Positions 1 through 64,000 of a DNA stretch of 64,000 nt are shown here, one piece after another (the stretch's first letter is position 1; each line of letters starts with the position of its first letter). The DNA comes from Cytophagaceae bacterium. GTDB lineage: Bacteria; Bacteroidota; Bacteroidia; Cytophagales; Cytophagaceae. The position numbers and the translations under genes were made by a program. Under the pieces are notes generated by a model. The model saw only the letters and a program-made list of their open reading frames with translations. It was not told the DNA's origin and did not search any database. The DNA is taken from assembly GCA_021151805.1 (NCBI GenBank), contig JAGKWN010000001.1, forward strand, positions 10,746 to 74,745. The letters are read 5' to 3'.

Positions 1-79
1 TGAACAATGCAAAGGTAATAAATATTGCCCTTGTTTCTGTCCTGATAACAGAAAATCAGACCAATTGGTTTGATTTCGG

Positions 80-838
80 CTATTTTCTGCCTCCGTAAAA
101 AATGATCAGGTATATAGAGCTGAAAAATTGATTGTTATGGAAAGATGAACCGTAAGAAGCAGGAGCTTCCATCATGACCATTTTCTTCGTAAATGCCTCA
201 AACAGGAATCCTACTTCCAATCCGGTCACTTTATTGCTGAAATGGCCATATTCAAAACTGAAGCCTGTGCGCAAGTGGATACCCGGAACAATTTTAGACT
301 GTCCCAAGCCGGTTGTATAGCCCGAAGAGTTGATCACTAAATTGATATCCGGTGTTTCAACCGGATCGTAAGGAACCAAAACCGTTTCAGTGCCTTGCTG
401 GTATTGAATAAAATAAGGTGTAAGTACACCGAAGGAAAGGCCGGCGTTTAATATAAAATCCAGTTGTACGCCATCTTCATTCCCTTTATGGAACAGAACA
501 AATTCACGGCCGTAGGTTGGTCGTAAAACAACGAGGTGATTTTTTTTATAGGCAATGAATGTACCGCCGCTTTGCTGGCTGGCATATCTGATTTCTTTCG
601 GGTGTTTTACAATACCTACTTCAAAACCAAAATTGTGGAACTGATTTTTTTTCTCATATAGCTGGCGCGAATAACGCAGCATGAACCCACCTATTAAACC
701 GCCGTTTGTATTGAAATTTACACCTGCAAGGAATTCCTTTTCGTAATCAATCCGTCCTTCGCTCTCAGCACTTTGAGCAAAGGCGGGAAGCTGTAACAAG
801 GCAAATAGTATAAGAAAACAAGTGTTTTTTAATTTCAT
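80..838 (-). CDS. hypothetical secreted / outer-membrane protein
   Basis: 252-aa ORF. N-terminus MKLKNTCFLILFALLQLPAFAQS looks like a Sec signal peptide. Gly/Tyr/Phe-rich alternating pattern suggests a small beta-barrel. No family recognised. Confidence 0.5.
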   Translation of the reverse strand: MKLKNTCFLILFALLQLPAFAQSAESEGRIDYEKEFLAGVNFNTNGGLIGGFMLRYSRQLYEKKNQFHNFGFEVGIVKHPKEIRYASQQSGGTFIAYKKNHLVVLRPTYGREFVLFHKGNEDGVQLDFILNAGLSFGVLTPYFIQYQQGTETVLVPYDPVETPDINLVINSSGYTTGLGQSKIVPGIHLRTGFSFEYGHFSNKVTGLEVGFLFEAFTKKMVMMEAPASYGSSFHNNQFFSSIYLIIFYGGRK

Positions 839-895
839 AAATAGAGACTTCCCTTAAATTTAGTAATTTTCCTAACAACGCTAAAATTATTCTTT

Positions 896-1306
896 ATGTA
901 TCAAATGACCGCAGAATATGTCGGAAACCTTCGGACGACCGGTAAACATTTAAAATCGGGTAATACCATCGTTACAGATCCACCGGTAGACAATAACGGA
1001 AAAGGGGAAGCATATTCGCCTACAGACCTTGTCGCTGCTTCTTTATGCAGTTGTATGATGACCATTATGGGGATCGTTGCCAAACGGGACGATATACCTC
1101 TGACGTCCCTGACGGCGACAATCGAAAAAATAATGAGTGCTGAACCGCCGAGGAAAATTGCCAAAATTAAAATTGACTTTACTTACCCGAACCCCGAAGT
1201 ATTAACGGCTAAACAAGCTGAAATACTGAAACGTGCCGCTCATACGTGCCCGGTGGCATTAAGCCTCCATCCGGATATTGTACAGGAAACAACGTTTAAC
1301 TTTTAA
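896..1306 (+). CDS. OsmC/Ohr family peroxiredoxin-like protein
   Basis: 136 aa. The paired Cys regions DLVAASLCSCMMT and AAHTCPV are typical of the OsmC fold. Confidence 0.8.
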   Translation: MYQMTAEYVGNLRTTGKHLKSGNTIVTDPPVDNNGKGEAYSPTDLVAASLCSCMMTIMGIVAKRDDIPLTSLTATIEKIMSAEPPRKIAKIKIDFTYPNPEVLTAKQAEILKRAAHTCPVALSLHPDIVQETTFNF

Positions 1307-1314
1307 TTAGTTGC

Positions 1315-1436
1315 TAGTTACTAGCTTCTAGGTACTAGACAAATAAAAAAGATCAGTAATATAGAAAAGAGAGCATTGGCAATCCGTTTGCCAATGCTCT
1401 CTTTTCTATTATCTAGTACCTAGAACCTAGTAACTA
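1315..1436. repeat. nested palindrome: CTAG-rich outer arms enclosing a perfect 22-bp hairpin
   Basis: Outer arms 1315-1339 (tagttactagcttctaggtactaga) and 1412-1436 (tctagtacctagaacctagtaacta) are reverse complements with one mismatch. They fill the gap between the convergent OsmC and YtxJ genes. Confidence 0.85.
1361..1409. terminator. bidirectional hairpin terminator candidate
   Basis: atagaaaagagagcattggcaa (1361-1382), loop tccgt, ttgccaatgctctcttttctat (1388-1409). This is a perfect 22-bp stem between convergent genes. There is no clean U-run, but the flanks are A/T-rich. Confidence 0.6.
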
Positions 1437-1778
1437 ATTACTGGCAACTACTTTCTTTATCGAATCATACTGAATATCATAATGCGAAGCATCCCACACA
1501 CTCTTTCCATGATGAATCAAAATTGCCTGCGGAGATTCGTGCTCTACATGGAACAATTGCGCGATCTGAGAAGAGATAGACCTGTATGCGATCAGGTCTA
1601 AATAAAACGTTTTAATCCCGGGCATTTCTGCTTCGCTCCAGCTTCTTTCCAGTCTGTTCAATGACATGGAACTGATGGAACAGCGTGTGCTATGTTTGAA
1701 GATCATAACCGGAGCCTTTTCAGACTCGGTTATGATTTCCTGTAATTGTTCTTCAGAAGTTAATGCTGTCCAGTTCAT
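1434..1778 (-). CDS. ytxJ: YtxJ-type monothiol thioredoxin-like protein (bacillithiol-system redox protein family)
   Basis: 114 aa. FKHSTRCSIS matches the YtxJ T-x-C-x-I-S single-Cys motif, and the size fits. Its start overlaps the upstream gene's stop (ATGA at 1775-1778). Confidence 0.7.
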   Translation of the reverse strand: MNWTALTSEEQLQEIITESEKAPVMIFKHSTRCSISSMSLNRLERSWSEAEMPGIKTFYLDLIAYRSISSQIAQLFHVEHESPQAILIHHGKSVWDASHYDIQYDSIKKVVASN

Positions 1779-2728
1779 TGCTTTGGTTGTAAGTTCCAGA
1801 TTTCGGCCTCACGTTTGTCGTATCGCGGCGTGCTGTTTTTCTGTTTTTGCCAGTTAGCATCTTCCAGACCTTCAGTCTTGCCGTATTTCTTAAGCATTTT
1901 CTTACGGTATTTCTCTTTTGCCTCGTAAGAGTTTTTAACCTTGCCGCCTTGGTATACAGAGCTCGGGTGCATGCCTTTCTTAACGCGTTTAACAACAAGA
2001 TCGCCTCTGTAGTTGGCAATATCTTTCGCTTTTTTGCGCGTACGTTTTGCACGTGCATTAAGCGTACGCACCAGGATATCGCCTTTGTAAGAGGATACCT
2101 GTCTGTTTTTCTCTTCACGCATTTTAGAGCGCTTCTCCAGGAAATTATTGCCGATATCACCGGAATATTTAGCACGCTGCTTTTCCTGCTTTCTATCCAT
2201 CTCTCTTACCAATACGGTAGAGCCAGAATTCAACGGACCGTGAGAATTTGATTCTGCAGGTACAATATCGCCCTGGTATTTGCTCATCTGTTTGGATTGC
2301 TTGCGCTGAGGCCTTTCATCAACAACAACAGTATTGTCGTAATGCGGAGGCTTTACACCAGTCTTATTTGAAACAACAATATCGCCGGTGCTGGTTCCCA
2401 TCTGGCGTTGCTTCTTTTGTACGTTCGTGCCTTTGTTGGCTTCTGCCAGGGCCTGGTTATTCTTAGGCCCGCCTGAGTGAGAAGCAGTGGCTTGCTTCGT
2501 AGTCATCGTACCCTGGGACTGGCCCATGTTTTTTTGATTCTTATGAATATCGGTTGATTTCGATTTCTTGACTTTAATATTACCCTGAGAAGAACTCATT
2601 TCCTTCTGTTTCTTCTGAATATTAACAGTTCCTCCCTCAGAGCCTGTTTGACTATAGCTCTGAAATGACAAAAGCATCATAAAGATGCATGTCGAAAGAA
2701 GTAAAAATTGAAAGGTTTTTTTTCCCAT
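1775..2728 (-). CDS. secreted, highly basic repeat protein (unknown family)
   Basis: 317 aa. Signal peptide MGKKTFQFLLLSTCIFMMLLSFQSYSQ. About 7-8 modules, each a K/R/Q-rich stretch followed by (S/Y)xG(D/N/T)(I/L/M), for example KYQGDIV, KYSGDIG, SYKGDILV, NYRGDLVV. Confidence 0.6.
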   Translation of the reverse strand: MGKKTFQFLLLSTCIFMMLLSFQSYSQTGSEGGTVNIQKKQKEMSSSQGNIKVKKSKSTDIHKNQKNMGQSQGTMTTKQATASHSGGPKNNQALAEANKGTNVQKKQRQMGTSTGDIVVSNKTGVKPPHYDNTVVVDERPQRKQSKQMSKYQGDIVPAESNSHGPLNSGSTVLVREMDRKQEKQRAKYSGDIGNNFLEKRSKMREEKNRQVSSYKGDILVRTLNARAKRTRKKAKDIANYRGDLVVKRVKKGMHPSSVYQGGKVKNSYEAKEKYRKKMLKKYGKTEGLEDANWQKQKNSTPRYDKREAEIWNLQPKQ

Positions 2729-2739
2729 GAAGAATATCT

Positions 2740-3003
2740 TTAAACGCGTTTGCGACCTTTTGTCTTAAGCTGTTTCGGATTTTTCTTGTTGATCAATCCG
2801 TTGTCTACATTGAAACGACCGTTTGTATTGGTCTTCTTTTTCTTTTTTGAATCCGTTTTTAATGCTCCGTTTTCATCAAACTGACTTATATCTGCTTCGT
2901 TACTCATCCCCAAACCCGGACAAGGATAAGAAGAATGTTTGTTACACGATGTTGTGCTGAACACAATGAATAAAGCAATCAATGGAATTAAGATGTATCT
3001 CAT
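2740..3003 (-). CDS. small probable lipoprotein, Lys-rich
   Basis: 87 aa. MRYILIPLIALFIVFSTTSC is a signal peptide ending in Cys. The C-terminal half is very basic (KKKKK, KTKGRKRV). It lies 11 nt (2729-2739) upstream of the repeat protein. Confidence 0.5.
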   Translation of the reverse strand: MRYILIPLIALFIVFSTTSCNKHSSYPCPGLGMSNEADISQFDENGALKTDSKKKKKTNTNGRFNVDNGLINKKNPKQLKTKGRKRV

Positions 3004-3076
3004 AGTCTTATTTGTAGTAAGGTAAATCTAAGTATTTTACAAAGTATTTACAATCGAATCCTATACTTAAACGGGA

Positions 3077-5098
3077 TTAGTAGTATTGAAGTTCCTTCAA
3101 TTTGTCCTGAATCCGCCTGATCGGAAGAAAATTATCTTCCAGTGCTTTGGCGAAAGGAACGGCCGTATCCAGGCTGCCCACACGCATAACGGGCGCATCC
3201 AGGTGTTCAAATGCGTTTTCGCTGATCCAGGCTGCTATTTCAGCCGAAATAGAACCTGTCAGTGTATCTTCATTGATCACTAAAACCCTGCCGGTTTTTA
3301 ATACACTTTTTAGAACTGTTTCCTTATCCCAGGGCAACAAACTTCTCAGGTCAATAATATCCGCAGAAGCAGCTTCTTTTTTCACGGCCTCTTTTGCCCA
3401 CCATACAGCATTGCCATATGCAACAATTGTCAGGTCATCACCTTCTTCAACAACCAACGCTTCACCGATGGGTACCGTATAGTAATCGTCCGGAATCTGA
3501 GCGCTGATGGAGCGGTATAAGGCTTTATGTTCAAAATACAGAACGGGATTTGGATCTTCAATAGCTGCCAATAGCAGGCCTTTCGCATCATATGGGTTTG
3601 ATGGATAAACAATTTTCAGACCAGGTGTATGGAAGAACCAGGCTTCATTAGACTGAGAATGGAAAGGACCGCCGCTGGTACCGGCACCCGTAGGCATACG
3701 GATAACCACATCGGCTTTCTGTTCCCAACGATAGTGGGATTTCGCAAGGTTGTTTACCACCTGATTAAAACCACTGGTAACGAAATCGGCAAATTGCATT
3801 TCGATCACCGACTTGTAATCTTTTACGGCAAGCCCCAAGCCGGCACCAATAATTGCTGATTCACACAAAGGCGTATTACGTACACGTTCTTTGCTGAAAC
3901 GCTCCACCAGACCTTCTGTAACTTTGAATACACCGCCGTATTCAGCAATATCCTGGCCCATCTGGATCAGCCGCGGAAATTTTTCCATGCCAAGTCTCAA
4001 GCCGTCGCTGATCGCGTCAATAAAACGTTTTTCACTGCTTAAGGTTGTTCTTGGGCGTATCTTCATATGCACATAAGGCGCATACATATCTTCTTCCTCA
4101 ATAGAACTATCGGCCACAGGCTCCTTTTCGTTATCTGTATACGTCCAGGCTTCTTCGATGGAGCTCTTGATTTTTTCTTTAATATCTTCGATTTCGTGAA
4201 TAGTAATCATTCCCTCATCCAGCAGGTAGCGCTCGAAATTTTCTACCGGATCTTTCTTTGCCCAGGCTGCAAACAATTCCTCGGGAATATATTTGGTCCC
4301 TGAAGCTTCTTCATGACCACGCATGCGGAAGGTAATGGCCTCAACCAATACCGGTCTGGATTCGCGGCGAACGTATTCAGCCAGCTCACGGATTTTTGTA
4401 TAAACTTCTAAAATATTATTGCCATCGATGGTATGGGTTTCAATGGCATAGGCTGGTCCTTTTTCTTTAAAGCTTTTTATGCGGAACTGCTCTTCCAGCG
4501 GGGTAGATAGACCGTAGCCATTATTCTCAACCAGAAAAATTACCGGCAGATCCCACACCGAAGCCAGGTTCAGGGCTTCATGGAAATCACCTTCGCTGGT
4601 ACCGCCATCACCTGTGAAAACAAGGGTGGCACGTTTGCTGCGGGAAAGTTTCTCCGCCAATGCAATCCCATCGGCAACAGCCATCTGTGGGCCAAGGTGA
4701 GAGATCATTCCAACAATATGATGTTCTTTACTGCCGAAATGGAAGGAACGGTCACGACCTTTGGTAAAACCGGAAGGTTTACCCTGAAACTGAGAGAACA
4801 AGCGATGCAATGGAATGCCGCGGCTGGTGAAAATACCCAGGTTTCTATGCAGAGGTAAAATATATTCTTCTTTTTCAAGCGCACAACCAACTCCTACAGA
4901 AATCGCTTCCTGACCAATCCCTGAAAACCATTTGGAGATTTTTCCCTGACGAAGAAGGAACAACATCTTTTCTTCGATCATTCTGGGCTTCAAAAGCTCT
5001 TTGTATAAGCGGATCAGTGTGTCCTGATCAATATTTTTTCGGTCAAATGATATCATAAAGTCGTTTATCGCTTTTAAAGACGAACCGCATCCTTTCAC
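3077..5098 (-). CDS. 2-oxoacid (branched-chain/pyruvate type) dehydrogenase E1 component, fused alpha-beta subunits
   Basis: 673 aa. The N-terminal half has the TPP motif GDGGTSEGDFHEALN...ENNGYG (E1 alpha). The C-terminal half, GQDIAEYGGVFKVTEGL...PLCE, resembles E1 beta/transketolase. The true start may be the internal MISFDRKN. Confidence 0.85.
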   Translation of the reverse strand: MKGCGSSLKAINDFMISFDRKNIDQDTLIRLYKELLKPRMIEEKMLFLLRQGKISKWFSGIGQEAISVGVGCALEKEEYILPLHRNLGIFTSRGIPLHRLFSQFQGKPSGFTKGRDRSFHFGSKEHHIVGMISHLGPQMAVADGIALAEKLSRSKRATLVFTGDGGTSEGDFHEALNLASVWDLPVIFLVENNGYGLSTPLEEQFRIKSFKEKGPAYAIETHTIDGNNILEVYTKIRELAEYVRRESRPVLVEAITFRMRGHEEASGTKYIPEELFAAWAKKDPVENFERYLLDEGMITIHEIEDIKEKIKSSIEEAWTYTDNEKEPVADSSIEEEDMYAPYVHMKIRPRTTLSSEKRFIDAISDGLRLGMEKFPRLIQMGQDIAEYGGVFKVTEGLVERFSKERVRNTPLCESAIIGAGLGLAVKDYKSVIEMQFADFVTSGFNQVVNNLAKSHYRWEQKADVVIRMPTGAGTSGGPFHSQSNEAWFFHTPGLKIVYPSNPYDAKGLLLAAIEDPNPVLYFEHKALYRSISAQIPDDYYTVPIGEALVVEEGDDLTIVAYGNAVWWAKEAVKKEAASADIIDLRSLLPWDKETVLKSVLKTGRVLVINEDTLTGSISAEIAAWISENAFEHLDAPVMRVGSLDTAVPFAKALEDNFLPIRRIQDKLKELQYY

Positions 5099-5194
5099 AA
5101 AATAAAAGAATATTTAGGCTTGGTGTAAAGCTTTTAGCAAATAAGGTATAAAAATACAGCTTCTGTTTCTATTTTTGTTCAAAATGAATTTGAA

Positions 5195-6433
5195 ATGATT
5201 AAATATTCTTCTTTTGTATTAGATAATGGGTTGAAAGTTTTCGTGCATGAAGACCACACAACCTCAATGGCTGCACTGAACATATTGTATGATGTAGGTT
5301 CAAAAGATGAAGTGATCACCAAGACAGGTTTCGCACACCTCTTTGAACATTTGATGTTTGGAGGCTCAAAAAATATTGAATCATACGACAAGGCACTTCA
5401 AAAGGCAGGCGGGGAGAATAATGCTTTTACTTCGCCGGATATCACCAACTATTACATCACCATTCCTGCAAATAATATTGAAACAGCTTTCTGGCTGGAG
5501 AGCGACCGGATGATGGCGCTTTCGTTCGACCCGAAAGTACTGGAAGTGCAGCGTAGTGTGGTTATTGAAGAGTTTAAACAACGCTACCTGAACCAACCGT
5601 ATGGAGATGTATGGTTGAAACTTCGTCCGCTTGCATACAAGCAGCACTCGTATCAGTGGGCAACGATCGGGAAAGAAATTGCTCATATCGAAGATGCAAC
5701 GATGGATGATGTGCGTGACTTCTTTTATTCTTACTACCTGCCGAATAATGCATACATGGTAGTAGCAGGTAATGTAACGCTGGAACAGGTAAAGGTGCTT
5801 TCTGAAAAATGGTTTGGTCCGATACCTTCCGGTACGCGCAGAAAACGTTCAATACCTGTTGAACCAAAACAAACGGCAGCACGATTTGAAGAAGCAAGCG
5901 CGAAAGTTCCTTTGGATGCCTTGTACAAAACCTATCACATGGGTGGTAAACTATCACCGGATTTTTACCCGACAGATTTGTTGAGTGATATACTGGGAAG
6001 AGGCAAGTCATCCCGCCTGTATGATAAACTGGTGCAGGAGAAAAAAATATTTACATCACTCAATGCATATGTGCTGAGCTCCGTGGATCCGGGCTTGATG
6101 GTAATTGATGGCAAACTTTCCAAAGGTGTACAGCTGAAAGATGCAAACCAGGAAGTAGAAGAATTGATCGCTAAGATTTCGCAGGAAGCATTTTCTGAAA
6201 AAGAATTGAACAAAGTAAAAAACCAGGCAGAATCAACATTGTTGTTTGGTGAAGTTGAAGTATTGAACCGGGCGATGAATCTGGCGTATGCTGCGATGCT
6301 GGGCAATCCTGAACTGGTAAATATGGAAGCAGATAAAATACAAAAAGTTACTCCGGAAGATATTTCCCGTGTAGCGAAATCTGTACTGACTACCGAAAAC
6401 TGTTCAACGTTGTTTTATAAGTCTGTAGAATAA
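5195..6433 (+). CDS. M16 family (pitrilysin/insulinase-like) zinc peptidase
   Basis: 412 aa. Inverted zinc motif HxxEH is present as HLFEHLMF, and a downstream Glu region sits in the expected place. Confidence 0.85.
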   Translation: MIKYSSFVLDNGLKVFVHEDHTTSMAALNILYDVGSKDEVITKTGFAHLFEHLMFGGSKNIESYDKALQKAGGENNAFTSPDITNYYITIPANNIETAFWLESDRMMALSFDPKVLEVQRSVVIEEFKQRYLNQPYGDVWLKLRPLAYKQHSYQWATIGKEIAHIEDATMDDVRDFFYSYYLPNNAYMVVAGNVTLEQVKVLSEKWFGPIPSGTRRKRSIPVEPKQTAARFEEASAKVPLDALYKTYHMGGKLSPDFYPTDLLSDILGRGKSSRLYDKLVQEKKIFTSLNAYVLSSVDPGLMVIDGKLSKGVQLKDANQEVEELIAKISQEAFSEKELNKVKNQAESTLLFGEVEVLNRAMNLAYAAMLGNPELVNMEADKIQKVTPEDISRVAKSVLTTENCSTLFYKSVE

Positions 6434-6452
6434 TTATTTTACTACAAAATTT

Positions 6453-6596
6453 AACCGCAAGAGACGCAAAGTTATTACGCAAGGAGCGCAGGAAATAATT
6501 CTAGAATAATAGATCTTTCAGTTTGTTGTTTTGGCACCAGAATGTTTAAGTTTTTATTTGTTGGGTTCTTTGCGAAATCTTAGCGCCCTTTGCGGT
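6453..6596. repeat. inverted clusters of CGCAA(A/G)G heptamers
   Basis: Forward copies ccgcaagag, acgcaaag, acgcaagg and gcgcagg lie at 6455-6492. Reverse copies ctttgcg and cctttgcgg lie at 6568-6595. Confidence 0.5.
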
Positions 6597-6614
6597 AAAT
6601 AAAAAATATACTCC

Positions 6615-7097
6615 ATGAAAATTAAAGTAGGCTTCGGCTACGACGTACACCCTTTAAAAGAAGGCCGCCCTATGTGGTTGGGAGGTGTGCAACTTGAATA
6701 TACAAAAGGCCCTGACGGTCATTCTGATGCCGATGTATTAATTCATGCTATCTGCGACGCCATTTTAGGTGCTGCCAATATGCGCGACATCGGATTTCAT
6801 TTTTCAAATACCGATGCGAGATGGAAAGGTGTGGATTCTAAAATACTTTTGAAAGAAGTATGCCGTATGGTCCGTGAAAAAGGCTGGGAGATCAGCAATG
6901 TAGATGCATCGCTGGCATTGGAAAAGCCGAAGATCAATCCGCATATTGAACGCATGCAGCAAGCCTTGTCAGAAGCCATGAGCATTTCCATCGAAGACAT
7001 TTCCATCAAAGCAACAACGAATGAAAAGCTTGGCTATGTAGGCAGAGAAGAAGGGGTGAATGCGTATGCAGTAGCGTTAATAGTTTCTAGCTGTTAG
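6615..7097 (+). CDS. ispF: 2-C-methyl-D-erythritol 2,4-cyclodiphosphate synthase
   Basis: 160 aa. GFGYDVHPL...GHSDADVLIHAICDAILGA is the classical IspF signature. Confidence 0.93.
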   Translation: MKIKVGFGYDVHPLKEGRPMWLGGVQLEYTKGPDGHSDADVLIHAICDAILGAANMRDIGFHFSNTDARWKGVDSKILLKEVCRMVREKGWEISNVDASLALEKPKINPHIERMQQALSEAMSISIEDISIKATTNEKLGYVGREEGVNAYAVALIVSSC

Positions 7098-7136
7098 GTG
7101 CGAGTTACTAGACTTTATCGTTTACTTAGCAGTTGT

Positions 7137-7172
7137 CGCTTTCCGTGGATTGTGGCACAAAGACCACCAACA
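7137..7172. repeat. REP-like hairpin repeat, copy a (degenerate)
   Basis: cgctttccgtggattgtggcacaaagaccaccaaca. It shares the ctttccgtgg...gcaca.agaccacc core with copies b and c. Confidence 0.7.
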
Positions 7173-7180
7173 AATCTCAA

Positions 7181-7266
7181 CATTTCATATCTCAACACGT
7201 TGTACTCCGTACTCAATACTCTGTACTTTTCTCGTCTAGGAACTAGAACCTAGCAGCTCGAAACTA
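7181..7266. repeat. 86-bp direct repeat, copy A
   Basis: catttcatatctcaacacgttgtactccgtactcaatactctgtactttt...ctaggaactagaacctagcagctcgaaacta is near-identical to 8424-8509. Confidence 0.85.
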
Positions 7267-7322
7267 CTCCATTCACTCCATGTCAGCGTAATCAACATCA
7301 TACTTAACCACGAATCAACCCG

Positions 7323-7418
7323 CTGTTGTGCCAACGGCCAACAGCTCGCTTCTTTATCCTAACCAACTAAATCTTTGACATCATAGAGTAGAGGCTTGTT
7401 GGCCGCTGGCACAACAAG
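7323..7418. repeat. pair of related palindromic hairpins
   Basis: ctgttgtgccaacggccaacag (7323-7344) and cttgttggccgctggcacaacaag (7395-7418). Each is self-complementary, and each is the reverse complement of the other. Confidence 0.75.
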
Positions 7419-7450
7419 AGGTGAAAATTTGTTCAGCATGCTGGTTTTAA

Positions 7451-7488
7451 CCCCGCTTTCCGTGGTCTGTCGCACACAGACCACCTGC
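7451..7488. repeat. REP-like hairpin repeat, copy b
   Basis: ccccgctttccgtggtctgtcgcacacagaccacctg. 9-bp stem gtggtctgt/acagaccac. Confidence 0.8.
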
Positions 7489-7670
7489 AAGTCAGCTGTT
7501 CGTTATATTCTTCAATGTTTTTCAAAAACAAGATTTAACTGGCATTTGAATTTGTTTTTATAGAACTTTGCATGTGTAAAACGATCGCAGATCTTATTTT
7601 TAACCGTCAGCATAGGTATTTTCACCAGCCGGAATAATAAAAGTTCCCTGGCTGAGCAACAAAAAAATAG

Positions 7671-7725
7671 GTTCACCCATAGTTCAGCCGTACTTCAGCC
7701 GCAGTTCACCCGTAGTTCACCCGTA
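7671..7725. repeat. five tandem 11-bp units GTTCASCCGYA
   Basis: The units are gttcacccata, gttcagccgta, cttcagccgca, gttcacccgta and gttcacccgta, head to tail. Confidence 0.85.
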
Positions 7726-7834
7726 TATATACCCCACCAATACCATATCAGTGCCATGCCTGCAGCATAACAACAGCAACAAGCAATCCACCAGCTCACA
7801 TCAATGTCCCCATCGAATAAGTGATTTCTAATCC

Positions 7835-7870
7835 CTCTTTCCGTGGTCTGTGGCACACAGACCACCAACA
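7835..7870. repeat. REP-like hairpin repeat, copy c
   Basis: ctctttccgtggtctgtggcacacagaccaccaaca. Perfect 10-bp stem gtggtctgtg/cacagaccac with loop gca. Confidence 0.85.
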
Positions 7871-7880
7871 TCTCAAAGAG

Positions 7881-8264
7881 CTATACAACTGGTTTTAGTG
7901 TTGTAATGATTCCAAAATATGTAATTGGAATTATTAAAAATAAGAATACTTGTAGACGAATTTTACTTTTCGATATTTTTAGATATAAGAGCTCTCTATA
8001 TATTTCACGTTCATACCTATCGGATAATAAAATTATAGTAGCAGCGATGGGAATAGCTATTGGTATCACCAGATATAGTATTACCATGGCTATTTTATTA
8101 TCGAAAATTGTTAATGCTTGTAATTTAAATACCCATAAAAATAGATGAATGAGCATGAAATAATAGGGAAAGAGCCACACAATAACAATACCAGATGCTT
8201 TATGCGCTGCGCCAATACTTTCAATAATATAGCGTAAATAGAATAAAAATTTTATTAGTCTCAT
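7881..8264 (-). CDS. hypothetical small integral membrane protein in a low-GC cassette
   Basis: 127 aa with about 4 hydrophobic segments (IVIVWLFPYYFMLIHLFLWVF, MVILYLVIPIAIPIAATIILL, VFLFLIIPITYFGIITT). Local G+C is about 20-27% by hand count of two 60-nt lines. No family recognised. Confidence 0.45.
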   Translation of the reverse strand: MRLIKFLFYLRYIIESIGAAHKASGIVIVWLFPYYFMLIHLFLWVFKLQALTIFDNKIAMVILYLVIPIAIPIAATIILLSDRYEREIYRELLYLKISKSKIRLQVFLFLIIPITYFGIITTLKPVV

Positions 8265-8423
8265 TTTTTAATTTAAGATTAAAACAGGAAAGCTTTCTGA
8301 GGCTATAATATTCTGGCATTTATCCCTATCATTCTGTAATCTTTAACTACATTCTCTCGTCTAGCAACTAGTAACTGGTACCTGGCAACTATTCATACAC
8401 GTAGTCTGCGGTGGCGGTGACTA

Positions 8424-8509
8424 CATTTCATTATCTCAACACGTTGTACTTCGTACTCAATACTCTGTACTTCCTAGTCTAGGAACTAGAACCTAGCACC
8501 TCGTAACTA
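8424..8509. repeat. 86-bp direct repeat, copy B
   Basis: catttcattatctcaacacgttgtacttcgtactcaatactctgtacttcctagtctaggaactagaacctagcacctcgtaacta. It overlaps the stop codon of the crotonase gene. Confidence 0.85.
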
Positions 8510-9262
8510 ACGTCTACTCTTAAAAAACTCCTCAATCTTCACCTTCAGCATACCGCCTTTAACAGCCTGGGCTTGTTCCTGAGCCTCCTTTTTCAAAACC
8601 TCTTCAAAAGAAAGACTGCCGGAGAGGAGAGACTTCAATGATGCGCCGGCTCCGGGCTGCAGCTGGTTCAATGATTTCAGATAAGAATGTACAAAATCAG
8701 TCATGGCTGACTGGTCAACAAATTTTTTCTGCACCAGTTTATGCGTCAGCGCTTCTTCAGCCGTTAGTTTTTTTCCTTCCAACAACCACTCAAAAGCAGT
8801 GTGATAACCAACACGCTGTTTCAGGTAATAGCTCATGCCCGTATCCGGTTGCAGGCCCAGGCTTATAAAAGGAAACGCCAATGATCCTTGTTCCGAAGCA
8901 AAGATCAGATCACATGCCAATACCAGAGATGCACCGGCGCCGCTGGCTGCTCCGTGCAGTAAGCAAATAACCGGTTTGCGACAAGTATGTATAGCGCGTG
9001 TTAAGCGGTTGAAATAATTTTCTACAATCTCAACTACTGTTTCGCTGTTGATGGTTAGAGCCCATTGCAGATCCAATCCGGCACAGAAACCTTTGCCTTC
9101 CGCTTTAAAGATTACATAGTCTGTTTCTTTGTTCGCGTCAGCATCTTCAAATGCTTTTATCAGAGCTTCAATCAGGTCTATCGTGAGTGCATTATATACT
9201 TCCGGCCGGTTCATTGAAATGAAAACGGCTTTGTCTTTTATTTCTGTTTGAACAAGATTCAT
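8507..9262 (-). CDS. enoyl-CoA hydratase/isomerase (crotonase) family protein
   Basis: 251 aa. GKGFCAGLDL oxyanion-hole motif and GAASGAGASL second motif. Confidence 0.85.
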   Translation of the reverse strand: MNLVQTEIKDKAVFISMNRPEVYNALTIDLIEALIKAFEDADANKETDYVIFKAEGKGFCAGLDLQWALTINSETVVEIVENYFNRLTRAIHTCRKPVICLLHGAASGAGASLVLACDLIFASEQGSLAFPFISLGLQPDTGMSYYLKQRVGYHTAFEWLLEGKKLTAEEALTHKLVQKKFVDQSAMTDFVHSYLKSLNQLQPGAGASLKSLLSGSLSFEEVLKKEAQEQAQAVKGGMLKVKIEEFFKSRR

Positions 9263-9265
9263 AGC

Positions 9266-9955
9266 TTACAGTTTGAATGAAAAATCGAAAAGATTGAAAA
9301 CTAAAAAATACAAACCAATGCTGCTGATCAGTATTCCCAACGCATAACCCGCATATACCTGTCCGGGCGTATGTCCATTGAGATATAAACGGCTTGATAA
9401 AGTAATACCACTGATCAATAGGGTTGCTATGATCACATAGATAAAATCCGGATTAGGAATAATCGTATACATCAATATAAAGATCATTAAACTTGCACCC
9501 AATGAAATCGCGTGCGCGCTGATTTTCCAGAAAATGCTGATCAATGCAGTCATTAATACAGCTATGCTCACAATCATCATCAGACATGTTAGCAGTAAAG
9601 GAAAATGAGGTATATAGGTAGAAAACATATACGTGAGTGCACAGTAATATATTCCAGCGTAAAAGAACGGTACAATCCGGTCTTTGTTAGAATCCATCAG
9701 TAATTCACGATTGCCGATTTTTTTACCCATCAGCAGCAGATTTATTCCCAGCACGATCAATGGAATAATGGCAGTAGTTATAAGGATCATCCCTACAATA
9801 TATAACTGAGCAAGAATCGAGTATGGATTGAAGACCATGTTCCCGCAATAGTAAAAGACAGTAAAAATATAGGTAGGTATAAATACTGGGTGTAACAGAT
9901 AGGAAACAATAAGCGCGAAATAATACCAGCTGTTTTTTTGAGTAGGGTGCGTCAT
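9266..9955 (-). CDS. PAP2-like membrane phosphatase family protein
   Basis: 229 aa, polytopic. KISAHAIS (SxH) and SSRLYLNGHTPGQV (SRxxxxxH) resemble PAP2 motifs 2 and 3. Confidence 0.55.
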   Translation of the reverse strand: MTHPTQKNSWYYFALIVSYLLHPVFIPTYIFTVFYYCGNMVFNPYSILAQLYIVGMILITTAIIPLIVLGINLLLMGKKIGNRELLMDSNKDRIVPFFYAGIYYCALTYMFSTYIPHFPLLLTCLMMIVSIAVLMTALISIFWKISAHAISLGASLMIFILMYTIIPNPDFIYVIIATLLISGITLSSRLYLNGHTPGQVYAGYALGILISSIGLYFLVFNLFDFSFKL

Positions 9956-9958
9956 AAA

Positions 9959-11413
9959 TTATAATTCCTTTCTTAATCTGGCAACCGGAATATTTAATTG
10001 TTCGCGGTATTTGGCAACGGTTCTTCTGGCAATGTTATAGCCTCTCTTATTTAATTCTTTCTCCAGCTTTTCATCAGAGAGTGGTTTTTTCTTTTGCTCA
10101 GCATCAATAATTTCTTTCAGGATATGCTTTACTTCGCGGCTGCTGGCATCTTCACCAGAGTCAGTAGAAATACCTTCCGAGAAGAAATATTTTAACGGAT
10201 AAATACCAAACTCTGTTTGAATGGCTTTGCTGTTCGCTACACGGGAGATGGTTGAAATATCCATGTTGACCATGTCTGCAATATCTTTCAGGATCATGGG
10301 TTTCAGATAACTTTCATCTCCTTCAAAGAAGAACTCTTTCTGGAACTCTAAAATAGCATGCATTGTGCGAAGCAAAGTTTGTTGGCGTTGTTTGATGGCT
10401 TCAATAAACCATTTTGCCGCATCCAGTTTTTGCTTTACAAACGTAACCGCCTCTTTTAACTTCTTATCAGTTTTCGCGCTTTTATCATACGTTTCAAACA
10501 TCTCCGAATAATTGCGGCTTACGCGTAGATCAGGCGCATTTTTAGAATTCAAGAATAACTCCAGCTGACCGTTGTTCGTCTGCAGAATAAAGTCTGGCAT
10601 CAAGTATTGTGTTTTGATATCGTCACCTGAAGTACCACCTGGTTTGGGATTCAGTTTCGTTATTGTATTTACAGCAGCTTTGATCGATTCATCATCAACA
10701 TCTAATTTCTTCTGAATTTTGTCGTAATGCTTTTTTGTGAAGTCGTCAAAAAAATCTTTTAAGATGGTATGTGCCAAAAGTACTTCCGGCTCGCCAATAT
10801 GTCTGCGCTCTATTTGCAGCAGCAGGCATTCCTGCAGGTCGCGAGCACCTATACCTGCGGGATCAAAGTCCTGGATCTTGAAAAGTACTTCTTCTATTTC
10901 TTCAACGTTCGTTTCAATGTTTTGAGAAAAGGCAAGGTCATCTACGATCAGGTCAAGATTTCTACGGATATAACCATCTTCATCAATGCTGCCGATCAAC
11001 TGTTCTGCAATTTTCGTTTGGCGTTCATCCAGGCGCAGGAAGCCCATTTGATTCAACAGCATCTCTGTTAATGAAGTCGTGCCTGCAATAGGGGATTCGC
11101 GTTCATCATCATCCTGCGAAGGCCCATCACCTTGCATCTTATAGCCTGCTACATCTTCATCACGGATATATTCCTGCACGTCCAATTCGTCATCGGAGTA
11201 TTCGTCCTCTCCAGAGTCAGAGTATTCATCTTCACCGGATTCTTTATCTTCAAGGGGTTCTTCTTTCCCTTCTTCCAGGGCCGGATTTATTTCAAGCTCT
11301 TCTTCAATTCGAGATTCTAATTCTGCTGCAGGTATTTGCAGGAGTTTTATAAACTGAATCTGCTGAGGAGATAGTTTTTGAGATAACTGCTGCTGAATAC
11401 TTAATTTTTGCAT
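9959..11413 (-). CDS. rpoN: RNA polymerase sigma-54 factor
   Basis: 484 aa. Gln-rich N-terminus, acidic linker, and the C-terminal RpoN box ARRTVAKYRE. Confidence 0.95.
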   Translation of the reverse strand: MQKLSIQQQLSQKLSPQQIQFIKLLQIPAAELESRIEEELEINPALEEGKEEPLEDKESGEDEYSDSGEDEYSDDELDVQEYIRDEDVAGYKMQGDGPSQDDDERESPIAGTTSLTEMLLNQMGFLRLDERQTKIAEQLIGSIDEDGYIRRNLDLIVDDLAFSQNIETNVEEIEEVLFKIQDFDPAGIGARDLQECLLLQIERRHIGEPEVLLAHTILKDFFDDFTKKHYDKIQKKLDVDDESIKAAVNTITKLNPKPGGTSGDDIKTQYLMPDFILQTNNGQLELFLNSKNAPDLRVSRNYSEMFETYDKSAKTDKKLKEAVTFVKQKLDAAKWFIEAIKQRQQTLLRTMHAILEFQKEFFFEGDESYLKPMILKDIADMVNMDISTISRVANSKAIQTEFGIYPLKYFFSEGISTDSGEDASSREVKHILKEIIDAEQKKKPLSDEKLEKELNKRGYNIARRTVAKYREQLNIPVARLRKEL

Positions 11414-11509
11414 AAAATCTTAAAATGGTCACTAAGCAAAACGTGCTTGTAAACAAAAATAGAGCATTTTTGAAATTCTTTTTGATTAAAAAGATAAAAT
11501 ATACTTTTT

Positions 11510-12934
11510 TTGCGCTCTCTTACTGTAAACGCATACAACGTGAAAAGGATAAAAATTAAAGAATTACTGAGTAATTCAGACCGGTACATAGATCAACAGG
11601 TTGTGCTAAAAGGCTGGGTTAGAACGAAACGCGGAAATAAACACGTTGCTTTTGTTGCCTTAAATGATGGTTCAACCATTAATACCATACAAATAGTGCT
11701 CGATATCGCTAAATTCAGCGAAGAGCAATTAAAGGATGTTGCTACCGGCGCATGTATTTCCGTTTCCGGAAAGCTGGTACGCTCGCAGGGAGCCGGACAA
11801 TCGGTGGAAGTGCAGGGCGATACGCTGGAGGTGATCGGTATTGCCGATCCGGAAACATATCCGCTACAGAAAAAAGGACACTCACTGGAGTTTTTGAGAG
11901 AAATCGCGCACTTAAGACCGCGGACAAATACATTCAGCTGTGTATTGCGCCTCCGTCATGCGATGGCTTTTGCCGTGCACAAATTCTTTAATGAAAAAGG
12001 CTTTGTATACGTGCATACACCAATCATTACCGGTTCGGATGCGGAAGGAGCAGGAGCTATGTTCCAGGTAACGACACTGGATTTAAAAAATCCTGCCAAA
12101 ACTAAAGAAGGCGAAGTTGATTATACCAAAGACTTCTTTGGCAAAGCAACCAACCTGACAGTCTCAGGACAGCTGGAAGGTGAGTTGGCTGCAATGGCAT
12201 TAGGCGAAGTATATACCTTCGGGCCAACGTTCCGTGCGGAAAATTCAAACACTACCCGTCACCTGGCAGAATTCTGGATGATCGAGCCGGAAATGGCTTT
12301 CTATGAAATTCAGGACAACATGGATCTTGCGGAAGAATTCCTGAAGTATCTTGTGAAATATGCATTGGATAACTGCATCGACGACCTCAACTTTCTGAAC
12401 GAAATGTACGACAAGGAACTGGTTGAGCGCTTAAAAAGCGTTACCGAAACACCTTTTGTACGCCTGAACTATACGGAAGCAGTAGAAATTTTAATAGCGA
12501 CCAAGCAGAAATTCGAATATAAGGTTGAATGGGGCATTGACCTTCAATCTGAGCATGAGCGTTATCTGGTTGAAAAACACTTCAAAAAGCCCGTTATTTT
12601 AACAAACTATCCGAAAGCGATCAAGGCTTTCTACATGAAAGCGAACGAAGACGGAAAAACAGTCCGTGCAATGGATGTTTTGTTCCCGGGTATCGGAGAA
12701 ATTATTGGCGGTTCTCAGCGTGAGGATAATCTGGAAAAATTACAGGAGCGTTGCAGAGAAGTAGGTATCCATGAAAAAGATATCTGGTGGTACCTGGAAA
12801 CACGTAAATTTGGTTCCGCTCCACATAGTGGTTTTGGGCTTGGATTTGAGCGTTTAATGCTTTTTGTTACAGGAATGGGTAATATTCGCGATGTTATTCC
12901 ATTTCCGCGTACACCACAAAGTGCTGAATTTTAA
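11510..12934 (+). CDS. asnS: asparagine--tRNA ligase
   Basis: Class IIb motifs [21 protein letters not shown] and GFGLGFERL. The track start at 11510 is TTG. GTG at 11540 ([10 protein letters not shown]) is an equally plausible start. Confidence 0.93.
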
Positions 12935-12982
12935 ATCTTTTCATTTAATTGTGCAAAATTATAGATTATTTATTCCAAAAAG

Positions 12983-13013
12983 TTTGAATTAAATAAAAAA
13001 CCCTATAATTTTG
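12983..13013 (+). promoter_or_regulatory. Bacteroidota sigma-A type promoter upstream of the tRNA cluster
   Basis: TTTG at 12983-12986, a 19-nt spacer, then TAatTTTG at 13006-13013. This matches the -33 TTTG / -7 TAnnTTTG consensus described for Bacteroides. Confidence 0.55.
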
Positions 13014-13108
13014 CACTCTCTTAAAAATGGATAAAGCGCGTAAAAATGCTTTTGAGCTTCTTAAGATTGTTCTCTGAATTCTTGTAAATAGAATTTATTC
13101 TAAATAAT

Positions 13109-13194
13109 GGGGGAGTACCAAAGCGGCCAACTGGGGCAGACTGTAAATCTGCTGACTTATGTCTTCCAAGGTTCGAATCCTTGTTCCCCCACCA
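13109..13194 (+). tRNA. tRNA-Tyr (GTA)
   Basis: Acceptor gggggag/ttccccc, anticodon loop ctgtaaa, long variable arm, T-loop ggttcgaatcc, encoded CCA. Confidence 0.9.
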
Positions 13195-13274
13195 GAGACT
13201 AAACTTAAAATCCAAAATGACGTTCTGAAGCCGTTTTGAATGTTAGGATTTGTTTTTTGAGGTCTAGTCAAATT

Positions 13275-13347
13275 GCGAAAGTAGCTCAGCTGGTAGAGCG
13301 ATAGCCTTCCAAGCTATAGGTCGCGGGTTCGAACCTCGTCTTTCGCT
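13275..13347 (+). tRNA. tRNA-Gly (TCC)
   Basis: gcgaaag...ctttcgc acceptor, D-arm tagctcagctggtaga, anticodon stem-loop atagc-cttccaa-gctat, T-loop gttcgaa. Confidence 0.9.
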
Positions 13348-13365
13348 CTAAAAATTTTCTTAGTG

Positions 13366-13438
13366 GCCGATGTAGCTCAGCTGGTAGAGTACTTCCATGG
13401 TAAGGAAGGGGTCACGGGTTCGAGCCCCGTCATTGGCT
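13366..13438 (+). tRNA. tRNA-Thr (GGT)
   Basis: gccgatg...cattggc acceptor, anticodon stem-loop cttcc-atggtaa-ggaag, T-loop gttcgag. Confidence 0.9.
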
Positions 13439-13505
13439 CTTAAAAGAAAATAATTAACTAATATCTTTACGTATACTATACATCTTAAATTGAGGATTTT
13501 CAAAT

Positions 13506-14693
13506 ATGGCAAAAGAAAATTTTGACCGTTCAAAACCACACGTTAACGTTGGTACAATTGGCCACGTCGATCACGGTAAAACAACTTTGACAGCAGCAAT
13601 CACAAAAGTATTGTCTGAAAAAGGTTTAGCTGAAAAGAGAGATTTCTCTCAAATCGATAACGCTCCGGAAGAAAAAGAAAGAGGTATTACAATCAATACT
13701 TCTCACGTTGAGTACGCTACTGCAACTCGTCACTATGCACACGTTGACTGTCCAGGTCACGCGGATTACGTGAAAAACATGGTTACAGGTGCTGCTCAGA
13801 TGGATGGTGCTATCCTTGTAGTTGCTGCTACAGATGGTCCAATGCCACAAACTCGTGAGCACATCCTTCTTGCTCGTCAGGTAGGTGTTCCTGCAATGGT
13901 TGTATTCATGAACAAAGTAGATTTGGTTGATGATCCTGAATTGTTGGAATTAGTTGAAATGGAAATCCGTGAGTTGTTGTCATTCTACAACTTCCCTGGA
14001 GATACAATGAGCATCATCAAAGGTTCTGCTTTAGGTGGTCTTAACGCTGATCCTAAATGGGTTGCTACTATCGAAGAATTGATGGATGCAGTAGATAACG
14101 ATATTCCAATTCCTCCACGTTTGACTGATCAGCCTTTCTTGATGCCAGTTGAAGACGTATTCTCTATCACAGGTCGTGGTACAGTTGCTACTGGTAGAAT
14201 TGAAAGAGGTGTTATCAACTCTGGTGAAGCAGTTGACATCATCGGTTTCGGTGCTGAAAACTTGAAATCTACAGTTACTGGTGTTGAAATGTTCCGTAAG
14301 ATCTTGGATCGTGGAGAAGCTGGTGATAACGTAGGTCTTCTTCTACGTGGTATTGAAAAAGAATCTATCAAGCGTGGTATGGTAATCTGCAAGCCAGGTT
14401 CTGTTAAGCCTCACTCTGAATTCAAAGGTGAAATCTACGTTCTTTCTAAAGAAGAAGGTGGTCGTCACACTCCATTCTTTAACAAATACCGTCCACAGTT
14501 CTACATGAGAACGACAGACGTTACAGGTGAAATCGAACTTCCTGCTGGAACTGAGATGGTTATGCCTGGTGATAACATCACAATTACAGTTAAATTGATC
14601 GCTCCAATTGCTTTGGAAAAAGGTTTACGTTTCGCTATCCGTGAAGGTGGTAGAACAGTAGGTGCTGGTCAGGTTACTGAAATCTTGAAATAA
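13506..14693 (+). CDS. tuf: elongation factor Tu
   Basis: 395 aa. [18 protein letters not shown] and NKVD GTPase motifs. Confidence 0.98.
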
Positions 14694-14709
14694 TTATCCT
14701 ACTTAAACA

Positions 14710-14750
14710 AAGTGCGTTTTTGAATTTTTCAGAAACGCACTTGTTTTTTT
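14710..14750 (+). terminator. rho-independent terminator after tuf
   Basis: aagtgcgttt / aaacgcactt 10-bp stem followed by gttttttt. Confidence 0.8.
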
Positions 14751-14763
14751 ATAGGATTGTTAA

Positions 14764-14771
14764 TATCTTTG
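14764..14771 (+). promoter_or_regulatory. -7 element TAtcTTTG upstream of tRNA-Trp/secE
   Basis: taatatctttgcaccc matches TAnnTTTG. It is followed by a gcaccccgg/ccggggtgc hairpin (14771-14799). Confidence 0.45.
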
Positions 14772-14803
14772 CACCCCGGCTTTAAAATTTCCGGGGTGCT
14801 TTT

Positions 14804-14874
14804 ACGGGTGTAGTTCAAGGGTAGAATGTCGGTCTCCAAAACCGCTGATGGGAGTTCGAATCTCTCCACCCGTG
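14804..14874 (+). tRNA. tRNA-Trp (CCA)
   Basis: Acceptor acgggtg/cacccgt, anticodon loop ctccaaa, T-loop gttcgaatc. Confidence 0.9.
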
Positions 14875-14889
14875 CACAAGAAATTGATT

Positions 14890-15072
14890 ATGAGAAAACT
14901 ATTTAGTTTTGTACAAGGTTCAATAGACGAGCTGACAACAAATGTTTCTTGGCCAAAATGGTCCGAGTTACAAAGCAGTTCGGCTTTGGTATTACTTGCA
15001 TCTATCATATTTGCAATTGTTATAGGTCTCATCGACTTCGCGTTTAAATACGTGTTACAGTCGATTTACTAA
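14890..15072 (+). CDS. secE: preprotein translocase subunit SecE
   Basis: 60 aa from ATG 14890. Single TM segment ALVLLASIIFAIVIGLIDF, in the conserved position before nusG. The track ORF start at 14848 overlaps tRNA-Trp. Confidence 0.85.
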   Translation: MRKLFSFVQGSIDELTTNVSWPKWSELQSSSALVLLASIIFAIVIGLIDFAFKYVLQSIY

Positions 15073-15095
15073 TTTTATATTCTTTCTGAAGGATC

Positions 15096-15653
15096 ATGAG
15101 CGAGTTGCATTGGTACGTAGTTAGGGCTGTTAGCGGCCAGGAAAAAAAGGTAAAATCTTACCTTGAAAACGAAATTACCAGACAAAGACTAGTGGACTAT
15201 GTACCACAAGTGCTTATTCCTGCCGAGAAGGTGTATGAAATGAGAAATGGTAAAAAGAGAGTTAGAGAAAGAAGCTTTTTCCCAGGATATGTTCTGATAC
15301 AAGCAGACTTAAGTCATGGTGAAGCTGCCCACGTGATTACCAGTATTCCTGGTGTTCTCGGCTTCCTGGGTGCTTCTGAAGGCGCTGCTTCAAAAAAACC
15401 AATTCCACTTCGTCAATCTGAGGTCAATAGAATATTGGGCACAGTTGATGATTCTCAGGTGGGAGAGGTTGTACTGGAAACTCCGTTTGTTGTAGGCGAA
15501 ACCGTAAAAGTTATGGATGGTCCTTTCAGCGGGTTTACAGGTAATGTAGAAGAAGTATTCGAAGAAAAGAAGAAGCTTAACGTTATGGTTAAAATTTTTG
15601 GCCGTAATACACCCGTTGAGCTTAATTATATACAAGTAGAAAAACTCCAGTAA
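15096..15653 (+). CDS. nusG: transcription termination/antitermination factor NusG
   Basis: 185 aa. [17 protein letters not shown] start and a C-terminal KOW region ([16 protein letters not shown]). Confidence 0.96.
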
Positions 15654-15657
15654 GAAA

Positions 15658-16101
15658 ATGGCAAAGGAAATTACCGGATATGTGAAGCTACAGATCAAAG
15701 GTGGGGCTGCAAACCCTTCACCTCCAGTTGGTCCAGCTCTTGGTTCCAAGGGTTTGAACATCATGGAATTCTGTAAGCAATTCAATGCAAGAACACAGGA
15801 CAAACCTGGTGTATTGCTTCCAGTATTAATCACAGTTTACTCTGACAAGTCTTTTGACTTCGTCGTAAAAACTCCTCCTGCAGCTATTCTATTAGCGGAA
15901 GCAGCAAAAATCAAAAAAGGTTCTGCAGAACCTAACCGTGTTAAGGTTGGATCTGTGAACTGGGATCAAATCCGTACAATTGCGGAAACAAAGATGCCGG
16001 ATCTAAATGCTTTTAAAATAGAATCTGCAATGAAAATGGTAGCAGGTACTGCCCGCAGTATGGGATTAACAGTATCAGGTAAAGCACCTTGGGAGAACTA
16101 A
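15658..16101 (+). CDS. rplK: 50S ribosomal protein L11
   Basis: 147 aa. [20 protein letters not shown] signature. Confidence 0.97.
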
Positions 16102-16115
16102 TTTAAATTAAAGTC

Positions 16116-16814
16116 ATGGCAAAGTTGACAAAAAAACAAAAAGACGCTCTAAGTAAATTTGATGTCAATAATTCCTACTCTCTTTCTGACGCATCAGCTT
16201 TAATTAAGGAAATCACTTATACAAAATTCGACGCTTCTGTTGATATTGATGTAAGATTAGGTGTTGATCCTAAAAAAGCAGATCAAATGGTGCGTGGTAT
16301 TGTGACGCTTCCTCACGGTACAGGTAAAGATGTTCGTGTATTGGTACTTTGTACGCCTGATAAAGTTCAGGATGCTAAAGATGCTGGTGCAGATCACGTA
16401 GGGTTAGACGACTATATCCAGAAAATCGAAGGTGGTTGGTTGGATATTGACGTAATCATCACAATGCCTACAGTTATGGCAAAAGTTGGTAAGCTAGGTA
16501 AAATACTTGGTCCACGTAACTTAATGCCTAACCCAAAAGCCGGTACTGTTACACTGGACGTGGCAAAAGCGGTGAAAGATGTTAAAGCTGGTAAAATCGA
16601 CTTCAAAGTTGATAAATTTGGTATCGTGCATACAAGTGTAGGTAAAGTTTCATTCTCTCCGGAAATGATTCTTGAAAATGCTAACGAAGTATTGCAAGTG
16701 CTTGCTAAATTAAAACCTGCTTCAGCAAAAGGTACATATGTTAGAAGCATTACGCTTTCTAGCACAATGAGCCCAGGTATAACAATTGATAAGAGCTCAG
16801 TAGCAGGTCTGTAA
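16116..16814 (+). CDS. rplA: 50S ribosomal protein L1
   Basis: 232 aa. Conserved order, and the motif [13 protein letters not shown]. Confidence 0.97.
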
Positions 16815-16841
16815 TTAGAGCCTGATTAAACGAGTAATCAA

Positions 16842-17348
16842 ATGACAAAAGAAGAAAAAGCAATAATCATTCAGGAGGTTGCACAGAAGATAGCAGGAGC
16901 TGCTACATTCTATATCACTGATGGTTCTGGAATGACAGTAGATCAAATTAACAAATTCAGAAAACTGTGTTTTTCTAAAGGTGTTGAATATAAAGTTGTA
17001 AAGAACTCTTTAATTAAAAAGGCTCTTCAGCAATTGAATATTGACCACTCAGCTTTAGATGGCGCTGCTCTGAAAGGTGCTTCTGGTCTAATGTTCTCTG
17101 ACACAGCAAACGTACCTGCTAAACTTTTGAAACAATTCCACAAAGGTGGCGTTGCAAAACCTGAGTTCAAAGGTGCATCTGTTTTCGCAGATTTCTATGT
17201 TGGAAAAGACAAACTTGATGCATTAGCATCAATCAAATCTAAAGAAGAACTTATCGGCGATATCATCGCTCTATTACAAGCTCCGGCTCAACGCGTTATC
17301 GGTGGTCTTACAAACGAAAGCCGCAGCATTTTCGCAGAGCAAGCTTAA
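16842..17348 (+). CDS. rplJ: 50S ribosomal protein L10
   Basis: 168 aa, positioned between rplA and rplL. Confidence 0.93.
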   Translation: MTKEEKAIIIQEVAQKIAGAATFYITDGSGMTVDQINKFRKLCFSKGVEYKVVKNSLIKKALQQLNIDHSALDGAALKGASGLMFSDTANVPAKLLKQFHKGGVAKPEFKGASVFADFYVGKDKLDALASIKSKEELIGDIIALLQAPAQRVIGGLTNESRSIFAEQA

Positions 17349-17413
17349 AAAAATTAGCTTCGGCTGATAAAACAAATACTTAAAAATTAAATTCATTAAT
17401 AATTTATAATACA

Positions 17414-17788
17414 ATGGCAGATTTAAAAGCGTTCGCTGAGCAATTGGTTAATTTAACAGTGAAAGAAGTTAATGAATTAGCTTCTATACTTAAAGATGAA
17501 TACGGCATCGAGCCAGCTGCTGCTGCGGTAGTAGTTTCTGGTGGTTCTGAAGGTGGTGCAGCTGCAGCTGAAGAGAAAACAGCATTTGATGTTATCCTTA
17601 AGAGTGCAGGTGCTTCAAAATTAGCAGTAGTTAAATTGGTAAAAGATCTTACTGGTCTTGGCTTGAAAGAAGCTAAAGATTTAGTTGACGGTGCTCCAAA
17701 ACCTTTAAAAGAAGGTGCATCTAAAGACGAAGCTGAAGCTATCAAGAAACAACTTGAAGAAGCTGGTGCTGAAGTAGAAATTAAGTAA
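17414..17788 (+). CDS. rplL: 50S ribosomal protein L7/L12
   Basis: 124 aa. Ala-rich hinge and C-terminal [22 protein letters not shown]. Confidence 0.97.
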
Positions 17789-17823
17789 TTACTAATTCTC
17801 TTCTGTTTATCAGATACGGCATT

Positions 17824-17852
17824 AGGCCTGACAGTTCATGTCAGGTCTTTTC
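17824..17852 (+). terminator. hairpin attenuator between rplL and rpoB
   Basis: aggcctgaca/tgtcaggtct stem, loop gttca, followed by ttttcc. An rplL-rpoB attenuator is well known in E. coli. Confidence 0.55.
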
Positions 17853-17923
17853 CTGTTTGTATACCATCAGAATAATAGTGCTGAATTTCAGTTTAATTTA
17901 TCTAACATAAACTAATTAAAGCG

Positions 17924-20900
17924 TTGGCAACTAACAATACTCAAAATCTTAGAAAGAGCTTTGCAAAAACGAGAAGTACGGTTGAATACCCAGATTTCTT
18001 AGATATTCAAGTTAGATCTTTCAAAGATTTTTTTCAGATTGATACTCCTGCTGAAAATAGATTCAAAGAGGGACTTTATAAAGTTTTTGCAGAAAATTTT
18101 CCAATCTCTGACTCTCGTGATAATTTTATTTTGGACTTCATCGATTACAACATCGATACGCCGAAATATAATGTTGACGAATGTATTGATCGTGGATTAA
18201 CGTACGCAGTACCTCTTAAAGCAAAACTTCGTCTTACATGTAACGATAAAGACAACGAAGACTTCCAGACAATCGAGCAGGAAGTGTTCCTTGGGAATAT
18301 CCCTTACATGACTGAACGTGGTTCATTCGTTATCAATGGCGCAGAGCGAGTAATCGTATCTCAGTTGCACCGTTCTCCGGGTGTATTCTTTGCTCAAAGC
18401 AAACACACAAACGGAACAAAACTTTACTCTGCAAGAGTAATTCCTTTCAAAGGATCCTGGATTGAATTTGCAACAGACGTGAACAACGTGATGTTTGCTT
18501 ACATCGATCGTAAAAAGAAATTCCCTGTAACTACCCTATTAAGAGCAATTGGTTACGGTAGTGATAAAGATATATTGGATTTATTTGGTTTATCTGAAGA
18601 AGTTGAAGCAAATAAAGCAAACATCAAAAAATCAATCGGTAGAAAATTAGCTGCACGTGTACTTCGTACATGGACAGAAGATTTCGTTGATGAAGATACT
18701 GGTGAGGTTGTTTCTATTGACCGTAACGAAGTTCTTCTTGAGCGTGATTCTATCATTAAAGAAGAAGACATTAACATCATTGTTGAGTCGGGTTCTAAAT
18801 CAATTATCCTTCACCGTGAAGATGTGAATATTGCTGATTACACAATCATCTATAACACACTTCAGAAAGATAATTCAAATTCAGAAAAAGAAGCGGTTGA
18901 GCAAATCTACCGTCAATTAAGAAATACAGACGCACCGGATGAACAAACAGCTCGTGACATCATTCACAACTTGTTCTTCAGTGATAAACGTTATGATCTT
19001 GGTGAAGTTGGTCGTTACAGAATTAATAAAAAATTAGGTAGCGGCATGGGTAGTGAGGTAAAAGTCCTTACGAAAGAAGACATCATCAACATCGTTAAAT
19101 ACTTAATCGGTCTCATCAACTCACGTGCTGTTGTTGATGATATCGATCACTTGAGCAACCGTCGTGTTCGTACGATGGGTGAGCAGCTTTACAGCCAGTT
19201 CAGTGTTGGTCTTGCGCGTATGGCAAGAACAATCAAAGAACGTATGAACGTTCGTGATAACGAAGATTTCAAACCTGTAGATCTGATCAATGCTCGTACA
19301 CTTTCTTCAGTAATCAATTCATTCTTCGGAACAAACCAGTTATCTCAATTCATGGATCAAACCAATCCATTGGCTGAGATCACACACAAGCGTCGTATGT
19401 CGGCTCTTGGGCCAGGCGGTTTATCCAGAGAGCGTGCTGGTTTCGAAGTTCGAGATGTTCACTATACGCACTACGGTCGTCTGTGTACAATCGAAACTCC
19501 TGAAGGTCCAAACATTGGTTTGATTTCTTCTCTTTGCGTTCACGCAAAAGTAAATAGCATGGGTTTCATCGAAACTCCTTACCGTAAAGTTATTGATGGT
19601 ATCGTTGACGTTAAAAATCAACCGGTATTCTTAACAGCGGAAGAAGAAGACGGTGCACACATTGCACAGGCAAACGCTATGTACGACGATAATGGTAACT
19701 TCCTTAACGATCGTATCAAAGCAAGATATGAAGGCGACTTCCCGGTTATTGCTCCGGATAAAGTTGACTTGATTGATATCGCAACAAACCAGATCGTATC
19801 CGTTGCGGCGTCACTTATTCCATTCCTTGAGCATGATGATGCGAACCGTGCGTTGATGGGATCAAACATGCAGCGTCAGGCAGTTCCTCTATTGAGACCG
19901 GAAGCTCCGATCGTAGGTACAGGTCTTGAAAGACGCGTGGCAATGGATTCAAGAACATTGTTGATTGCAGAAGCTGATGGTGTTGTTGAATATGTAGATG
20001 CTAACGAAATTAAAATGCGTTACGATCTTACGGATGAAGATCGTTTGGTAAGTTTTGATTCAGACATCATCACATATAGCTTAATCAAATTCAGAAGAAC
20101 CAACCAGGATACTTGTATCAACTTGAAGCCGGTTATTCAACATGGTGAAAGAGTTAAAAAAGGACAGGTATTATGCGAAGGTTATGCTACAGATAAAGGC
20201 GAGTTAGCATTAGGTAGAAACTTAATGGTAGCGTTCATGCCTTGGCAAGGGTACAACTTCGAGGATGCGATTGTTATCAGTGAAAAAGTAGTACGTGATG
20301 ATATCTTCACATCTATTCACATTGAAGAATTTGAATTAGAAGTTAGAGATACAAAACGTGGTGAAGAAGAATTAACTTCTGAGATTCCGAACGTAAGTGA
20401 AGAAGCTGTTAAGAACCTGGATGAAAACGGTATTATCCGTACAGGTGCTGAAATTAAAGAAGGTGATATCTTAATCGGTAAAATCACTCCTAAAGGTGAA
20501 TCTGATCCTACACCGGAAGAGAAATTGCTTCGTGCAATCTTCGGTGATAAAGCTGGTGATGTGAAGGATGCTTCTATGAAAGCTCCGCCATCATTACGTG
20601 GTGTTGTTATCGATACAAAATTATTCTCCCGTCCGAAAAAAGATAAAGACTTACGTCTGAAATCTAAGAAGCAGGTTGAGACAATTAAGAGTAAGTACAG
20701 CAAAGATCTTTTGGCTTTAAGAGAGCAAATGATTGAAAAGCTTGCAACTTTATTGGAAGGCCAGACTTCTCAAGGTGTTAAACACAAATTCGGAGATGAA
20801 GTAATTTCTAAAGGCGTTAAATTCTCTCGTAAAAATATTGAGGCGAATGTCTTCCCAGACAAGAACCCATACAGAGATGAGAGCAACTACAACGTTCAGG

Positions 20901-21799
20901 AAGAAGCTAACTTATTAGGTGATTTGATTATTGATAATTGGACATCTGATAAAAAGATCAATGAAAACGTTTTACGTTTAGTTAAAAACTATTTAACACA
21001 ACGTAACGAAACAGCTGGTAAATTCAAGCGTGAGCGTTTCACTTTAGAAGTTGGTGATGAATTACCTGCAGGTATTGTTCAATTAGCAAAAGTATATATC
21101 GCTAAGAAACGTAAGTTGAAAGTTGGTGATAAGATGGCGGGTCGTCACGGTAACAAAGGGGTTGTTGCCCGTATCGTTCGTGATGAAGATATGCCATTCT
21201 TAGAAGATGGAACACCAGTAGATATCGTACTTAACCCACTAGGGGTACCTTCACGTATGAACATTGGTCAGATCTATGAAACACTATTAGGTCTTGCTGG
21301 TAAACGTTTAGGTAGAAAGTATGCAACTCCGATCTTCGATGGTGCTTCTGAAGAAGAAGTAATCAACGAATTAAGAGATGCAGGTTTACCTACAATCGGT
21401 CGTACGAAATTGGTAGATGGTTTATCGGGTAATCCTTTTGACCAACCAGTTACAGTAGGTGTTATTTATATGATGAAACTTGGTCACTTGGTTGATGATA
21501 AGATGCACGCTCGTTCAATCGGGCCATACTCTCTTATCACGCAGCAACCATTGGGCGGTAAAGCTCAATTTGGTGGTCAGCGTTTTGGTGAAATGGAGGT
21601 TTGGGCACTTGAAGCATTCGGTGCAGCAAATATTCTTCAGGAGATCCTTACAGTGAAATCTGATGATGTTGTAGGTCGTGCTAAAACATACGAATGTATT
21701 GTTAAAGGCGAAAACCTACCGAGACCAAACATCCCGGAATCATTCAATGTATTGGTGCATGAACTAAGAGGTTTAGCTCTTGAGATCACACTTCACTAA
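17924..21799 (+). CDS. rpoB: DNA-directed RNA polymerase subunit beta
   Basis: 1291 aa with conserved blocks throughout. The only plausible initiator after the in-frame TAA at 17903 is TTG at 17924. Confidence 0.98.
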
Positions 21800-21849
21800 T
21801 ATCATAATAGTTTAAGAACCTTTTGGCTAACCAATAGACACAGAAAAAA

Positions 21850-24800
21850 ATGGCGTTCAGAAAAAACAAAAAACTGAATAACGATTTCACAAAAGTAACC
21901 ATCAGTCTTGCTTCTCCGGAATCAATTCTTGAAGGATCTCATGGTGAGGTTACACAACCGGAAACAATCAATTACAGAACGTACAAACCAGAGATGGGTG
22001 GTTTGTTCTGCGAAAGAATTTTCGGTCCGGTAAAAGACTGGGAATGTCACTGCGGTAAATACAAACGTATCCGTTACAAAGGGATTATTTGTGACCGTTG
22101 CGGTGTTGAAGTAACTGAGAAAAAAGTTCGTCGTGAACGTATGGGGCACATCGAATTAGTAGTACCTGTTGCGCATATCTGGTATTTCCGTTCACTACCA
22201 AATAAGATCGGTTACATGTTAGGTTTACCTACTAAAAAACTTGATCAGATTATATATTACGAGCGTTACGTTGTTATTCAATCAGGCGTTAAATCTGAAG
22301 ATGGTATCAACTACCTTGATTTCCTTACTGAAGATGAATATCTGGATATCCTGGATAAACTTCCTCGTGAGAACCAATTATTAGACGATAAAGATCCGAA
22401 TAAATTCATCGCGAAGATGGGGGCTGATGCGTTAGAAACACTTCTATCTCGTCTGAACCTAGATGAATTATCATACAGCTTACGTCACGCAGCAGCGAAC
22501 GATACTTCTCAGCAACGTAAAGCAGAAGCTTTAAAACGTTTGAAAGTTGTTGAAGCTTTCCGTGATGCAAGATCTCGTATAGAAAACAAACCAGAGTGGA
22601 TGATCATCCGCATGGTTCCTGTTATTCCCCCTGAATTACGTCCATTAGTTCCATTGGATGGTGGCCGTTTCGCAACATCAGATTTGAATGATCTTTACAG
22701 ACGTGTTATTATCCGTAACAATCGTTTGAAGAGATTGATCGAAATTAAAGCTCCGGAAGTAATCCTACGTAACGAAAAACGTATGCTTCAGGAAGCAGTG
22801 GATTCATTGTTTGACAACTCACGTAAGATTAACGCTGTACGTGCAGAAGGTAACAGAGCATTGAAATCACTTTCAGATATGTTGAAGGGTAAGCAAGGAC
22901 GTTTCCGTCAGAACTTACTTGGTAAACGTGTTGATTACTCTGGTCGTTCTGTAATCGTTGTAGGCCCTGAATTGAAAATGCATGAGTGCGGTCTTCCGAA
23001 AGATATGGCAGCTGAATTATTCAAGCCATTTATTATTCGTAAGCTGATCGAGCGTGGTATTGTAAAAACAGTTAAGTCTGCTAAGAAAATAGTGGATCGT
23101 AAAGATCCGGTTGTTTGGGATATCCTAGAAAACGTATTGAAAGGTCACCCGATCCTTCTAAACCGTGCTCCTACACTTCACCGTCTAGGTATCCAGGCAT
23201 TCCAGCCAAAATTAATCGAAGGAAAAGCAATCCAGTTACACCCGTTAGTGTGTACTGCCTTCAACGCCGATTTCGATGGTGACCAAATGGCTGTTCACGT
23301 GCCGCTTGGACACGAAGCTATTCTTGAAGCATCGTTATTGATGATTGCATCTCATAACATCCTGAACCCTGCGAATGGTGCTCCAATTACAGTACCATCT
23401 CAAGACATGGTTCTTGGTTTATACTATGTAACAAAAGGCCGTAAGTCAACGCCTGAACACCCGATCAAAGGTGAAGGTATGGCATTCTACGGTGCTGAAG
23501 AAGTTGTGATCGCTATCAACGAAGGACGTTTATCACAACATGCACATATTAAAGTTAAAGGTACCGTACGTACAGATTCAGGTGAATTAGTAGAACAAAT
23601 GATCGATACCGTTGCAGGTAGAGTATTGTTCAACTTAGTTGTTCCGGAAGAAGTAGGTTTCGTAAACGAGCTTTTAACAAAGAAAAAATTACAGTTGATC
23701 ATTGGTATGGTATTCAAGATCGCTGGTATGTCTAAGACTGCGAAGTTCCTGGATGATATCAAGCAGATCGGATTCCAGATGGCCTTCAGAGGTGGTCTTT
23801 CTATTGGTTTGGATAACATTGGTATCCCGGCTGATAAAAATACATTGATCGATGGTGCTAAGAAAGAAGTTGATTCTGTATGGAGCAACTACTTAATGGG
23901 TCTTATCACTGATAACGAACGTTATAACCAGGTTATTGATATCTGGACACGCGTTAACTCTGAGATCACGGATACATTGATGAAGCAGCTTGAAGCTGAC
24001 CAGCAAGGTTTCAACCCGATCTACATGATGATGCACTCAGGTGCTCGTGGTTCTCGTGAGCAGATCCGTCAGTTAGGTGGTATGAGAGGTTTGATGGCGA
24101 AACCACAAAAGAACTTACAAGGTTCAGTTGGTGAGATCATCGAAAACCCGATTCTTTCTAACTTCAAAGAAGGTCTTGACGTTATTGAGTACTTTATCTC
24201 TACGCACGGTGCACGTAAAGGTCTTGCCGATACAGCCCTTAAAACGGCCGATGCAGGTTACTTAACCCGTCGTTTGGTAGATGTTGCTCAGGACGCGATT
24301 ATCAACGAACAGGATTGTGGTACATTAAGAGGTCTTACTGTTTCTGCATTAAAAGACAACGATGATATCGTTGAACCTTTAACAGAGCGTATCCTTGGTA
24401 GAGTGAGTGTTCACGATGTGTTCCACATTCTTACAAATGAATTACTTGTTTCTTCAGGACAAGAAATTACTGAAGAGATTGCAAGAAAAATAGATGACTC
24501 TGGTATTGAATCTGTAGAAATCAGATCAGTGCTTACTTGTGAATCAAGAAGAGGATGCTGTGCAAAATGCTACGGTAGAAACTTATCATCCGGCCAGATG
24601 GTTGGTATCGGTGAATCTGTAGGTGTTATTGCAGCACAATCAATTGGTGAACCGGGTACTCAGTTAACACTTCGTACCTTCCACGTGGGTGGTACGGCAT
24701 CTAACATCACGGTTGATGCAAACATTAAAGCTAAGTTTGATGGTGTAGTTGCTTTTGATGATTTAAGAGTAATTCAGTCTACAAACTTGGAAGGTGATAA

Positions 24801-26166
24801 AGTTACTGTAGTAATGGGTCGTTCAGGTGAGATTCGTATCGTTGAGCCGGTATCTGGTAAAACATTATTGAGCAATCACGTTCCTTACGGTGCATTCCTT
24901 AACGTGAAAGATGGAGAGACTGTGAAGAAAGGACAGGAGCTTTGCTTCTGGGATCCATACAACGCAGTTATCTTGTCTGAATTCGAAGGTACAATCCAAT
25001 TCGATTCGATCGAAGAAGGTGTTACTTACCGTGAAGAATCTGATGAGCAGACAGGTCACAGAGAAAAAGTTATCGTTGACACAAAAGATAAAACGAAAAA
25101 CCCTGCAATCATTGTAAACCATAAGAAAGGTGAGCCTAAAGGATACAGCATCCCGGTAGGTGCCCACTTAGCGGTTGAAGATGGACAGGATGTTAAACCT
25201 GGTCAGGTATTGGTTAAGATCCCTCGTTCTGTTGGTAAAACAAGAGATATTACAGGAGGTCTTCCACGAGTAACAGAATTGTTCGAAGCTCGTAACCCTT
25301 CTAACCCGGCTGTTGTTAGTGAGATTGATGGTATTGTTACATACGGTGCAATCAAGAGAGGTAACAGAGAAATCTTCATCGAATCTAAAGATGGCGTTAA
25401 GAAGAGATACATGGTACCGCTTTCTAAGCACATCCTCGTTCAGGACAACGATTTCATCCGTTCAGGTAATCCTTTGACAGATGGTGCAATCACACCGTCA
25501 GATATCTTATCAATCAAAGGTCCTACAGCGGTTCAGGAATATTTAGTAAACGAAATTCAGGAAGTATACCGTCTGCAAGGTGTAAAAATCAATGACAAGC
25601 ACATTGAGATCATTGTTAGACAGATGATGCAAAAGGTTCAGATTATCGAAGCTGGTGATACATCTTTCTTAACAAACCAGGCAGTGGATCGTTTCAAGTT
25701 CAGAGAAGAAAACGACAATATCTTAGATAAGAAAGTTGTTGTAGAATGCGGAGATTCTGAAAAACTAAGACCAGGGATGATTATTACTGCACGTCAGCTA
25801 AGAGATGAAAACTCAAGTCTGAAGCGTAAAGATCAGCGTCTGGTAGTAGTTAGAGATGCAGAACCAGCTGTTTCTATGCCAACGTTACAAGGTATTACAC
25901 AAGCTTCTTTGGATACAGAAAGCTTCATCTCTGCAGCATCGTTCCAGGAAACAACAAAAGTTCTGAGCGAAGCAGCAGTAAGAGGAAAAGTAGATTACTT
26001 GAAAGGCTTGAAAGAAAACGTTATCGTAGGTCACTTAATCCCTGCAGGTACAGGTCAGCGAGTATTCAACGACATCATTGTAGGATCTAAAGAAGAATAC
26101 GATAGCTTGATTGCTTCAAAAGAGGCATTCAATGCTTCTCGCAAAGGCGAGTTACAACAGAGTTAA
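21850..26166 (+). CDS. rpoC: DNA-directed RNA polymerase subunit beta'
   Basis: 1438 aa. Zn-finger [20 protein letters not shown] and catalytic [12 protein letters not shown]. Confidence 0.98.
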
Positions 26167-26184
26167 TCATTCATTGATAAAATA

Positions 26185-26224
26185 AACAAGGGCACTGGTT
26201 TAAAACCTTTGCCCTTGTTTTTTC
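26185..26224 (+). terminator. rho-independent terminator after rpoC
   Basis: aaacaagggc / gcccttgttt 10-bp stem followed by tttt. Confidence 0.75.
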
Positions 26225-26243
26225 TAAAAGCGTCTTATTAAAT

Positions 26244-26576
26244 ATGGCTATCAAAAATAACCCGGCTGAAGAAATAATGCAGAATCAATTAAACATTGAA
26301 TTGCCGGAAGACATGGCAGAAGGTGTTTACGCTAATTTAGCGATGATTGCGCATTCCAACAGTGAGTTTGTATTGGATTTCATCCGTATGATGCCAGGGG
26401 TTCCTAAAGCGCGCGTAAAAGCACGCGTTGTATTGACTCCAGAGCACGCAAAACGCTTATTACAGGCCCTGAATGACAATATTGTGAAATACGAAGAGTC
26501 ATTTGGAGCAATCAAGGATCAGGAAGAATTTCCTCGTTTCCCGATGAATTTCGGGGGCACAATAGGAGAGGCATAG
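26244..26576 (+). CDS. DUF3467 domain protein
   Basis: 110 aa. YANLAMIAHSNSEFVLDF is the core I associate with DUF3467, which commonly follows rpoC in Bacteroidota. Confidence 0.7.
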   Translation: MAIKNNPAEEIMQNQLNIELPEDMAEGVYANLAMIAHSNSEFVLDFIRMMPGVPKARVKARVVLTPEHAKRLLQALNDNIVKYEESFGAIKDQEEFPRFPMNFGGTIGEA

Positions 26577-26669
26577 TCCAATCCGTCCAAAAAACAGCAA
26601 TAAAATAATAAAGAATACCAGATTTGGTGATAAGATGTGGATGATTTTTTAAAAAAATAATATCCACAA

Positions 26670-26700
26670 TTTGCAGAATAGCCAAATATGCGTACCTTTG
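26670..26700 (+). promoter_or_regulatory. Bacteroidota sigma-A type promoter for rpsL-rpsG-fusA-rpsJ
   Basis: TTTG at 26670-26673, a 19-nt spacer, then TAccTTTG at 26693-26700, followed by cagtcc. Confidence 0.6.
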
Positions 26701-26739
26701 CAGTCCGATAAATTGAGAATAGTTAAATACTTAGGATAA

Positions 26740-27153
26740 ATGCCTACTATACAACAATTAGTAAGAAAAGGAAGAGAACAACTTGTATTCAAGTCCAAGT
26801 CTCCTGCTCTAGATTCCTGCCCACAAAGAAGGGGCGTATGTACACGTGTGTACACTACAACACCAAAGAAACCAAACTCTGCGATGCGTAAAGTTGCGAG
26901 GGTGCGTTTAACAAACTCTAAAGAGGTGAATGCTTACATCCCAGGAGAAGGACACAACCTTCAAGAACACTCAATCGTGTTGATCCGTGGTGGTAGAGTA
27001 AAAGATCTTCCAGGTGTTCGTTATCACATCGTTCGTGGAGCGTTAGATACTGCCGGAGTTAACGGTAGAAAACAAAGTAGATCTAAATACGGTGCTAAGA
27101 GACCTAAACCAGGCCAGGCTGCTGCAGCTCCTGCTAAAGGCAAGAAAAAATAA
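26740..27153 (+). CDS. rpsL: 30S ribosomal protein S12
   Basis: 137 aa. [11 protein letters not shown] and [10 protein letters not shown] motifs. Ala/Lys-rich C-terminal tail. Confidence 0.98.
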
Positions 27154-27160
27154 TTAGATT

Positions 27161-27628
27161 ATGAGAAAGGCGAAACCAAAGAAGAGATATCTTCTTCCTG
27201 ATCCTAAATTTAGTGACACTATGGTTACTAAATTTGTTAACAGCTTAATGTATGATGGCAAAAAAAGCACAGCATACTCAATTTTTTACGATGCAGTAGC
27301 ATTAGTTGAAAAGAAAACTTCTGAAAGCGGTTTAGAAGTTTGGAGAAAGGCACTTAACAACGTGAGCCCTCAGGTTGAGGTTCGTTCTCGTCGTGTAGGT
27401 GGTTCTACTTTCCAGGTTCCAACTGAAGTTCGTCCGGATAGAAAGATGGCTTTAGGAATGAAATGGTTGATCAACTACGCTCGTTCCCGTGGTGAAAAAA
27501 CAATGACAGATAAATTGGCTGGTGAAATTATCTCTGCTTCTAAAGGTGAAGGCGCTGCAGTTAAAAAGAGAGATGATGTACACAGAATGGCTGAAGCAAA
27601 CAAAGCATTCTCACATTTCAGATTCTAA
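27161..27628 (+). CDS. rpsG: 30S ribosomal protein S7
   Basis: 155 aa, in the conserved position. Confidence 0.97.
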
Positions 27629-27646
27629 TTTTCGGCAAACGATATT

Positions 27647-29752
27647 ATGGCTCGCGATTTAAAATTCACAAGAAATATTGGTATTGCCGCTCACATTGAT
27701 GCTGGTAAAACTACTACTACTGAACGTATCCTTTACTATGCTGGTGTAAACCACAAAATTGGTGAAGTACACGAAGGTGGAGCAACAATGGACTGGATGG
27801 CTCAGGAGCAGGAAAGAGGTATTACAATTACTTCTGCTGCAACTACAGTTGGCTGGAAATATAGAAACAATAACTACCACGTAAACATCATAGATACACC
27901 TGGTCACGTTGACTTTACTGTTGAAGTAAACAGATCTCTACGTGTACTTGATGGTTTGGTATTCTTATTTAGTGCAGTTGATGGTGTTGAACCACAATCT
28001 GAAACAAACTGGCGTTTAGCAAACAATTACAAAGTTGCTAGATTAGGTTTCGTTAATAAAATGGACCGTTCTGGCGCAGATTTCTTAAACGTGTGCAAGC
28101 AAGTTAAAGAAATGTTGGGTAGCAACGCTGTTCCATTGCAATTACCAATCGGTGCTGAAGATAACTTCCAGGGTGTTGTTGATCTTGTGAATAACAGAGC
28201 AATCGTTTGGAATGAAGCTGACAAAGGTATGACTTTCACAGAAGTGCCTATCCCAGCTGATATGGTTGACGAGACTCTAGAATACAGAGAAAAATTACTT
28301 GAAGCAGTAGCTGATTATGATGAGACTTTGATGGAGAAATTCTTCGAAGATCCAAACTCAATCTCAGAAGCTGAAATATTAACAGCATTACGTAAGGCTG
28401 TTTTAGATATGAAAATCGTACCAATGTTGTGCGGTTCTTCTTTCAAAAACAAAGGCGTACAAACAATGCTTGATTATGTAATGGAGTTATTACCATCTCC
28501 ATTAGACAGAGATAACATCGTAGGTACCGATCCTGATACAGATAAAGAAGTTGTGCGTAAGCCGGTTGAAACAGATCCATTCTGTGCACTTGCATTCAAA
28601 ATCGCAACTGACCCGTTTGTAGGCCGTCTATGTTTCGTTAGATCATACTCAGGTCTTCTTGAATCAGGTTCTTACGTTTACAATACACGTTCTGGAAACA
28701 AGGAAAGAATTTCCCGTATCTTCCAGATGCACGCAAACAAGCAAAATCAAATCGAAAGATTACACTGCGGTGATATTGGAGCTGTTGTAGGTTTCAAGGA
28801 TATCAAAACGGGTGATACTCTTTGCGATGAAAAAAATAAAATTGTTCTTGAATCAATGGTTTTCCCAGAGCCGGTTATCGGTTATGCGATTGAACCTAAG
28901 ACTCAAGCTGACGTGGACAAGATGGGTGTTGCTATCGCTAAATTGGTAGAAGAAGATCCAACGTTACACGTTCACACTGATCAGGAAACTGGCCAGACAA
29001 TTTTGAGAGGTATGGGTGAATTGCACCTTGAAATCATCATCGATCGTATGAAGCGTGAATTCAAGGTTGAAATTAACCAAGGTGCTCCTCAGGTTGCTTA
29101 CAAAGAATCATTAACAAAAAGTACAGAACACCGCGAAGTTTTCAAAAAACAGTCAGGTGGTCGTGGTAAGTTCGCAGATATCGTATTCGAATTATCTCCT
29201 CGTGAAGACGAGAAATTAGGATTAGAGTTTGTAAACAATATCGTGGGTGGTGTGATTCCAAAAGAATTTATTCCATCTATTCAGAAAGGTTTTGAAGAGG
29301 CAATGAAAAATGGCGTAATCGCTGGTTTCCCTGTGGAATCAATGAAAGTACGTTTATTCCATGGTTCATTCCACGATGTCGATTCAGATGCATTATCATT
29401 TGAATTAGCAGCAAGACAAGGTTTCAAAGAAGCAGCTAAGAATGCAGGTGCAAAAATCATGGAACCAATTATGTCTGTTGAAGTTGTTACTCCGGAAGAA
29501 TATACAGGTCCGGTAACAGGTGACTTGAACAGAAGAAGAGGTATGATGAAAGGCATGGATTCTAAAATGGGAGCTCAGGTTATCAAAGCGGACGTTCCAT
29601 TGTCTGAACTATTCGGCTATGTGACTGATTTGAGAACTATCTCTTCTGGTCGTGCAACCGCTTCATTGACATTCTCTCATTATGAATTCGTTCCTGCAAA
29701 CCTTGCAGAAACTATAGTAGCTAAAGTTAAAGGTACTGCTGTAAGCAAATAA
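27647..29752 (+). CDS. fusA: elongation factor G
   Basis: 701 aa. [20 protein letters not shown] and NKMD motifs. Confidence 0.98.
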
Positions 29753-29756
29753 TATC

Positions 29757-30062
29757 ATGAATCAAAAAATCAGAATAAAACTTAAATCTTACGATCACAA
29801 CCTGGTTGATAAATCTTCCGAGAGAATCGTGAGAGCTGTTAAGGCTACAGGGGCTGTTGTTAGCGGTCCAATTCCATTGCCTACAGAAAAAGAGATTTTC
29901 ACAGTATTGAGATCTCCACACGTTAACAAGAAATCAAGAGATCAGTATCAACTTTGCACTTACAAAAGATTAGTTGATATCTATTCTACAAGTTCTAAAA
30001 CAGTTGATGCTCTAATGAAATTAGAGTTACCAAGTGGAGTAGACGTAGAAATCAAAGTTTGA
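29757..30062 (+). CDS. rpsJ: 30S ribosomal protein S10
   Basis: 101 aa. [10 protein letters not shown] start. Confidence 0.97.
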
Positions 30063-30090
30063 TAAAATATCTCTTTTTGATAGAAATAAT

Positions 30091-30124
30091 AGAATGTAAT
30101 ACGAAAGTATTACATTTCTTTTCT
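30091..30124 (+). terminator. hairpin terminator after rpsJ
   Basis: aatgtaatac-gaaa-gtattacatt is a 10-bp stem with a GAAA loop, followed by tcttttc. Confidence 0.65.
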
Positions 30125-30163
30125 ACAAAGGGCTCATTTAAGAGAAAATAAACGTAAACTAAT

Positions 30164-30193
30164 TTTGCTTACATGTATTTTTTCGTATCTTTG
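30164..30193 (+). promoter_or_regulatory. Bacteroidota sigma-A type promoter for rplC and downstream genes
   Basis: TTTG at 30164-30167, an 18-nt spacer, then TAtcTTTG at 30186-30193, followed by cagtcc. Confidence 0.6.
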
Positions 30194-30254
30194 CAGTCCC
30201 TTTTTAGCGAAGGTGTAAATAATTAAATTGTATTGTCCGTAAAATATTAGGGTG

Positions 30255-30875
30255 ATGTCCGGTATTATAGGTAAAAAAGTAGGGATGACAAGCGTATATG
30301 ATACAGTAGGGAATTATGTTCCTTGTACTGTTATCGAAGCAGGTCCTTGCGTTATCACGCAAATCAAAACTGTAGAAACAGACGGTTACAAAGCTGTTCA
30401 GTTGGCTTTCGATGATAAAAAAGAAAAGAGCACTACAAAGCCTCTTTTAGGTCATTTCAAAAAAGCAGGTGTTTCTCCAAAAAGAAAGCTTGTTGAATTT
30501 AAAGGTTTTGAAAACGAATTGTCTTTAGGACAATCATTAGCTGCGCAAGACATATTTGTAGAAGGCGACTTCGTAGATGTTGTTGGTACTGCTAAAGGTA
30601 GAGGTTTTCAAGGTGTAGTAAAAAGACATGGTTTTGGTGGTGTGGGTGGTCAAACTCACGGTCAGCATAACAGAGCTCGTCACGCCGGTTCTATCGGTGC
30701 TTGTTCTTTCCCTGCACGTGTATTCAAAGGTACTCGTATGGCTGGCAGAATGGGTAACAACAGAGTTAAAATTCAAAATTTACAAATTTTGAAAGTTTAT
30801 CCTGAGCACAACTTATTAGTTGTTAGTGGTTCTGTACCAGGTTCTAAAAATTCTTACGTTTTAATTGAGAAGTAA
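30255..30875 (+). CDS. rplC: 50S ribosomal protein L3
   Basis: ATG at 30255 gives [12 protein letters not shown], a typical L3 start. The track begins one codon earlier, at GTG. Confidence 0.97.
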
Positions 30876-30877
30876 TT

Positions 30878-31504
30878 ATGGAACTTTCCTTATTAAATAT
30901 CAAAGGTAAAGATACTGGAAAGAAAGTAGTTCTTTCTGACGATATCTTCGCGGTAGAGCCTAACAACCACGCGATCTATTTAGATGTGAAACAATATCTT
31001 GCTCACCAAAGACAAGGTACTCACAAAGCTAAAGAACGTGCTGAAGTTTCTTTTTCTACTAAGAAATTGAAAAAACAAAAAGGTACAGGCGGTGCGAGAG
31101 CAGGTAGCCGTAAATCACCAGTATTTGTTGGTGGTGGTACTATCTTCGGTCCAAGACCAAGAACATATGGTTTCAAAGTAAACAAAAAAGTTAAAGATTT
31201 AGCACGTAAATCTGCTTTCAGCCACAAGTTGAAAGAAAGCAACGTGACTGTTCTTGAGAACTTTACTTTGAAAGCTCCAAAAACTAAAGATTATTTAGCA
31301 ATACTTAAAGATCTTTCTTTCGATACGAAAAAGACTTTATTAGTTATCGCTGATATCGATAAAAACATAATCCTTTCAAGCAGAAACTTGAAAAAAGCTA
31401 AAGTTGTTAGCGTAGACCAAATCAATACTTATGATTTAGTAAATGCTGAGAAAGTAGTTATTTCTGAAGGATCTGTTTCGAAAATTGAAGCGTTACTCAA
31501 CTAA
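30878..31504 (+). CDS. rplD: 50S ribosomal protein L4
   Basis: 208 aa, conserved order. Confidence 0.96.
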   Translation: MELSLLNIKGKDTGKKVVLSDDIFAVEPNNHAIYLDVKQYLAHQRQGTHKAKERAEVSFSTKKLKKQKGTGGARAGSRKSPVFVGGGTIFGPRPRTYGFKVNKKVKDLARKSAFSHKLKESNVTVLENFTLKAPKTKDYLAILKDLSFDTKKTLLVIADIDKNIILSSRNLKKAKVVSVDQINTYDLVNAEKVVISEGSVSKIEALLN

Positions 31505-31512
31505 TTAGAGTC

Positions 31513-31800
31513 ATGAGTATTTTAAAGAAACCACTTATTACCGAGAAGGTATCTGCACAGAATGAAGGTGGAGTATACGGCTTTGTTGTAGATAAAAATG
31601 CAAACAAAGTTGCCATCAAACAAGCAGTTGAAAAAATGTACGGCGTCAATGTTGAAGAAGTAAGAACCATGATCGCTCCAGGTAAAAAGAAAACCCGTTA
31701 CAGCAAAGGGGCTTTCTTAACTGGAAAGACATCTTCATTCAAAAAGGCAATCGTAAAAGTTAAAGACGGAGAAATCATAGATTTCTACAGTAATCTATAA
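31513..31800 (+). CDS. rplW: 50S ribosomal protein L23
   Basis: 95 aa, conserved order. Confidence 0.96.
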   Translation: MSILKKPLITEKVSAQNEGGVYGFVVDKNANKVAIKQAVEKMYGVNVEEVRTMIAPGKKKTRYSKGAFLTGKTSSFKKAIVKVKDGEIIDFYSNL

Positions 31801-31816
31801 TCATTAAGGTTCCATC

Positions 31817-32656
31817 ATGTCACTGAAAAAATTCAGACCGATCACACCTGGTACAAGATTCAGAGTAGGCCCATCATTCGATGATGTTACTACATCTACT
31901 CCTGAAAAATCGCTTCTTGTTTCTATTAAGAAATCAGGCGGTCGTAACAGCCAAGGTAAAATGACTATGCGCTATATTGGCGGTGGTCACAAACAGCAGT
32001 ATCGTATTATCGATTTCAAACGCGACAAACACGCTATTCCAGCAGTTGTAAAAACTATTGAATACGATCCAAATCGTACTGCACGTATCGCTTTATTGTC
32101 TTATGCAGACGGTGAAAAAAGATACATCATTGCTCCGGCAGGATTAACAGTTGGTACTACGTTACTTTCTGGTCCTGGTATCGCTCCGGAAGTTGGTAAC
32201 TGTTTACCACTATCAGATATTCCTCTAGGTACTGTTGTACACAATATAGAGTTAAAGCCAGGTAAAGGTGCTGCGATGTCTCGTAGTGCTGGTACTTACG
32301 CTCAGTTAGTTGCTCGTGAAGGTAAATATGCTACGCTTAAATTACCTTCCGGTGAAATGAGAATGGTCCTTGTAGTTTGCTATGCAACTATCGGTACTGT
32401 TTCTAATGCAGACCACATGAACCTTACAAAAGGTAAAGCTGGTGCTACAAGATGGACAGGTAAGAGACCACGTGTAAGAGGTGTTGCTATGAACCCTGTT
32501 GATCACCCAATGGGTGGTGGTGAAGGTCGTTCATCTGGTGGTCACCCAAGATCTAGAAAAGGCTTGTATGCTAAAGGTGGTAAGACCAGAAGCGCAAACA
32601 AGTATTCTAAGAATATGATAGTTAAAAAAAGAGTTAACAAAAGATTGAGTAAATAA
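31817..32656 (+). CDS. rplB: 50S ribosomal protein L2
   Basis: 279 aa. [16 protein letters not shown] signature. Confidence 0.98.
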
Positions 32657-32922
32657 TGTCACGTTCGCTCAAAAAAGGCCCATACATCGATTTCCGTCTT
32701 GACAATAAAGTTCAGGCGTTGAATGAATCTTCCAAGAAGACTGTTATCAAAACCTGGTCAAGAAGATCAATGATTTCTCCTGAATTCGTTGGACATACTT
32801 TCGCAGTACACAACGGAAATAAATTTATCCCTGTTTATGTTACTGAAAACATGGTAGGACATAAATTTGGTGAATTTTCACCAACAAGGACTTTCAAAGG
32901 TCACGCGGCTAAAAAGAAATAA
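32656..32922 (+). CDS. rpsS: 30S ribosomal protein S19
   Basis: 88 aa. TAATG overlap with rplB, and the motif GHTFAVHNG. Confidence 0.97.
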
Positions 32923-32953
32923 TTAGAGTCATTCATAATGACATTGTATTCCA

Positions 32954-33502
32954 ATGGAAACGACAGTTAAAATAAAAAAATCAGTTCTCAAAAGACAGAA
33001 GATTGCAGCAGCGAAAGAAGCTGCAGCAAAAGGAGCTGTTAAGGCACACCTTAACAACGTTCCAACTTCTACTAGAAAAATGAGACTTGTAGCTGATCTT
33101 GTAAGAGGACAGCGTGTAACTTTAGCGTTAGGTATCTTGAAATACCAGGCTAAACAAGGTGCTAGAAAATTAGAAAAATTAGTACTTGGTTCTGTTGCTG
33201 ATTGGCAAGCTAAAAACTCTGAAGCTAGAGTTGAAGATGCTGATTTATATATTCGCGAAATTTTTGTAGATGGCGGTAGAGTTCTTAAAAGACTTCGTAC
33301 TGCTCCTCAAGGTAGAGCGTATAGAGTTCGTAAAAGATCTAACCACATCACAATTGTGATTGATTCTTTAAAAGAACTACCTGCTGCACCAGTTGCAGTA
33401 GTTGAAGAAAAAGAAGTTGTTGCTGCTAAAGCTTCGAAGCCAAAAGCTGCTGCTAAAAAGGCAACTGGTGAAAAAAGCAAAGCTAAAACTAAAGCGAATT
33501 AA
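32954..33502 (+). CDS. rplV: 50S ribosomal protein L22 (with Ala/Lys-rich C-terminal tail)
   Basis: 182 aa. Core is [18 protein letters not shown]. About 45 extra C-terminal residues. Confidence 0.95.
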
Positions 33503-33507
33503 TTACC

Positions 33508-34266
33508 ATGGGACAAAAAGTTAATCCGATAGGTTTCCGTTTAGGAGTTGTTAAAGGTTGGGAATCTAACTGGTACGGAGGCAAAACATTTGCTGACAAA
33601 TTAGTTGAAGACGAACAAATCCGTAAATATGTACTTGCTCGTATTCCTAAAGGCGGAATCTCTAAAATAGTTATTGAAAGAACTATAAAAAGAGTAACTC
33701 TTACAATTAATACTGCTAGACCAGGTGTTGTAATTGGTAAAGGTGGCGCTGAAGTTGATAAAATTAAAGAAGAGTTAAAGAAAATTACAGGTAAAGATGT
33801 TCAAATCAACATCTTTGAAATTAAAAGACCTGAAATGGAAGCTCTTTTAGTTGGTGAATCAATCGCTCAACAATTAAAAGCAAGAATTTCTTACCGTCGT
33901 GCAATGAAGCAAGCAATTGCTGGTACTATGCGTGTAGGTGCTCTTGGTATTAAAGTTAAATTATCTGGTCGTTTAGGTGGTGCTGAGATGGCACGTACTG
34001 ACCAATATAAAGAAGGACGTATTCCTTTGCATACATTACGTGCTGATATTGACTATGCTGTAAGCGAAGCATTAACAGTTTATGGTAAAATCGGTATCAA
34101 AGTATGGATCTTCAAAGGTGAAGTATACGGCAAGAGAGATTTATCTCCGAATGTAGGAAGTGCTGCATCTGGTACAAGTTCTTCTAACAACGAAAATGCT
34201 GCTCCGAACCAAGGTCCGAGAAGAAAAAGAGGCGGCGAAGGTAATAGAAAAAAGTCTAACAAATAG
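33508..34266 (+). CDS. rpsC: 30S ribosomal protein S3
   Basis: 252 aa. [13 protein letters not shown] start and a KH domain. Confidence 0.98.
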
Positions 34267-34299
34267 AACAGAGATTCTGTCTGTATATAAATAAAAGTC

Positions 34300-34722
34300 A
34301 TGTTACAGCCAAAACGTACAACATATAGAAAGCAGCAAAAAGGGAGAGTAACTGGTGTTGCTACCCGTGGTCATAGAATTGCTTTCGGCTCTTTTGCAAT
34401 TAAATCTTTAGAAGGCGGTTGGATTACAGCTCGTCAGATTGAAGCAGCACGTATCGCAATGACTCGTGCAATGAAAAGAGAAGGCCAGGTTTGGATCAGA
34501 ATATTTCCTGACAAACCAATCACTCAGAAACCTGCAGAGGTTCGTATGGGTAAAGGTAAAGGTGCTCCTGAATATTGGGTTGCTTGTATCAAACCAGGTA
34601 CAATCTTATTCGAATCAGGTGGAGTATCAATAGAAACGGCACAAGAATCTTTGCGTTTGGCTGCGCAGAAATTGCCTTTCAAAACAAAATTTATTGTAAG
34701 ACCGGATTACGTAGCATCATAA
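34300..34722 (+). CDS. rplP: 50S ribosomal protein L16
   Basis: 140 aa. [16 protein letters not shown] start. Confidence 0.98.
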
Positions 34723-34723
34723 T

Positions 34724-34912
34724 ATGAAAACTGCTGAAATAAAAGGTTTATCGGTACAAGATTTAAAGCAACGTATCGTTGCTGAAAAAGAGAACTTGCA
34801 CAAGCTGAAATTTGCACATGCGATTTCTCCAATTGAGAACCCGATGAAAATAAGTCATACTCGTAAGCTGATTGCTCAATTGAGTACTGAACTTACTGCA
34901 AAAAGTAAATAA
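34724..34912 (+). CDS. rpmC: 50S ribosomal protein L29
   Basis: 62 aa, conserved order. Confidence 0.95.
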   Translation: MKTAEIKGLSVQDLKQRIVAEKENLHKLKFAHAISPIENPMKISHTRKLIAQLSTELTAKSK

Positions 34913-34946
34913 GTTAAGGTCGAAAGATTAAATCTACCGAACTATA

Positions 34947-35210
34947 ATGGAAGAGATTCTAAGAAACGCCAGAAAAGAAAGAACTGGTAAAGTAGTTAGT
35001 AATAAGATGAATAAATCTATTACTGTAGCTGTTGAGCGTAAAGTGAAACACGCTAAGTATGGTAAGTTCATACACAAGACTACAAAATTAATGGCCCATG
35101 ATGAAAATCAGGAATGCGGAATTGGTGATACAGTACGCGTTATGGAAACAAGACCATTAAGTAAATTGAAACGTTGGAGACTCGTTGAAGTCATTGAAAA
35201 AGCTAAGTAA
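34947..35210 (+). CDS. rpsQ: 30S ribosomal protein S17
   Basis: 87 aa, conserved order. Confidence 0.96.
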
Positions 35211-35212
35211 TC

Positions 35213-35581
35213 ATGGTACAACAAGAATCAAGGCTATCCGTAGCAGACAACAGTGGTGCTAAAGAAGTGTTAGTAATCCGTGTACTAGGTGGTACTGGTA
35301 AAAGATATGCTTCAATTGGTGACAAGATTGTTGTGACTGTAAAGTCAGCAATTTCTTCAAGCAACATGAAGAAGGGTACGGTATCTAAAGCCGTGGTGGT
35401 ACGCACCAAAAAAGAAGTTAAGCGTGCGGATGGCTCATACATCCGTTTCTCTGATAACGCTGCAGTTTTGTTAAACAATAATGACGAACCAAGAGGTACT
35501 CGTATCTTTGGTCCAGTTGCGCGCGAATTGAGAGACAAGCAATTTATGAAAATCGTTTCATTAGCCCCTGAAGTTCTTTAA
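35213..35581 (+). CDS. rplN: 50S ribosomal protein L14
   Basis: 122 aa. [15 protein letters not shown] start. Confidence 0.98.
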
Positions 35582-35586
35582 TTCGT

Positions 35587-35928
35587 ATGGCAAGCAATAA
35601 ACAAACAAAATTACATGTCCGCACAGGTGATAACGTTATCGTTATCTCAGGTGATGACAAGGGAAAACCTGGAAAGGTTCTTTCTGTAGATAAGGAAAAC
35701 CAAAAGGCTATTGTTGAAGGTATCAATATTGTTACTAAACACAATAAACCTACTGCGAATGTACCTAACGGTGGCATTGTAAAGAAGGAAGCTCCTATTC
35801 ACATCAGCAAACTGATGATCGCTGATCCAAAAACTGGAAAGGCAACAAGAATTGGCCGTAAAGAAGATAAAAACGGCAAAATGGTTAGATACGCTAAAAA
35901 GTCAGGGGAGGTAATAAAAAATGGCTAA
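35587..35928 (+). CDS. rplX: 50S ribosomal protein L24
   Basis: 113 aa. KOW motif [18 protein letters not shown]. Confidence 0.96.
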
Positions 35929-36475
35929 TCCTAGATTAAAAGATAAATATCTTAATGATATTCTTCCGGAACTAAAGAAGAAATTTCAATATTCTTCTGT
36001 TATGCAAGTTCCTAAGATTACAAAAATTGTAATCAACAAAGGTATTGGTGCAGCAGTTGCTGACAAGAAATTAGTTGATGTAGGTGTTGAAGAACTTACA
36101 TTGATCTCTGGTCAGAAAGCAGTAGCAACGAAGTCTAAGTTAGATGTTTCCAACTTCAAACTTAGAGCAAACATGCCAATCGGTGCTAAAGTTACTTTAA
36201 GAGGTAACCACATGTATGAGTTCCTTGATCGTTTAACGGCAGTTGCTCTTCCACGTGTACGTGACTTCAAAGGTATCAATGACAAAGGTTTTGATGGTCG
36301 TGGAAACTACACGTTAGGTGTTAAAGAACAGATCATTTTCCCTGAGATCAGCATTGATAAGATCAATAAAATTACTGGTATGGATATCACAATCGTGACG
36401 ACTGCCAATACTGACGAAGAAAGTTTTGAACTTCTGAAAGCATTCGGTATGCCGTTTGCCTCTCTGAAAAAATAA
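35921..36475 (+). CDS. rplE: 50S ribosomal protein L5
   Basis: 184 aa, with an 8-nt overlap with rplX. Confidence 0.97.
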
Positions 36476-36484
36476 TATTATACC

Positions 36485-36754
36485 ATGGCTAAAGAATCGG
36501 TAAAAGCTAGAGAAAGAAAAAAGCAGGCAACTGTTGAAAGATTTGCTGCTAAAAGAAAAGCTCTAAAAGAAGCAGGTGATTACGTAGGTTTAGATAAACT
36601 TCCTAAAAACGCTTCTCCAGTACGTTTGCATAATCGTTGTAAATTAACTGGTCGTCCAAGAGGTTATATGAGAAAATTCGGTATCAACCGTGTTACTTTC
36701 AGAGAACTTGCAGCAAATGGTAAAATTCCAGGTGTAACTAGAGCAAGCTGGTAA
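36485..36754 (+). CDS. rpsN: 30S ribosomal protein S14 (no CxxC pairs; Zn-independent type)
   Basis: 89 aa. C-terminal [31 protein letters not shown]. Only one Cys. Confidence 0.96.
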
Positions 36755-36792
36755 TTTATTTCAAAATACTTTATTATTAAAAAATAATATCG

Positions 36793-36800
36793 TACCTTTG
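36793..36800 (+). promoter_or_regulatory. -7 element TAccTTTG upstream of rpsH
   Basis: cgtacctttgcaggccc lies in the 101-nt rpsN-rpsH gap. It has the same extended TTTGCAG.CC context as the rpsL and rplC promoters. No clear -33 TTTG. Confidence 0.45.
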
Positions 36801-36855
36801 CAGGCCCTTTTAGGGCTTTTAATTTCTTATTAAAGTTGTTAGAATTGTTAAATAT

Positions 36856-37248
36856 ATGGATCCAATAGCCGATTACCTTACAAAAATCAGAAACGCGATA
36901 AAAGCAAAACATCGCGTAGTTGAGGTGCCTGCTTCAAATATCAAGAAGGAGATCACTAAGGTATTATTTGATAAAGGTTATATTCAAAGCTATAAATTTG
37001 AAGATAGTGCTGTACAAGGCTCTATCAAGATAGCTTTAAAATATCACCCGCTTACGAAAGAATCAGCAATTCTTAAGCTTGAGCGCATTAGTAAGCCAGG
37101 TTTGAGAAAATATACGCACGCTGAAACAATGCCGCGCGTATTAAATGGTCTTGGTGTCGCTATTCTTTCTACCTCTAAAGGTATAATGAGCGATAAAGAA
37201 GCTAAAAGTTTGAACATAGGCGGAGAAGTTCTTTGCTTTGTATATTAA
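36856..37248 (+). CDS. rpsH: 30S ribosomal protein S8
   Basis: 130 aa. DPIADYLTKIRNA start. Confidence 0.97.
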   Translation: MDPIADYLTKIRNAIKAKHRVVEVPASNIKKEITKVLFDKGYIQSYKFEDSAVQGSIKIALKYHPLTKESAILKLERISKPGLRKYTHAETMPRVLNGLGVAILSTSKGIMSDKEAKSLNIGGEVLCFVY

Positions 37249-37269
37249 TTTAAATTTCGGACGAATACT

Positions 37270-37824
37270 ATGTCACGTATTGGTAAATTACCTGTAACTC
37301 TTCCGGAAAAAGTTGAATTATCTGTATCAGCAAGTAATCTTGTTACAGTAAAAGGACCTAAAGGTACTCTTACTCAACAAGTTGATCCAGATATCAAAGT
37401 TTCCGTAGAAGATGGAAAGGTTGTAGTTGCTAGACCTACTGAGCAAAAAAGACACAAAGCTTTACACGGTTTGTATCGCTCATTAATCAGCAACATGGTT
37501 CAAGGTGTTAGCCAGGGCTACAAAGTTGAACTTGAATTGGTTGGGGTTGGTTACAAAGCAACAGCAACTAATAACATCCTTGAATTAAGCTTAGGATATT
37601 CTCACGGTATCTTCTTGAAGTTACCTGCAGAAATCTCTGCTTCAGCATTAACGGAAAAGGGTAAAAACCCTATCGTTACTTTAGAGTGTATTGATAAGCA
37701 GTTAATCGGTCAGGTTTCTGCAAAAATCAGATCTCTAAGAAAAATCGAACCATACAAAGGTAAAGGTGTTCGATTCAAAGGAGAAGTTGTAAGAAGAAAA
37801 GCTGGTAAAACAGCATCTAAATAA
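37270..37824 (+). CDS. rplF: 50S ribosomal protein L6
   Basis: 184 aa. MSRIGKLPV start. Confidence 0.97.
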   Translation: MSRIGKLPVTLPEKVELSVSASNLVTVKGPKGTLTQQVDPDIKVSVEDGKVVVARPTEQKRHKALHGLYRSLISNMVQGVSQGYKVELELVGVGYKATATNNILELSLGYSHGIFLKLPAEISASALTEKGKNPIVTLECIDKQLIGQVSAKIRSLRKIEPYKGKGVRFKGEVVRRKAGKTASK

Positions 37825-37831
37825 ATAAGAC

Positions 37832-38182
37832 ATGGCAACTAAGAAAGATCTTAGAAGGCTCAGAATAAAAAGAGGTATCAGAAATAAAATTTCTGGTACT
37901 GCTGAGAAACCAAGATTATCTGTATTCAGAAGCAATACAGGTATATCAGCTCAATTAATTGACGATATCAGCGGCTTGACTCTTGCAAGCAGCTCTTCTG
38001 TTGAATTTAAATCTAGCAAAGGTACAAAAAGCGAGATTTCAACATTAGTAGGTAAAAAAATTGCAGAAAAAGCTGCTGCGAAAGGTATCAAAAATATTGT
38101 TTTTGATAGAGGTGGCTTTTTATACCACGGTCGTGTGAAGGCATTGGCTGAAGGTGCAAGAGAAGGTGGTTTAGCATTCTAA
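37832..38182 (+). CDS. rplR: 50S ribosomal protein L18
   Basis: 116 aa. C-terminal [23 protein letters not shown]. Confidence 0.97.
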
Positions 38183-38201
38183 TTCATAAAGAAAAGATAT
38201 T

Positions 38202-38720
38202 ATGTCTCAAGTCAACGTTAAAACGGTAAAAGCGAGTGAAATCGAGCTTAAAGAGCATGTTGTTGCTATTAACCGCGTTGCTAAAGTAGTTAAAGGTGGA
38301 CGTCGTTTCAGTTTTTCTGCAATAGTTGTAGTAGGAGATGGACACGGTGTTGTTGGTCACGGTTTAGGTAAAGCAAATGAAGTTACAGATGCGATCACTA
38401 AAGCTATCGACGACGCTAAAAAGAATCTTATAAAAGTTCCAGTAATCAATGGAACATTACCACACGAAATGATCGGTAAATTCAGCGGTGGTTTTGTATT
38501 TGTTAAGCCAGCTGCTCCAGGTACTGGAGTAATAGCAGGTGGTGCGATGCGTGCTGTATTTGAAAGTGCTGGTGTAAAAGACGTTTTAGCTAAATCTAAA
38601 GGTTCTTCTAACCCTCACAACGTGGTAAAAGCTACTATCGATGCATTAGTTAAAATGAGAGCTCCTCATAAAGTAGCTATGCAACGTGGAGTAACTATGA
38701 GTAAAGTATTTAATGGTTAA
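38202..38720 (+). CDS. rpsE: 30S ribosomal protein S5
   Basis: 172 aa. [15 protein letters not shown] motif. Confidence 0.97.
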
Positions 38721-38732
38721 TTCTATATAATC

Positions 38733-38909
38733 ATGGCAAAAGTTAAAATTACTCAAGTTGTAAGTGCAATTAAAAAGACTGAAAACCAAAAAAGAGTATT
38801 AGCATCTTTAGGTTTAGGAAAAATTAATTCTACAGTTGAACAAGAACTTACACCTTCAATAAAAGGAATGCTAAATAAGGTAAATCATTTAGTAGTTGTT
38901 AGCGAGTAA
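38733..38909 (+). CDS. rpmD: 50S ribosomal protein L30
   Basis: Translated by hand and absent from the ORF track: MAKVKITQVVSAIKKTENQKRVLASLGLGKINSTVEQELTPSIKGMLNKVNHLVVVSE (58 aa), between rpsE and rplO. Confidence 0.9.
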   Translation: MAKVKITQVVSAIKKTENQKRVLASLGLGKINSTVEQELTPSIKGMLNKVNHLVVVSE

Positions 38910-38914
38910 GCATT

Positions 38915-39367
38915 ATGAAATTACATACATTAAGACCTGCTAAAGGTTCTGTAAAAACATCGAAACGTATAGGTAGAGGTACTGGATCCGGCAGAGGAGG
39001 TACTTCAACTAAAGGTCATAAAGGAGCTAAATCCAGATCAGGTTATTCTTCTAAAATTGGATTTGAAGGTGGTCAGATGCCATTACAGCGTCGTTTACCT
39101 AAATTCGGTTTTAAAAGCCTTAACAAAATCGAATTTAAGCCAATCAATCTTGATGAATTAGTTGAATTGATCGAGAAGACTGGTGCTTCAGTTGTAGATA
39201 TAGCTTTAATGAACCAAAATGGTTTGATCGGTAAAAACGATAAAGTTAAGATCTTAGCTAGAGGCGAAGTGAAATCAATTAAAGCAGAAATTATTGCTCA
39301 TGCATTTTCAGCGACAGCTTCTGAAGCTATTGCAGGTGCAGGCGGTAAAGTTACTCTTATAGGCTAA
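38915..39367 (+). CDS. rplO: 50S ribosomal protein L15
   Basis: 150 aa. Gly/Arg-rich N-terminus RIGRGTGSGRGGTS. Confidence 0.96.
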   Translation: MKLHTLRPAKGSVKTSKRIGRGTGSGRGGTSTKGHKGAKSRSGYSSKIGFEGGQMPLQRRLPKFGFKSLNKIEFKPINLDELVELIEKTGASVVDIALMNQNGLIGKNDKVKILARGEVKSIKAEIIAHAFSATASEAIAGAGGKVTLIG

Positions 39368-40692
39368 TGAAGCGTTTCATTACTACTTTTAAGAATATAT
39401 TCTCTATTGAAGAATTGCGTACGCGAATCTTCACAACCATCATGTTCCTAGTTATGTTCAGACTAGGTTCATTTGTTGTTTTACCAGGTGTAGATCCTAG
39501 TAAACTTGACGAAGGTGGGAATTCAGAGGGTATTTTAGGTGTTATTAATACATTCTCAGGTGGTGCGTTCAATAACGTGTCTGTATTTGGGTTAGGTATA
39601 ATGCCGTATATTTCAGCTTCAATTGTTTTACAACTATTGACATTCGCTGTTCCGTATTTCCAACGTCTTCAAAAAGACGGTGAATCCGGAAGAAAGAAAA
39701 TAAATCAGTATACAAGAATCCTGACAATTGTAATCACTGTCTTCCAATCAATAGCTTACCTAGCGGCAACTCTTGATAAAGATATGATCTACGAAGGAAT
39801 GGACTCCCAATTCATGAACGCTGTGAGAATTATCACATTGATTTCAGGAACAATGTTCTGTATGTGGATTGGAGAGCGTATTACAGAAAAAGGAATTGGA
39901 AATGGTATCTCAATGCTGATCATGATTGGTATTGTATCGCGTTTACCATTTGCATTAATGGCTGAAGTGCGTTCTAAAAACCTGGAAGGTGCTCTTCCAT
40001 TATTGATTGAATTTGCAGCATTGTTCTTTGTAATTATGTTGGTGGTTCTTGTGCAGCAAGCTACAAGAAGAATTCCAATTCAATATACAAAACAAATAGC
40101 TGGGGGTAAGCAAGTAGTTGGTCAACGCCAATACTTACCGTTGAAATTGATTGCTGCGGGTGTAATGCCAATTATCTTTGCACAGTCAGTGATGTTCCTA
40201 CCTGCAATCATCGGATCTTCATTTGCTGATACAAATGACTTTGCGAACTCTGTTGCAGCAACATTCAATGATCCTACTTCCTGGCAATATAACCTGTCAT
40301 TTGCAACAATGATTATTCTCTTTACTTATTTCTATACTGCTATTACAGTTAATCCGAACTCAATTGCAGAAGATTTAAGAAGAAATGGTGGTTTTATTCC
40401 TAGTGTTAAGCCAGGAGCAGCAACATCGGAATATATTGATGATGTACTTACTAAAATCACACTACCTGGATCTTTATTCTTAGCTGTGTTAGCCATTCTA
40501 CCTGCATTTGCAAGTATGTCTGGAATTGAAAAGGAGTTTTCATACTTCTATGGCGGAACTTCTTTATTAATTATGATCGGTGTTGTTCTTGATACGCTTC
40601 AACAAATTGAAAGTTTCTTGTTGATGAAGCACTATGATGGAATGATGCAGACAGGAAGAGTTAAGGGAAGATTAGATACAGCTGCGGTTTAA
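39367..40692 (+). CDS. secY: preprotein translocase subunit SecY
   Basis: 441 aa, polytopic, with a TAATG overlap with rplO. Confidence 0.97.
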   Translation: MKRFITTFKNIFSIEELRTRIFTTIMFLVMFRLGSFVVLPGVDPSKLDEGGNSEGILGVINTFSGGAFNNVSVFGLGIMPYISASIVLQLLTFAVPYFQRLQKDGESGRKKINQYTRILTIVITVFQSIAYLAATLDKDMIYEGMDSQFMNAVRIITLISGTMFCMWIGERITEKGIGNGISMLIMIGIVSRLPFALMAEVRSKNLEGALPLLIEFAALFFVIMLVVLVQQATRRIPIQYTKQIAGGKQVVGQRQYLPLKLIAAGVMPIIFAQSVMFLPAIIGSSFADTNDFANSVAATFNDPTSWQYNLSFATMIILFTYFYTAITVNPNSIAEDLRRNGGFIPSVKPGAATSEYIDDVLTKITLPGSLFLAVLAILPAFASMSGIEKEFSYFYGGTSLLIMIGVVLDTLQQIESFLLMKHYDGMMQTGRVKGRLDTAAV

Positions 40693-40698
40693 TATAAA

Positions 40699-41478
40699 AT
40701 GGCAGTAATTCATTACAAGTCTAATGAAGAGCTAGAGATTATTCGTGAAAGCGGAAAAATACTTGGAAAAGCTCATGCAGAAATTGCAAAAATCATTAGA
40801 CCAGGAGTAAAAACGAGTGAATTAGATAAAATAGCTTATCAATTCATTGCTGATAACGGAGGTATCCCTTCTTTTAAAGGCTACAATGGTTTCCCCTCCA
40901 CGCTTTGTATATCTGTGAATGAAGTTGTTGTTCATGGTTTTCCAAGTGGATATGAATTAAAAGATGGTGATATTATCTCTGTCGATTGTGGTGTAAAGTA
41001 TAAAGGCTTCCATAGTGACTCTGCTTATACATACCCGGTTGGAAATGTGAAAGAAGAAGTTTTAAAACTGCTTCGAATTACAAAAGAGAGTTTATATAAA
41101 GGTATTGAACAAGCTGTTGCCGGTAATAGAATGGGTGACATTGGCTATGCAGTACAATCGTTCGTTGAAAAAGAAGGTTATTCGGTTGTTAGGGAACTAG
41201 TTGGTCATGGATTAGGCAGAAGTCTCCATGAAAAGCCTGAGGTTCCTAATTACGGAAATAGGGGAAAAGGGCTAAAACTAGAAGAAAATCTGGTTATTGC
41301 CATTGAACCGATGATCAATCTGGGTAAAAAGAATGTAGTTCAGGAGAATGACGGCTGGACAATTCGGACCTATGATCGCATGCCTTCTGCACATTTCGAA
41401 CATACGGTAGCAGTAAAAAAGGGAAAACCAGAAATTTTGACTACCTTTGAGTTTATTGAACAAATTATTAATATTTAA
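40699..41478 (+). CDS. map: type I methionine aminopeptidase
   Basis: 259 aa. Metal-ligand blocks DISVDCG, HSDSAYT, VGHGLG, IEPM and EHTV. Confidence 0.96.
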
Positions 41479-41486
41479 TTCATCGC

Positions 41487-41705
41487 ATGTCAAAGCAGGC
41501 ATCAATTGAGCAGGATGGTAAAATATTAGAAGCATTATCAAACGCAATGTTTCGTGTAGAATTGAGTAATGGACATCAGGTTATTGCTCATATTTCAGGA
41601 AAAATGCGAATGAATTACATTAAGATATTGCCAGGGGATAAAGTAAGAATGGAAATGTCTCCGTACGATTTGACTAAAGGAAGAATTGTATTTCGATATA
41701 AATAA
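41487..41705 (+). CDS. infA: translation initiation factor IF-1
   Basis: 72 aa S1-like fold. [16 protein letters not shown]. Confidence 0.97.
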
Positions 41706-41732
41706 TAATTAAACATATAAATCAACAAGACG

Positions 41733-41849
41733 ATGAAAGTAAAAACATCGATCAAAAAAAGAAGTGTAGATTGCAAAGTTGTCAGAAGACACGGCAAACT
41801 TCTAGTAATCAATAAGAAGAACCCTAGGTTCAAACAAAGACAAGGTTAA
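41733..41849 (+). CDS. rpmJ: 50S ribosomal protein L36 (single-Cys, Zn-independent type)
   Basis: Translated by hand and absent from the ORF track: [38 protein letters not shown] (38 aa). Confidence 0.92.
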
Positions 41850-41866
41850 TATAATAGAATAATACT

Positions 41867-42244
41867 ATGGCAAGGATTTCTGGTGTTGATATTCCCGATA
41901 ACAAAAGAGGTGAAGTTTCATTGACTTACATCTACGGTATTGGTCGTAATTCAGCTCAAAGTATTTTGACGAAAGCTGGTGTAAACTGGGATAAGAAGGT
42001 TAGTGAATGGAATGATGATGAAGCGAATGCAGTTCGTGCGATCATTGCTTCTGAACACAAAACTGAAGGTGCTCTTAAGTCTGAAGTACAATTAAGTATT
42101 AAGCGTTTGATGGATATCGGCTGTTACAGAGGTCTTCGTCACAGAAAAGGATTACCTGTACGTGGTCAGCGTACAAAAAACAACTGTCGTACTCGTAAGG
42201 GTAAGCGTAAAACAGTTGCAAACAAAAAGAAGGCAACTAAGTAG
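41867..42244 (+). CDS. rpsM: 30S ribosomal protein S13
   Basis: 125 aa. [10 protein letters not shown] start. Confidence 0.97.
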
Positions 42245-42275
42245 TAATTACTGAAACTGAAATTTAATTCAGAAT

Positions 42276-42683
42276 ATGGCTCAACAATCAACTGCCGCGA
42301 AAAGAAAAGATAAGGCTAAAAAAAGAATCGTAGTGATCGAACCAACAGGTCAGGTTCACATCAGGGCTTCTTTTAACAACATTATCATTTCTGTTACTAA
42401 CAGTACAGGTCAAGTAATATCTTGGGCTTCTGCTGGTAAAATGGGATTCCGCGGATCTAAAAAGAATACTCCTTACGCTGCTCAGGTTGCAGCGCAAAAC
42501 TGTGCTCAGGTTGCCTTTGAAGGTGGCATGAGAAAGTGTGAAGTTTTTGTAAAAGGACCAGGCTCAGGTAGAGAGTCTGCAATTCGCACCATCCAAAATG
42601 CTGGTATCGAAGTGTTAACAATCAAAGATGTTACACCAATGCCACATAACGGATGCAGACCTCCTAAAAAGAGAAGAGTCTAA
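42276..42683 (+). CDS. rpsK: 30S ribosomal protein S11
   Basis: 135 aa. [18 protein letters not shown]-terminus. Confidence 0.97.
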
Positions 42684-42716
42684 TTATTTTAATTGAACAT
42701 TAATAGTTAATAAGAA

Positions 42717-43322
42717 ATGGCACGTTATACTGGCCCTAGAACTAGAATCTCGAGAAGATTTGGTGAGCCTGTAATGGGAGATAGCAAAGCGCTTCAAAAG
42801 AAGAACTATGCACCCGGAATGCACGGTAGAAATAAAAAAAGAAAACAATCTGAATATTCTATTCAGTTGAAAGAAAAGCAAAAAGCTAAATACACTTACG
42901 GTGTATTGGAAAGACAATTTGCTAAAACTTTTGACACTGCAGCAAGAAAGCAAGGTATCACTGGTGAAAACCTTTTGAAAATGCTTGAAGCTCGTTTAGA
43001 TAACACAGTTTACCGTTTAGGTATCGCTACATCTAGAAGAGCTGCTCGTCAACTTGTAATTCACAAACATATTGTTGTGAACGGTGATGTAGTTAACATT
43101 CCTTCATACCAATTAAAACCTGGCGATCAGCTAGGTGTTCGTGAGAAATCAAAATCACTTGAAGCAATTACAGATAGCCTTTCTACTCAATCAGCTAAGA
43201 AATTTACTTGGTTAGAGTGGGATCAAGCTAGCATGTTAGGTAAATTTGTAACTTACCCTCAACGTGAAGAAATTCCTGAAAACATCCAGGAACAACTGAT
43301 TGTCGAGTTGTACTCTAAATAA
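42717..43322 (+). CDS. rpsD: 30S ribosomal protein S4
   Basis: 201 aa. MARYTGP start and an S4 RNA-binding domain. Confidence 0.97.
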
Positions 43323-43350
43323 TAAATAAACATAATCTAACTATATATTT

Positions 43351-44340
43351 ATGTCTATTCTTTCTTTTCAAATGCCAGAAAAAGTGGTTATGGAAAAAGC
43401 AGACGATTTCCATGGTCTGTTTGAATTCAAACCTCTTGAAAAAGGATATGGTGTAACTATCGGTAATGCTTTAAGAAGAATTTTATTATCTTCTCTTGAA
43501 GGTTATGCGATCACTGGAATTAAAGTTCCTGGTGTGTTACATGAGTTCTCTACAATTCCTGGCGTAAGGGAAGATGTAACTGAGATTATCCTGAACCTTA
43601 AACAAGTTCGTTTCAAAAAGATTTCTGACGTGAACGAAAATAAAATCGTTGTTAGCATCAAGAAACAAGCTTCTTTCAAGGCTGGTGATATTGCTAAGTT
43701 TACTTCTGCTTATCAAATCTTAAACCCGGAATTATTGATCTGCAACGTAGATTCTAATTCTAACTTTGATATCGAGTTAACACTTGAAAAAGGTCGTGGT
43801 TATTTGCCAGCAGAAGAAAATAAACCAGCAGAACAAATCTTTGGTTATATTCCAATCGATGCAATTTTTACACCAATCAAAAATGTAAAATACAGCGTTG
43901 AGAATACAAGGGTAGAACAAAGAACGGATTACGAAAAACTAATTCTTGAAATATTAACTGACGGATCTATCCATCCTGAAGATGCATTGAAAGGTGCTGC
44001 TAATATTTTAATTAAACACTTCATGCTATTCTCAGATCAAACAATGACGTTTGAAGCTGTTAAAGCTGAAGAAGAAGAGACTGTAGATGAAGAATTCTTG
44101 CACATGAGAAAACTTCTGAAAACTTCTCTGGCTGATCTAGACTTGTCTGTACGTGCTTACAACTGTTTAAAGGCTGCAGATATCAAAACATTGGGAGAGC
44201 TTGCTACTCTTGATATTTCTGATATGATGAAGTTCCGTAACTTTGGTAAGAAGTCTCTTAACGAGTTAGAACAGTTAATAATTGATAAAAACTTATCCTT
44301 TGGAATGGATACGGCTAAGTACAAACTTGACGAGGATTAA
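43351..44340 (+). CDS. rpoA: DNA-directed RNA polymerase subunit alpha
   Basis: 329 aa. C-terminal domain motif [12 protein letters not shown]. Confidence 0.97.
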
Positions 44341-44345
44341 TCGCA

Positions 44346-44813
44346 ATGAGACACGGTAAAAAAGACAATCACCTAGGTAGAACAGTAACTCACAGAAGAG
44401 CTTTATTATCAAACATGGCTTCTTCTCTGATTCTTCATAAAAGAATTTCTACTACAGTTCCTAAGGCTAAGGAATTAAGAAAATATGTTGAGCCATTGAT
44501 TACTAAGGCGAAAGCAGATTCTACGCACAGTAGAAGAACGGTTTTCTCTTATCTTCAGAATAAGGATTCAGTAAAAGAACTATTTGATAATGTTGTTGAC
44601 AAAATCGCAGCAAGACCAGGTGGATACACTAGAATCTTAAAAACAGGTGCTCGTATTGGCGATAATGCTGATATGTGTATCATTGAATTAGTTGATTACA
44701 ATGAAACTTACGTAAAAGAATCTGAAGTCAAAGTTGCTAAGAGAACTCGTCGTTCTTCAGCTGCTAAAAAAGATGATTCTTCAGAATCAACAGGTACTGA
44801 ACCACAAGCATAA
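44346..44813 (+). CDS. rplQ: 50S ribosomal protein L17
   Basis: 155 aa. [12 protein letters not shown] start. Confidence 0.96.
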
Positions 44814-44852
44814 TGCTAACACAGCACAAATGTTTAATAATATCTTAAATAA

Positions 44853-44888
44853 AAAAGGATTTGACTTTTGTTGAATCCTTTTTTATTT
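44853..44888 (+). terminator. rho-independent terminator after rplQ
   Basis: aaggatt / aatcctt stem followed by a tttttatttt run. Confidence 0.65.
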
Positions 44889-44911
44889 TGTCTAAATTCA
44901 ACTCATAAAGA

Positions 44912-46012
44912 ATGAAACTCCACGAACAAAAAGAAGCATACTTAATGCTTGAAGATGGTACCTGGTACAAAGGAATTGCAGTTGGTAAAATCGGGACTAC
45001 TTCAGGGGAGATTTGTTTTAATACAGGGATGACCGGGTATCAGGAAATCTATACCGACCCTTCGTATTATGGTCAAATCATTGTAAATACAACCAGTCAT
45101 ATTGGTAATTATGGTGTTAAAGAAGATGAGCAGGAATCCAATGGAGTTAAATTCAGCGGATTGGTTTGCAGAAACTTCTCCGAAATGTTTTCAAGAAAGG
45201 ATGCAGACGGTTCATTGCAAGCATACTTTGAGAAAAACAATATTGTAGGAATCAGTGACATTGATACACGCGAATTGGTAAGACATATCCGTAAAGCTGG
45301 TAAAACAATGAATGCTGTGATCTCTTCTGAGATCCTGGATGTTGAGAAACTTAAGCAGGAAGTAAAGAATGTACCTTCAATGAAAGGGCTTGAGCTTTCC
45401 AGCAAAGTATCTACAAAAGAAAGTTATTTTTTAGGCAATCCGGATGCTAAATATAAAGTAGCAGTATTGGATTTAGGAGTTAAAACGAATATCCTTAGAA
45501 ACCTTACTGAAAGAAATTGTTACCTGAAAGTTTTCCCTGCGAAAACTACATATGCTGAAATGCAGCAGTGGGCTCCGAATGGATACTTCATCTCTAACGG
45601 TCCTGGAGATCCTGCAGTAACAAGCTATGCGATTGATACAGTAAAAAATATCCTGTCTGATAATAAACCAATGTTTGGTATTTGCTTAGGTCACCAGATT
45701 CTGGCTGAAGCAAACGGAATTCCAACTTATAAAATGCCAAATGGCCATAGAGGTTTGAATCATCCGGTAAAAAACTTAATTTCGGGCTTGTCAGAAATTA
45801 CTTCACAAAACCATGGTTTTGCTGTGGATGCGAATGCGGTACCTAAAGACAGCAATGTGGAGATTACACACATTAATCTTAACGATAACACAGTAGAAGG
45901 CATCCGTCTGAAAGACAAAAATGCATTCTCTGTTCAGTATCACCCGGAGTCTTCTCCAGGGCCACATGATTCCAGATACTTATTCGACCAATTTGTATCA
46001 AACTTAAACTAG
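44912..46012 (+). CDS. carA: carbamoyl-phosphate synthase small (glutamine amidotransferase) subunit
   Basis: 366 aa. Class I GATase catalytic GICLGHQ and the HPE triad near the C-terminus. Confidence 0.93.
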   Translation: MKLHEQKEAYLMLEDGTWYKGIAVGKIGTTSGEICFNTGMTGYQEIYTDPSYYGQIIVNTTSHIGNYGVKEDEQESNGVKFSGLVCRNFSEMFSRKDADGSLQAYFEKNNIVGISDIDTRELVRHIRKAGKTMNAVISSEILDVEKLKQEVKNVPSMKGLELSSKVSTKESYFLGNPDAKYKVAVLDLGVKTNILRNLTERNCYLKVFPAKTTYAEMQQWAPNGYFISNGPGDPAVTSYAIDTVKNILSDNKPMFGICLGHQILAEANGIPTYKMPNGHRGLNHPVKNLISGLSEITSQNHGFAVDANAVPKDSNVEITHINLNDNTVEGIRLKDKNAFSVQYHPESSPGPHDSRYLFDQFVSNLN

Positions 46013-46030
46013 TATATTAAATTAATTTAA

Positions 46031-47326
<1,296 letters not shown>

Positions 47327-47333
47327 TATAACT

Positions 47334-47366
47334 AAAGGTCCCGCTATTAGCGGGACCTTTTTTTTT
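47334..47366 (+). terminator. rho-independent terminator after eno
   Basis: aaaggtcccgc-tatta-gcgggaccttt is an 11-bp stem, followed by a T run. Confidence 0.85.
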
Positions 47367-47378
47367 GTAAATTGCAGT

Positions 47379-47687
47379 ATGAAAATACTTGAATGGACAA
47401 AAACACTTCCTCCCATCTTTAGGAATTTTTTCTTCCTATTCTCTATGGCATTTATTATTTGGATGATTTTTTTTGATTCAAATGATTTGATAAGCCAATA
47501 CAAAATGAACAGTCAGTACAATGCTCAGTTAAATGAAAAGGAATATTATGAGCAGAAAATACTTGAAGTAAAAGCCGAACAGGAAGCTTTACTGAAAGAT
47601 AAAGTAAAGCTTGAAAAATTTGCCCGTGAGCATTACTTAATGAAAAAGCCAACAGAGGATATATACATTCTTGTTGAAGAAGAATAG
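47379..47687 (+). CDS. FtsB/DivIC-type septum formation initiator
   Basis: 102 aa from ATG 47379. One TM segment (FFFLFSMAFIIWMIFF), then a coiled coil and EKFAREHYLMKKPTEDIYIL. The track ORF start at 47271 overlaps eno and its terminator. Confidence 0.75.
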   Translation: MKILEWTKTLPPIFRNFFFLFSMAFIIWMIFFDSNDLISQYKMNSQYNAQLNEKEYYEQKILEVKAEQEALLKDKVKLEKFAREHYLMKKPTEDIYILVEEE

Positions 47688-47754
47688 TCGCCGTTAATTT
47701 CTCACCTTACTATCTTAATGCCTGAGGGCATTTGTACAACCATCATTAGTTGAC

Positions 47755-50034
47755 ATGAATAAATATACTCGATACGTTATCATTATCTGGACACTCTTTA
47801 TAGGAGGCTTGTACACGCTTTTCCTATGGACTGTATTGATTCGTTTTAATTACCTGGGTGCATTTGGTGATATGCCTGATCTGGTTAAGCTAGAGAACCC
47901 TAAAAACGAATTGGCTTCAGAAGTGTATTCATCAGATGGAGTATTGTTAGGTAAATATTTCCGCGAAAACCGTAGCCCTGTTTCGTATTCAGAAATTTCT
48001 CCGAATGTAATCAATGCATTGGTTACAACAGAAGACATCCGTTTCAGAGATCATGCAGGAATAGATTTGAAAGGTATGTTTGCCATATTCTATTATATGG
48101 CGAAAGGAGATCAGCGTGGTTCAAGTACGATTACTCAGCAGCTTGCTAAAAACTTATTCAAGACACGTGGTGTGCAGAAGAAAGGGGTATTGGGTTATCT
48201 GCCGGGCTTCAATATTGTTATAGCGAAAGTGAAAGAATGGGAGCTGGCTATTTCATTGGAGAAGATGTATACGAAAAATGAAATCCTTGCTTTGTATTTA
48301 AACACCGTTGATTTCGGAAGTAATTCATTCGGAATTAAAGTTGCGGCAAAAACATTTTTTCAAACCAGCCAGGATAGTTTATCTATTCCACAGGCAGCCA
48401 TGCTCGTGGGTTTGCTGAAAGCGCCAACTTCTTATAGTCCGATTTTAAATCCTGAAAATTGTTTAAACAGAAGAAACACCGTTCTTGAATTATTATTCGA
48501 AAATAAATTCATTACACAAATTCAACTGAATACGTTAAAAAGGCAACCGATTGGATTGAACTACGAAGTGGAAAATCATGCAGACGGATCGGCAACGTAT
48601 TTCAGAACGATGCTAAGTAAGTATTTACAGGAATGGTGTAAAGAGAACAACAAAGATCTTTATGGCGATGGATTGAAGATCTATACAACGATTGATTCGC
48701 GGATGCAGAATCATGCGGAAGCAGCGGTTGCTGAACATATGAAAGTGCTACAACGCAGATTTAATAAGCATTGGGAAGGCGAGAAACCATGGCGCTACCA
48801 GAACAAAACGGAGATCCCGAATTTTATTGAAGATGCTGCTAAAAAAACAGAACGTTATAAAGCATTAGAAGCAAAATACGGCAAAGGGAACGACTCGATC
48901 ATGGTTGAGTTCAAAAAGCCAGTAAAGATGACTGTATTCAGCTGGGATGGAGATATTGATACGTTGATGAGTCCGTATGATTCGATCGCTTATTACAAAC
49001 ATTTTCTGCATACAGGTTTTATGACGATGGATCCGTATAGCGGACATATCAAAACCTGGGTAGGAGGTATCAATTACAAACATTTCCAGTATGATCACGT
49101 GCAGCAGAGTAAGCGTCAGCCAGGATCGTCGTTCAAGCCATTTGTATATGCTACTGCTATTTCTCAGGGAATATCACCGTGTACGCTGGTGCCTGATCTT
49201 CCTATTACATTCGAATATGACGAAGATGGCAAGCATATTATATGGACACCACGCAATGCAGATTGGGTATACTCAGGCGACTCGTTGAATCTTCGCCAGG
49301 GGATGGCGCGTTCGATCAATACAATTGCTGCCCGTGTAACAAAAATGGTGGGTACAGAAAAAGTCATTGAGATGGCTCATAAGTTGGGTATTGAAAGCGA
49401 ACTACGCCCTGTACCGTCTGTGTGTCTGGGATCAAGTGATGTGAATGTGTTTGAAATGGTAGGTGCATACAGTACGTTCCTGAATAAAGGTGTATGGACC
49501 GAACCTATTTTTGTAGAGCGTATTGAAGACAATAGCGGCAATATTATTTATGAGGCTGTACCAAAGCGTAAAGATGCGGTGAGTGAAGAAGTAGCAGCTG
49601 TGATGGTACATATGCTTAAAGGCGGAACAGAAGAGCGTGGTGGTACTTCGCAGGCACTATTTCAGTATGATCTTTTCAGAGGTAATGAAATGGGTGGTAA
49701 AACAGGTACGTCTTCAAATTATTCGGATGGCTGGTTTATGGGCGTATCAACAAGGCTTGTAGGAGGCGTATGGGTAGGTGGCGAAGATAGAAGTATACAT
49801 TTCAGAACTTCTGCAACGGGAGAGGGTTCAAAAACTGCGTTACCTATTTTCGGATTATTTATGGAAAAGGTTTATGCAGATACTACATTGGATATAAAAA
49901 TGGGCAGGTTTAAAATGCCTTCCAAGTTGAGTATTAATATTAATTGTCCGCGTAGGCCAGAGCGTGAAGTGGTAGACAGCCTTGCAATCATGGAAGAAGA
50001 AGACCAGTTGCCGGATGAAGAGATTGTGGAATGA
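47755..50034 (+). CDS. class A penicillin-binding protein (PBP1A-type transglycosylase/transpeptidase)
   Basis: 759 aa. GT51 motifs EDIRFRDHAGID and GSSTITQQ. Transpeptidase motifs SSFKP (SxxK) and KTGTS. Confidence 0.93.
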   Translation: MNKYTRYVIIIWTLFIGGLYTLFLWTVLIRFNYLGAFGDMPDLVKLENPKNELASEVYSSDGVLLGKYFRENRSPVSYSEISPNVINALVTTEDIRFRDHAGIDLKGMFAIFYYMAKGDQRGSSTITQQLAKNLFKTRGVQKKGVLGYLPGFNIVIAKVKEWELAISLEKMYTKNEILALYLNTVDFGSNSFGIKVAAKTFFQTSQDSLSIPQAAMLVGLLKAPTSYSPILNPENCLNRRNTVLELLFENKFITQIQLNTLKRQPIGLNYEVENHADGSATYFRTMLSKYLQEWCKENNKDLYGDGLKIYTTIDSRMQNHAEAAVAEHMKVLQRRFNKHWEGEKPWRYQNKTEIPNFIEDAAKKTERYKALEAKYGKGNDSIMVEFKKPVKMTVFSWDGDIDTLMSPYDSIAYYKHFLHTGFMTMDPYSGHIKTWVGGINYKHFQYDHVQQSKRQPGSSFKPFVYATAISQGISPCTLVPDLPITFEYDEDGKHIIWTPRNADWVYSGDSLNLRQGMARSINTIAARVTKMVGTEKVIEMAHKLGIESELRPVPSVCLGSSDVNVFEMVGAYSTFLNKGVWTEPIFVERIEDNSGNIIYEAVPKRKDAVSEEVAAVMVHMLKGGTEERGGTSQALFQYDLFRGNEMGGKTGTSSNYSDGWFMGVSTRLVGGVWVGGEDRSIHFRTSATGEGSKTALPIFGLFMEKVYADTTLDIKMGRFKMPSKLSININCPRRPEREVVDSLAIMEEEDQLPDEEIVE

Positions 50035-50114
50035 CGATGTTTTAGGTTTTAAGTAATACGTTTTAAGATTTTATTCTTAAAACGAAGGGGGAATATTTTA
50101 TTAATATTTATTTT

Positions 50115-51353
50115 ATGAATTTTAAATCAGCTTTGGTAATAATTTTTATGGTATTGCATTTGACTCCGTCAAAAGCACAATCGATAAATAAAACGGTTAT
50201 CCGAAATACAGACTTTGCTTTTGAACTTTTTAAAGAAGCATTTAAAAAAGACACAAGTATTTGCCTTTCTCCTTATAGTATTTCATTTGCTTTATCAATG
50301 GCCTATGGTGGTGCTCGTAATGAAACGAAAACACAAATGAGCCAGGTACTTCACTTTGATGAGAATCTGGATAAATCGAACGAAGCATTCTCAGAAATTC
50401 AAAGGCAATTGAATTTATTTAAAGGTGATACATCCATTCGGCTTGCAATGGCAAATGCAATCTGGAAAAGAGATGAAGAAAAAGTATACCAGAAATATAT
50501 TGATATGCTTAACAAATATTATGGGGCGCCGTTGTATCCAATCACAACTTCTAAAGCTGTAAATGATTGGGTTAAATCAAAAACTAACAATAAAATTGAT
50601 AATGTTATTTCTGACGAAACATTAAAAAAAGCTAATGTAATATTGACCAACGCTATTTATTTTAAAGGTAATTGGCTGCATGAATTTGATGAGAAGAATA
50701 CAAGGAAGGATACATTTTCTGTTAATAGAAATAAAAAAAATATTGTAAACATGATGTATCAAAGAAATAGTTTTAACTATTATCAGGATGAATACAGTCA
50801 GGTTTTGGAAATGCCTTATAAAGGCGATGGGCTTTCAATGGTTATTGTGTTGCCTAAGCCAACATACTCGCTTTCTGAATTGGTAGCAAACATAGATGCG
50901 CAAACATTTGGAAACTATAGATTGGGATTAGCAGAAAACAAGGTTGATGTCTACTTACCAAAATTTAATTTTACTTCTGAGTTTGAATTGTCAAATGAAT
51001 TAAAAGAAATGGGTTTAGTAGATCCATTTACTCCGGTGGCTGACTTTTCCGGAATTGCTCCTAAGGGATTGTATATCTCAAATATTATACACAAAACATT
51101 TATTGAAGTTAATGAAAAAGGGAGCGAAGCTGCAGCTGTTACAGCAGTAGTGATAACTAAAAGCGCACAGCCGCAAGTAATTCAATTTAATGCCAACAGA
51201 CCTTTTTTATTTTTTATTACGGATAAGCAAACAGAGACCATTTTATTTATGGGTAGTGTTGTGAACCCGGTAGAAGTAAATGGTAAAGATGCTAAAGTCT
51301 ATACTGGCCCACGAAGTAATGGAGGCACAGCACCTCCGTCTGTTGGACCTTAA
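50115..51353 (+). CDS. secreted serpin family protease inhibitor
   Basis: 412 aa. Signal peptide MNFKSALVIIFMVLHLTPSKAQS. Inhibitory-type hinge EKGSEAAAVTAVV and serpin signature FNANRPFLFFI. Confidence 0.88.
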   Translation: MNFKSALVIIFMVLHLTPSKAQSINKTVIRNTDFAFELFKEAFKKDTSICLSPYSISFALSMAYGGARNETKTQMSQVLHFDENLDKSNEAFSEIQRQLNLFKGDTSIRLAMANAIWKRDEEKVYQKYIDMLNKYYGAPLYPITTSKAVNDWVKSKTNNKIDNVISDETLKKANVILTNAIYFKGNWLHEFDEKNTRKDTFSVNRNKKNIVNMMYQRNSFNYYQDEYSQVLEMPYKGDGLSMVIVLPKPTYSLSELVANIDAQTFGNYRLGLAENKVDVYLPKFNFTSEFELSNELKEMGLVDPFTPVADFSGIAPKGLYISNIIHKTFIEVNEKGSEAAAVTAVVITKSAQPQVIQFNANRPFLFFITDKQTETILFMGSVVNPVEVNGKDAKVYTGPRSNGGTAPPSVGP

Positions 51354-51360
51354 ATAAGAT

Positions 51361-51400
51361 TTAACAATTGTTCGCTTTAATATAAACGAACAATTGTTAA
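51361..51400. terminator. bidirectional hairpin between convergent genes
   Basis: ttaacaattgttcg (51361-51374) and cgaacaattgttaa (51387-51400) form a perfect 14-bp stem. Confidence 0.65.
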
Positions 51401-51427
51401 AGCATCCTTAAAACATAGAACTTAAAA

Positions 51428-52438
51428 TCATCCCGCAAAATCATCAAACGCCCGATCTGCTACACGGATGATATGATTTCTGATAAATGAAGCACCTTCT
51501 CTCGCCCCGTCTTCAGGGTGTTTCAAACAACATTCCCACTCTAACACAGCCCAGCCCGGGAAATCATATTGCGCAAGCTTACTAAAGATGGACTTGAAGT
51601 TTACCTGCCCATCGCCTAAGGAGCGGAACCTGCCCGGCCTGTCGATCCAGTCCTGGTAACCGCCATATACACCGGAACGGCCGGATGGATTGAACTCTGC
51701 ATCTTTCACATGAAACATCTTTATATGCTGATGATAGATATCTATATAGTCCAGATAATTCAATTGCTGTAAAACAAAATGACTGGGATCATAGAGTATG
51801 TGCGCACGCGGATGATTATTGGTTGCTTTCAGAAAACGTTCAAATGTTATCCCATCATGCAGATCTTCTCCGGGATGAATTTCATAACAAAGATCTACCC
51901 CAGCATTGTCGAACGCATTGAGAATAGGCATCCAGCGTTTCGCTAATTCAGCAAAACCTTCTTCAACACTTCCTGCTTTGCGCTGTGGCCAGGGGTAAAC
52001 GGTGTGCCATAGCAGTGCACCGGAAAACGTTGCGTGTGCTGTTAATCCTAAGTTCTCTGAGGCTTTGGCGGCGAAAATTAACTGTTGTGTTGCCCACTCG
52101 GTACGGGCCTGTGGATTGTTATGTACTGCTGCCGGCGCAAACACATCAAAGGCTGAATCATATGCTGCATGCGAAGCCACAAGCTGACCTTGCAAGTGGC
52201 TGGTTAGTTCACTTATCTCCAGGCCAGCTGCGTTTACAATACCTTTGATTTCGTCACAGTATGTTTTGCTCTCTGCAGCTTTTTGTAAATCAATGCAGCG
52301 AGAATCCCAGCTGGGAATCTGTACGCCTTTATAACCGAGGCTTGCAGCCCAATCACAAATATTTTTTAAGTTATTGAACGGCGCTTGATCACCCATGAAT
52401 TGAGCGAGGAATATCGCAGGACCTTTAATTGTTTTCAT
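51428..52438 (-). CDS. sugar phosphate isomerase/epimerase (xylose isomerase-like TIM barrel) family protein
   Basis: 336 aa. Composition and layout are typical of this family, and it is paired with a Gfo/Idh/MocA oxidoreductase. Confidence 0.7.
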   Translation of the reverse strand: MKTIKGPAIFLAQFMGDQAPFNNLKNICDWAASLGYKGVQIPSWDSRCIDLQKAAESKTYCDEIKGIVNAAGLEISELTSHLQGQLVASHAAYDSAFDVFAPAAVHNNPQARTEWATQQLIFAAKASENLGLTAHATFSGALLWHTVYPWPQRKAGSVEEGFAELAKRWMPILNAFDNAGVDLCYEIHPGEDLHDGITFERFLKATNNHPRAHILYDPSHFVLQQLNYLDYIDIYHQHIKMFHVKDAEFNPSGRSGVYGGYQDWIDRPGRFRSLGDGQVNFKSIFSKLAQYDFPGWAVLEWECCLKHPEDGAREGASFIRNHIIRVADRAFDDFAG

Positions 52439-52468
52439 TTAATTACGTTGAATGTTTTGTAATGGAAT

Positions 52469-53623
52469 TTATATTGATAACCATTTACTGTTTTGTTTTC
52501 CGGAAGCGATTGCTGTTTCGATAAACTTCATGCCGCTTACCCCATCGGCAATGGAAGGGAAGTCAAGCATCGGATCCGGAGTATCTTTACGTTCAGCTTT
52601 ATGAATGGCTGCAGCAAAGTTTCTGTAGATATTTGCCATGGATTCCAGATAACCTTCGGGATGCCCTCCTGGCACGCGGCAATGCGCAAGCGTCTGTTCA
52701 GACAAATAGGAATGATTACTTCCTGCCTGAAGAATTTGTTCCGGCTGATCATTTTGTTTCAGACGAAGAAAATTCGGATTCGATTGCAGCCATTCCAGAC
52801 CGGCATTCTCGCCATAGATACGGATCTTCAATTCGTTTGCTTCGCCTTGTGCTACTTGTGTTGCAATGAGTACTCCTTTTACACCATGGTTAAATCTCAG
52901 GAGTATATTTGCATCATCGTCCAACGGTCTGCCGTCGACAAATGTGGAAATGTCGGCGCTTATTTCCTGAATGGTCAGTCCGGTAACATATTCAGCCAGA
53001 TGCGCTGCGTGTGTGCCAATGTCGCCAACGCAGCAACTGATCCCCGCTTGCGACGGATTGGTTCGCCAGCTTGCCTGTTTTTGTCCGCCGTTTTCAATCG
53101 GATCTGCCAACCAACCCTGCGGATATTCTACAATTACTTTCCGGAGTTTCCCTAATCTGCCGGATTGTATGAGCTGCTTTGCTTCCTTAACCATCGGGTA
53201 CCCCGTATAGTTATGTGTTACGCCGAAGAGTAATCCGGTTTCTTTTGCTTGCCTTTCAAGGTCGTTTGCTTCAGTAAGAGACAGCGCCAATGGTTTTTCA
53301 CAGAGTACGTGAAAGCCTTGTTCTAAGGCCAAAGAAGCAGGCCGCGCATGTAAAAAATTAGGAGTTACGATGGATACAAACTGCATGCGTTTTTCAGCCG
53401 GAAGTAACGCTTCTTGCAGAATCATTTCTTCATAAGAAGCATAGATTCTTTCGGAAGGCAATGACAGTGAACTACCGGTTTCAATGGATTTTTCCGGATT
53501 GCTGCTGAAGGCACCACAAACCAATTCAATTGTACCATCGAGTGCAGCAGCCATTCTGTGCACACTACCAATAAAGCCATCGAGGCTGCCCCCGATCATA
53601 CCCATTCTAATCTTTGTATTCAT
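52469..53623 (-). CDS. Gfo/Idh/MocA family oxidoreductase
   Basis: 384 aa. N-terminal Rossmann region IRMGMIGGS...G and the EKP motif (LCEKPLA). Confidence 0.85.
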   Translation of the reverse strand: MNTKIRMGMIGGSLDGFIGSVHRMAAALDGTIELVCGAFSSNPEKSIETGSSLSLPSERIYASYEEMILQEALLPAEKRMQFVSIVTPNFLHARPASLALEQGFHVLCEKPLALSLTEANDLERQAKETGLLFGVTHNYTGYPMVKEAKQLIQSGRLGKLRKVIVEYPQGWLADPIENGGQKQASWRTNPSQAGISCCVGDIGTHAAHLAEYVTGLTIQEISADISTFVDGRPLDDDANILLRFNHGVKGVLIATQVAQGEANELKIRIYGENAGLEWLQSNPNFLRLKQNDQPEQILQAGSNHSYLSEQTLAHCRVPGGHPEGYLESMANIYRNFAAAIHKAERKDTPDPMLDFPSIADGVSGMKFIETAIASGKQNSKWLSI

Positions 53624-53752
53624 TTTAGTAACGCTTAGCAGTATGTAAAATAGTAAAAAATCTATTAATCTGGATTAAAATAAGAAAAGCGGAGCAGTAC
53701 TTTGAACTCTCAAAATAAAATTGAAACTTGGTTTAACAAAAAACGCTCGGAT

Positions 53753-54430
53753 ATGAACAGATATGCAGTAATCGTGGCTGGCGGCTCCGGCTCAAGAATG
53801 GGGAGTGAAACACCAAAACAATTTTTACCGATTGGAAACGCACCTATTTTAATGCATACAATCAAACGTTTTTTTACAAGTAATGAACTTGTAAATATTG
53901 TGTTGGTTTTACCGCAAGAGCAGATCGAAAGATGGCATCAGTTATGTGAAAAATATTCTTTCTCAATTCCGCATTTGATTGTTTCCGGAGGTAAAAACCG
54001 TTTTCAATCTGTGCGTAATGGATTAAACAGCATAGGTGTGAATGAAGGGCTCGTGGCAATTCACGATGGTGTGCGACCGTTTATCAGCAAACGTATTATT
54101 GAAGAAACTTTTGCTGTTGCTGAGCAGAAAGGCAATGCTGTTGCGGCAGTAGGACTGAAAGATTCGATTCGTCTTATTGACAAGAAAGGAAATAAATCTG
54201 TTCAGCGTGAAGACTATAGAATTATTCAGACTCCGCAAACATTCAAGATCTCTCAGATCCGTGATGCTTTTCACAAGGCCGATACAGATCAGTTTACAGA
54301 TGATGCAAGTGTGGCAGAAGCGGCAGGCTATAGCATAGAACTTGTAGATGGATCGTATGAGAATATTAAAATCACTACTCCTGAAGATTTAGCAATGGCC
54401 GAGGCCATTCTGAAAAAATTCGATTATTAG
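53753..54430 (+). CDS. ispD: 2-C-methyl-D-erythritol 4-phosphate cytidylyltransferase
   Basis: ATG at 53753 gives MNRYAVIVAGGSGSRMG. The track start at 53702 is TTG. Confidence 0.92.
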   Translation: MNRYAVIVAGGSGSRMGSETPKQFLPIGNAPILMHTIKRFFTSNELVNIVLVLPQEQIERWHQLCEKYSFSIPHLIVSGGKNRFQSVRNGLNSIGVNEGLVAIHDGVRPFISKRIIEETFAVAEQKGNAVAAVGLKDSIRLIDKKGNKSVQREDYRIIQTPQTFKISQIRDAFHKADTDQFTDDASVAEAAGYSIELVDGSYENIKITTPEDLAMAEAILKKFDY

Positions 54431-54484
54431 TATCCGAAGCTTTGTTTCGTACGTATATAAGCTATACACCAAGATCCAGCAAAC

Positions 54485-54898
54485 ATGTCAGATTTGCCCA
54501 CAATTGCTGTTGTTTGTGCTGTTATTAAGCAACAGGAAAAATATTTCATCGCACAGAGAAGTGCCAGAATGAAAATGCCATTGAAATGGGAATTCCCAGG
54601 AGGTAAAGTAGAGAGCGGAGAAACAAACGTACAGGCAATTGTGCGTGAATTGAAAGAAGAACTGGATATTGATATCGATGTAATTGAAGAGCATCCATAC
54701 TACTTACACAACTATCCGAATTTCATTTTAAAATTAACACCATTGGAGGCTGTTATCAAAGGCGGGAATCTGACTTTGAAAGAGCATGCGAATTACAAAT
54801 GGGTTGCACCTGAGGATTTCATTAATTATGATTTTTCAGAAGGTGATATTAATATTGTAAAAGCGATCTGTAAACGAGACAGAGGTAACGCAGCTTAA
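54485..54898 (+). CDS. NUDIX hydrolase (MutT-like)
   Basis: 137 aa. Nudix box GGKVESGETNVQAIVRELKEELDI. Confidence 0.88.
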   Translation: MSDLPTIAVVCAVIKQQEKYFIAQRSARMKMPLKWEFPGGKVESGETNVQAIVRELKEELDIDIDVIEEHPYYLHNYPNFILKLTPLEAVIKGGNLTLKEHANYKWVAPEDFINYDFSEGDINIVKAICKRDRGNAA

Positions 54899-54947
54899 TT
54901 GATCTTACTATATTCATTGAGACTAAACGATACGTCTCATTATTCTT

Positions 54948-55412
54948 ATGAACAACAACGATATTTTACGCAGGCTCAGATACACATTTGATTTTAATGA
55001 TACTAAAATGATTGCTTTGTTTGCATTGGGCGACAAAGAGGTAACGCGTGCTGAAATAAGTAACTGGCTGAAGCGGGAGGATGATCCGGAGTTTCAGGAA
55101 CTGTATGATAGAGAGCTGGCGGTATTTTTAAATGGCTTCATCGTAGACAAGCGCGGTAAAAAAGATGGACCGGCACCGGCACCGGAAAAAAGCCTGAGCA
55201 ATAATACTATTTTCAGAAAACTTAAAATTGCGTTGAATCTGCAGGATGATGGTATACTGGAAATTCTGGCTTTGGCAGATATGGAGTTCAGTAAGCATGA
55301 GCTTAGCGCTTTATTCAGAAACCCGAGCCAAAGTCAATACAGGCCTTGTAAAGATCAGGTATTGCGTAATTTTATTCATGGCTTGCAGTTGAAATACAGA
55401 GGTGATTCGTAA
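54948..55412 (+). CDS. DUF1456 (YehS-like) protein
   Basis: 154 aa. Two copies of the NDILRRLRY.F / IFRKLKIAL type repeat. Confidence 0.7.
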   Translation: MNNNDILRRLRYTFDFNDTKMIALFALGDKEVTRAEISNWLKREDDPEFQELYDRELAVFLNGFIVDKRGKKDGPAPAPEKSLSNNTIFRKLKIALNLQDDGILEILALADMEFSKHELSALFRNPSQSQYRPCKDQVLRNFIHGLQLKYRGDS

Positions 55413-55481
55413 CGGATATATTTTCATCCCATTTTTTAGTGAAGAGTGTACAAAATGATTAGGCCTGTTAAGTAAATTTTT

Positions 55482-56063
55482 ATGGATAATGCGTCAAAGA
55501 CAATTAAAGAATGGGTAGATGAGTTTTCGTCTGACATGTTCTCATGGGCTTTTTACAAAACTTCCGATAAAGAAACTGCAAAGGATCTGGTGCAGGAAAC
55601 ATTCATAGCCGCTTTTGAGTCATTTAAATCTTTTGAAAATAGAAGTAAGCCCAAAACATGGTTATTTTCTATTCTTAAAAATAAGATTATAGATCATCAT
55701 CGAAAAATGTATAAAAATGCTGTTGTATCTTCTGATAAAATAGTTGAAGAACACAGCACTATTTTATTTTCATATTTGTTTAGCGAAGAAGGAGAATGGA
55801 GAGAAAAAAACAGCGTATCATCTTTGGAAGACAATAGCATTGAATTGCTGGACAATTTTGAATTCAACGAGGTGTTGTCCAAATGTTTTCAAAAGTTACC
55901 AATAACCTGGAATTCCGCCATTCAATTAAAATATATTGAAGATAAAGATGCCAAGGATATTTGTCAGGAATTAGATGTATCAACGTCTAACTATTGGCAA
56001 ATCATTCATAGGGCGAAGTTGCAATTAAGAGCATGTTTAGAGCAAGGCTGGTTTAAAAAATGA
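55482..56063 (+). CDS. ECF-type RNA polymerase sigma-70 family factor
   Basis: 193 aa. Region 2 is AKDLVQETFIAAFESF...WLFSILKNKIIDHHRK. Region 4 HTH is DAKDICQELDVSTSNYWQIIHRAKLQLR. Confidence 0.88.
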   Translation: MDNASKTIKEWVDEFSSDMFSWAFYKTSDKETAKDLVQETFIAAFESFKSFENRSKPKTWLFSILKNKIIDHHRKMYKNAVVSSDKIVEEHSTILFSYLFSEEGEWREKNSVSSLEDNSIELLDNFEFNEVLSKCFQKLPITWNSAIQLKYIEDKDAKDICQELDVSTSNYWQIIHRAKLQLRACLEQGWFKK

Positions 56064-56335
56064 AAAGTTATAATTCGTATTTGATATCATGTCAGAAGGC
56101 TTCTTTTTTGATTGAAAAGAAACTTGGCCATGCATTGAATTCAAAAGAAACGGTGCAACTGTTCATACATAAACTTATTTGCAATGTTTGTCGCAAATAT
56201 GAAAAACAAAGCCGTGCGCTGGACCTTATTTTAAGAAAAAAAATAGCAGAAGATGTTTCTGAGCCAGGTAATTTTTCGTTGGATGCAGAGTCATTGGATA
56301 AATTTAAGTATTTGATTAAAAGTAAATTACAGTAA
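56060..56335 (+). CDS. soluble zinc-binding (ZAS, HxxxCxxC) anti-sigma factor
   Basis: 91 aa. ATGA overlap with the sigma gene. By my count Cys11, His37, Cys41 and Cys44 (HKLICNVC). No hydrophobic segment. Confidence 0.7.
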   Translation: MKSYNSYLISCQKASFLIEKKLGHALNSKETVQLFIHKLICNVCRKYEKQSRALDLILRKKIAEDVSEPGNFSLDAESLDKFKYLIKSKLQ

Positions 56336-56428
56336 ATAAAAAATATTTTTTCTCTTTTTTGTAAGGAATCGCACGAGGCCGCGACTATACCATTGAAGTT
56401 AATCAAAACCCACAAACATTTTAACACA

Positions 56429-56722
56429 ATGGTAAAGAAAACAAAAAGTATTTTATGGTCTGCAGTAGCTGCAGGTGCAATGTTAGGATCTGCAGGCATT
56501 TTTGCGAGCTGCAGTACGGAATCAAAGGAAGTAACTACTGAAATCAAAGCAGACAGCGCCGAACAAAAATGCGGAGCTGAGAAAAAATGTGGTGCAAGCA
56601 AGGACTCAGCAGAAGCTAAGTGTGGTGCAGCGAAAGATTCTGCTGAAGCTAAATGCGGGGCTTCTAAAGCAACTGAAGCTAAATGCGGCGAAGGTAAATG
56701 CGGTGCAGATAAAAAGAAATAA
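56429..56722 (+). CDS. Cys-repeat lipoprotein-type precursor peptide (six KCG repeats), putative MNIO substrate
   Basis: 97 aa from ATG 56429. Signal/lipobox MVKKTKSILWSAVAAGAMLGSAGIFASC. Then QKCGAE, KKCGAS, AKCGAA, AKCGAS, AKCGEG and GKCGAD in a Lys/Ala/Glu/Ser-only context. Confidence 0.7.
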   Translation: MVKKTKSILWSAVAAGAMLGSAGIFASCSTESKEVTTEIKADSAEQKCGAEKKCGASKDSAEAKCGAAKDSAEAKCGASKATEAKCGEGKCGADKKK

Positions 56723-56730
56723 TCTGCTCA

Positions 56731-56760
56731 AAGGCGGAGTAGTTGCTCCGCCTTTTTTAT
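56731..56760 (+). terminator. intrinsic terminator/attenuator between precursor and MNIO gene
   Basis: ggcggag-tagttg-ctccgcc (56733-56752) is followed by tttttt. Confidence 0.75.
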
Positions 56761-56780
56761 TCATCTAATCTTTGGATAGT

Positions 56781-57614
56781 ATGATTGGTATAGGTTTTAG
56801 AAAAGACTTTGCAAAAGACTTTTTAAGTTCATCCATTCTTAAGCCTGATTTTATTGAGGTTGCTCCGGAAAATTGGATTGGCATAGGAGGTTTCTGGAAG
56901 AAGAAACTTTACGAAGCTCTGGAAAAATATCCACTATATACACATGGGCTTTCTTTGTCTATAGGTAGTCCGGATGAACTCGACTTTGAATTATTAAAAG
57001 CTATAAAAAATTTTTTAACCGAGACAGGCGCAGAGATGTACTCAGAACATTTAAGTTATTCGAAATGTGATAACGCTCATTTATACGATCTGTTACCAGT
57101 TCCATTTACAGCTGATGCTGTTATGCATATCTCGAAGCGTATTCAAACCATACAGGATTTTCTTGAACGTAAACTTGCTATTGAAATTGTAAGTTATTAT
57201 TCGCCGGTTGCGGCAGAAATGAGTGAGGTTGAATTTATAAATGCCATTCTGAAAGAAGCAGATTGCGATTTATTGCTTGATGTGAACAATATTTATGTGA
57301 ATGGATTTAATCACTCTTATGATCCTTATGCTTTTATTAGTCAGCTTCCTTTAGAAAGGGCGGCTTATATACATATGGCGGGCCATGATCAGGTTTCAGA
57401 AACATTGATTATTGATACGCATGGTGAAGCTATTATTGATCCGGTATATGATCTGTTTGAATATACAATGAATCGGGTTAATCGTGATGTTCCAGTATTA
57501 CTGGAACGCGATTTTAACATTCCTCAACTCCCCGAATTGCAAACAGAACTTGAACGGTTAAAAGCAATAAAAACAGAAACCCTGAAAAAAGAATTTTATG
57601 GCATACACCGATAG
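56781..57614 (+). CDS. DUF692 family protein (MNIO, MbnB/BufB-like multinuclear non-haem iron oxidase)
   Basis: About 277 aa from ATG 56781 (MIGIGFRKDF); the track start at 56772 is TTG. Blocks HGLSLSIGS, YSEHLSY, LLDVNNIYVN, IHMAGHD, IDTHGE and LLERD resemble the DUF692 TIM barrel. Confidence 0.8.
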   Translation: MIGIGFRKDFAKDFLSSSILKPDFIEVAPENWIGIGGFWKKKLYEALEKYPLYTHGLSLSIGSPDELDFELLKAIKNFLTETGAEMYSEHLSYSKCDNAHLYDLLPVPFTADAVMHISKRIQTIQDFLERKLAIEIVSYYSPVAAEMSEVEFINAILKEADCDLLLDVNNIYVNGFNHSYDPYAFISQLPLERAAYIHMAGHDQVSETLIIDTHGEAIIDPVYDLFEYTMNRVNRDVPVLLERDFNIPQLPELQTELERLKAIKTETLKKEFYGIHR

Positions 57615-58356
57615 TACACAACCGTATCAGCGTATGCTGGCAAATTATACGCGCACGGGTATTGAAGAAAGAATACCCGGAACGAAGCAGGAGGGAATTC
57701 AACGCTACAGAACAATGATATATAATGTAGTGAATGATTCTTTAATCACTGCATATCCATTGACAAAAGGACTCTTGACTGAAGAAGAATGGAATGATAG
57801 TGTTCAGCATTTTTTTTCATCACATGCATGTCAATCGCCTTTTTTATGGCGAATGCCATTTGAATTCCTTGAGTTTGTAAAGATGAATGAGCTAACGCTC
57901 CAAAATAAATATCCGTTTTTAAATGATTTGCTTTTATACGAATGGGTAGAAATAGAAGTGTTCATGATGGAAGATATTGATGTTACTTATACATCAAAAG
58001 GGAAAATAGAAAATGGTTTATTAATGTTAAATCCTGCATGTGTGGTTCAATACTTTCAATATCCTGTATATGATAAGCAAATACAGGGTATTTCGAAAAA
58101 AGATAAAGGGCATTATTTTTTGCTTACACACAGAAATCCTTTAACAGGGCGTGTTTCATTTCTTGAAATTGCGCCTATGTTTGCACGAATGTTCGAATTT
58201 CTTTCAGATGAAGCATATACGATCGATCAGTTAATTGATCAATTTTTAAATGAAACTTCAATAACAATCGATCTCAACAAAAAAATCGAAATAATGGATT
58301 TTTTTAAAGCATGTATTGATAAACAAATTATTCTTGGATATAAAATAACAAATTAA
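57598..58356 (+). CDS. DUF2063-like partner protein (MbnC/BufC-like)
   Basis: 252 aa, with a 17-nt overlap with the DUF692 gene. The N-terminal pattern YRTMIYNVVNDSLITAYPLTKGLL..EEW...QHFF.....QSPF.W.MPFEFLEFV matches my recollection of DUF2063. Confidence 0.6.
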   Translation: MAYTDSTQPYQRMLANYTRTGIEERIPGTKQEGIQRYRTMIYNVVNDSLITAYPLTKGLLTEEEWNDSVQHFFSSHACQSPFLWRMPFEFLEFVKMNELTLQNKYPFLNDLLLYEWVEIEVFMMEDIDVTYTSKGKIENGLLMLNPACVVQYFQYPVYDKQIQGISKKDKGHYFLLTHRNPLTGRVSFLEIAPMFARMFEFLSDEAYTIDQLIDQFLNETSITIDLNKKIEIMDFFKACIDKQIILGYKITN

Positions 58357-58367
58357 AATACACAACT

Positions 58368-58799
58368 ATGTTAACACAAAAATACGAAATGTATAAAAAA
58401 GCATTGAACAAACTTCAGGACATATCTTTATTGTTCATGCGTTTGGTCCTTGCTTATGGTTTTTATAATCCAGCATTAATGAAAGTTAAAAACATTGATG
58501 GAATTATTTCCTGGTTTGAAAGCATGGGCATGCCAATGCCTGCGTTAAATGCATATTTGGCAACGACAACTGAAGTATTGGGCGTAATATTACTCACAAT
58601 AGGTTTAGGTGTAAGGATCATTACTATCCCATTGATGATTACCATGGTTGTTGCCATCGGAACCGTTCATTGGTCTCATGGGTTTGAAGCAGGAAATAAT
58701 GGTTTTGAAATTCCTTTGTATTACATGCTTATGCTTTTTATACTGCTAACGCATGGCGCAGGGAAATATAGCCTGGATTATTTATTACGCAAAAAATAG
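58368..58799 (+). CDS. DoxX family membrane protein
   Basis: 143 aa with 4 TM segments. LFMRLVLAYGF start, typical of DoxX. Confidence 0.8.
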   Translation: MLTQKYEMYKKALNKLQDISLLFMRLVLAYGFYNPALMKVKNIDGIISWFESMGMPMPALNAYLATTTEVLGVILLTIGLGVRIITIPLMITMVVAIGTVHWSHGFEAGNNGFEIPLYYMLMLFILLTHGAGKYSLDYLLRKK

Positions 58800-58868
58800 T
58801 ACCTATAGTTTATTTTCAGAAAACACCAGTATATTTTATGATGCTGGTGTTTTATTTTCTGTCAACGT

Positions 58869-60200
58869 TTATATTGTTGAAGTTGTATTCGGTATTTCAA
58901 TCAGAAATTGTGTGAAGGAATTTACTCTTGATTTTACAGTTATTGTTCCGTTTAGTTTCTCAACCATTTCTTTAACGATATACAAGCCTAGCCCGGAGCC
59001 TGTGCTTTGATTGCTTGCCCTGTAAAACATATCAAAAACATGCTCGATATATTCAGTCGGAATTCCGATGCCATTATCTTTGATCAGAATGATTGTTGAT
59101 TTTTTTGTGCTGGAAATATCAATATCCATGCTGGGTTGTTCTGCTTCTTTGCGGTAGTATTTGAAGGAGTTTGAAATCAAATTATTCAGAATGGTTTTAA
59201 TTCTGTATGGATCGGAATACAAGTAGAATGGTGTATTGATCCGGATTGTTTTTTTCATTGCACCAGCCTGTTCAAAGAAACTAAGTTCTTCAAAAATATC
59301 ATTCAGTATAGATTCAAATTGTATCGGTTGTGTGATTAAATCTGTTTTTAAATTTCTGGAAAGCTGAATGATCTGCTGAATATGCAAGTCTAATTTGTTG
59401 ATGCAATTTTCCTGCATGCGTACCAGTTCTTGAATAGAATCTGGATCTTTTTCATTTTTGATCAGCGTTACAAGTCCCATGAGCGAAGTTAATGGAGCCC
59501 GCATGTCATGCGAGGTACGATATACGAAGCTGTCTAATTCTTCATTTAGTTTTTTCAGGGAATTATTTTTTGAGAGTAGTTTATTGTTCAGGCCGGTGAG
59601 TTTTAAATTTATAAATTGATTAACCCGGAGAATTACATAGAAAAATAAAATACAGAAAAGTATTGTTGTGATATAGTTGAATTCATATTCATACAAGTTT
59701 GTTGTTGTATCATTACCCAACAATTTGTAATCCGTTGTTTCTAAAATAACAATCAGTGTGCTTGTAATCGCAAGTGAAAGTAAAATGTATTTATAATCTT
59801 CAATACTATAAAAGGCAAACGTTGCAAAGATGATAATCAGCATGGCAAGGTTCATTCCTGATTCGCGACCCAGCGATGCTGCTTTGACGAACATGAATAC
59901 ACTTCCGATTACCATCATAATCAACTTGGCCTGATTGTAATTTCCTTTTTTGATCAGGAATAAAACAAAAGGTATGACCGTAGAAAAGAATAATAAATAA
60001 TTCAGGATGATCAGAAAGGAGAGTTTGAAAAATATTCCGATCACTAAATAGATAGAACCAAATAGCACTGCTACCAGACACATAGCCACAAGTAATTCAA
60101 TACGTATGATTTCGTCATACGGAACTTGTCTGGCGGATAAACTTCTCAGGTCAATGAATTTGCGTATTATCCGGCCGCGGATAAAATCCAATATTTGCAT
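58869..60200 (-). CDS. membrane sensor histidine kinase
   Basis: 443 aa. About 6 N-terminal TM segments, H-box SHDMRAPLTSL, and the G-boxes DNGIGI and GSGLGLYIVK. Confidence 0.88.
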   Translation of the reverse strand: MQILDFIRGRIIRKFIDLRSLSARQVPYDEIIRIELLVAMCLVAVLFGSIYLVIGIFFKLSFLIILNYLLFFSTVIPFVLFLIKKGNYNQAKLIMMVIGSVFMFVKAASLGRESGMNLAMLIIIFATFAFYSIEDYKYILLSLAITSTLIVILETTDYKLLGNDTTTNLYEYEFNYITTILFCILFFYVILRVNQFINLKLTGLNNKLLSKNNSLKKLNEELDSFVYRTSHDMRAPLTSLMGLVTLIKNEKDPDSIQELVRMQENCINKLDLHIQQIIQLSRNLKTDLITQPIQFESILNDIFEELSFFEQAGAMKKTIRINTPFYLYSDPYRIKTILNNLISNSFKYYRKEAEQPSMDIDISSTKKSTIILIKDNGIGIPTEYIEHVFDMFYRASNQSTGSGLGLYIVKEMVEKLNGTITVKSRVNSFTQFLIEIPNTTSTI

Positions 60201-60279
60201 GGGGAGCCAAATCTTAGATACGACTCAAATATAACGCAATAATTTTGAATAAAGTACCTGTGATTGAAATGGTTATTCC

Positions 60280-60495
60280 CTAATCTATTTTTTTGAATCT
60301 TGGAGTGGATATGCCATTAAGGAGAATGTGTTCTGAAAACATAGCTAAAGGACGTACCCAGAGTTGTCCGGGGCTTTTTACTGCAAAATAAACAACTAGA
60401 TCTTCTTCTGTTTCACTGTGTTTGGCGGTGCCTATTACTTCGTATTGGTTTCCTTTATAATGCAAATAGAGGCCCGGGCTGATCAGGTTAGACAT
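60280..60495 (-). CDS. DUF1653 domain protein
   Basis: 71 aa. YLHYKGNQYEVIG...HSETEEDLVVY...LWVRPLAMF. Confidence 0.7.
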   Translation of the reverse strand: MSNLISPGLYLHYKGNQYEVIGTAKHSETEEDLVVYFAVKSPGQLWVRPLAMFSEHILLNGISTPRFKKID

Positions 60496-60497
60496 GG

Positions 60498-63068
60498 TTA
60501 CAATATTGAAAGTTTGCTGTCGATTTCTTTTGAAACAAGATATCCAATTTCGATCAGTTTTTTAACATCTTCCGATAAAGATTCGACGGGCTCATTGTTT
60601 TTTATTTTATGTTCAATTTTAGTTATTAAAGAAGCCAGCTTTTCAATAGAGAGAATGCGCACACAGGATTTATATTGATGTAAACTAAAATCAATAGCTG
60701 TAGCATCTTTCTTATCTAATGCAGTTGCAATTTCCTGCAGCAGCTGGGCGTTTTGTTTTTGGAACATCTCCAGCATTTCCCTGTAAATAACAGCACTGTT
60801 TTTGGAGAGCTTTTCTATAAAATCAAAATTGGAATAGACAGGTGTAAATTCGCTTTTAACAGCATTTTTAAATACCCAGGTATCAATTACCGTATAAAGA
60901 TCTTCTTCGGTATAAGGCTTACCAAGGTGTGCATTCATGCCGGCTTCAAGACAATTGTTTATGTCTTCCTGAAATACATTTGCAGTTAAGCCGATGATGG
61001 GTGTTTTTAGTTTATTATGACGTAACTGTTCTGTTGCCTGTAAACCATCGCATACAGGCATCTGCATATCCATGAGTATAATATCGTAGTTGAATGATGA
61101 TGCTTTGTTGATTGCCTGCAAACCATTTTCAACAATTTCATACGTACATCCTAAAGATTGTAATGTGTATGCAGCTAGTGTCCGGTTCATCTCATTGTCA
61201 TCAGCAACTAAAACCGTTACTTTTTTAGGGAAGGGTTTAATGGAAATTTTTGTTGCGTCGGTGTCAATATTTTTTTCGCCTAAATGAAATGGCAGAACAA
61301 AAAAGAAACGTGTACCATAACTTTTATCCCGATCATTTGTGAATACAGGACTTTGAACGTTTATTGTGCCATCCATTAAATGGACGATTTCTTTTACGAT
61401 TGACAAACCCAGACCGGAGCCTCCATAATTGACCGATATGGAATCGTTTGCCTGCGTGAAGCTTTCGAAGATGTCCTCCTGTTTATCGGGTTGTATACCT
61501 ATACCAGTATCAGTAACGGAGAATTCAATGTAATAAACACCAGCTTCATTTTTTATGAATTGAATCTGAACAACAATGCCTCCGTGAGTGGTAAATTTTA
61601 AGGCATTGCCAATGATATTCACCAGAACCTGTGAAATACGTTGTGGGTCGCCAATAAGATAATCCGGAATTTTGTCATCAATGATTAGACGGAAGTCAAG
61701 ATCTTTTTCTGAGGCTGTATGCTGAAAAGGACTTAAGACAGATCTGATAATCTCTTTGAGATGAAAAGATTTTTTTTCAATGGTAACTTTTCCTTCTTCA
61801 ATTTTACTGATATCTAAAATATTTCCGATCAGCTTTAATAATAGTTCGCCGGAAATAGAAATGTTTTTTAAAAGTGTTTTTTGTTCAGGTGTTAATTCCT
61901 GTTTATTCAGAATGTTGGTAAAACCTAAAATTGCGTTAATAGGAGTGCGGATCTCATGACTCATATTTGATAAAAACCGTGTTTTAAACTGGCTGGCGCT
62001 TTCAGCCTTCTCTTTTGCAATCCGCATCAGATCCTGTTGCTGCAAGGCTGATAGTTCCGCTTTTTTCAGCGGTGTAATATCAATGATCGCACCATGCATC
62101 ACTAGTCCGTTTGATTCTTTTGTCACATATCCGTTCGAGATCAGGAATTTTTCAGTACCAGTTGATGTACGTATTTTAAATTCATGCGAGTAGCTTTGAT
62201 TCGGTGTGAAGATTTCATTTCTTCTTTTTTGAACTTTATCCGGGTCTGCATCAACGACCAGTGAATCTATAAAGTCTGGTGCAGGGATAGTGTTTTTATT
62301 TACTTCAAAGATGTTATACATTTCATTTGACCAGGATGTTTCCTGCTTGTCAATGAAATATTCAAAGGTTCCCATTTGAGTAAGCTGCTGAGCATATTCA
62401 AGCAATGTGTTTTTTATTTTTAATTCCTTTACAATTTCTCTTCGTTGTTTTATATCCAGTAAAATGAAATAGTAGGATGATACTAAAACCAGGAATCCTA
62501 AAATACCTGATAAAACAATCATAACAGGAGCATTCTTATTGAGTGTTTCGGCTGTGTTGGTGCGGGAAATCAATAATCTTTCTTCATCTTGTTTCATCTG
62601 TTCAATAATGCGGTTGACCTGCTCTGTAGAAACCTGGCCTTTTTTCATTAAGGCAATTATTTCAGTTTGGTCTGCATTGCTGTTGGAAAGATTTATCAAA
62701 CTGTTGAATAGAAAAAAACGCTCGTTTAAATAAACTTTTAATGTGTCTATGTATAGCTGTTGTTGCGGGTTATCTAATATTAAAGAATCAATTATGTGAA
62801 GTTGATTTTTAATATCCTTTCGTGCTACTTCCTGTTGTTCAAGATGAGTAACATCTTTAGTAAGCGCGTAGCCTCTTACTCCGGATTCTGCATTTTTAAT
62901 ATCAGAGTGAATGCTCTCCAGATTTAGAAATACTTTATTGGTATGATTTACCCAATGGTTTGCCGAACGCAGCCCCTGAATATTGAAATAAGAATATACA
63001 AATGCTGAGACAAGTAAGAGAAGAGCAATAAAAAAAAAGATATTAAGTGCGCGGGTTGAAAGCTTCAT
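60498..63068 (-). CDS. hybrid sensor histidine kinase/response regulator (CHASE3-TM-PAS-HisKA-HATPase-REC-HPt)
   Basis: 856 aa. N-terminal TM plus a CHASE3-like region, H-box SHEIRTPIN, GSGLGLSIVK, a receiver (VLVADDNEMNR...ILMDMQMPVCDG...K), and a C-terminal HPt-like HQYKSCVRILS. Confidence 0.88.
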   Translation of the reverse strand: MKLSTRALNIFFFIALLLLVSAFVYSYFNIQGLRSANHWVNHTNKVFLNLESIHSDIKNAESGVRGYALTKDVTHLEQQEVARKDIKNQLHIIDSLILDNPQQQLYIDTLKVYLNERFFLFNSLINLSNSNADQTEIIALMKKGQVSTEQVNRIIEQMKQDEERLLISRTNTAETLNKNAPVMIVLSGILGFLVLVSSYYFILLDIKQRREIVKELKIKNTLLEYAQQLTQMGTFEYFIDKQETSWSNEMYNIFEVNKNTIPAPDFIDSLVVDADPDKVQKRRNEIFTPNQSYSHEFKIRTSTGTEKFLISNGYVTKESNGLVMHGAIIDITPLKKAELSALQQQDLMRIAKEKAESASQFKTRFLSNMSHEIRTPINAILGFTNILNKQELTPEQKTLLKNISISGELLLKLIGNILDISKIEEGKVTIEKKSFHLKEIIRSVLSPFQHTASEKDLDFRLIIDDKIPDYLIGDPQRISQVLVNIIGNALKFTTHGGIVVQIQFIKNEAGVYYIEFSVTDTGIGIQPDKQEDIFESFTQANDSISVNYGGSGLGLSIVKEIVHLMDGTINVQSPVFTNDRDKSYGTRFFFVLPFHLGEKNIDTDATKISIKPFPKKVTVLVADDNEMNRTLAAYTLQSLGCTYEIVENGLQAINKASSFNYDIILMDMQMPVCDGLQATEQLRHNKLKTPIIGLTANVFQEDINNCLEAGMNAHLGKPYTEEDLYTVIDTWVFKNAVKSEFTPVYSNFDFIEKLSKNSAVIYREMLEMFQKQNAQLLQEIATALDKKDATAIDFSLHQYKSCVRILSIEKLASLITKIEHKIKNNEPVESLSEDVKKLIEIGYLVSKEIDSKLSIL

Positions 63069-63176
63069 TATTTTATCTATTTATCTACTGTAGCTGGTAT
63101 TAATTATACACCAATCAATACGGATACAGTAGATAAACAGATAAGAATAACAATGAAATATTAGGCGGAAGGCTAT

Positions 63177-64000
63177 TTATTTAACTTTGGTTAAAAGATT
63201 TTGAACCGCAATATCCATTTTATTGAATTCAAACGCATCCAGAACTTTTTGCATGGAGGCTTTAATTTCCTGATGCATTAAATTTCCGATGCTGCCCTCG
63301 TGGGTATGATTGATTGTATCCAGGGCTGTGAATGTTTTATTTTCAATCATTCCGCCAACTTTTTTATATGCATCGCGGAAAGGAGTTCCTTCAAGAACCA
63401 TATTATTCACGACTTCCACGCTATACATGTATAAATACTTAGGATCTTTAACGATGTTCTCTTTTATCTTTACTTGCTTCAGCATAAAATTGGCAATACG
63501 CAAACAGTCATTGATATCCTGAAAGGCAGGAATGAAGTTTTCTTTGATCAGCTGCATATCACGGTGGTAGCCGGAAGGAAGGTTTGCCATGATCATAGAA
63601 ATTTCATTAGGCAAAGCTTGTAAACGGTTGCAACGCGCACGGATTAATTCAAACACATCCGGGTTTTTCTTATGCGGCATGATGCTTGAGCCTGTTGTAA
63701 GCTCATCCGGCAGAGTCATGAAGTCAAAGTTCTGGTTCATGTACAAACATACATCCATAGACATTCTGCCTAATGTAGCTGCAATAGAGGCAAGAGCGGC
63801 TGTAACATTTTTCTCTGTTTTGCCACGGCCCATCTGTGCATATACCACATTGTGGTTCAGTTCTTCAAAGCCCAGTAAATTCGTAGTCATGGTGCGGTTC
63901 AATGGAAAGGACGAACCATAACCTGCTGCAGAACCCAATGGATTTTTGTTGCTGATGCGGTATCCGGCAAGCATCATCTGCATATCATCTGCCAGGCTTT
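63177..64000 (-). CDS. argH: argininosuccinate lyase, C-terminal part (N-terminus lies beyond the window end)
   Basis: Fumarate-lyase signature GSSIMPHKKNPDVFE. The frame stays open to the window edge (...SLADDMQMMLAGYRISN). Confidence 0.88.
   Translation of the reverse strand, partial: SLADDMQMMLAGYRISNKNPLGSAAGYGSSFPLNRTMTTNLLGFEELNHNVVYAQMGRGKTEKNVTAALASIAATLGRMSMDVCLYMNQNFDFMTLPDELTTGSSIMPHKKNPDVFELIRARCNRLQALPNEISMIMANLPSGYHRDMQLIKENFIPAFQDINDCLRIANFMLKQVKIKENIVKDPKYLYMYSVEVVNNMVLEGTPFRDAYKKVGGMIENKTFTALDTINHTHEGSIGNLMHQEIKASMQKVLDAFEFNKMDIAVQNLLTKVK

Follow-up and report, generated by a model that had tools for sequence, protein, structure and literature searches.

Six genes on the forward strand occupy positions 55482-58799 of the window (the whole 64,000-nt stretch of Cytophagaceae bacterium DNA that was analysed). 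They encode an ECF sigma factor of the Neisseria sigma-E/H. influenzae RpoE2 type (55482..56063; 193 aa), a soluble ZAS anti-sigma factor (56060..56335; 91 aa), a precursor peptide (56429..56722; 97 aa), an HvfB-family multinuclear non-haem iron oxidase (MNIO; 56781..57614; 277 aa), a partner protein of the HvfC/PME1 type (57598..58356; 252 aa) and a DoxX-family membrane protein of the HvfX family (58368..58799; 143 aa). The sigma and anti-sigma ORFs are joined via an ATGA overlap, and 93 nt (56336-56428) separate the latter from the precursor gene. The partner ORF starts within the MNIO gene (17-nt overlap) and is followed, after 11 nt, by the DoxX gene. An earlier reading made from the sequence only had described this layout, and all of its coordinates, overlaps and gaps proved exact. 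For the MNIO, the ATG start suits the 276-277-aa homologues better than an upstream TTG at 56772. The gene 3' of the operon is a convergent histidine kinase gene (58869-60200, minus strand). As that reading had claimed, no dedicated protease or ABC exporter was found when the flanks of the cluster were examined. In a comparison sample of 80 related loci from Bacteroidota and Ignavibacteriota, most retained the order sigma, anti-sigma, precursor, MNIO, partner and DoxX.

Between the precursor and MNIO genes lies a hairpin with a T-run (56730..56763, forward strand). Its GC-rich stem-loop (56730-56755; 11 pairs, 6 of them GC) is followed by TTTTATTC. Under a strict rule, a similar hairpin and T tract was present in 33 of the 80 related loci, compared with 1.25 in shuffled sequences, and the intergenic folds of the related loci had a median z of -4.0. 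The element is likely a partial terminator (attenuator). A second, terminator-like hairpin (58820..58853, forward strand) closes the operon.

The MNIO, partner and DoxX proteins and the precursor peptide

The products of the last three genes, previously assigned to the DUF692, DUF2063 and DoxX families, all gave profile matches above the Pfam cut-offs. The MNIO matched PF05114 (E=9.6e-96, 320 bits) and the structure PDB 3BWW (E=1.4e-71). It scored 381.4 against the HvfB model NF003818 (cut-off 360) and 260 against the BufB model, under the cut-off of 310. The iron ligands that the earlier assignment presupposed are intact: all candidates (H55, H90, E135, D167, N170, H198, D212, H214 and E242) are present, in motifs conserved relative to 3BWW, TglH and MbnB. 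Residues N170, D212 and H214 are equivalent to N175, D242 and H244 of HvfB, which are essential in that enzyme, and D244 and F245 are also present. An insertion of ~25 residues in the H. somni HvfB homologue is absent here. The partner matched DUF2063 (E=3.7e-15) and NGO1945_C (E=1.3e-9), both above cut-off, as well as PDB 3DEE (NGO1945; E=2.6e-4), and reached 124.5 against the HvfC model NF050145, under its cut-off of 142. The DoxX protein matched Pfam DoxX (9.4e-19, 68 bits) and the HvfX model NF050144 (134.4, cut-off 80).

The precursor carries a signal peptide (residues 1-27) with the lipobox IFASC and six ExKCG motifs. Its seven cysteines comprise Cys28 at the signal peptide (codon 56510-56512) and six in the KCG motifs, at positions 48, 54, 65, 76, 86 and 91; the coding DNA contains tandem repeats with periods of 33 nt and 15 nt. 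Five of the six motifs read E[AQK]KCG instead of EGKCG, and the 17-residue double-EGKCG repeat is absent from the precursor. The peptide scored 37.1 against the HvfA-family domain NF050137 (cut-off 19.5) and 23.4 against the HvfA equivalog model, below its cut-off of 95, while a Pfam search found no DUF2282 domain.

The lipobox fits a PROSITE-type pattern. In 14 homologues from the Cytophaga clade, Cys28 and F[AS]SC are invariant, and the h-region residues near the lipobox vary. None of the 77 other Bacteroidota/Ignavibacteriota precursors examined, all with SPI-type signals, has the lipobox Cys. The lipoprotein-type signal noted earlier is thus real and clade-specific, and the C. hutchinsonii orthologue is named "Lipoprotein" in UniProt by an automatic rule.

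The regulators and the promoter-like motifs

The sigma factor matched Sigma70_r2 (E=3.4e-16) and Sigma70_r4_2 (E=4.3e-7) above the Pfam cut-offs; its closest NCBIfam model, TIGR02943, gave 134, under the cut-off of 162. The anti-sigma factor has an Hx3Cx2C motif with a further Cys 26 residues upstream (C11, H37, C41 and C44). The full zinc signature, C-x25-H-x3-C-x2-C, bears out its earlier description as a ZAS protein. Inspection of its sequence revealed no hydrophobic segment, its match to NF052368 (E=2.9e-9) lies under the model cut-off, and soluble C-x25/26-H-x3-C-x2-C anti-sigma proteins occur in 57 of 61 related loci. These features place it with the MseR/HrsE ZAS proteins and not with NrsF.

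Two promoter-like motifs were identified on the forward strand. One (TGTAAGGAAT-12 nt-CGACTATA; 56360..56389) lies in the 93-nt gap, ~40 nt before the precursor ATG. It corresponds to the Neisseria sigma-E promoter consensus, and its spacing equals that of the promoter ahead of gonococcal doxX. The other (TGTCAGGAAT-12 nt-CGTCTAAC; 55962..55991) is an exact motif match in the region-4.2 codons of the sigma gene itself, ~70 nt before the anti-sigma ATG, and agrees with the consensus GTMAGBWTT-12/13-CGTCTAAH. Motif counts were made in the 60 related loci with an upstream sigma gene. With up to one mismatch allowed, 45 of the 60 had a motif between the end of the sigma gene and the MNIO gene. Within the sigma gene, a motif was present in 55 of the 60. 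Judged by eye, a motif also stands before the precursor where no sigma gene is adjacent. The earlier claim that the sigma factor controls the cluster is supported by this conserved sigma-E-type motif. No motif was found upstream of sigma, either at the present locus or in any of the 60, nor was a sigma-A promoter identified for the sigma gene.

The codons underlying the internal motif were compared across the 60 related sigma genes. Among 39 conserved amino-acid columns, the codon was fixed at motif columns only (TGT 100%, AAG 100%; background 31%). Elsewhere in the same genes synonymous sites were randomised: the major codon accounted for a fraction of 0.25-0.77 (0.89 for GAA, background 0.76). 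At one motif column the amino acid varies (P/T/S/A), yet NCG is kept in 51 of 59 genes.

Relation to named systems and alternative readings

The gonophorin operon of N. gonorrhoeae and N. meningitidis (NGO1948-NGO1943; NMB2140-NMB2145: doxX, ngoA, ngoB, ngoC, ecf/rpoE and mseR) has one-for-one counterparts for all six proteins. Identities are 36% for sigma (against N. gonorrhoeae Ecf, across residues 30-193), 26% for anti-sigma (with all four C/H/C/C ligands aligned in register), 46% for the MNIO (against NgoB), 24% for the partner and 34% for DoxX; the precursor repeats are alike, and the two systems share the promoter motif and its spacing. The gene order differs, sigma and anti-sigma coming first here. 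In Neisseria, a single sigma-E promoter upstream of doxX drives all of the genes including sigma, leading to positive autoregulation, whereas here one motif lies within the sigma gene, one before the precursor and none before sigma. Moreover, the NgoA signal is of the SPI type, in contrast to the lipobox of the present precursor.

The HvfABCX system of non-typeable H. influenzae shares the HvfB-family MNIO, the DUF2063 partner, DoxX, a precursor exported via Sec whose xGKCG motifs hold six modified Cys (the modification being predicted here) and control by an ECF sigma factor with a small cytoplasmic ZAS anti-sigma (RpoE2/HrsE). In Haemophilus, however, the regulators are encoded at a separate chromosomal location, and HvfA contains a disulfide-bearing N-terminal region. 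Like the present precursor, NedA of Neisseria dentiae and other DAG-RiPPs (PMC13056109) pair EGKCG-type motifs with an SPII signal that includes a lipobox, and they have an MNIO and partner but no dedicated protease or exporter. NedA is a betaproteobacterial peptide with three motifs, compared with six ExKCG motifs in 11- and 5-residue repeats and predicted lipidation in the Cytophaga-type precursor.

The sequence-only reading had labelled the cluster bufferin/gig-type; a Buf1/Buf2 cluster would provide a soluble periplasmic copper buffer under a SigF/NrsF-like pair. Bufferins (BufABCD, Caulobacter vibrioides) and gig operons do share the enzyme superfamily, the MNIO, DUF2063 and DoxX layout, Sec signal peptides and a nearby ECF sigma, together with 5-thiooxazole chemistry and a copper stress function that are predicted for the present cluster. 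The BufB model still gives 260 bits, similarity networks cannot separate bufferin from oxazolin MNIOs (PMC12452194), and 5-thiooxazoles are installed by both types. The label nevertheless did not hold and is very improbable: the MNIO falls below the BufB cut-off and above that of HvfB, and the precursors of bufferins belong to the DUF2282 or 6/12-Cys proteins, whereas the KCG repeats here match the HvfA-family domain. In addition, a soluble ZAS protein takes the place of the membrane protein NrsF as anti-sigma, and the promoter motif belongs to the Neisseria sigma-E class. On these comparisons, the cluster is a member of the HvfABCX/oxazolin branch (EGKCG, "Lys-Cys captophorin"; Hvf/Ngo), not of the bufferin or gig systems proper. 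It is scarcely credible that the product of the small ORF is a conventional Cys-rich lipoprotein with unmodified thiols as its metal ligands, the MNIO and partner acting on another substrate. HvfA without modification also binds 2-3 Cu(I) (PMC11252979), and modification here is predicted from sequence; yet in related loci the precursor gene always directly precedes that of the MNIO, ExKCG has been shown to be the substrate motif of HvfBC, FonBC, NgoBC and NedBC, and the D244/F245 dyad is typical of Lys-Cys-type MNIOs.

Cleavage by signal peptidase I (IFA|SC) would instead release a soluble periplasmic or extracellular peptide, in which Cys28 would be a seventh thiol or modification site. Positions -3 (I) and -1 (A) obey the rule for this enzyme, and all other Bacteroidota/Ignavibacteriota precursors have SPI-type signals. 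Such processing is quite unlikely in view of the invariant Cys28 and F[AS]SC box beside a variable h-region, the lack of Cys at that position in all 77 SPI-type relatives and the UniProt naming of the orthologue. The precursor product is apparently membrane-tethered by lipid. The motif within the sigma gene could likewise be no promoter, reflecting just amino-acid conservation in region 4.2 (C-K/Q-E/D ... S-N); it sits in a conserved protein segment, and the gonococcal ecf gene lacks it. We consider this unlikely, since TGT and AAG are fixed at the motif while synonymous sites elsewhere are randomised, one column switches amino acid but retains CG, and a motif with identical spacing also precedes the precursor. 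A sigma-dependent promoter inside the sigma gene, transcribing the anti-sigma gene, is proposed on the strength of this synonymous-site conservation in 60 relatives. It would resemble the E. coli rseA P3 promoter, a sigma-E-dependent promoter inside rpoE from which the anti-sigma gene is transcribed but sigma is not (PMC8595263). The latter belongs to an unrelated ECF group, lies ~230 nt upstream of rseA and is accompanied by a sigma-E-dependent promoter upstream of rpoE, for which no counterpart motif was seen here.

Proposed pathway and significance

Taken together, the cluster is most likely an operon, inducible by stress, for the biosynthesis of a lipid-anchored oxazolin/captophorin (HvfA-family) peptide metallophore in a Cytophaga-like member of the Bacteroidota, and its cysteine-derived product probably binds copper. 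The Cys modification in the oxazolin family has now been assigned as 5-thiooxazole, borne by both NgoA and HvfA (PMC13097082; also a preprint). For the present cluster, we infer from the sequence that the peptide is modified, lipidated and metal-binding and that the promoters are active, as follows.

Until freed by a thiol-reactive signal (an oxidant, HOCl, an electrophile or possibly Cu), the ECF sigma would be held by the soluble zinc anti-sigma. In H. influenzae the hvf operon is under RpoE2/HrsE control upon HOCl; the inducing signal here is uncertain, because the orthologous sigma of N. meningitidis showed no induction by oxidants (PMC2893595). Freed sigma would fire the promoter at 56360-56389, and most transcripts would end at the hairpin 3' of the precursor gene, which would therefore be expressed in excess; read-through would supply MNIO, partner and DoxX, which would be coupled in translation. 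Freed sigma would also fire the promoter in its own region-4.2 codons, and the resulting anti-sigma mRNA, lacking sigma, would act as negative feedback that resets the switch. As no motif precedes sigma, positive autoregulation would not be expected. The MNIO-partner heterodimer would act in the cytoplasm and use O2 to turn the six ExKCG cysteines into 5-thiooxazoles (-4 Da each). The peptide would be exported through Sec, Cys28 diacylglycerylated and the signal cut off by signal peptidase II, giving an envelope lipopeptide of ~70 residues with Cu(I) chelated by thiooxazole pairs.

The novelty suggested by the earlier reading was overstated. NCBIfam models exist for all four Hvf parts, and NCBI has already named the Cytophaga homologues. 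ECF/ZAS control of the operon was known in Neisseria and Haemophilus (PMC2893595, PMC7907618), and lipidated oxazolins were predicted in 2026, with one validated, the lipidated EGKCG peptide NedA having been demonstrated by experiment (PMC13056109). The cluster is thus of an already catalogued kind, here in a Cytophaga-type bacterium, and of modest interest; its one fresh detail is the proposed control signal within the regulator's own gene.

Organization of the cluster and its enzymes

The six genes of the cluster all lie on the plus strand (55482-58799), and the ORFs, overlaps and gaps described in the sequence-only reading were exact when the window sequence was read again. The sigma factor gene (55482-56063), whose product carries the Pfam domains Sigma70_r2 and Sigma70_r4_2, is joined by an ATGA overlap to the anti-sigma gene (56060-56335), and a 93-nt gap separates the latter from the 97-aa Cys-repeat ORF of the precursor (56429-56722). 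[quoted passage not shown] The ORF of the partner protein (57598-58356; DUF2063 and NGO1945_C) overlaps the MNIO ORF by 17 nt and is followed after 11 nt by that of DoxX (58368-58799), an arrangement that fits translationally coupled expression of MNIO, partner and DoxX. The unit ends in a second terminator-like hairpin (58820-58853, plus strand), beyond which lies a convergent gene for a histidine kinase. An Rfam scan of positions 54800-59400 detected no RNA families. Convergent with the operon, the minus strand (58869-63068) carries genes for two sensor kinases, one a membrane protein of the HisKA/HATPase type and the other a CHASE3-PAS hybrid kinase that also has receiver and Hpt domains, with a small DUF1653 gene between them; no tie of these genes to the cluster was seen.

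The MNIO matched PF05114 at 320.5 bits (E=9.6e-96; cut-off 25), spanning profile positions 2-261 of 263, and the DUF692 crystal structure 3BWW at E=1.4e-71. Its nine iron-site residues (H55, H90, E135, D167, N170, H198, D212, H214 and E242) are identical in the 3BWW alignment, and those inside the aligned range are identical in MbnB as well. Three of them, N170, D212 and H214, align with N175, D242 and H244 of HvfB from the oxazolin system (HvfABCX) of Haemophilus influenzae, substitution of which abolishes activity; the 25-residue difference in spacing is due to an insertion in 3BWW that is missing from the window MNIO. The motifs LERDF (D244, F245) and FRKD (R7, K8) were equated, by motif alignment only, with D249/F250 and R15/R16 of FonB, and in the gonococcal enzyme NgoB the corresponding positions hold RR and ERDF. 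LERDF would supply the Asp-Phe dyad reported in MNIOs of the Lys-Cys type. Identity to the MNIO of C. aurantiaca is 85%, which, together with the named Cytophaga sp. members among the homologues, suggests a Cytophaga-like source organism.

The partner scored above the cut-offs of PF09836 (56.4 versus 27.2) and PF22106 (38.7 versus 27), matched the NGO1945 structure 3DEE weakly (E=2.6e-4), and fell below the cut-off of the HvfC equivalog model NF050145 (124.5 versus 142). DoxX matched both the HvfX family model NF050144 (134.4, cut-off 80) and Pfam DoxX (68.3, cut-off 23.6). From these profile matches, the conserved His/Asp/Glu ligands of the 56781-57614 product and the matches to 3BWW and 3DEE, it follows that the DUF692, DUF2063 and DoxX assignments stand as originally proposed. 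The partner is fast-evolving in the Cytophaga clade, with 40% identity where that of the MNIO is 74%. Extra divergence of the partner, in co-evolution with the loss of the precursor N-terminal domain, was considered and set aside: the deficit amounted to only 2-4 identity points, or 12 points in one bin (n=5), and is too weak to claim. In Caulobacter, DoxX is not needed for bufferin modification or function (PMC11626156). A literature search on the role of DoxX or on Cytophaga yielded no relevant study.

Several known classes of MNIO product were weighed for the cluster. The enzyme exceeded the cut-off of the HvfB equivalog model NF003818 (381.4 versus 360) and fell below those of the other NCBIfam models. 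The bufferin/gig-type layout favored in the sequence-only reading was not borne out, as the BufB score was under the cut-off (260 versus 310), the precursor has no DUF2282 match of the Buf1/Buf2 kind, and the anti-sigma is a soluble zinc-type protein (ZAS) and not of the SigF/NrsF type. A methanobactin (MbnABC) assignment is opposed by the MbnB score (46.5 versus 325), by a precursor that bears a signal peptide instead of a leader, and by flanks containing no transporter. Chryseobasin and aminopyruvatide were dismissed on NCBIfam model scores (ChrH, 48.5 versus 600; ApyH, 73 versus 400). All six window proteins pair with those of Neisseria gonorrhoeae, i.e., the products of doxX, ngoA, ngoB, ngoC and ecf of the gonophorin operon and the anti-sigma. 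The gonococcal sequence used for comparison, NZ_CP119142.1, is a 2.17-Mb chromosome misfiled as a plasmid and almost without annotation.

In the Haemophilus system, HvfA receives six modifications from HvfBC, and the modified product binds Cu(I) (PMC11252979). The modification of the HvfA family has since been reassigned as 5-thiooxazole, and the class, gonophorin included, has been named captophorins (PMC13097082; preprint). A survey of the EGKCG family counted about 2,000 members, most of them from Pseudomonadota (PMC12452194). For the window precursor, conversion of the Cys residues to 5-thiooxazole (a loss of 4 Da each) and binding of Cu(I) are predicted.

A precursor with a lipoprotein-type signal in Cytophaga

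The precursor contains six ExKCG motifs (EQKCG, EKKCG, three of EAKCG, and EGKCG), of which only one is an exact EGKCG, and its repeats of 11 aa (33 nt) and 5 aa (15 nt) are encoded as tandem DNA repeats. It exceeded the cut-off of NF050137, the HvfA-family 'KCGExKCG' domain (37.1 versus 19.5), and was under that of the HvfA equivalog model (23.4 versus 95). In its signal, a basic n-region precedes a hydrophobic h-region (KD19 maximum 1.72), after which comes IFASC with Cys28, which matches the lipobox pattern [LIVMFWSTAG]2-[LIVMFYSTAGCQ]-[AGS]-C; the signal is of the lipoprotein (signal peptidase II) kind and not of the signal peptidase I kind. A search of a large protein collection returned 14 close homologues, in all of which Cys28 and F[AS]SC are invariant, and those with organism names are all from Cytophaga. 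In existing annotation, the precursors of C. hutchinsonii and Cytophaga sp. are already named 'HvfA family' by NCBI, and a UniProt rule designates the C. hutchinsonii orthologue 'Lipoprotein'.

For comparison, 80 genome loci encoding the nearest MNIOs were collected from Bacteroidota and Ignavibacteriota. A lipobox was detected in two Cytophaga loci only and in none of 77 other candidate ORFs adjoining an MNIO gene. At least 60 of these 77 are recognizable precursors, with a signal peptidase I-type signal, an LFxYxxLGSGxExR domain and K[DE]GKCGEGKCG repeats, while some of the remainder are short ORFs chosen by a crude selection rule. The precursor had been called atypical, and this proved real: the lipobox is restricted to the Cytophaga loci, and the precursor form is therefore a clade-specific variant, in which, moreover, the LFxYxxLGSGxExR domain found at the N-terminus of other Bacteroidota precursors is missing. 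A canonical lipobox with an invariant Cys is a trait of lipoprotein-pathway RiPPs (DAG-RiPPs), and lipidation of the precursor's N-terminal Cys (diacylglyceryl plus N-acyl) is predicted. Oxazolins with lipoprotein signals were predicted earlier, and NedA of N. dentiae is triacylated, with a total loss of 12 Da over three EGKCG motifs (PMC13056109).

Further variation was apparent among the precursors of the comparison set. Most of those from Bacteroidota and Ignavibacteriota (L003-L080) share a segment, LFxYxxLGSGxE[VL]RxxLL, between the signal and the first KCG (e.g., L004, 3581-3928; L018, 3410-3913), which is missing in the Cytophaga clade and may be a recognition sequence for the partner protein. 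In four Chitinophaga loci (L049, L072, L075 and L080), KCG is replaced by KCS, KCT, KCA or KCV, as in EGKCTPGKCSPGKCAG; this is the position after Cys at which only small residues have been reported to be accepted by FonBC. In a Flavobacteriales MAG (L012, ∼3640-3990), a frameshift apparently breaks the precursor frame after the fourth KCG, with the remaining KCG motifs in another frame, so that the ORF is a pseudogene or has been misassembled.

The GC-rich hairpin with T tract between the precursor and MNIO genes recurs in 33 of the 80 loci under a strict stem/loop/T rule, versus 1.25 in shuffled controls; the rule is ungapped and overlooks bulged or long-loop hairpins. It replaced an earlier classifier based on the last bracket of the minimum-free-energy fold, which gave an undercount (23 of 80). 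The median z of folding for these intergenic regions was -4.0. Such a hairpin, a likely attenuator, fits production of the precursor in excess over the enzymes. In two Chitinophaga loci (L009, 3799-4000; L010, 3713-4000), the spacer has grown to 200-290 nt and is occupied by repeats resembling GGCAGT/TGCCAAC; its fold is very strong (z -6.5 and -8.3, respectively).

Sigma factor, anti-sigma and putative promoters

The anti-sigma contains C11, H37, C41 and C44, and has no transmembrane or hydrophobic stretch, indicating a soluble protein; its score with the NCBIfam anti-sigma-E subfamily model was under the cut-off (36.6 versus 50). The spacing of these residues, C-x25-H-x3-C-x2-C, equals that of MseR from N. 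meningitidis (Cys4/His30/Cys34/Cys37; PMC2893595), and the zinc-ligand positions of the gonococcal anti-sigma align with them. An ORF of 76-105 aa with a C-x23-26-H-x3-C-x2-C signature follows the sigma gene in 57 of 61 related loci.

A conserved motif, TGTMAGG-N15-CGWCTW, emerged when the sequences preceding the precursor genes were read; a first guess, GGAAY-N14-19-CGAC/CGTC, had matched none of 79 such regions. The window contains two sites without mismatch, versus 0.26 expected with up to one mismatch, and one of them (56360-56387, plus strand) lies in the 93-nt gap before the precursor gene. The motif is that of the sigma-E consensus published for Neisseria (-35 GTMAGBWTT, a spacer of 12-13 nt, -10 CGTCTAAH; PMC2893595), and on this likeness both sites are putative promoters. 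The gonococcal promoter upstream of doxX, TGTCAG-16 nt-CGTCTAAC, has the same spacing as the window sites. In H. influenzae, the hvf ('DoxX') operon responds to HOCl under the control of RpoE2/HrsE. Control of the cluster by the sigma/anti-sigma pair, as already suggested, is supported because the sigma-E-type motif before the precursor and the ZAS signature are joined by experimental precedent in Neisseria and H. influenzae.

Loci without an adjoining sigma gene (L005, L007, L008, L016 and others) retain the motif or a one-base variant before the precursor, and the gene for their sigma factor presumably lies at another place in the genome, the arrangement known from H. influenzae. A clade of Flavobacteriales/Cryomorphaceae MAGs (L022, L025-L029, L037 and L066) has no promoter motif before the precursor; its anti-sigma gene almost directly abuts the precursor gene, and its motif within the sigma gene is weakened, TCT replacing NCG. 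This organization suggests a single transcript and a different wiring.

The second site in the window (55962-55991, plus strand; no mismatches) is located inside the sigma gene, in the region 4.2 codons C161-N170. Across 59 related sigma genes, the codons of this motif are strikingly uniform: Cys is encoded only by TGT (background 47%), Lys only by AAG (26%) and Gln only by CAG; TCT encodes Ser in 43 genes (17%), and AAC encodes Asn in 49 (40%). At the eighth codon the amino acid varies among P, T, S and A, yet the codon is NCG in 51 of the 59. As a control, every column with a conserved amino acid (39 in all) was considered in an alignment of 60 sigma genes. In the non-motif columns the major codon accounted for a fraction of 0.25-0.77, except for one GAA column at 0.89 (background 0.76), and in the other two conserved Cys columns for 0.57. 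Over the whole sigma gene, Trp aside, third-position conservation was highest at the motif positions.

With up to one mismatch allowed, the motif occurred inside the sigma gene in 55 of 60 loci, between the sigma and MNIO genes in 45, and upstream of the sigma gene in none. It was looked for inside the gonococcal ecf gene and was absent. The internal copy is probably a sigma-dependent promoter that yields anti-sigma mRNA without sigma. The analogous case is the P3 promoter of E. coli rseA, located inside rpoE (PMC8595263), although the window has no autoregulatory promoter upstream of sigma.

Significance of the Cytophaga cluster

Three features appear to be new, namely the precursor architecture specific to Cytophaga, the association of a putative Neisseria-type promoter and ZAS pair with the cluster in Bacteroidota and Ignavibacteriota, and the putative promoter embedded in the sigma gene. 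With confidence slightly short of even, we propose that two changes are combined in the Cytophaga clade. A soluble copper peptide of the oxazolin type would have become a membrane-anchored lipopeptide, the lipobox replacing both the signal peptidase I-type signal and the N-terminal domain. In addition, the circuit would be one of purely negative feedback, in which the ECF sigma factor drives expression of its inhibitor from a promoter lying within the codons of its promoter-recognition helix (region 4.2), and this dual coding would have been kept across Bacteroidota and Ignavibacteriota.

The current picture of MNIO chemistry is unchanged by this locus. The ecf-hvf stress module of Neisseria and Haemophilus, including its promoter motif, is extended to free-living Bacteroidota and Ignavibacteriota. 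The putative lipid-anchored variant, with its six sites, offers natural material for testing where copper peptides act, and the putative promoter in the sigma gene provides a clean and testable overlap of protein and regulatory codes.

Follow-up and report, generated by a model that had tools for sequence, protein, structure and literature searches.

Gene organization of the locus

The window, i.e., the whole 64-kb stretch of DNA that was analysed, carries a canonical hvf cluster on its forward strand, encoding an ECF sigma factor, a zinc-type anti-sigma factor, the precursor HvfA, the MNIO protein HvfB, the DUF2063 protein HvfC and the DoxX protein HvfX. The genes and the candidate control elements between them are as follows.

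55482..56063 (+): ECF-type sigma-70 factor, at the head of the cluster (TIGR02937 sigma70-ECF, 92 bits, cutoff 42.9; Pfam Sigma70_r2 and r4_2)
56060..56335 (+): small cytoplasmic anti-sigma factor with a ZAS-type zinc-binding motif, C11...H37-x3-C41-x2-C44, read from the translation
56360..56387 (+): candidate ECF-type promoter, TGTAAGGAA-N14-CGACTA, 42 nt 5' of the precursor ATG
56429..56722 (+): hvfA-type precursor gene (NF050137 match; dN/dS about 0.05)
56730..56765 (+): intrinsic-terminator-like hairpin between the precursor gene and hvfB (11-bp stem, 4-nt loop and T-run)
56781..57614 (+): hvfB, MNIO (DUF692) peptide maturase (NF003818 HvfB, 381.4 bits, cutoff 360; Pfam MbnB_TglH_ChrH, 320 bits)
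57598..58356 (+): hvfC-like partner, DUF2063/HvfC_N plus NGO1945_C/HvfC_C (Pfam, 56.4 and 38.7 bits, both above cutoff)
58368..58799 (+): hvfX, DoxX-family membrane protein (NF050144 HvfX, 134.4 bits, cutoff 80; Pfam DoxX)
58820..58853 (+): terminator-like hairpin at the operon end

The order sigma factor, anti-sigma factor, A, B, C and DoxX is common to Cytophaga hutchinsonii and metagenome relatives, where the sigma gene occupies the same position. The sigma and anti-sigma genes overlap by 4 nt, and the anti-sigma translation contains no hydrophobic segment. It scored 36.6 bits against the anti-sigma subfamily model NF052368, under the cutoff of 50, and its HxxxCxxC motif is retained by the equivalent ORF in many related loci. 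HvfB aligned to its family profile from residue 2 and to its closest solved structure (3bww, 244 bits) from residue 3. These alignments leave no room for a signal peptide, so HvfB is placed in the cytoplasm and modification would precede export. The hvfC-like gene overlaps hvfB by 17 nt, and its product weakly matches 3dee.

Candidate promoter and terminator elements

The candidate promoter upstream of the precursor gene corresponds to the single match of AGGA-N14-18-CGACWA in the window (56364-56387), against 0.77 expected, so that the pattern alone is not significant. It was retained as a candidate because both boxes, TGT.AGGA and CGAC.A, read the same in each of five Cytophaga-clade loci, around a spacer that varies. 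Upstream of the sigma gene no similar motif was found, and autoregulation of that gene is therefore not supported. A sigma-70 promoter scan of positions 55300-59000, which does not cover Bacteroidota promoters, returned 13 sites against 15.5 expected, none of them 5' of hvfA on the forward strand. The hairpin that follows the precursor gene has a folding energy of -18.1 kcal/mol (z = -4.5), which none of 200 shuffled sequences equalled, and its stem, GGCGGAG/CTCCGCC, is kept in Cytophaga loci. It probably acts as a partial terminator that would yield an excess of precursor transcript.

The precursor gene and its KCG units

Direct translation of 56429..56722 (+) gives a 97-residue peptide plus stop, MVKKTKSILWSAVAAGAMLGSAGIFASC followed by STESKEV...KCGADKKK, identical to the sequence quoted in the original prediction. 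Its parts are the following.

56429..56509 (+): lipoprotein-type signal peptide, residues 1-27, with n-region MVKKTKS and h-region ILWSAVAAGAMLGSAGIFAS
56501..56512 (+): lipobox F-A-S-C by a PS51257-type rule, with Cys28 (56510-56512) as the +1 residue predicted to receive the diacylglyceryl group
56513..56566 (+): segment STESKEVTTEIKADSAEQ, conserved directly after the lipobox, with a possible role in sorting and/or recognition by HvfC
56567..56704 (+): core holding the six KCG units, at which, by analogy, Cys would be converted to 5-thiooxazole and Cu(I) would be bound

The KCG units stand at residues 47, 53, 64, 75, 85 and 90, their Lys codons beginning at 56567, 56585, 56618, 56651, 56681 and 56696. 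They use both Cys codons (TGC/TGT) and all four Gly codons (GGA/GGT/GGG/GGC). The 69 residues after Cys28 include no aromatic residue, and V35 and I39 are the only aliphatic ones. A recount bore out the earlier description of this region in the sequence contexts of the six units, the synonymous codons and the residue composition. The KCG pattern far exceeds chance: when the mature peptide was shuffled 200,000 times with its composition kept, six units never arose and the highest count was three, and this ORF holds six of the nine KCG tripeptides found when the whole window is translated in six frames.

The ORF is a genuine gene and has evolved under strong purifying selection. Compared with its Cytophaga orthologues, it shows a dN/dS of 0.046-0.067 at a dS of 0.9-1.5, with 11/5/42 and 6/2/33 differences per codon position. 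At the DNA level the repeats are degenerate, TRF reporting a 33-nt unit in two copies at 81% and a 15-nt unit in about four copies at 65-83%. Selection acting on the peptide, as first argued from codon usage, is borne out by both the substitution rates and the degeneracy of the copies. That the ORF is no gene, or that its repeats are functionless products of recent DNA slippage, is hardly credible and was rejected: the low sequence complexity, the lack of a Pfam match and the 33-nt and 15-nt repeats might suggest it, but dN/dS is about 0.05 at a dS of at least 0.9, the repeat copies share only 65-83% DNA identity with differing synonymous codons, a curated NCBIfam model matches, and the place beside the MNIO gene is kept across two phyla.

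Family assignment

By sequence, the precursor belongs to an established family of RiPP metallophores, HvfA/oxazolin (Buf_EGKCG). It scored 37.1 bits against NF050137 ('KCGExKCG_twice', HvfA family; cutoff 19.5), and this NCBIfam domain model alone detected it, a Pfam scan of the precursor giving no match. Against the full-length HvfA equivalog model NF050188 it reached only 23.4 bits (cutoff 95), and the hvfC-like protein reached 124.5 bits against NF050145 HvfC (cutoff 142). As both scores lie under their cutoffs, the pair is not called equivalogs of the H. influenzae proteins. Furthermore, a published survey lists zero Buf_EGKCG for the C. hutchinsonii genome, yet includes its MNIO, DUF2063 and DoxX genes (Table S2 of PMC12452194), which indicates that the published Buf_EGKCG HMM missed the C. 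hutchinsonii orthologue. Taken with the unmatched equivalog and HvfC models, this omission marks the precursor as a divergent branch of the family. The RiPP reading of the original prediction held in that a multi-Cys precursor with a lipoprotein signal does lie next to an MNIO gene; the membership in the HvfA/oxazolin family, evident from NF050137, had gone unrecognised.

Two neighbouring identities were rejected. A bufferin would not fit a precursor devoid of DUF2282 or any other Pfam match, nor an MNIO protein that scored 260.4 bits against the BufB cutoff of 310. For a methanobactin (MbnA/MbnB), the MbnB model gave 46.5 bits against a cutoff of 325, and the precursor has a Sec signal, which MbnA, a short leader-core peptide, lacks.

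The lipoprotein signal and its alternatives

In the precursor, a Sec-type signal replaces a classical leader, and it is of the signal peptidase II (SPII) type, unlike the signal peptidase I (SPI) type signal of HvfA. The n-region has a charge of +3, and the 20-residue h-region is uncharged with a mean hydropathy of 1.59. The lipobox was assessed with a regular-expression rule of the PROSITE PS51257 type, which matches MLGSAGIFASC with the Cys at position 28 and fires on only 2 of the 115 ORFs of at least 60 residues in the window. The basic n-region, hydrophobic core and FASC lipobox that had been read from the translation are all recovered in this way. The FASC box departs from the L-[AS]-[GA]-C type that is classical for E. 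coli and has the F/L-x-S-C form, which is common in Bacteroidota. Among 14 Cytophaga-clade homologues the signal peptide is nearly invariant, Cys28 is present in every one (14/14), as anticipated for a genuine lipobox in the original prediction, and the entire [ILM]F[AS]SC box, beyond the Cys alone, is likewise kept in 14 of 14. The peptide is therefore probably tethered to a membrane through its lipoprotein signal.

A competing reading is that of an ordinary soluble oxazolin, periplasmic or secreted, produced by an SPI cut or by inefficient SPII processing, with Cys28 serving as a metal ligand or redox partner. The full conservation of the [ILM]F[AS]SC box argues against it, and so does the established -3,-1 rule for SPI cleavage, since a cut before Cys28 would put Phe and Ser at -3 and -1, and Phe at -3 is disfavoured. 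The precursor also lacks an AxA-like site, whereas its relatives carry clear ANA or ASA sites. What speaks for a soluble product is the company that the precursor keeps: a lipobox is found in none of 73 other Bacteroidota/Ignavibacteriota precursors and none of 26 more distant matches, all of which carry SPI-type signals, and SPI also processes HvfA of H. influenzae, in which two Cys near the N-terminus stay unmodified and form a disulfide (PMC11252979). The Cytophaga precursor, however, has a single Cys outside the KCG units and hence no intramolecular disulfide partner, and NedA, described below, shows that such boxes are in use. A soluble oxazolin is accordingly judged very unlikely, and the lipid-anchored form is retained.

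Homologues and the origin of the lipobox

Co-occurrence of KCG-repeat ORFs with DUF692 genes had been proposed earlier as a check, and among 80 related genomes 75 have such an ORF directly 5' of the MNIO gene. The C. hutchinsonii orthologue WP_011586444.1 / ABG60335.1 (UniProt A0A6N4SV35) is 69% identical, with the same lipobox context and gene order. It differs at the species level only, two of its units reading HTCG against KCG and its length being greater by a single residue. The orthologue is entered in NCBI as 'HvfA family oxazolone/thioamide-modified RiPP metallophore' and in UniProt as 'Lipoprotein'.

More remote are the SPI-type KCG precursors of Chitinophaga, Pedobacter, Flavobacteriales and Ignavibacteriales (loci L007-L084). 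These have a homologous signal peptide and core, the same order of anti-sigma, precursor and MNIO genes, and MNIO proteins 62-74% identical to the one described here. Their ANA/ASA-type sites are followed by a conserved LFxYxxLGSGxEVRxxLL segment, whereas the Cytophaga precursors have a lipobox and miss the first half of that segment. Profile-profile alignment (hhalign, probability 98.9%) places an 8-column gap at 'lf.y.nLGS' and sets sKeV.TE of Cytophaga opposite G.evR..L of the SPI-type relatives. On this alignment, Cytophaga lost the first half of LFxYxxLGSGxEVRxxLL, and the lipobox is derived and Cytophaga-restricted. As Cys28 occurs in all 14 Cytophaga-clade homologues and is absent from the 73 and 26 others, the lipid tether counts as a genus-level derived trait.

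Relation to published lipidated RiPPs

The original prediction took known MNIO substrates to be released soluble peptides, and a lipid-anchored, multi-Cys peptide to be a distinct format. Neither view agrees with recent literature. About 16% of Buf2 bufferins were predicted in 2025 to be lipoproteins (PMC12452194), and MNIO-modified RiPP-lipoproteins have been described as 'DAG-RiPPs' in a 2025 preprint (PMC12636315) and in PNAS in 2026 (PMC13056109). NedA from Neisseria dentiae, which combines an SPII signal with EGKCG motifs, was recovered after co-expression with NedBC as a triacylated peptide of the membrane fraction with a mass shift of -12 Da for its three motifs (PMC13056109). Because -12 Da accounts for the three motifs, the lipobox Cys of NedA is left for lipidation. 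The S-diacylglyceryl, N-acyl N-terminal Cys itself has been shown for DybA and NedA only (PMC13056109). In addition, the C. hutchinsonii orthologue already stands in a SignalP6-derived table of MNIO-associated lipoproteins, in the cluster 'IV Oxazolins' (PMC12636315 SI; the text was machine-read, with small errors in the C. hutchinsonii sequence). A literature search found no paper whose main text connects C. hutchinsonii to DUF692, MNIO or oxazolin. The lipid-anchored MNIO-modified format is already known, and the observation made here is real, correctly read and ordinary.

The oxazolin HvfA of nontypeable H. influenzae (hvfXABC) likewise derives from a precursor of about 95 residues with a Sec signal and six KCG Cys, adjoined by an HvfB-type MNIO, a DUF2063 partner and a DoxX protein (PMC11252979). 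Its modification and copper binding were reported in the same work, and the modification was later reassigned to 5-thiooxazole (10.64898/2026.06.05.730506). HvfA is cut by SPI and is soluble or secreted, while the Cytophaga precursor has an SPII lipobox. HvfA further has its motifs in three paired AEGKCGEGKCG cassettes and forms a disulfide near the N-terminus, compared with four single xAKCG units, one pair and no second free Cys in Cytophaga, and the Cytophaga cluster differs in carrying ECF sigma and anti-sigma genes. The lipo-NedABC system shares the SPII lipobox, the EGKCG-type repeats and the adjacent MNIO and partner genes. It comes from Pseudomonadota, has three motifs instead of six, and is experimentally triacylated with -4 Da per motif, the Cytophaga members being known from sequence. 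Neisseria-type signal peptides (for example ...LALAGC|Q or ...LSAC|K) are unrelated to the Cytophaga one, from which it follows that the lipobox was gained independently in the two types of lipo-oxazolin. The bufferins Buf1 (DUF2282) and Buf2 are also Sec-exported, Cys-derived thiooxazole copper chelators encoded with MNIO, DUF2063 and DoxX proteins, and are often ECF sigma-controlled, in line with the sigma gene found here. Their precursor fold and family differ from those of the Cytophaga precursor, and the Cytophaga MNIO lies above the HvfB cutoff and below that of BufB (PMC11626156, PMC12452194).

The ORF at 56429-56722 of this Cytophaga species is likely to encode the HvfA-type precursor for a lipidated oxazolin, in other words a DAG-RiPP that belongs to the Buf_EGKCG/oxazolin family. 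The locus offers a Bacteroidota example of the recently defined lipidated, MNIO-modified copper-binding peptides, with little import beyond annotation, and illustrates that different lineages acquired the lipid anchor separately. What novelty remains is minor and concerns the origin of the lipobox and the destination of the lipopeptide. C. hutchinsonii is genetically tractable and, being culturable, could act as a native host for DAG-RiPP questions, a use of modest practical value.

Proposed pathway and cellular location

In the proposed pathway, the ECF sigma factor would be held by the cytoplasmic zinc/thiol-type anti-sigma factor and freed under copper or thiol stress, a trigger suggested by the ZAS motif only. 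The freed sigma factor may then transcribe hvfA from the conserved ECF-type promoter, and the hairpin 3' of hvfA would pass only part of the transcripts on to hvfB-hvfC-hvfX, leaving the precursor in excess. By homology with HvfA, NedA and MmrA, a cytoplasmic HvfB/HvfC complex is expected to convert the six KCG Cys to Cu(I)-binding 5-thiooxazoles, with a loss of 4 Da each. The modified peptide would be exported by Sec, and the lipobox predicts that Lgt places diacylglycerol on Cys28 and that SPII cuts between Ser27 and Cys28, with acylation of the new N-terminus, as found experimentally for the analogous NedA. The product would be a highly charged, probably unstructured copper-binding peptide of about 70 residues on an envelope membrane, where, judging from its homologues, it may sequester Cu(I).

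A different role for the lipidated peptide, in copper acquisition or as a surface- or OMV-displayed metallophore or interaction factor instead of in envelope copper detoxification, is considered unlikely. Many Bacteroidota lipoproteins are flipped to the cell surface (PMC5080379), OMV release of DAG-RiPPs has been raised (PMC13056109), and HvfA is a virulence/invasion factor in nontypeable H. influenzae (PMC11252979). The invariant STExKxVxTE directly after the Cys could also serve sorting. However, the residues at +2 to +7, STESKE, with one acidic residue within +3 to +5, match none of the published Bacteroidota export signals, which are of the K-(D/E)2, Q-A-(D/E)2, SDDDD or SDDFE types (PMC5080379); as these motifs include no Cytophaga-specific consensus, the peptide may still be surface-exposed. 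The cluster is also devoid of TonB-dependent receptor or SusCD genes, and a stress-type ECF/anti-sigma regulator suits protection, as in the sigma-F/bufferin and GIG operons. Moreover, related EGKCG peptides are copper-induced and protective (PMC13056109), the related MmrA being copper-induced (PMC12538549). Envelope copper detoxification hence remains the preferred role.

In the post-lipobox segment, eight positions are invariant among the 14 homologues (T30, E31, K33, V35, T37, E38, D42 and E45). It is conceivable, although doubtful, that a soluble SPI-exported oxazolin became lipid-anchored in Cytophaga through loss of LFxYxxLGS, and that STExKxVxTE both serves as the remaining element recognised by HvfC and, as a sorting signal particular to this lineage, directs the peptide to the outer membrane, the cell surface or vesicles. 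If true, the Cytophaga switch would represent the natural relocation of a RiPP with its chemistry unchanged, and would also test whether HvfC needs the conserved N-terminal segment.

Precursor peptide and gene cluster

Translation of 56429-56722 (+) gives a 97-residue peptide identical to that of the original prediction. This precursor belongs to the HvfA family of RiPP metallophores, matching NCBIfam NF050137 at 37.1 bits against a cutoff of 19.5. The window comes from a Cytophaga species. NCBI lists an identical protein, and a member of its 90% cluster, from a Cytophaga sp. MAG, carries the NCBI name 'HvfA family...'. The cluster architecture is conserved, the six-gene order (sigma/anti-sigma/precursor/HvfB/HvfC/HvfX) being matched in C. 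hutchinsonii and metagenomic relatives.

Features of the precursor locus
55482-56063: ECF sigma factor, upstream of the precursor
56060-56335 (+): anti-sigma factor, 91 residues, zinc-type C...HxxxCxxC motif
56360-56387: candidate ECF promoter TGT[AC]AGGA-N14-CGAC[TA]A, invariant in five loci
56429-56722 (+): precursor ORF, 97-residue translation
56730-56765 (+): terminator-like hairpin between precursor and maturase genes, -18.1 kcal/mol, z -4.5, stem conserved
56781-57614: HvfB-family MNIO, downstream of the precursor, 381 bits (cutoff 360), Pfam MbnB_TglH_ChrH, nearest structure 3bww
57598-58356: HvfC-like DUF2063/NGO1945_C protein, Pfam thresholds passed, NCBIfam equivalog cutoff narrowly missed
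58368-58799: HvfX/DoxX membrane protein, downstream
58820-58853 (+): second terminator-like hairpin, after the DoxX gene

A basic n-region (MVKKTKS, charge +3) is followed by a hydrophobic core of 20 uncharged residues and F-A-S-C, with the Cys at position 28. The 69-residue tail is rich in Lys, Ala, Glu, Ser and Gly and, as predicted, has no aromatic and only two aliphatic residues (V35 and I39). The six proposed KCG units occur in their expected contexts at residues 47, 53, 64, 75, 85 and 90, as four singles plus one pair. This pattern is not due to chance: when the mature peptide was shuffled 200,000 times, no shuffle reached six KCG (maximum three), and of the 9 KCG tripeptides that a six-frame translation of the window yields, 6 fall inside this ORF.

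Strong purifying selection acts on the ORF, which is a real gene. Its KCG units mix synonymous codons (TGC/TGT for Cys; GGA/GGT/GGG/GGC for Gly), which had been taken to argue for selection on the peptide. This reading is borne out by a dN/dS of about 0.05 at dS 0.9-1.5 against equal-length orthologues of C. aurantiaca and one Cytophaga MAG (codon-position 1/2/3 differences of 11/5/42 and 6/2/33, respectively), and by DNA repeats that are old and degenerate (a 33-nt unit twice at 81%; a 15-nt unit about four times at 65-83%).

Lipobox and signal type

The lipobox was assessed with our own implementation of a PROSITE PS51257-type rule: box [LIVMFWSTAG]2-[LIVMFYSTAGCQ]-[AGS]-C, six preceding positions without charged residue, Cys at position 15-35, and K or R within the first seven residues. 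The precursor passes at Cys28, in agreement with the predicted FASC site, as one of only 2 among 115 window ORFs of at least 60 aa. The other is an 87-aa ORF at 2740-3003 (-), reading MRYILIPLIALFIVFSTTSC followed by NKHSSYPCPG, for which a Pfam scan gave no match. The lipobox is conserved: in a search of 5.8 billion proteins, [ILM]-F-[AS]-S-C with Cys at position 28 was kept in 14/14 close homologues, as were T30, E31, K33, V35, T37 and E38, and the C. hutchinsonii orthologue is named 'Lipoprotein' in UniProt. Cleavage by signal peptidase I (SPI) is unlikely, because Phe would occupy position -3 and there is no AxA-like site.

Distribution and origin of the lipobox

Using the HvfB protein as query and one genome per species, 80 loci (HvfB identity 62-85%) were collected from Cytophaga, Chitinophaga, Pedobacter, Flavobacteriales, Bacteroidales, Prolixibacteraceae and Ignavibacteriota. 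The anticipated co-occurrence of KCG-repeat ORFs with DUF692 genes was recovered in 75 of them, with the ORF immediately upstream of the MNIO gene. A lipobox was found in 2/75 KCG precursors, both in Cytophaga genomes; it is absent from the remaining 73, which have ANA/ASA-type SPI sites instead and whose ORFs precede the MNIO match by about 60-110 nt (L007-L084). After the SPI site, these 73 precursors of Bacteroidota and Ignavibacteriota share a conserved LFxYxxLGSGxEVRxxLL segment, probably the HvfC recognition element, in which L, G, R and L are invariant in a 15-sequence sample. Its first half is missing from the Cytophaga precursors. Furthermore, none of 26 more distant matches showed a lipobox; they have AxA sites and an NPF..L..GY segment.

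The Cytophaga and SPI-type precursors are homologous over signal peptide and core (profile-profile alignment, probability 98.9%, E 2.7e-17). The alignment contains an eight-column gap exactly at 'lf.y.nLGS', while 'G.evR..L' of the SPI type pairs with Cytophaga 'sKeV.TE'. Given 73 plus 26 relatives without a lipobox and homology interrupted within the leader-like segment, the lipobox form is best read as a genus-level derivative that arose by partial loss of that segment.

In precursors of Chitinophaga spp. (L053, L076, L079, L084), KCS, KCA, KCT or KCV replace KCG, as in 'HEGKCSPGKCAAGKCAGHKK', so the target Cys is not always followed by Gly. In a Flavobacteriales MAG (L016), a search limited to ORFs that start with ATG gave no KCG precursor in the interval from the anti-sigma to the MNIO gene. 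One locus labelled 'uncultured Akkermansia sp.' (L078), and so nominally from Verrucomicrobiota, has a precursor and an anti-sigma typical of Bacteroidota, and is thus probably a binning error.

Relation to published lipidated RiPPs

H. influenzae HvfA carries three AEGKCGEGKCG cassettes, whose six Cys each undergo a four-electron oxidation by HvfB/HvfC; the modified peptide binds Cu(I) (PMC11252979). The heterocycles, first assigned as oxazolone/thioamide, are now described by the same laboratory as 5-thiooxazoles (10.64898/2026.06.05.730506, 10.64898/2026.07.17.739211). Related EGKCG peptides such as MmrA/bulbicupramide are copper-induced (PMC12538549).

Membrane anchoring also has precedents. 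Among Buf2 bufferins, about 16% are predicted to be lipoproteins, possibly membrane-anchored (PMC12452194). DAG-RiPPs have been defined, with the Dyadobacter peptide DybA triacylated, and SignalP 6 mining of MNIO neighbourhoods found that some chryseobasins, bufferins and oxazolins carry SPII signals (PMC12636315/PMC13056109). NedA of Neisseria dentiae combines an SPII signal with three EGKCG motifs. Its expression in E. coli together with NedBC gave a triacylated (16:1, 16:0, 16:0), -12 Da peptide in the membrane fraction, which shows that the lipobox Cys escapes the MNIO (PMC13056109). In the table of MNIO-associated predicted lipoproteins, cluster 'IV Oxazolins' includes MEKKS(K)ILWSSVAAGAMLGAAS(I)FASCSTESKDVTT...KCGEGKCGADKKK (PMC12636315 supplement); apart from machine-reading slips, this is the sequence of the C. 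hutchinsonii orthologue. Other members have signal peptides unrelated to the Cytophaga type (...LALAGC followed by Q; ...LSAC followed by K), so the lipid anchor was gained more than once.

The observation and biological reading of the original prediction hence stand, but its claim of a distinct, undescribed format does not, as DAG-RiPPs and the C. hutchinsonii orthologue were already published. The precursor is the orthologue, in another species, of an oxazolin already catalogued as predicted to be lipidated, and it belongs to a class whose lipidation and modification are experimentally established in another phylum. Small new points are the confinement of the trait to Cytophaga, its apparent origin via leader-like segment loss, the unusual four-single-plus-one-pair KCG layout and the ZAS-type regulator. 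In addition, Bacteroidota oxazolin-family cluster counts in the MNIO landscape survey are probably underestimates, since its Table S2 lists the MNIO, DUF2063 and DoxX genes of C. hutchinsonii (GCF_000014145.1) with the precursor missing (PMC12452194); the Buf_EGKCG profile of that study missed the Cytophaga precursor.

Proposed regulation and pathway

The 91-aa anti-sigma factor has Cys11, His37, Cys41 and Cys44, matching the residues that bind zinc in RsrA, a redox-sensing anti-sigma factor. It lacks a membrane segment, whereas Caulobacter bufferin operons encode the membrane protein NrsF. Many loci of Bacteroidota and Ignavibacteriota retain HxxxCxxC in the corresponding ORF, which suggests that a cytoplasmic thiol/metal switch controls these clusters. 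The Cys/His-zinc site would sense thiol-reactive or thiophilic-metal stress and free the sigma factor, and ECF-dependent transcription may start from the conserved element at 56360-56387, which is not significant as a bare pattern. Partial termination at the strong hairpin at 56730-56755 could hold precursor levels above those of the enzymes; the conserved hairpin after the precursor and the second after the DoxX gene fit such attenuated read-through.

By analogy with characterised systems, HvfB/HvfC would convert the six KCG Cys to thiooxazoles in the cytoplasm, the modified peptide would leave via Sec export, and Lgt, signal peptidase II and N-acyltransferase would process Cys28. The resulting membrane-held, charged and probably unstructured 70-residue peptide may bind Cu(I). 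Under the E. coli +2 rule, Ser at +2 directs lipoproteins to the outer membrane, and residue +2 of the predicted mature precursor is Ser. The S-T-E-S-K-E stretch after Cys28 matches none of the Bacteroidota surface-export signals described so far (K-(D/E)2, Q-A-(D/E)2, SDDDD, SDDFE; PMC5080379), and for Cytophaga no such consensus is known.

Other features of the window

Serpins are uncommon in bacteria. The one at 50115-51353 (+; Pfam PF00079, 362 bits) is full-length, begins with a signal-like segment and adjoins a class A penicillin-binding-protein-like ORF at 47755-50034, identified by eye only.
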